From Verrucomicrobiota bacterium (GTDB taxonomy: Bacteria > Verrucomicrobiota > Verrucomicrobiia > Limisphaerales > SIBE01), in the NCBI GenBank assembly GCA_040754135.1, contig JBFMDG010000150.1, forward strand, positions 1 to 12,138: a stretch of DNA of 12,138 nucleotides, in the 5' to 3' direction. Each line of letters opens with the position of its first letter. Within the stretch, counting starts at the first letter, position 1. Both the position numbers and the translations under genes were made by a program. Positions 1-12,138 of the stretch are shown here, in pieces. The notes under the pieces were generated by a model that was given only the letters and a program-made list of their open reading frames with translations, was not told the origin of the DNA and did not search any database.

Positions 1-72
1 CGCCTGGCGGCCTCGAGTCTCGGCATCAAGCGTCTTTACGAAGCCAAGAAGACGCGCGGCTTATTCCCCTGA
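1..72 (+). CDS. Possible 3' end of an upstream gene that runs off the window edge (...LAASSLGIKRLYEAKKTRGLFP*)
   Basis: Frame 1 is open from the window edge to TGA at 70-72. The peptide has protein-like composition. There is no start in the window, so only the C-terminus would be present. Not in the ORF track because it lacks an in-window start. Confidence 0.2.
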   Translation, partial: RLAASSLGIKRLYEAKKTRGLFP

Positions 73-118
73 TCGCTCCTCGATATTTTGCACCTGAATC
101 TCCGCGGACGTTGCCGCA

Positions 119-1219
119 TTGTTTTCCGTGTTTCGCGTTATTTTTCATCTGGACATGGATGCATTCTACGCGTCGGTCGAGCAGCGTGATCGGCCTGAAC
201 TGCGCGGGAAACCGGTGATCGTCGGCGCGCCGGCCGATCAACGCGGCGTGGTGTGCGCGGCCAGTTACGAGGCGCGCAAATTCGGCGTCCGCTCGGCCAT
301 GCCCAGCCGCACCGCCCAACGACTTTGTCCGAACGGCATCTTCATCCGGCCCCGCATGGATTTTTATCGCGCGGAATCGCACGCCATCATGGAAATTGTC
401 CGGCGCACCGGCGCCACCATCGAGCAGGTCTCCATCGATGAGGCGTATCTCGATTTCTCCGCCCAATGCCAGGCCGCCAATCCGGATGAAAGCCTGCAAC
501 GCGCTCTGCCTCTGGGCCGCCGCTTGAAACAAACCATCTATTCCAGCCGCCGCCTCACCACGAGCATCGGCATCGCTTCCAACAAGCTCCTGGCGAAAAT
601 TGCCAGCGACCATCAAAAGCCGGATGGACTGACGCTCATTCTTGAAAGTCAAAAGGTCGCCTTTCTTCGCCCCATGCCCGTGCGCGCCATTCATGGCGTG
701 GGCAAAGTGACCGAACAAGTGCTGCAAAACGCGGGTCTCAGCACGATTGGCGATCTGCAGGATCACCGCGGCGACTTGCGGGCGTTGGTCGGTTCTTTCG
801 GACCGGTCTTGAAACGATTTGCTTTGGGAGAAGATGATCGGCCGCTCGAATTGGGCGAGGAGATCAAAAGCATCAGCAGCGAGAACACATTCCTGAAAGA
901 CACTGACGATCGAAAAGTGCTGCGAGCCTGTCTGCGCGAACAGGCGGCCGAGATTGCTGGCAAACTGCAGCGCCATCGGCTGGGCGCACGCACTGTGCAG
1001 GTGAAGATTCGTTACGGCGACTTCACGACCCTGACGCGCCAGGTGACGTTGGAAGAGCCGGTCACCGAAGCTGCGGAGATTTACCGAATGGGCTGTTATC
1101 TTTTGGGCCGGGAAAGGCTGGTGAACCGGCCGTTGCGTTTGATCGGGCTGGGTGTGAGCACGCTGGATGAACTGCAATTGCGCCAGCTGCCCTTGCCCCT
1201 GGCTGAAAAGAATCGCTGA
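119..1219 (+). CDS. dinB: DNA polymerase IV (Y-family translesion polymerase DinB)
   Basis: The translation matches E. coli DinB along its whole length. N-terminal VIFHLDMDAFYASVEQRD corresponds to KIIHVDMDCFFAAVEMRD, with the catalytic Asp conserved. SIDEAYLD corresponds to SLDEAYLD, with the catalytic D/E conserved. Also present are YEARKFGVRSAMP, LLAKIASDHQKPDG and GVGKVT. At 366 aa the length is typical of Pol IV rather than UmuC or ImuB. The annotated start is TTG at 119. GTG at 128 (MFRVIFHLDMD, closest to the E. coli N-terminal spacing) and ATG at 155 are alternatives. No clear Shine-Dalgarno for any of them. Confidence 0.9.
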   Translation: MFSVFRVIFHLDMDAFYASVEQRDRPELRGKPVIVGAPADQRGVVCAASYEARKFGVRSAMPSRTAQRLCPNGIFIRPRMDFYRAESHAIMEIVRRTGATIEQVSIDEAYLDFSAQCQAANPDESLQRALPLGRRLKQTIYSSRRLTTSIGIASNKLLAKIASDHQKPDGLTLILESQKVAFLRPMPVRAIHGVGKVTEQVLQNAGLSTIGDLQDHRGDLRALVGSFGPVLKRFALGEDDRPLELGEEIKSISSENTFLKDTDDRKVLRACLREQAAEIAGKLQRHRLGARTVQVKIRYGDFTTLTRQVTLEEPVTEAAEIYRMGCYLLGRERLVNRPLRLIGLGVSTLDELQLRQLPLPLAEKNR

Positions 1220-1288
1220 GGCGCACAGAAAAAGTGAGAGTCGAGTTACGTCAAACCGAAGCATTCGAACGGCACCGAACATTCAACT

Positions 1289-1723
1289 TTGAAGTCGTTT
1301 TGGAACATTTTGCGGCGCGGCTTGAGGACTGGCGGGAAATTTCTTGGCCTGATCCCTTCGACCCTCGCCGCATCCAATGAAGGGAAATCACTTCGGGAAA
1401 AACGCCAGGCTGAACTCGAAAAATTCAACCAGCTGCTGGCTTCGGCGGTCAACCTGAAGCATCTGCTCGAGGAACAGATCAGGAAATTGGAAGCTGAAGA
1501 AACGCGTTGCGCGGCCCGGTTGGCGCAATCGTCCACGACCACCGAATCGAGCGTGACTGCTGAGGCCGCTTGTCGTCTGAAAAATATCCGAGCTGAACTC
1601 GGCGAGTTGCGACAGCGACTGAGCGAAGCCGCTGAAACGGTTCAAGGCGTGACCCACCTCCGCGATCAAGCCATCGCCAAAGCCCGAGCGGAACTGAAAT
1701 CGACCTCGGCTCCATCGGCTTAG
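1289..1723 (+). CDS. Hypothetical small coiled-coil protein (144 aa), possibly first gene of the NfeD-flotillin cluster
   Basis: ORF on the same strand and in the same codon phase as the downstream NfeD gene. Composition is E/K/L/A/Q-rich and alpha-helical/coiled-coil (LREKRQAELEKFNQLLASAVNLKHLLEEQIRKLEAEE..., IRAELGELRQRLSEAAETVQ). The only available start is TTG at 1289; there is no ATG or GTG between the upstream in-frame TGA at 1235-1237 and 1289. No recognisable family. It could instead be an untranslated leader. Confidence 0.33.
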   Translation: MKSFWNILRRGLRTGGKFLGLIPSTLAASNEGKSLREKRQAELEKFNQLLASAVNLKHLLEEQIRKLEAEETRCAARLAQSSTTTESSVTAEAACRLKNIRAELGELRQRLSEAAETVQGVTHLRDQAIAKARAELKSTSAPSA

Positions 1724-1801
1724 AAATGGGTCTGGTTTTTGGAATTGAGACTGGCCGGGTAGCGCTTTAGTCTTTTCGGCAAACAACAACCCGAGGCAAC
1801 T

Positions 1802-2554
1802 ATGATTGAGGTTCTTCTTGAGTCGGTTCGCCTGGTGAATCTCCCATTCACACTCCTGTTGGGGATCGTGGTTATCTACTGGTTGTTGGTCACGGTCGGC
1901 CTGCTCGACTTTGACTTTCATGCTGATGCCGGAGGCGACTTTCAAGCAGACGGAGGAGGGGCTGACGCGCATTTGCCAGAGACGGATGTACACCATTCCG
2001 CGGAACTCGCGCATTCAAACGTCGAGGGGACAACCGACCATGAGGCGGCCAGCCACAAGGCGGCGCATGGAAGCGTGGGCGTCGGTTGGTTCGCGCATCT
2101 CCTCCAATTTGTGAACATTGGCGAGGTGCCGGTGATGATTGTTCTGAGCGTTCTGGCGCTCTCCCTCTGGATCAGCTCCATGACCGTGAATCATTATCTG
2201 AATAATCATTCCGTGTTGCGCGCCTTGTTATTTCTCGGCCCGATCCTGGTGATCAGCGCCGTGATCACGCGGTATGCGACGATGCCCTTGAAAAGAATTT
2301 TTGCTCTGCTCAATCGCGAGCAGGACGAATACAAATCGCTCATCGGGCAATCGTGCATTGTCACGACCAGTGAAATCACGCGGGACTTTGGACAAGCGCA
2401 GATCGAGACGCGCGGGGCGCCCTTGTTGATCAATGTGCGCGCCGCCGAGGAAGAGCCGCTGCGCAAAGGCGAGACGGCTTTGGTGGTTCGCGAGGATAAA
2501 CAAAAAAATGTCTATTATGTGGTCAAAGTGACCGCAGACAAACTGGAGGCCTGA
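1802..2554 (+). CDS. yqiJ: NfeD-like membrane protein of the short YqiJ/DUF1449 type (flotillin-associated, C-terminal OB-fold)
   Basis: ATG at 1802 is preceded by GAGG 8-11 nt upstream. Predicted TM helices are LVNLPFTLLLGIVVIYWLLVTVGLL, VPVMIVLSVLALSLWISSMTV and LRALLFLGPILVISAVITRYA. The C-terminal ~70 aa (GQSCIVTTSEITRDFGQAQIETRGAPLLINVRAAEEEPLRKGETALVVREDKQKNVYYVVKV) has the beta-rich pattern of the NfeD C-terminal OB-fold. The gene sits directly upstream of, and is translationally coupled to, a YqiK-type flotillin, as in the E. coli yqiJ-yqiK operon. The symbol is assigned by analogy of architecture and synteny, not by a strong remembered alignment. Confidence 0.75.
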   Translation: MIEVLLESVRLVNLPFTLLLGIVVIYWLLVTVGLLDFDFHADAGGDFQADGGGADAHLPETDVHHSAELAHSNVEGTTDHEAASHKAAHGSVGVGWFAHLLQFVNIGEVPVMIVLSVLALSLWISSMTVNHYLNNHSVLRALLFLGPILVISAVITRYATMPLKRIFALLNREQDEYKSLIGQSCIVTTSEITRDFGQAQIETRGAPLLINVRAAEEEPLRKGETALVVREDKQKNVYYVVKVTADKLEA

Positions 2555-2556
2555 TT

Positions 2557-4632
2557 ATGTTCCTATTCATTGACGTGCTGCTCGGCATCGGCGGATTGAT
2601 TTTCGCCGCTATCATGGTGCTCGGAATTATCAGCGTGGTGAAATGTTTCCGGAAAGTGGAGCAGGGGAGGGCGATTGTGCGCAACGGCATGGGCGGAACC
2701 AAAGTATCCTTTTCCGGCATTGTCGTTTTTCCCATCATTCACCAGGCGGAAATCATGGATATCTCTGTGAAACGGGTCGAGATCGATCGCAATGGAAAAA
2801 ATGGATTGATCTGCATGGATAACATGCGCGCGGATATCAAAGTCGCTTTCTTCGTGCGCGTGAATCAAACGCCGGAGGACGTCCTCAAAGTCGCGCAATC
2901 GGTCGGATGCGCCCGCGCTTCGAGCCAGGAAGCCATAGTCGAACTGTTCGACGCCAAATTCTCAGAAGCGCTCAAGACGGTCGGCCGCCAGTTCCAGTTT
3001 GTGGACCTCTACAATTCCCGCGAGAAACTGAAGGAAGGCATTTTGAAATTGATCGGCACCGATTTGAACGGATTTGTGCTCGAAGACGTGGCCATCGATT
3101 ATCTGGAACAAACCCCGGTCAACCTGCTCAATCCCGACAACATTCTCGATTCCGAGGGCATTAAAAAGATTACCGAATTGACGGCCACACAGAAGGTGCT
3201 CTCGAACAAAATCGACAACGACCGGGAGAAGACCATTACGAAGCAGAACGTTGAAGCCAAGGAAGCGATCCTGGAAATGCACAAACAGCTCGCCGAAGCC
3301 GAGGAAAAGCAAAAGCGCGAGGTGGCAACGATTCGCGCGCGCGAAGAAGCCGAAGCCAAAAAAGTCGAGCAGGAACAGCGGCTCAAGGCCGAGCAGGCCC
3401 GCATTGCCGTCGAGGAAGAACTGCAAGTGGCCGACCAAAACAAGGATCGCCAGATTGTCGTGGCCCAACGCAATAAGGAACGAACCGACGCGGTTGAAAA
3501 GGAACGGGTCGAGAAAGATCGAATGCTCGAGGTGACGGAGCGGGAGCGGCTGGTGACGCTGGCGCGGATTGCTCGCGACCGGGAAATCGAAACCAACCAA
3601 AAGGAGATTCAGAACGTGATTCGCGAGCGCCTCGAAGTGGAAAAGACGGTGGTGCAGGAACAGCAACGGATCAAAGATACGGAGGCATTTGCCAACGCCG
3701 ATCGGGAAAAGAAAGTGGCCGTGACGGCGGCCGAGAAAGAGGCGGAAGCGGCGCTGGTCAAGGGGATCAAAGCCGCGGAAGCAGCCAGGCGCGCCGCGGA
3801 AATCAAGGCCGAGCAGGATTTGCTGACGACCGTGCGACATGCCGAAGCGGAGAAACAGGCCGCCGAACGTTTCGCTCAACAACGATTGATTCAAGCCGAG
3901 GCCGAAGAGGCGGCGGCGATGAAATTGGCCACGGCCAAAAAACAACTGGCCGAAGCCACGGCCGCCGAATCCGCAGCGACCGGATTAGGAGAGGCGCGGG
4001 TGCTCGAGGCCAAAGCCGCGGCCATTGAAAAGCAAGGCACCGCCGAAGCCAATGTGGCGGAATTGAAATTCTCCGCTGAAGCCAAAGGAATTCGCGACAA
4101 GGCTGAAGCCATGAAACAGTTTCACGAAGCCGGACGCGATCATGAAGAGTTCAAGCTCCGTCTTCACAAAGAGCGCGATATCGAATTGGCCGCCATTCAC
4201 GCCAGTGAACAAATCGCCGAAAACCAGGCGCTGGTGCTTTCCGAAGCGATGAAAAGCGCGAAAATCGAAATCGTCGGTGGCGACACCCAGTTCTTTGATC
4301 GCATCGTCAGCGCCGTGAGCACGGGCAAAGCGGTCGATCGCCTCGTGCAGAACAGCGCGACATTGAGTGACGTTAAGGAAACGTTTTTCAACAGCGACCC
4401 GGATTATTTCAAGCAACAGTTGCGAACGTTCATCGATCAGTTCGGGCTGACAACGGAGGATTTGAAAAACCTGACCATTTCGGCGGCGCTCGGCCAGATG
4501 ATGTCATTGGCGGACGATCCGAAAACGCGCGGCTTGCTGGGAGCATTGCAAGGCCACGCCAAACGAGTCGGATTGGCGGACAAGATGGCTTCGTTGCTCG
4601 CCAAAACGGACGGCGAAAAAGTGGGGAACTAA
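2557..4632 (+). CDS. yqiK: Flotillin-like SPFH/band-7 protein (YqiK/FloT type), 691 aa
   Basis: GGAGG lies 9 nt upstream, and the ATG is 2 nt after the NfeD stop. There is an N-terminal membrane anchor (MFLFIDVLLGIGGLIFAAIMVLGIISVV). The SPFH core matches E. coli YqiK closely: IVRNGMGGTKVSFSGIVVFPIIHQAEI corresponds to FVRTGLGGQKVVMSGGAIVMPIFHEI. DNMRADIKVAFFVRVNQTPEDVLKVAQSVG corresponds to DRMRVDVVVAFFVRVKPSVEGIATAAQTLG. NPDNILDSEGIKKITELTA corresponds to NPNNAFDAEGLTKLTQETE. This is followed by the flotillin-type EA-rich coiled coil. Confidence 0.93.
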   Translation: MFLFIDVLLGIGGLIFAAIMVLGIISVVKCFRKVEQGRAIVRNGMGGTKVSFSGIVVFPIIHQAEIMDISVKRVEIDRNGKNGLICMDNMRADIKVAFFVRVNQTPEDVLKVAQSVGCARASSQEAIVELFDAKFSEALKTVGRQFQFVDLYNSREKLKEGILKLIGTDLNGFVLEDVAIDYLEQTPVNLLNPDNILDSEGIKKITELTATQKVLSNKIDNDREKTITKQNVEAKEAILEMHKQLAEAEEKQKREVATIRAREEAEAKKVEQEQRLKAEQARIAVEEELQVADQNKDRQIVVAQRNKERTDAVEKERVEKDRMLEVTERERLVTLARIARDREIETNQKEIQNVIRERLEVEKTVVQEQQRIKDTEAFANADREKKVAVTAAEKEAEAALVKGIKAAEAARRAAEIKAEQDLLTTVRHAEAEKQAAERFAQQRLIQAEAEEAAAMKLATAKKQLAEATAAESAATGLGEARVLEAKAAAIEKQGTAEANVAELKFSAEAKGIRDKAEAMKQFHEAGRDHEEFKLRLHKERDIELAAIHASEQIAENQALVLSEAMKSAKIEIVGGDTQFFDRIVSAVSTGKAVDRLVQNSATLSDVKETFFNSDPDYFKQQLRTFIDQFGLTTEDLKNLTISAALGQMMSLADDPKTRGLLGALQGHAKRVGLADKMASLLAKTDGEKVGN
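2650..3232 (+). other. SPFH (band 7 / stomatin-prohibitin-flotillin-HflKC) domain of the flotillin
   Basis: This is the region of closest similarity to the YqiK/FloT SPFH core (residues ~32-225 of the ORF). Boundaries are approximate. Confidence 0.7.
3232..4240 (+). other. Extended Glu/Ala/Lys/Arg/Gln-rich coiled-coil (flotillin EA-repeat) region, ~330 residues, compositionally biased
   Basis: Continuous heptad-like, charged, low-complexity sequence (EAKEAILEMHKQLAEAEEKQKREVATIRAREEAEAKKVEQEQRLKAEQARIAVEEEL...AEAEKQAAERFAQQRLIQAEAEEAAAMKLATAKKQLAEATAAESAA). At the nucleotide level there are many reiterated GCCGAAGC/GAAGCC motifs. Boundaries are approximate. Confidence 0.65.
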
Positions 4633-4635
4633 ACG

Positions 4636-4654
4636 GCGCCCGTGGCGCGGGCGC
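4636..4654 (+). promoter_or_regulatory. GC-only stem-loop (7-bp stem GCGCCCG / CGGGCGC, 5-nt loop) in the flotillin-to-giant-gene junction, followed by a (GC)5 tract and alternative pairings
   Basis: Read directly from the sequence. 4636-4642 GCGCCCG, loop 4643-4647 TGGCG, 4648-4654 CGGGCGC. An alternative stem is GCGGGC (4647-4652) with GCCCGC (4667-4672). Alternating GCGCGCGCGC runs 4651-4660. There is no T-tract, so it is not an intrinsic terminator. The hairpin overlaps the GTG candidate start at 4642 and precedes the ATG candidate at 4693. Function is inferred. Confidence 0.4.
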
Positions 4655-7600
4655 GCGCGCAAGCGGCCCGCGCTTACGAATGCACCAGGCTGATGTCCAC
4701 CGAGACCAGAGCATCGACGAATTCCGAAGCCGGTCCCCCGCAATTGGATCAGGGCACCTACGAAATCCTGCGGGCGCGGCTTTCTTCCCACGCCAGCGAT
4801 CTCCGCGTTCGCCTCGAACAACTCAATCGAGCGCGGCAGGATGTTTTCGGATCCATTCCCACGCTCCTTCTTGCGACGGAGCGGATCAGCACCGCGAATA
4901 ACTGCATCGCGCGCGATATCGTGCCGATTGGCCAGGGGCGGTTTCTTTTCGGTTACAACGTCCACCTCGGTTTAAGGAGCGAAACCAAACTCGAAGACGT
5001 GTTTGGGGTTTATCGGCTCGAAGGCCATCATTTCCGGGAACTGCCTTTGGACGCGGTGGGCGATCCCCAATTCGCCGCTGATTTCAAAAATCTTTACCGC
5101 TATTACAAACACGCGGTCTTCTCGCGCTTCGCCCTTATTGGTCCCGCGTTATTCATGGAGTTCCGCGTCGGAAAAAATGTCGATGACATCAAGACGTTCA
5201 AATGGATTTGCCAGCAGGAGGAATTCGTTTATGTGGGCAATCGATTCGATCACGAGTACGGGTACCCAGCGCAGCACGAATTCCAATGGACGCGCGCCCA
5301 TCGCGAACTGCACCGGCACGGTTTGCATCCGCACATCAGCATCGAAGACCGCGTCTTTGTGGAATGCATTGGCGGCGACCTCACCATCAAGGTCGAGGAC
5401 AATACCGACAGTGGAGAAGGAATTTATGCGGAGCCGGTGGATCATCGCGATCAAACGCTCGATGACGCCGAAGTGTTCTATTCGATTGTCGGGAGCCTTG
5501 TGCTGCTCAAGATCCGGCCGTATGCGGAGAAAGCATTTCGTTATTTGGTTTTCAACGAAAAGCTGAAGCAGGTGCAGCGGATCGATGCCATTGCCGATTC
5601 GTGCGTGCTGCTGCCGTCGGATCAGGGAATCCTCTTTTCGCGCGGCTATTATCTGCAAAGCGGCGAGTTCAAGCTGTTTGAAACCCAGCTGACGGAGATG
5701 ATGTTTTACAAACGGATTGCCGCGCCCAACGGCGAGGATTATCTCTTCGCGTTTTATAATCGGGAGCGAGGGCAATACGTTTTGCTTTCTTACAACGTCA
5801 TCGCGCGCACGCTCGAAACGCCCATCATTTGCGGAGGGTTTTCCCTCTTTGAGAATGGCGAGATGGCCGTTTTCCGCGCGACGGCAGAGCCGCAACGCCA
5901 TCACGTGATTCAAATCTGGCAAACGCCTTTCGTTGGACCCGGATGGCAGCCGGAGGTGCAAAGCGAAAGTTACCTTTCCAAACTTGGCAATCCGGCCATC
6001 GTCCGCTGCATGGCGGAGTGCCAGGAAATTTTGACCCTCAGTGCAAAAGAGGATTCCTACGCGGGACTCTATTTTGACCTGGTGAAAAAAACCGGGGATG
6101 TCCTCGACAGTTACTTCTGGCTCGATCGGCCAGAAGTGTTCGGGTTGAAAGCGCCGCTGGTCGAGATCAGCAAGGCAGCATCGGCGGCGCTGGCGGAATT
6201 TGAAAAAGTATCCAGCCTGCGCCGCTCCGCCGCGCTCGAAGTGGCCCGTGTCACCGCCAAAGCCGCTGATCTGCTCCGCGGCATCGCCAATGAAAAATTC
6301 ACGTCGCTGCAACAGTACGTGCATCGCTTGCGTGAATTGCGCGCCATGAGGGGCGAACTGGTTTCGACCAAAGATCTGCGCTACGCCGATGCCGCAGCTT
6401 TGGCCAAGAGCGAAGAGGCGGTGGCCAGCTCGGCGGCAAAGCTCGCGGAGCAAACCGTCGAGTTTCTGTTGCAGCCCGATGCGCTGAATCCGTTTCGTGA
6501 TCGCGCTGCGGCCGTGACATCCGCTGTGCCGCGCCTGGGCAAGGTGACTGAAGCCAAAGCACTCGAGGAGGAAATGAACGCCGCTGGCCAGGAGCTGGAC
6601 CTGCTCATCGAGACCTTGACCAATCTTTCGCTGCGTGACGCGACCGAGACGACGCGCATTGTGGAAGGCATCACCGCGATTTATTCCGTGCTCAACCAGG
6701 GACGAGCCGCGTTGAAAAATCGAATCCGGGAATTGCGCGGCGCCGAAGCCGTGGCCGAGTTTGCCTCGCAATTGCGGCTGCTCGATCAGGCATTGGCCAA
6801 TTACCTCGATTTGTGCGTCACCCCGGAAAAGTGCAGCGAATATTTGAACCGGATGCTGGTGCAGGTCGAGGAACTGGAAGCGCGATTTGCCGATTTTGAT
6901 GAATTCGTGGTGCAGTTGGGAGAAAAGCGAACGGCTTTGGCCGGGGCATTTGAAGCGCGCAAACTGGATCTGATCGAATCGAGAAATCGGAAAGCGGGAG
7001 CACTGTTCACCACCGCCGAAAGGATTCTCAAATCGATACGCTACCGCGCCGAACGGCTGCCTTCGACCGAGGAAATCAATGCTTATTTTGCCTCCGATCA
7101 GATGGTGGAAAAGGTCCGCAACCTCATCGATCAACTCCTGGAATTGGGGGATAGCGGGAAAGCCGACGATGTCCAAAGCCAGCTCAAAACCATTCATCAG
7201 AATGCGCTGCGCCAATGGAAGGACCGGCACGAGCTCTTTGCTGCGGGAACGGATTTGATCCAGCTGGGACGGCATCAGTTCCTCGTCAACACGCAGGAGC
7301 TCGATCTGACGATTGTCCCGCGCGGTGAGCAAATGTGCCTGCATCTGACCGGGACCGGATTGTTCGAACCGATCGAGGATCCGGCCTTCGCGGCCACGCG
7401 CCCGGTCTGGCATCTCGAATCGGTCGCGGAAACGCCGCACATTTATCGCGCGGAATATCTCGCTTACAAATGTTTTGAACAGCTCCAAAAACAGGGCCGC
7501 CTCTGGAACGAGGAAACGGCTGCGGACGGTTCTCGGCCGGAATCGGCGCCGGCGCTCGAAGGGGAGGAGCTTTTGGCATTGACCCGTGATTTCATGGCGC

Positions 7601-9924
7601 CGCGCTACGGCGAGGGATATGTCAAAGGGGTGCATGACCAGGACGCCGCACACATTCTCCGGGCGCTGGTCGAGCTTCACGGGTGCATTGGACTGCTTCG
7701 ATATCACACGCGCGCCCGTGCGCTCGGAACGGTCTTCTGGCAATTGCTTCCCGAAAGCGATCTCAAGGCGCTCATCGCGGCCAAACTGCGCGGCTTCGGC
7801 ACGATGAAAAAACTTTTCCCCGGCGAGCAAACCCAGCCGAGCTACATCGCTGAACTCGAAGCGATGATTCGCCAATGGATTGGAAGCAGCGGCTTGTTCG
7901 AAGAGAAATGGGCTGGCGAGGCCGCCGAGTATCTCTATTTCCAGTTGAAGTTCGAAGCGGATCAATGCGTCGCCAGCCCTGATGCGGCGGAGCTGGTCGA
8001 ACGTTTCGAACTGCACCTGGCCGCGCGCCGCTTTCACGACGCTTTCCGCGCTGCCCGCAAAGCCGTCGAAACCGATCCCGCCAGTCACTTCCAATTGCTC
8101 CGCGATTGGATGACCGGTTTCATCAATGCTCTGGGGCGCGATCCGGAATTGCCCGCGGAACTGGCGGGTCGCGCTGAATTCATCGATGAAGCGGCGGGGA
8201 TGCTTCTGCGCGGTTCGCATTTGCGGAACCGGGTTGTGCACGCGTCTCTCGAACGCGCGGTTGAAGGTCTGCTGGGAAATCATCCTCGAATTCAGAACGG
8301 GCGTTTGCCGGTGCATTACGTCGAGTTCATGCATCGATTGCGGGCCCATGACAATAATTGCGTTCCGCTCTTTCAACAATGTCAGCTCCTGAAAAAGGAA
8401 CAGGTCGAGGCCGGCCGCCTGCGCCTGCGCCTGGACGATTTCCGGCCGCGCGTGCTCACCTCCTTTGTGCGGAACCGCCTCATCGATTCAGTTTACCTCC
8501 CGCTCATCGGCGACAACCTGGCCAAGCAAATCGGCGCCGCCGGAGAGGCCAAAAGAACCGATCGCATGGGCTTGCTGCTGCTGATTTCCCCTCCAGGTTA
8601 CGGAAAAACAACTCTCCTGGAATACATCGCTCACCGGCTCGGGCTGGTCTTCGTCAAAATCAACAGCCCCGCCCTGGGCCAGCGCGTCGTCTCCCTCGAT
8701 CCCGCCGAAGCGCCCAACGCCGCCGCGCGCGAGGAACTCGACAAACTCAATCTCGCCTTCGAGATGGCCGACAATGTCATGGTCTGCCTGGATGACATTC
8801 AGCACGCGAATCCGGAATTTTTGCAGAAATTCATCAGCCTCTGCGATGGACAGCGCCGAATCGAAGGCGTTTATCGCGGGCATCCGCGCACCTACGATCT
8901 CCGCGGCAAACGTTTCGTGGTCACCATGGCGGGAAATCCCTACACGGAAAGTGGCGAGAAATTCCGCGTTCCGGACATGCTGGCCAACCGCGCCGACACC
9001 TACAATTTGGGCGACGTCCTCGGCGGCCATCAGGAGGCGTTCCAGCTCAGTTACCTCGAAAATGCCGCAGGCTCAAATCCGTGGCTTGCCGAGGTGGTGA
9101 ATCGCGCTCCCAAGGATCTTTACGAAATCATCCGCCTCGCCCAGCACCTTCCCTCGGAAGGCGCATTTGAAGCCAACTGGTCTGCCGAACAACTCGCAGA
9201 ATTTATCGAGGTGATGAAAAAGCTGGCCAGAGTTCGCGACGTGGCGTTGCGCGTAAATGAGGAATACATCCGAAGCGCGGCCCAATCCGATATTTACCGA
9301 ACCGAGCCTCCGTTCAAATTGCAAGGCAGTTACCGGAACATGAATCGGTTGGCCGAAAAAATTTCGCCGATCATGAATGACGACGAAATTCGCACGCTCG
9401 TGCAGGATCATTATCGCAATGAAGCGCAAACTCTCGCGCAAGGGGCCGAGGCCAATTTGCTGAAATTCAAGGAATTGACCGGCACGCTCACTCCCAAAGA
9501 AACCGCGCGCTGGGAAGAAATCAAAAAGGCATTTCGCAAACACCTGCTCTTCCGCGGTGCGGACGCTCAAGATCCCGTTTCCCAGGTCGTGCAACAACTC
9601 TCTGGCTTCGCCGACGGCCTTGAATCGATCAAGGAAGTGATCGCCGCCGGGATCAAAACGGCCAGCGCTCCCATGGCTCCGCCAGTAATTCCTGTGACGA
9701 TGATTATTGCCGAAAACGGCCGGACGTCAGCTCCATCCACGGCGCCGGAACAAGGTCCACCGCTCTCGTGCGTTGCATTGCCGGTCACGGGCGCGTCCGA
9801 ACGCGTCCGCGAAGTTCGCATCACCAACGACACCCTCCAGCGCATCTGGGAACTGATCGAGAACGATCCGATCTCAAATGCCAATGCGGAGGAGACGGGT
9901 AGGGAGGAAGGGTTGAAGAGTTGA
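4642..9924 (+). CDS. Giant (1,760 aa) protein with an uncharacterised ~1,280-aa N-terminal region and a single C-terminal MoxR/dynein-clade AAA+ ATPase module. Resembles the large bacterial/eukaryotic proteins usually auto-annotated 'DNA repair ATPase-like' (DUF3686-type); assignment unverified
   Basis: Uninterrupted 5.28-kb ORF on the operon strand. Start is either GTG 4642, 9 nt after the flotillin stop, or in-frame ATG 4693. The single P-loop is LLLLISPPGYGKTTLLEYIAHRLGL (8587-8613). The Walker-B-like strand is NVMVCLDDIQ (~8776-8796). RFVVTMAGNPYTESGEKFRVPDMLANRADTYNLGD has the same spacing and character as the MoxR/RavA/dynein FxVxATQNPxE...LPxAxLDRF motif. No other GxxxxGK[ST] occurs in the protein. 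No TM segments. Confidence 0.85.
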   Translation: MARARAQAARAYECTRLMSTETRASTNSEAGPPQLDQGTYEILRARLSSHASDLRVRLEQLNRARQDVFGSIPTLLLATERISTANNCIARDIVPIGQGRFLFGYNVHLGLRSETKLEDVFGVYRLEGHHFRELPLDAVGDPQFAADFKNLYRYYKHAVFSRFALIGPALFMEFRVGKNVDDIKTFKWICQQEEFVYVGNRFDHEYGYPAQHEFQWTRAHRELHRHGLHPHISIEDRVFVECIGGDLTIKVEDNTDSGEGIYAEPVDHRDQTLDDAEVFYSIVGSLVLLKIRPYAEKAFRYLVFNEKLKQVQRIDAIADSCVLLPSDQGILFSRGYYLQSGEFKLFETQLTEMMFYKRIAAPNGEDYLFAFYNRERGQYVLLSYNVIARTLETPIICGGFSLFENGEMAVFRATAEPQRHHVIQIWQTPFVGPGWQPEVQSESYLSKLGNPAIVRCMAECQEILTLSAKEDSYAGLYFDLVKKTGDVLDSYFWLDRPEVFGLKAPLVEISKAASAALAEFEKVSSLRRSAALEVARVTAKAADLLRGIANEKFTSLQQYVHRLRELRAMRGELVSTKDLRYADAAALAKSEEAVASSAAKLAEQTVEFLLQPDALNPFRDRAAAVTSAVPRLGKVTEAKALEEEMNAAGQELDLLIETLTNLSLRDATETTRIVEGITAIYSVLNQGRAALKNRIRELRGAEAVAEFASQLRLLDQALANYLDLCVTPEKCSEYLNRMLVQVEELEARFADFDEFVVQLGEKRTALAGAFEARKLDLIESRNRKAGALFTTAERILKSIRYRAERLPSTEEINAYFASDQMVEKVRNLIDQLLELGDSGKADDVQSQLKTIHQNALRQWKDRHELFAAGTDLIQLGRHQFLVNTQELDLTIVPRGEQMCLHLTGTGLFEPIEDPAFAATRPVWHLESVAETPHIYRAEYLAYKCFEQLQKQGRLWNEETAADGSRPESAPALEGEELLALTRDFMAPRYGEGYVKGVHDQDAAHILRALVELHGCIGLLRYHTRARALGTVFWQLLPESDLKALIAAKLRGFGTMKKLFPGEQTQPSYIAELEAMIRQWIGSSGLFEEKWAGEAAEYLYFQLKFEADQCVASPDAAELVERFELHLAARRFHDAFRAARKAVETDPASHFQLLRDWMTGFINALGRDPELPAELAGRAEFIDEAAGMLLRGSHLRNRVVHASLERAVEGLLGNHPRIQNGRLPVHYVEFMHRLRAHDNNCVPLFQQCQLLKKEQVEAGRLRLRLDDFRPRVLTSFVRNRLIDSVYLPLIGDNLAKQIGAAGEAKRTDRMGLLLLISPPGYGKTTLLEYIAHRLGLVFVKINSPALGQRVVSLDPAEAPNAAAREELDKLNLAFEMADNVMVCLDDIQHANPEFLQKFISLCDGQRRIEGVYRGHPRTYDLRGKRFVVTMAGNPYTESGEKFRVPDMLANRADTYNLGDVLGGHQEAFQLSYLENAAGSNPWLAEVVNRAPKDLYEIIRLAQHLPSEGAFEANWSAEQLAEFIEVMKKLARVRDVALRVNEEYIRSAAQSDIYRTEPPFKLQGSYRNMNRLAEKISPIMNDDEIRTLVQDHYRNEAQTLAQGAEANLLKFKELTGTLTPKETARWEEIKKAFRKHLLFRGADAQDPVSQVVQQLSGFADGLESIKEVIAAGIKTASAPMAPPVIPVTMIIAENGRTSAPSTAPEQGPPLSCVALPVTGASERVREVRITNDTLQRIWELIENDPISNANAEETGREEGLKS
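8540..9110 (+). other. AAA+ ATPase module of the giant protein (P-loop 8587-8613, Walker-B-like LDD 8788-8796, NP-Y-E sensor/helix-2-insert-clade motif ~8911-8949, Arg-rich RADTYN ~8990-9010)
   Basis: Motifs read directly from the translation (see parent CDS). Boundaries are approximate. Confidence 0.7.
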
Positions 9925-9935
9925 AGGGTTGAAGG
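9912..9935 (+). repeat. Three tandem 8-nt units (GTTGAAGA, GTTGAAGG, GTTGAAGG) that contain the giant gene's stop codon
   Basis: Read directly from the sequence. The TGA occurs once per unit at 9914-9916, 9922-9924 and 9930-9932. Because the unit is 8 nt, the three TGAs fall in all three reading frames. The middle one is the in-frame stop of the giant ORF. Confidence 0.85.
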
Positions 9936-9942
9936 GGTTTTC

Positions 9943-10152
9943 GTGAGGAGCGCTGAGCGATTTTGCGGCGCCGAAGAGGGCGATGGGAATTCGTCATGTC
10001 TGAGGTCGGAGGGGCACTCGGGTTCCGGGCAGCCAGTACATCACTGTGGAAGGAACTCGAACACCAAAGCGGAAGTGAAAGATAAGATTAGATTGCGCAT
10101 TATGGTTCGGCTAAAGTCCGAGCCCAGATGGTCTGCCCCAGTTTGTTTATGA
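9943..10152 (+). CDS. Doubtful small ORF (69 aa) in the spacer, in the same frame as the giant gene; its TGA overlaps the cotH ATG (ATGA)
   Basis: GTG start, with no similarity to anything I recognise. Its frame is the giant gene's frame, continued past a single TGA (9922-9924) with no further stop until 10150-10152. Most likely a chance open frame in the promoter/leader region of cotH. Confidence 0.12.
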   Translation: MRSAERFCGAEEGDGNSSCLRSEGHSGSGQPVHHCGRNSNTKAEVKDKIRLRIMVRLKSEPRWSAPVCL

Positions 10153-10208
10153 GACGATTTTTATGGCTCTGGCTCGGGTGTGTGACCCTGTGCCGCGCGT
10201 ACTCCGCG
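10149..10208 (+). other. Predicted Sec signal peptide of the CotH protein (MRRFLWLWLGCVTLCRAYSA | SGAG)
   Basis: Positively charged n-region (RR), hydrophobic h-region, and an A-x-A-like c-region. The cleavage position is estimated by eye. Confidence 0.5.
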
Positions 10209-11750
10209 AGCGGAGCGGGCGATGCCATTTTCACGAATGCCACCGTATTCCGGATCGAAATCGAAATTCCCCCTTCCGGCATCAGCACTCTGCGTCGCTC
10301 CGGCTGGGGAGGTGGCGACGAATCGCGCCCGACAGTCAAAGCCACCGTTCGCGAGGGCGGCCGCGCTTTCACCAACGTGGCCGTCCATTTGAAAGGGGCG
10401 GCCGGGAGTTTCCGTCCGATCGATCATAATCCTTGTTTCACGCTCAACTTCGACAAGTTTGTACCCGGCCAGAGTTTTCATGGACTGGAAAAGTTTTCCC
10501 TGAACAATTCCGTGCAAGATCCTTCCTACCTTTCTGAACGCATTTGCCGGGAATTATTTTTGAAGGCAGGTGTGCCGGTGCCGCGAGCGGCGCATGCCAC
10601 TGTTTCGCTGAACGGCCGCAAGCTCGGTCTTTACGTCCTCACCGAGGGTTACAACAAACAATTCCTCAAACGCCATTTCAAAAATGTCAGCGGGAATTTG
10701 TATGACGGCGGCTTCGTCAAGGAAATCACCGAATCGCTTTCCATCAACTCCGGAGATCAGACGGACGATCACAGCGGCATGCGCGCGTTGATAGCCGCCG
10801 CGCGCGAGGCCGATCCGAAAACACGATTGGCGCGGTTCGAGAAAGTGCTTGATATGGAGCGCTTCTACTCGTTCGTGGCCATGGAAGTGATGCAATGCCA
10901 TTGGGACGGCTACGCCATGAACCGGAATAACTACCGGATCTTTCATGACAAAGAATCGAACAAGATGGTGTTCTTTCCGCATGGTCTCGACCAGATGTTT
11001 GGTGTCGAGCGGACAACCCCGGATTGTGAAATCCTGCCGCATTTTGAAGGGTACATCGCCCGATCCATTTTGAGCACGCAGCAAGGCCGCAAGCTTTACA
11101 AGGAACGAATGACGCAACTGCTGACCAACGTGCTCACCGTGCCGGCAATACATCGCCGCATCGATGAACTGGCCGCTCTCATTCGGCCGGTGTTTGGTCC
11201 GGAACCGCATTTCGGCAGCGCGCGGCATTGGGACGGTGAAGTGCGTTATCTGAAACAACGCATCCAGCAGCGGGCGGAAAGCTTGCGGCGACAGTTGAAT
11301 CCACCACCGATGCCCTCCTCGGGCGTGCGCGGGCAAGTCCCGCGTCTGATGCATTGGCAACCGCGCGTTCACGGTGGCGATCCAAGATTCGAAGAACGCA
11401 CCGATAACGGCCAGTCGGTTTTGCTCATTCACTCGCCACAAACAGACGTGCTCGCTTCCTGGCGCACACGCGTGACGCTCACTCCGGGCTTTTACAGTTT
11501 TAAAGGCAAAATTCGGACGAAAAAAGTCGAGCCCGCCGCTGAATCAGACGAGCAGAGTGGGGCGGGCTTGCGGATTTCCGGCGGATCACCTTTGCCTGAG
11601 TTGAGCGGCACAGCCGATTGGCGCGAGTTCACTTACCCATTTCAGGTCGGGGACGCAGGAACGAGTGTGGAATTGATCTGTGAACTGCGCGGCGCCAAAG
11701 GAGAAGCCTTGTTTGATCGCGCCTCCTTGAGAATTGAACCGGCGGAATAA
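10149..11750 (+). CDS. Secreted CotH-family protein (spore-coat-protein-H-like atypical kinase fold)
   Basis: The central region has the characteristic CotH pattern (KAGVPVPRAAHATVSLNGRKLGLYVLTEGYNKQFLKRHF...GNLYDGG...MERFYSFVAMEVMQCHWDGYAMNRNNYRIFHDKESNKMVFFPHGLDQMFG). ATG 10149 gives a classical signal peptide (MRRFLWLWLGCVTLCRAYSA). ATG 10128 is an in-frame alternative that adds 7 aa. The stop is TAA 11748-11750. Confidence 0.85.
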   Translation: MRRFLWLWLGCVTLCRAYSASGAGDAIFTNATVFRIEIEIPPSGISTLRRSGWGGGDESRPTVKATVREGGRAFTNVAVHLKGAAGSFRPIDHNPCFTLNFDKFVPGQSFHGLEKFSLNNSVQDPSYLSERICRELFLKAGVPVPRAAHATVSLNGRKLGLYVLTEGYNKQFLKRHFKNVSGNLYDGGFVKEITESLSINSGDQTDDHSGMRALIAAAREADPKTRLARFEKVLDMERFYSFVAMEVMQCHWDGYAMNRNNYRIFHDKESNKMVFFPHGLDQMFGVERTTPDCEILPHFEGYIARSILSTQQGRKLYKERMTQLLTNVLTVPAIHRRIDELAALIRPVFGPEPHFGSARHWDGEVRYLKQRIQQRAESLRRQLNPPPMPSSGVRGQVPRLMHWQPRVHGGDPRFEERTDNGQSVLLIHSPQTDVLASWRTRVTLTPGFYSFKGKIRTKKVEPAAESDEQSGAGLRISGGSPLPELSGTADWREFTYPFQVGDAGTSVELICELRGAKGEALFDRASLRIEPAE

Positions 11751-11899
11751 CGACCTGTGTGGGATGGCGCGATGGCTGGACAACGATGGCAATCGGCCGC
11801 GAAAGCGTCGAGCAAGCGCCGCCGGCGCGAATGAGATTTTTTGAAACAAACAGAAATGGATCGTGTCCTAATGTGAATTGCAACTGACGTCCTAAGCCT

Positions 11900-12138
11900 A
11901 TGCCAGACCCTCAAGCAAATCCCACCGGCCAGCCCCCCTCAACGATCGATGTCCAGGCCATCGCGCGGCTCACCGAAAAACGAAGCCTCCTGATCGAACA
12001 ACTCAGCCGCATCATCATCGGGCAAAAGGAGGTCATCGATAATGTGCTTCTGACGATTTTTTGCGGAGGCCATGCCCTCATTGTCGGCGTGCCTGGACTG
12101 GCCAAAACCCTTTTGGTTCGGTCGTTGGGTCGCACGCT
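11900..12138 (+). CDS. MoxR-family AAA+ ATPase, 5' end only (runs off the window)
   Basis: The translation MPDPQANPTGQPPSTIDVQAIARLTEKRSLLIEQLSRIIIGQKEVIDNVLLTIFCGGHALIVGVPGLAKTLLVRSLGRT carries the MoxR N-terminal signature (IIGQxEVI...LL..L..GHALIEGVPGLAKTLL). Not in the ORF track because there is no stop inside the window. Confidence 0.85.
   Translation, partial: MPDPQANPTGQPPSTIDVQAIARLTEKRSLLIEQLSRIIIGQKEVIDNVLLTIFCGGHALIVGVPGLAKTLLVRSLGRT

Follow-up and report, generated by a model that had tools for sequence, protein, structure and literature searches.

Flotillins, PspA and the operon type described so far

Bacterial flotillins and PspA have both been implicated in the organisation and repair of membranes, and PspA is the bacterial homologue of ESCRT-III. 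To our knowledge, neither has a known ATP-consuming partner outside PspF regulation. According to a 2025 review, a Vps4-like ATPase appears to be absent in bacteria (PMC7619361). An operon type in which flotillin, PspA and an ATPase are encoded together has already been described computationally by Ravi et al. (mSystems 2024, PMC11237479; preprint 2020). It comprises CesT/Tir-PspA, a YqiJ/YuaF protein, a TM-Band7-CC-flotillin and a "beta-propeller + coiled-coil + AAA+" ATPase, as in the neighbourhood of Dokdonia donghaensis ANH61663.1, and abbreviated operons without PspA are mentioned as well. The operon was read in terms of membrane dynamics and linked to the PspA membrane-stress system as its partner, in a single paragraph that contains no clade assignment for the ATPase, no linkage statistics and no experiments. 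No experimental work on any operon member was found in the literature, and the literature search returned neither a mention of DUF3686 nor a link between MoxR and SPFH proteins.

The window analysed here, a stretch of 12,138 nucleotides from a Verrucomicrobiota bacterium, holds a further example of this operon type, known from 2020/2024. The statement of the first-pass annotation that no system of this composition had been described does not stand, as section 19 and Table S3 of PMC11237479 describe it. The same core proteins are encoded in the same order, YqiJ-like protein, flotillin and giant AAA+ protein: a three-TM protein of the YqiJ/YuaF type lies directly upstream of a flotillin that combines TM segment, Band-7 (SPFH) domain, coiled coil and flotillin-type C-terminus, and downstream of the flotillin follows a protein with an AAA+ module and a long helical/coiled region. 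This giant is orthologous to those of Bacteroidota operons of the published type; its orthologues from Flavobacteriia/Bacteroidota stand in operons that match the published layout exactly, down to the divergent HTH-protease gene, and the full layout is seen in Bacteroidota and Teredinibacter loci. The window differs in that it contains no CesT/Tir gene and that its PspA-like ORF is truncated, so that it fits the abbreviated form of the operon, with a remnant or short form of PspA.

Organisation of the locus

Four ORFs follow each other on the + strand, at 1289-1723, 1802-2554, 2557-4632 and 4642-9924. The last of them, in its longest form, starts with GTG at 4642 and encodes 1760 aa, but the ATG at 4693 is the likelier start judging from its sequence relatives, since the public gene model (P0001, 100% identity) has 1743 aa and the N-termini of family members align to this ATG. 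Only 2 nt separate the NfeD stop codon (2552-2554) from the flotillin ATG (2557), and these two back-to-back genes are probably translationally coupled. The flotillin stop codon (4630-4632) is followed after 9 nt by the GTG, or after 60 nt by the ATG. The resulting 60-nt spacer (4633-4692, + strand) contains a GC-rich hairpin at 4636-4654 without a U-tract, whose folding energy is unexceptional (MFE -39.4 kcal/mol, z -1.5). A pattern scan found no terminator-like site on the + strand in either the NfeD/flotillin or the flotillin/giant spacer; all + strand matches (1894, 2116, 2576 and 5732) lie within ORFs, and the total of 17 matches equals the level of shuffled sequences (17.3 expected). The ORF coordinates, tight spacing and absence of terminators in the first-pass annotation were thus reproduced. 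Taken with their conservation, the NfeD, flotillin and giant genes, hereafter the triad, almost certainly constitute a single conserved module, co-transcribed and co-functional.

The first gene of the triad (1802-2554, + strand, ATG start) encodes a short NfeD protein of the YqiJ/YuaF type, of 250 aa, with three hydrophobic segments near residues 4-40, 100-130 and 136-161 that are followed by a C-terminal OB-like domain. Its own match to Pfam YqiJ_N is weak (E 0.04), and a profile of 52 NfeD orthologues aligns with E. coli YqiJ across the TM and the OB parts alike (E 1.3e-12), which agrees with the identity initially given to it. The second gene (2557-4632, + strand, ATG start) encodes a YqiK-type flotillin of 691 aa, consisting of a TM segment (1-34), an SPFH domain (~30-200), a Glu/Ala/Lys-rich coiled coil (~200-565) and a C-terminal domain (566-691; nt 4252-4629). 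The window flotillin itself has no direct match to Pfam Band_7 or Flot, and the orthologues of loci L064 and L089 exceed the Band_7 cutoff. Its assignment, also made in the first-pass annotation, is upheld by its similarity to E. coli YqiK, seen both in BLASTP (421 aa aligned at 30% identity, E 3e-47) and in the profile comparison (2e-73), and close relatives bear the names flotillin or YqiK at NCBI and JGI. Its AF2 model is poor (pLDDT 57), and the secondary structure shows a long helical region. The C-terminal domain is specific to the subfamily: all giant-linked flotillins carry it, without a match to Pfam Flot, and YqiK lacks it.

The PspA-like ORF

Upstream of the triad, the + strand ORF at 1289-1723 (TTG start, 144 aa) occupies the position of PspA. 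In BLASTP it aligns collinearly with PspA_IM30 proteins encoded beside the triad in other loci, with 33% identity to that of L093 (E 8e-12) and 31% to that of L001 (E 1e-10), and it was the sole tblastn match among 85 coiled-coil-rich loci. The aligned part covers the N-terminal amphipathic helix and the first ~135 aa of PspA, and ~110 C-terminal residues are missing. Sequence similarity thus suggests, with moderate confidence, a truncated or short PspA-like protein; the confidence is moderate because the ORF is matched neither by Pfam nor by the PspA HMM/hhalign comparison, in which the HMM was dominated by Bacteroidota.

PspA is a conserved extra partner of the triad that the first-pass annotation had missed. 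The order CesT_Tir_1, PspA_IM30, NfeD, flotillin and giant is found in 17 Bacteroidota loci, and in Teredinibacter the order is DUF2170, PspA, NfeD, flotillin and giant. PspA adjoins the triad in L001, L089 and L093, and in L088 it lies ~6 kb downstream of the giant gene. In most loci of Verrucomicrobiota and Planctomycetota it is not adjacent, which, together with the truncation of the window ORF, indicates that PspA may be dispensable for the triad.

The giant AAA+ protein

The third gene of the triad (4693-9924, + strand) encodes a giant cytosolic ATPase of 1743 aa. Its DUF3686 domain (nt 4798-6117), which shows no self-repeat signal, is followed from nt 6478 by DUF7902 and long, spectrin-like helical repeats. 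Behind these come a small beta domain, an alpha-helical domain and the AAA+ module, and at the C-terminus a helical domain and a disordered tail. Walker A and AAA/AAA_5 are each matched once, so that the single AAA+ module first proposed is corroborated. Walker A (SPPGYGKTT, aa 1299-1307, nt 8587-8613) is invariant in alignments of 30 and 84 sequences. In the same alignments, Walker B (LDDIQH, aa 1366-1371, nt 8788-8805) invariably shows Asp-Asp where Asp-Glu is usual, which could point to a slow or regulatory turnover of ATP instead of motor activity. The region at 8926-8997 includes MAGNP (N1415) and the LANRAD motif (R1433), whose columns are invariant in both alignments and which, by analogy with MoxR motifs, we take to be sensor-1 and a candidate arginine finger, respectively. 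The AAA+ core is of the MoxR/dynein type, with a pre-sensor-1 beta-hairpin, and structurally it is nearest to the MoxR-type proteins CbbQ/NorQ, dynein and midasin, not to the classical FtsH/Vps4 clade. No TM segment was detected in the giant, those of the triad being confined to NfeD and flotillin, and searches of Pfam and NCBIfam revealed no protease or peptidase domain in it.

Conservation of the triad

Linkage was counted in related loci with enough upstream DNA, from Verrucomicrobiota, Planctomycetota, Bacteroidota, Desulfobacterota, Kiritimatiellota, Clostridia, Binatia, Gammaproteobacteria and unclassified metagenomic contigs. In 62 of 65 loci the giant gene is directly preceded, in the same orientation, by a flotillin orthologue, so that this is not a two-gene NfeD-flotillin unit but one with a conserved giant third, and an NfeD gene is also present in 55 of 60. 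The exceptions L018, L021 and L056 encode a giant without flotillin despite ample upstream DNA. Reciprocally, a DUF3686 giant follows all three members of the flotillin subfamily that were checked. Since the gene order is the same in so many loci, the linkage of the giant with flotillin and NfeD is not due to chance; the first-pass annotation had posed these neighbourhoods as a refutation test, and the outcome is strongly positive. The three genes of the triad are passed on together in at least ten phyla and are retained in unclassified metagenomic contigs at 27-28% identity. Among neighbour clusters, PspA and CesT/Tir are the only recurrent extra partners. The remaining flanking genes are housekeeping genes that differ from lineage to lineage, and in some cases the operon contains insertions of small selfish genes (DUF559, IS200-like, PDDEXK_3).

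Proposed function and alternative readings

The model that we favour, by a little more than an even chance, is that the locus is a PspA-associated, flotillin-type operon for membrane stress and remodelling, in which a platform is served by a MoxR/dynein-like remodelling ATPase. NfeD and flotillin would together build an oligomeric platform at the inner membrane, facing the cytoplasm, and the giant would be recruited to this platform, the C-terminal domain exclusive to giant-linked flotillins being the candidate docking site. During envelope stress, the giant would spend ATP in assembling, remodelling or disassembling polymers of flotillin and/or of PspA (ESCRT-III-like), or the clients bound to them. 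A bolder proposal, possible yet doubtful, is that bacterial ESCRT-III (PspA) and/or flotillin domes have in the DUF3686 giant their missing ATP-driven remodeller, a mechanoenzyme of the dynein/MoxR type that docks on the flotillin C-terminal domain and drives the assembly or disassembly of membrane-repair scaffolds. If true, the giant would correspond to Vps4 in function, with an AAA+ module of another clade, and would be conserved in at least ten bacterial phyla.

It may also be argued, with a lower likelihood, that the flotillin/NfeD microdomain is a holdase that confines unfolded or damaged membrane-associated proteins, and that the giant is an ATP-driven chaperone that extracts, refolds or inserts them, its substrates being these clients rather than the scaffold or PspA. 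The proximity of its AAA+ module to the MoxR-type chaperones CbbQ and NorQ points in this direction, the large non-ATPase region of DUF3686 and helical repeats could bind clients, and a precedent exists in S. aureus, where FloA-NfeD is reported to stabilise unfolded proteins independently of ATP (PMC11222466; also cited in PMC13086221). Against this reading, the recurrent neighbour clusters contain neither a VWA gene nor any other gene typical of MoxR partners or clients. The model of the first-pass annotation, in which flotillin would cage the giant as its client or motor much as HflK/C cages FtsH, draws on the joint encoding of SPFH and AAA+ proteins and on the established SPFH cages around AAA+ proteases (PMC13220708). 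The analogy is weakened by the absence of both a TM segment and a protease domain from the giant and by the MoxR/dynein/midasin-like character of its AAA+ module, and we consider it improbable.

An anti-phage or abortive-infection system, with a scaffold in the membrane and an NTPase as sensor, might be suspected from the selfish genes at times found inside the operon, and since defence islands often hold large multi-domain NTPases beside membrane proteins. Nevertheless, none of the three proteins has a meaningful match in PADLOC-DB v2 (the best is P-loop-only, E >= 7e-4), the neighbours are housekeeping and lineage-variable, and persistence in many phyla with divergence down to 27% identity indicates long-term retention, unlike a mobile island, which makes this reading very unlikely. 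Scarcely credible is that the giant is a DNA-repair ATPase, as it is called in the Pfam description of DUF3686 and in NCBI product names, and that its proximity to the Y-family polymerase gene upstream in the window (dinB, 119-1219) is meaningful: nuclease, helicase and DNA-binding domains were not detected in it, its similarity to RuvB is confined to the P-loop region, dinB is conserved beside no other locus, and the conserved neighbours encode membrane proteins. The label "DNA repair ATPase" on thousands of database entries is therefore probably wrong.

Compared with PMC11237479, what is new here is the numbers for linkage in both directions, the assignment of the ATPase to the MoxR/dynein type with an invariant Asp-Asp Walker B, the C-terminal domain of giant-linked flotillins as a candidate docking site, and the evidence against the DNA-repair label. 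Encoded almost always beside a flotillin and an NfeD protein dedicated to it, and frequently beside PspA as well, the giant is an obvious candidate for a Vps4-like ATP-consuming role, and it is present in cultivable, partly genetically tractable genera (Flavobacterium, Hymenobacter, Tenacibaculum, Hahella, Teredinibacter and Symmachiella).

Comparison with known systems

E. coli yqiJ-yqiK and B. subtilis yuaF-floT have homologous NfeD-type and flotillin genes, adjacent and in the same order. As first stated and as inspection of the locus bears out, the canonical E. coli yqiJ-yqiK has no third ATPase gene; moreover, YqiK has the Pfam Flot domain, whereas giant-linked flotillins end in a domain of different sequence and are ~140 aa longer. 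HflK/HflC with FtsH, and prohibitins with the m-AAA protease, likewise tie an SPFH scaffold functionally to an AAA+ enzyme. However, FtsH is a TM-anchored zinc protease of the classical AAA+ clade, with TM helices and an M41 peptidase, whereas the giant is soluble and MoxR/dynein-like, and topology and genetic organisation differ from the triad as well. MoxR proteins such as CbbQ, NorQ and RavA have ~300 aa and VWA-domain partners, and relative to the AAA_5 modules of the MoxR family, dynein and midasin the giant has ~1,280 extra N-terminal residues and the Asp-Asp Walker B. In B. subtilis pspA-ydjGHI, SPFH and PspA are also hard-wired, with small integral-membrane helper proteins, and the membrane recruitment of PspA depends on the SPFH protein YdjI (PMC8581546), but there is no AAA+ component and YdjI belongs to a different SPFH subfamily. 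As for ESCRT-III and Vps4, the giant is not a classical-clade AAA+ protein with an N-terminal MIT domain, as Vps4 is; still, an AAA+ protein encoded in an operon beside PspA invites a Vps4-like role in disassembly.

Organization and conservation of the NfeD–flotillin–ATPase unit

In the window, a 12,138-bp contig from a Verrucomicrobiota metagenome-assembled genome, the genes for NfeD (YqiJ-type, 250 aa; ORF call, 1802-2554, +), a flotillin (YqiK-type, 691 aa; ORF call, 2557-4632, +) and a giant AAA+ ATPase containing DUF3686 (ORF call, 4642/4693-9924, +; 1760 aa from a GTG or 1743 aa from an ATG start) constitute one operon-like unit, whose products are two scaffold proteins anchored in the membrane and a giant ATPase that is soluble. 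This arrangement had been proposed in a first-pass annotation made from the sequence, and it is confirmed, together with the spacers claimed there, of 2 nt from the NfeD to the flotillin gene and of 9 nt (GTG) or 60 nt (ATG) 5' of the giant gene. ATG 4693 is a better start than GTG 4642, because it agrees with the public 1743-aa gene model and with the aligned N-termini of 29 relatives. The proposed absence of terminators also holds for the spacers, where a pattern scan gave no terminator-like site on the + strand; those few that the scan matched within ORFs are as frequent as chance predicts (17 versus 17.3 in shuffles). A GC-rich inverted repeat with 7 GC pairs (4636-4654), placed directly 3' of the flotillin stop and overlapping the alternative GTG start, was considered as an attenuator and rejected, as it has no U-tract and its stability is ordinary for its composition (z -1.5 versus shuffles). 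Rfam gave no match in the window at gathering thresholds.

Upstream, the ORF at 119-1219 (+) encodes a Y-family (DinB-like) DNA polymerase with IMS (E 3.5e-50), IMS_HHH and IMS_C domains. Since this assignment is clear, the antisense ORF 26-1282(-), which is longer and heads a naive ORF list but has no family, is regarded as spurious. dinB is not a kept neighbour of the module in other loci, and neither is the CotH kinase-like gene found about 200 nt 3' of the giant gene (10128-11750, +; ORF and family match, E 4.9e-39).

A search of 1.84 billion representatives with the first 1200 residues of the giant yielded 435 clusters at the 50% identity level (E <= 1e-30). With one genome taken per GTDB species, at least 581 relatives were confirmed and the best 80 loci were kept; presence and absence were counted by tblastn and HMM, since the greedy longest-ORF caller took antisense ORFs within some flotillin genes. 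Among these best 80 loci, a flotillin orthologue lies directly 5' of the giant gene and on the same strand in 62 of the 65 with at least 2.6 kb of upstream DNA, and an NfeD gene precedes the flotillin gene in 55/60 of the flotillin-bearing loci. These linkage counts exclude chance adjacency, and therefore one outcome that the first-pass annotation had named as its own refutation, giant homologues lying never or only randomly beside SPFH and NfeD genes, did not materialize. In the reverse direction, all three flotillins picked from a flotillin search have a DUF3686 giant encoded next to them on the downstream side. The triad is also present in Binatia, Symmachiella and Teredinibacter, and it is kept in members whose giant is just 27-28% identical to that of the window.

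The sole clear exceptions among the 65 loci are L018, L021 and L056, which have a giant homologue and at least 7.7 kb of upstream DNA with no flotillin or NfeD gene nearby. An NfeD gene 5' of the flotillin gene was not detected in L025, L035, L038 and L053, where the flotillin is more divergent (36-42% identity), nor in L079 (51% identity); at the NfeD position, L025 carries genes of 242 and 394 aa without a Pfam family. Enlarged gaps between the flotillin and giant genes are explained by insertions of small selfish or nuclease-like genes, namely DUF559 (L020/L022/L026), an IS200-like Y1_Tnp transposase (L001/L032) and PDDEXK_3 (L037/L052), so that this spacer evidently accepts insertions, repeatedly and in different lineages, while the operon is kept. 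Among the loci there is no conserved gene 3' of the giant. In a Teredinibacter locus (L086, 15302-17256), the giant gene is followed by same-strand Rhomboid, Peptidase_M90+SEC-C and zinc-ribbon genes, possibly lineage-specific additions to the operon.

Identity of the two scaffold proteins

The 250-aa protein has three hydrophobic segments, and direct Pfam search gives only a weak match to YqiJ_N (E 0.04); the profile built from 52 orthologues aligns with E. coli YqiJ across its TM and C-terminal OB domains (E 1.3e-12). The 691-aa protein has a single TM segment, located at its N-terminus, and shares 30% identity with E. coli YqiK over 421 residues that include the whole Band_7 region (E 3e-47). 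Its profile matches YqiK with an E-value of 2e-73, or of 9.6e-39 when restricted to the SPFH part, and its close relatives are labelled 'flotillin family protein / YqiK' by NCBI and JGI. Pfam Band_7 and Flot give no direct match to the window's flotillin; the Band_7 cutoff is passed by its orthologues in L064 (49% identical) and L089. Searches against PDB sequences, with the single sequence and with the profile, gave just a weak coiled-coil match to QmcA. SPFH membership was set by sequence, because the AF2 model of the flotillin (20-sequence alignment; pLDDT 57, below 50 in the SPFH part) is unusable for fold search.

The last ~125 residues of the flotillin (aa 566-691, nt 4252-4629) form a domain that is specific to giant-linked flotillins. 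It is present in every one tested, including those of L086, L088 and L089, with E-values of 1e-12 to 1e-7 in the distant members, and it was not found in E. coli YqiK (E 5.5), which carries Pfam Flot instead. The giant, or NfeD, might dock on the domain specific to giant-linked flotillins.

The giant ATPase

The giant is 100% identical to a database protein (P0001) that is entered as 'MAG: DNA repair ATPase [Verrucomicrobiota bacterium]'. It harbors DUF3686 (E 1.7e-177), DUF7902 (1.6e-21) and one AAA/AAA_5 module, and no TM segments were found in it. The AF2 model, which covers residues 544-1743 (84-sequence alignment, mean pLDDT 82), presents long helical repeats, a small beta domain, an alpha-helical domain, the AAA+ core, a helical C-terminal domain and a disordered tail. 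The alpha/beta core is single, has a beta-hairpin that precedes the sensor-1 strand, and is of the MoxR/dynein type in its fold. Matches of the giant profile to PDB sequences reach the P-loop only, and self-comparison of DUF3686 by hhalign gave no significant signal of propeller repeats (E 0.34). Walker A reads SPPGYGKTT and Walker B LDDIQH (aa 1366-1371, nt 8788-8805); in the latter, Asp-Asp replaces Asp-Glu and is invariant across the 84 aligned members, a feature that could mean slow or regulated hydrolysis of ATP. In some Desulfobacterales members (P0085, P0096), N-terminal ankyrin repeats are fused to the DUF3686 giant, and ankyrin-repeat genes are found all around a distant locus, L088.

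PspA as a further partner

Linkage of the triad to PspA is frequent. In 17 Bacteroidota loci the order is CesT_Tir_1, PspA_IM30, NfeD, flotillin and giant, plus a divergent HTH_3 gene; Teredinibacter has DUF2170, a CesT/Tir-type domain (PMC11237479), followed by PspA and the triad, and in L093 PspA directly precedes the triad. In the Verrucomicrobiota locus L001 (3151-5750, -), a divergently oriented pair, a PspA_IM30 gene and a gene for a 559-aa classical AAA protein (PF00004), adjoins the triad, the PspA gene of L089 is convergent with the giant gene, and in L088 a PspA_IM30 gene lies ~6 kb 3' of it. Downstream in L001 there is an rtcR-Ro60-rtcB-rtcA RNA-repair cluster.

In the window, the place that PspA takes in the full operon is occupied by a coiled-coil ORF (1289-1723, +; ORF call) of 144 aa, with a TTG start and no internal Met. 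It aligns in register and free of gaps, over about residues 33-135, with the PspA proteins of L093 and L001 (E 8e-12 and 1e-10), and its N-terminal amphipathic segment resembles that of PspA; it corresponds to the first ~135 residues of those proteins, and the C-terminal ~110 are missing. It is taken, on these pairwise matches and with moderate confidence, as a truncated or short PspA-like gene, its product being a remnant of PspA or else a short protein that resembles it. Confidence is placed at that level because Pfam and the Bacteroidota-weighted PspA alignment and HMM give no significant match to it.

Proposed function and comparison with known systems

NfeD proteins are dedicated partners of SPFH proteins (PMC13086221), flotillins form large membrane-attached domes (PMC13000311), and in B. 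subtilis an SPFH protein brings PspA to the membrane (PMC8581546). We propose that NfeD and the flotillin would build a platform at the membrane, on its cytoplasmic side, and that this platform would recruit the giant. The giant may spend ATP on remodelling assemblies of flotillin and/or PspA, or else the clients of these, in envelope stress.

The likeliest of the four alternatives to this model is a holdase and ATP-chaperone arrangement working on clients; FloA-NfeD is reported to stabilize unfolded proteins without ATP (PMC11222466). Next comes the analogy with FtsH within HflKC put forward in the first-pass annotation, which is disfavoured and was not upheld, as the giant has neither TM segments nor a protease and belongs to a different AAA+ clade. 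A defence system is less probable again, since PADLOC gave nothing meaningful and the contexts are housekeeping ones that differ between lineages. Least likely is a DNA-repair ATPase: nothing supports this database label, neither a domain nor a conserved neighbour, and the giant family is probably mislabelled.

The giant family, large and widespread, can credibly be considered a candidate for the ATP-driven remodelling of flotillin/PspA scaffolds in bacteria, which apparently lack a Vps4-like ATPase for PspA (PMC7619361). Full-text literature searches gave no match for 'DUF3686', nor for 'DNA repair ATPase' with 'flotillin', and found no experimental work on this operon type. The first-pass interpretation is borne out in part: the module itself is real, and the claim that no such system had been described does not stand, because the operon layout published by Ravi et al. 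(PMC11237479) is that recovered here in Flavobacteriia, where the giants are orthologous to the one of the window. This composition has thus been published before, as a computational description alone, and the window locus is an abbreviated form of this known, experimentally untouched operon type.
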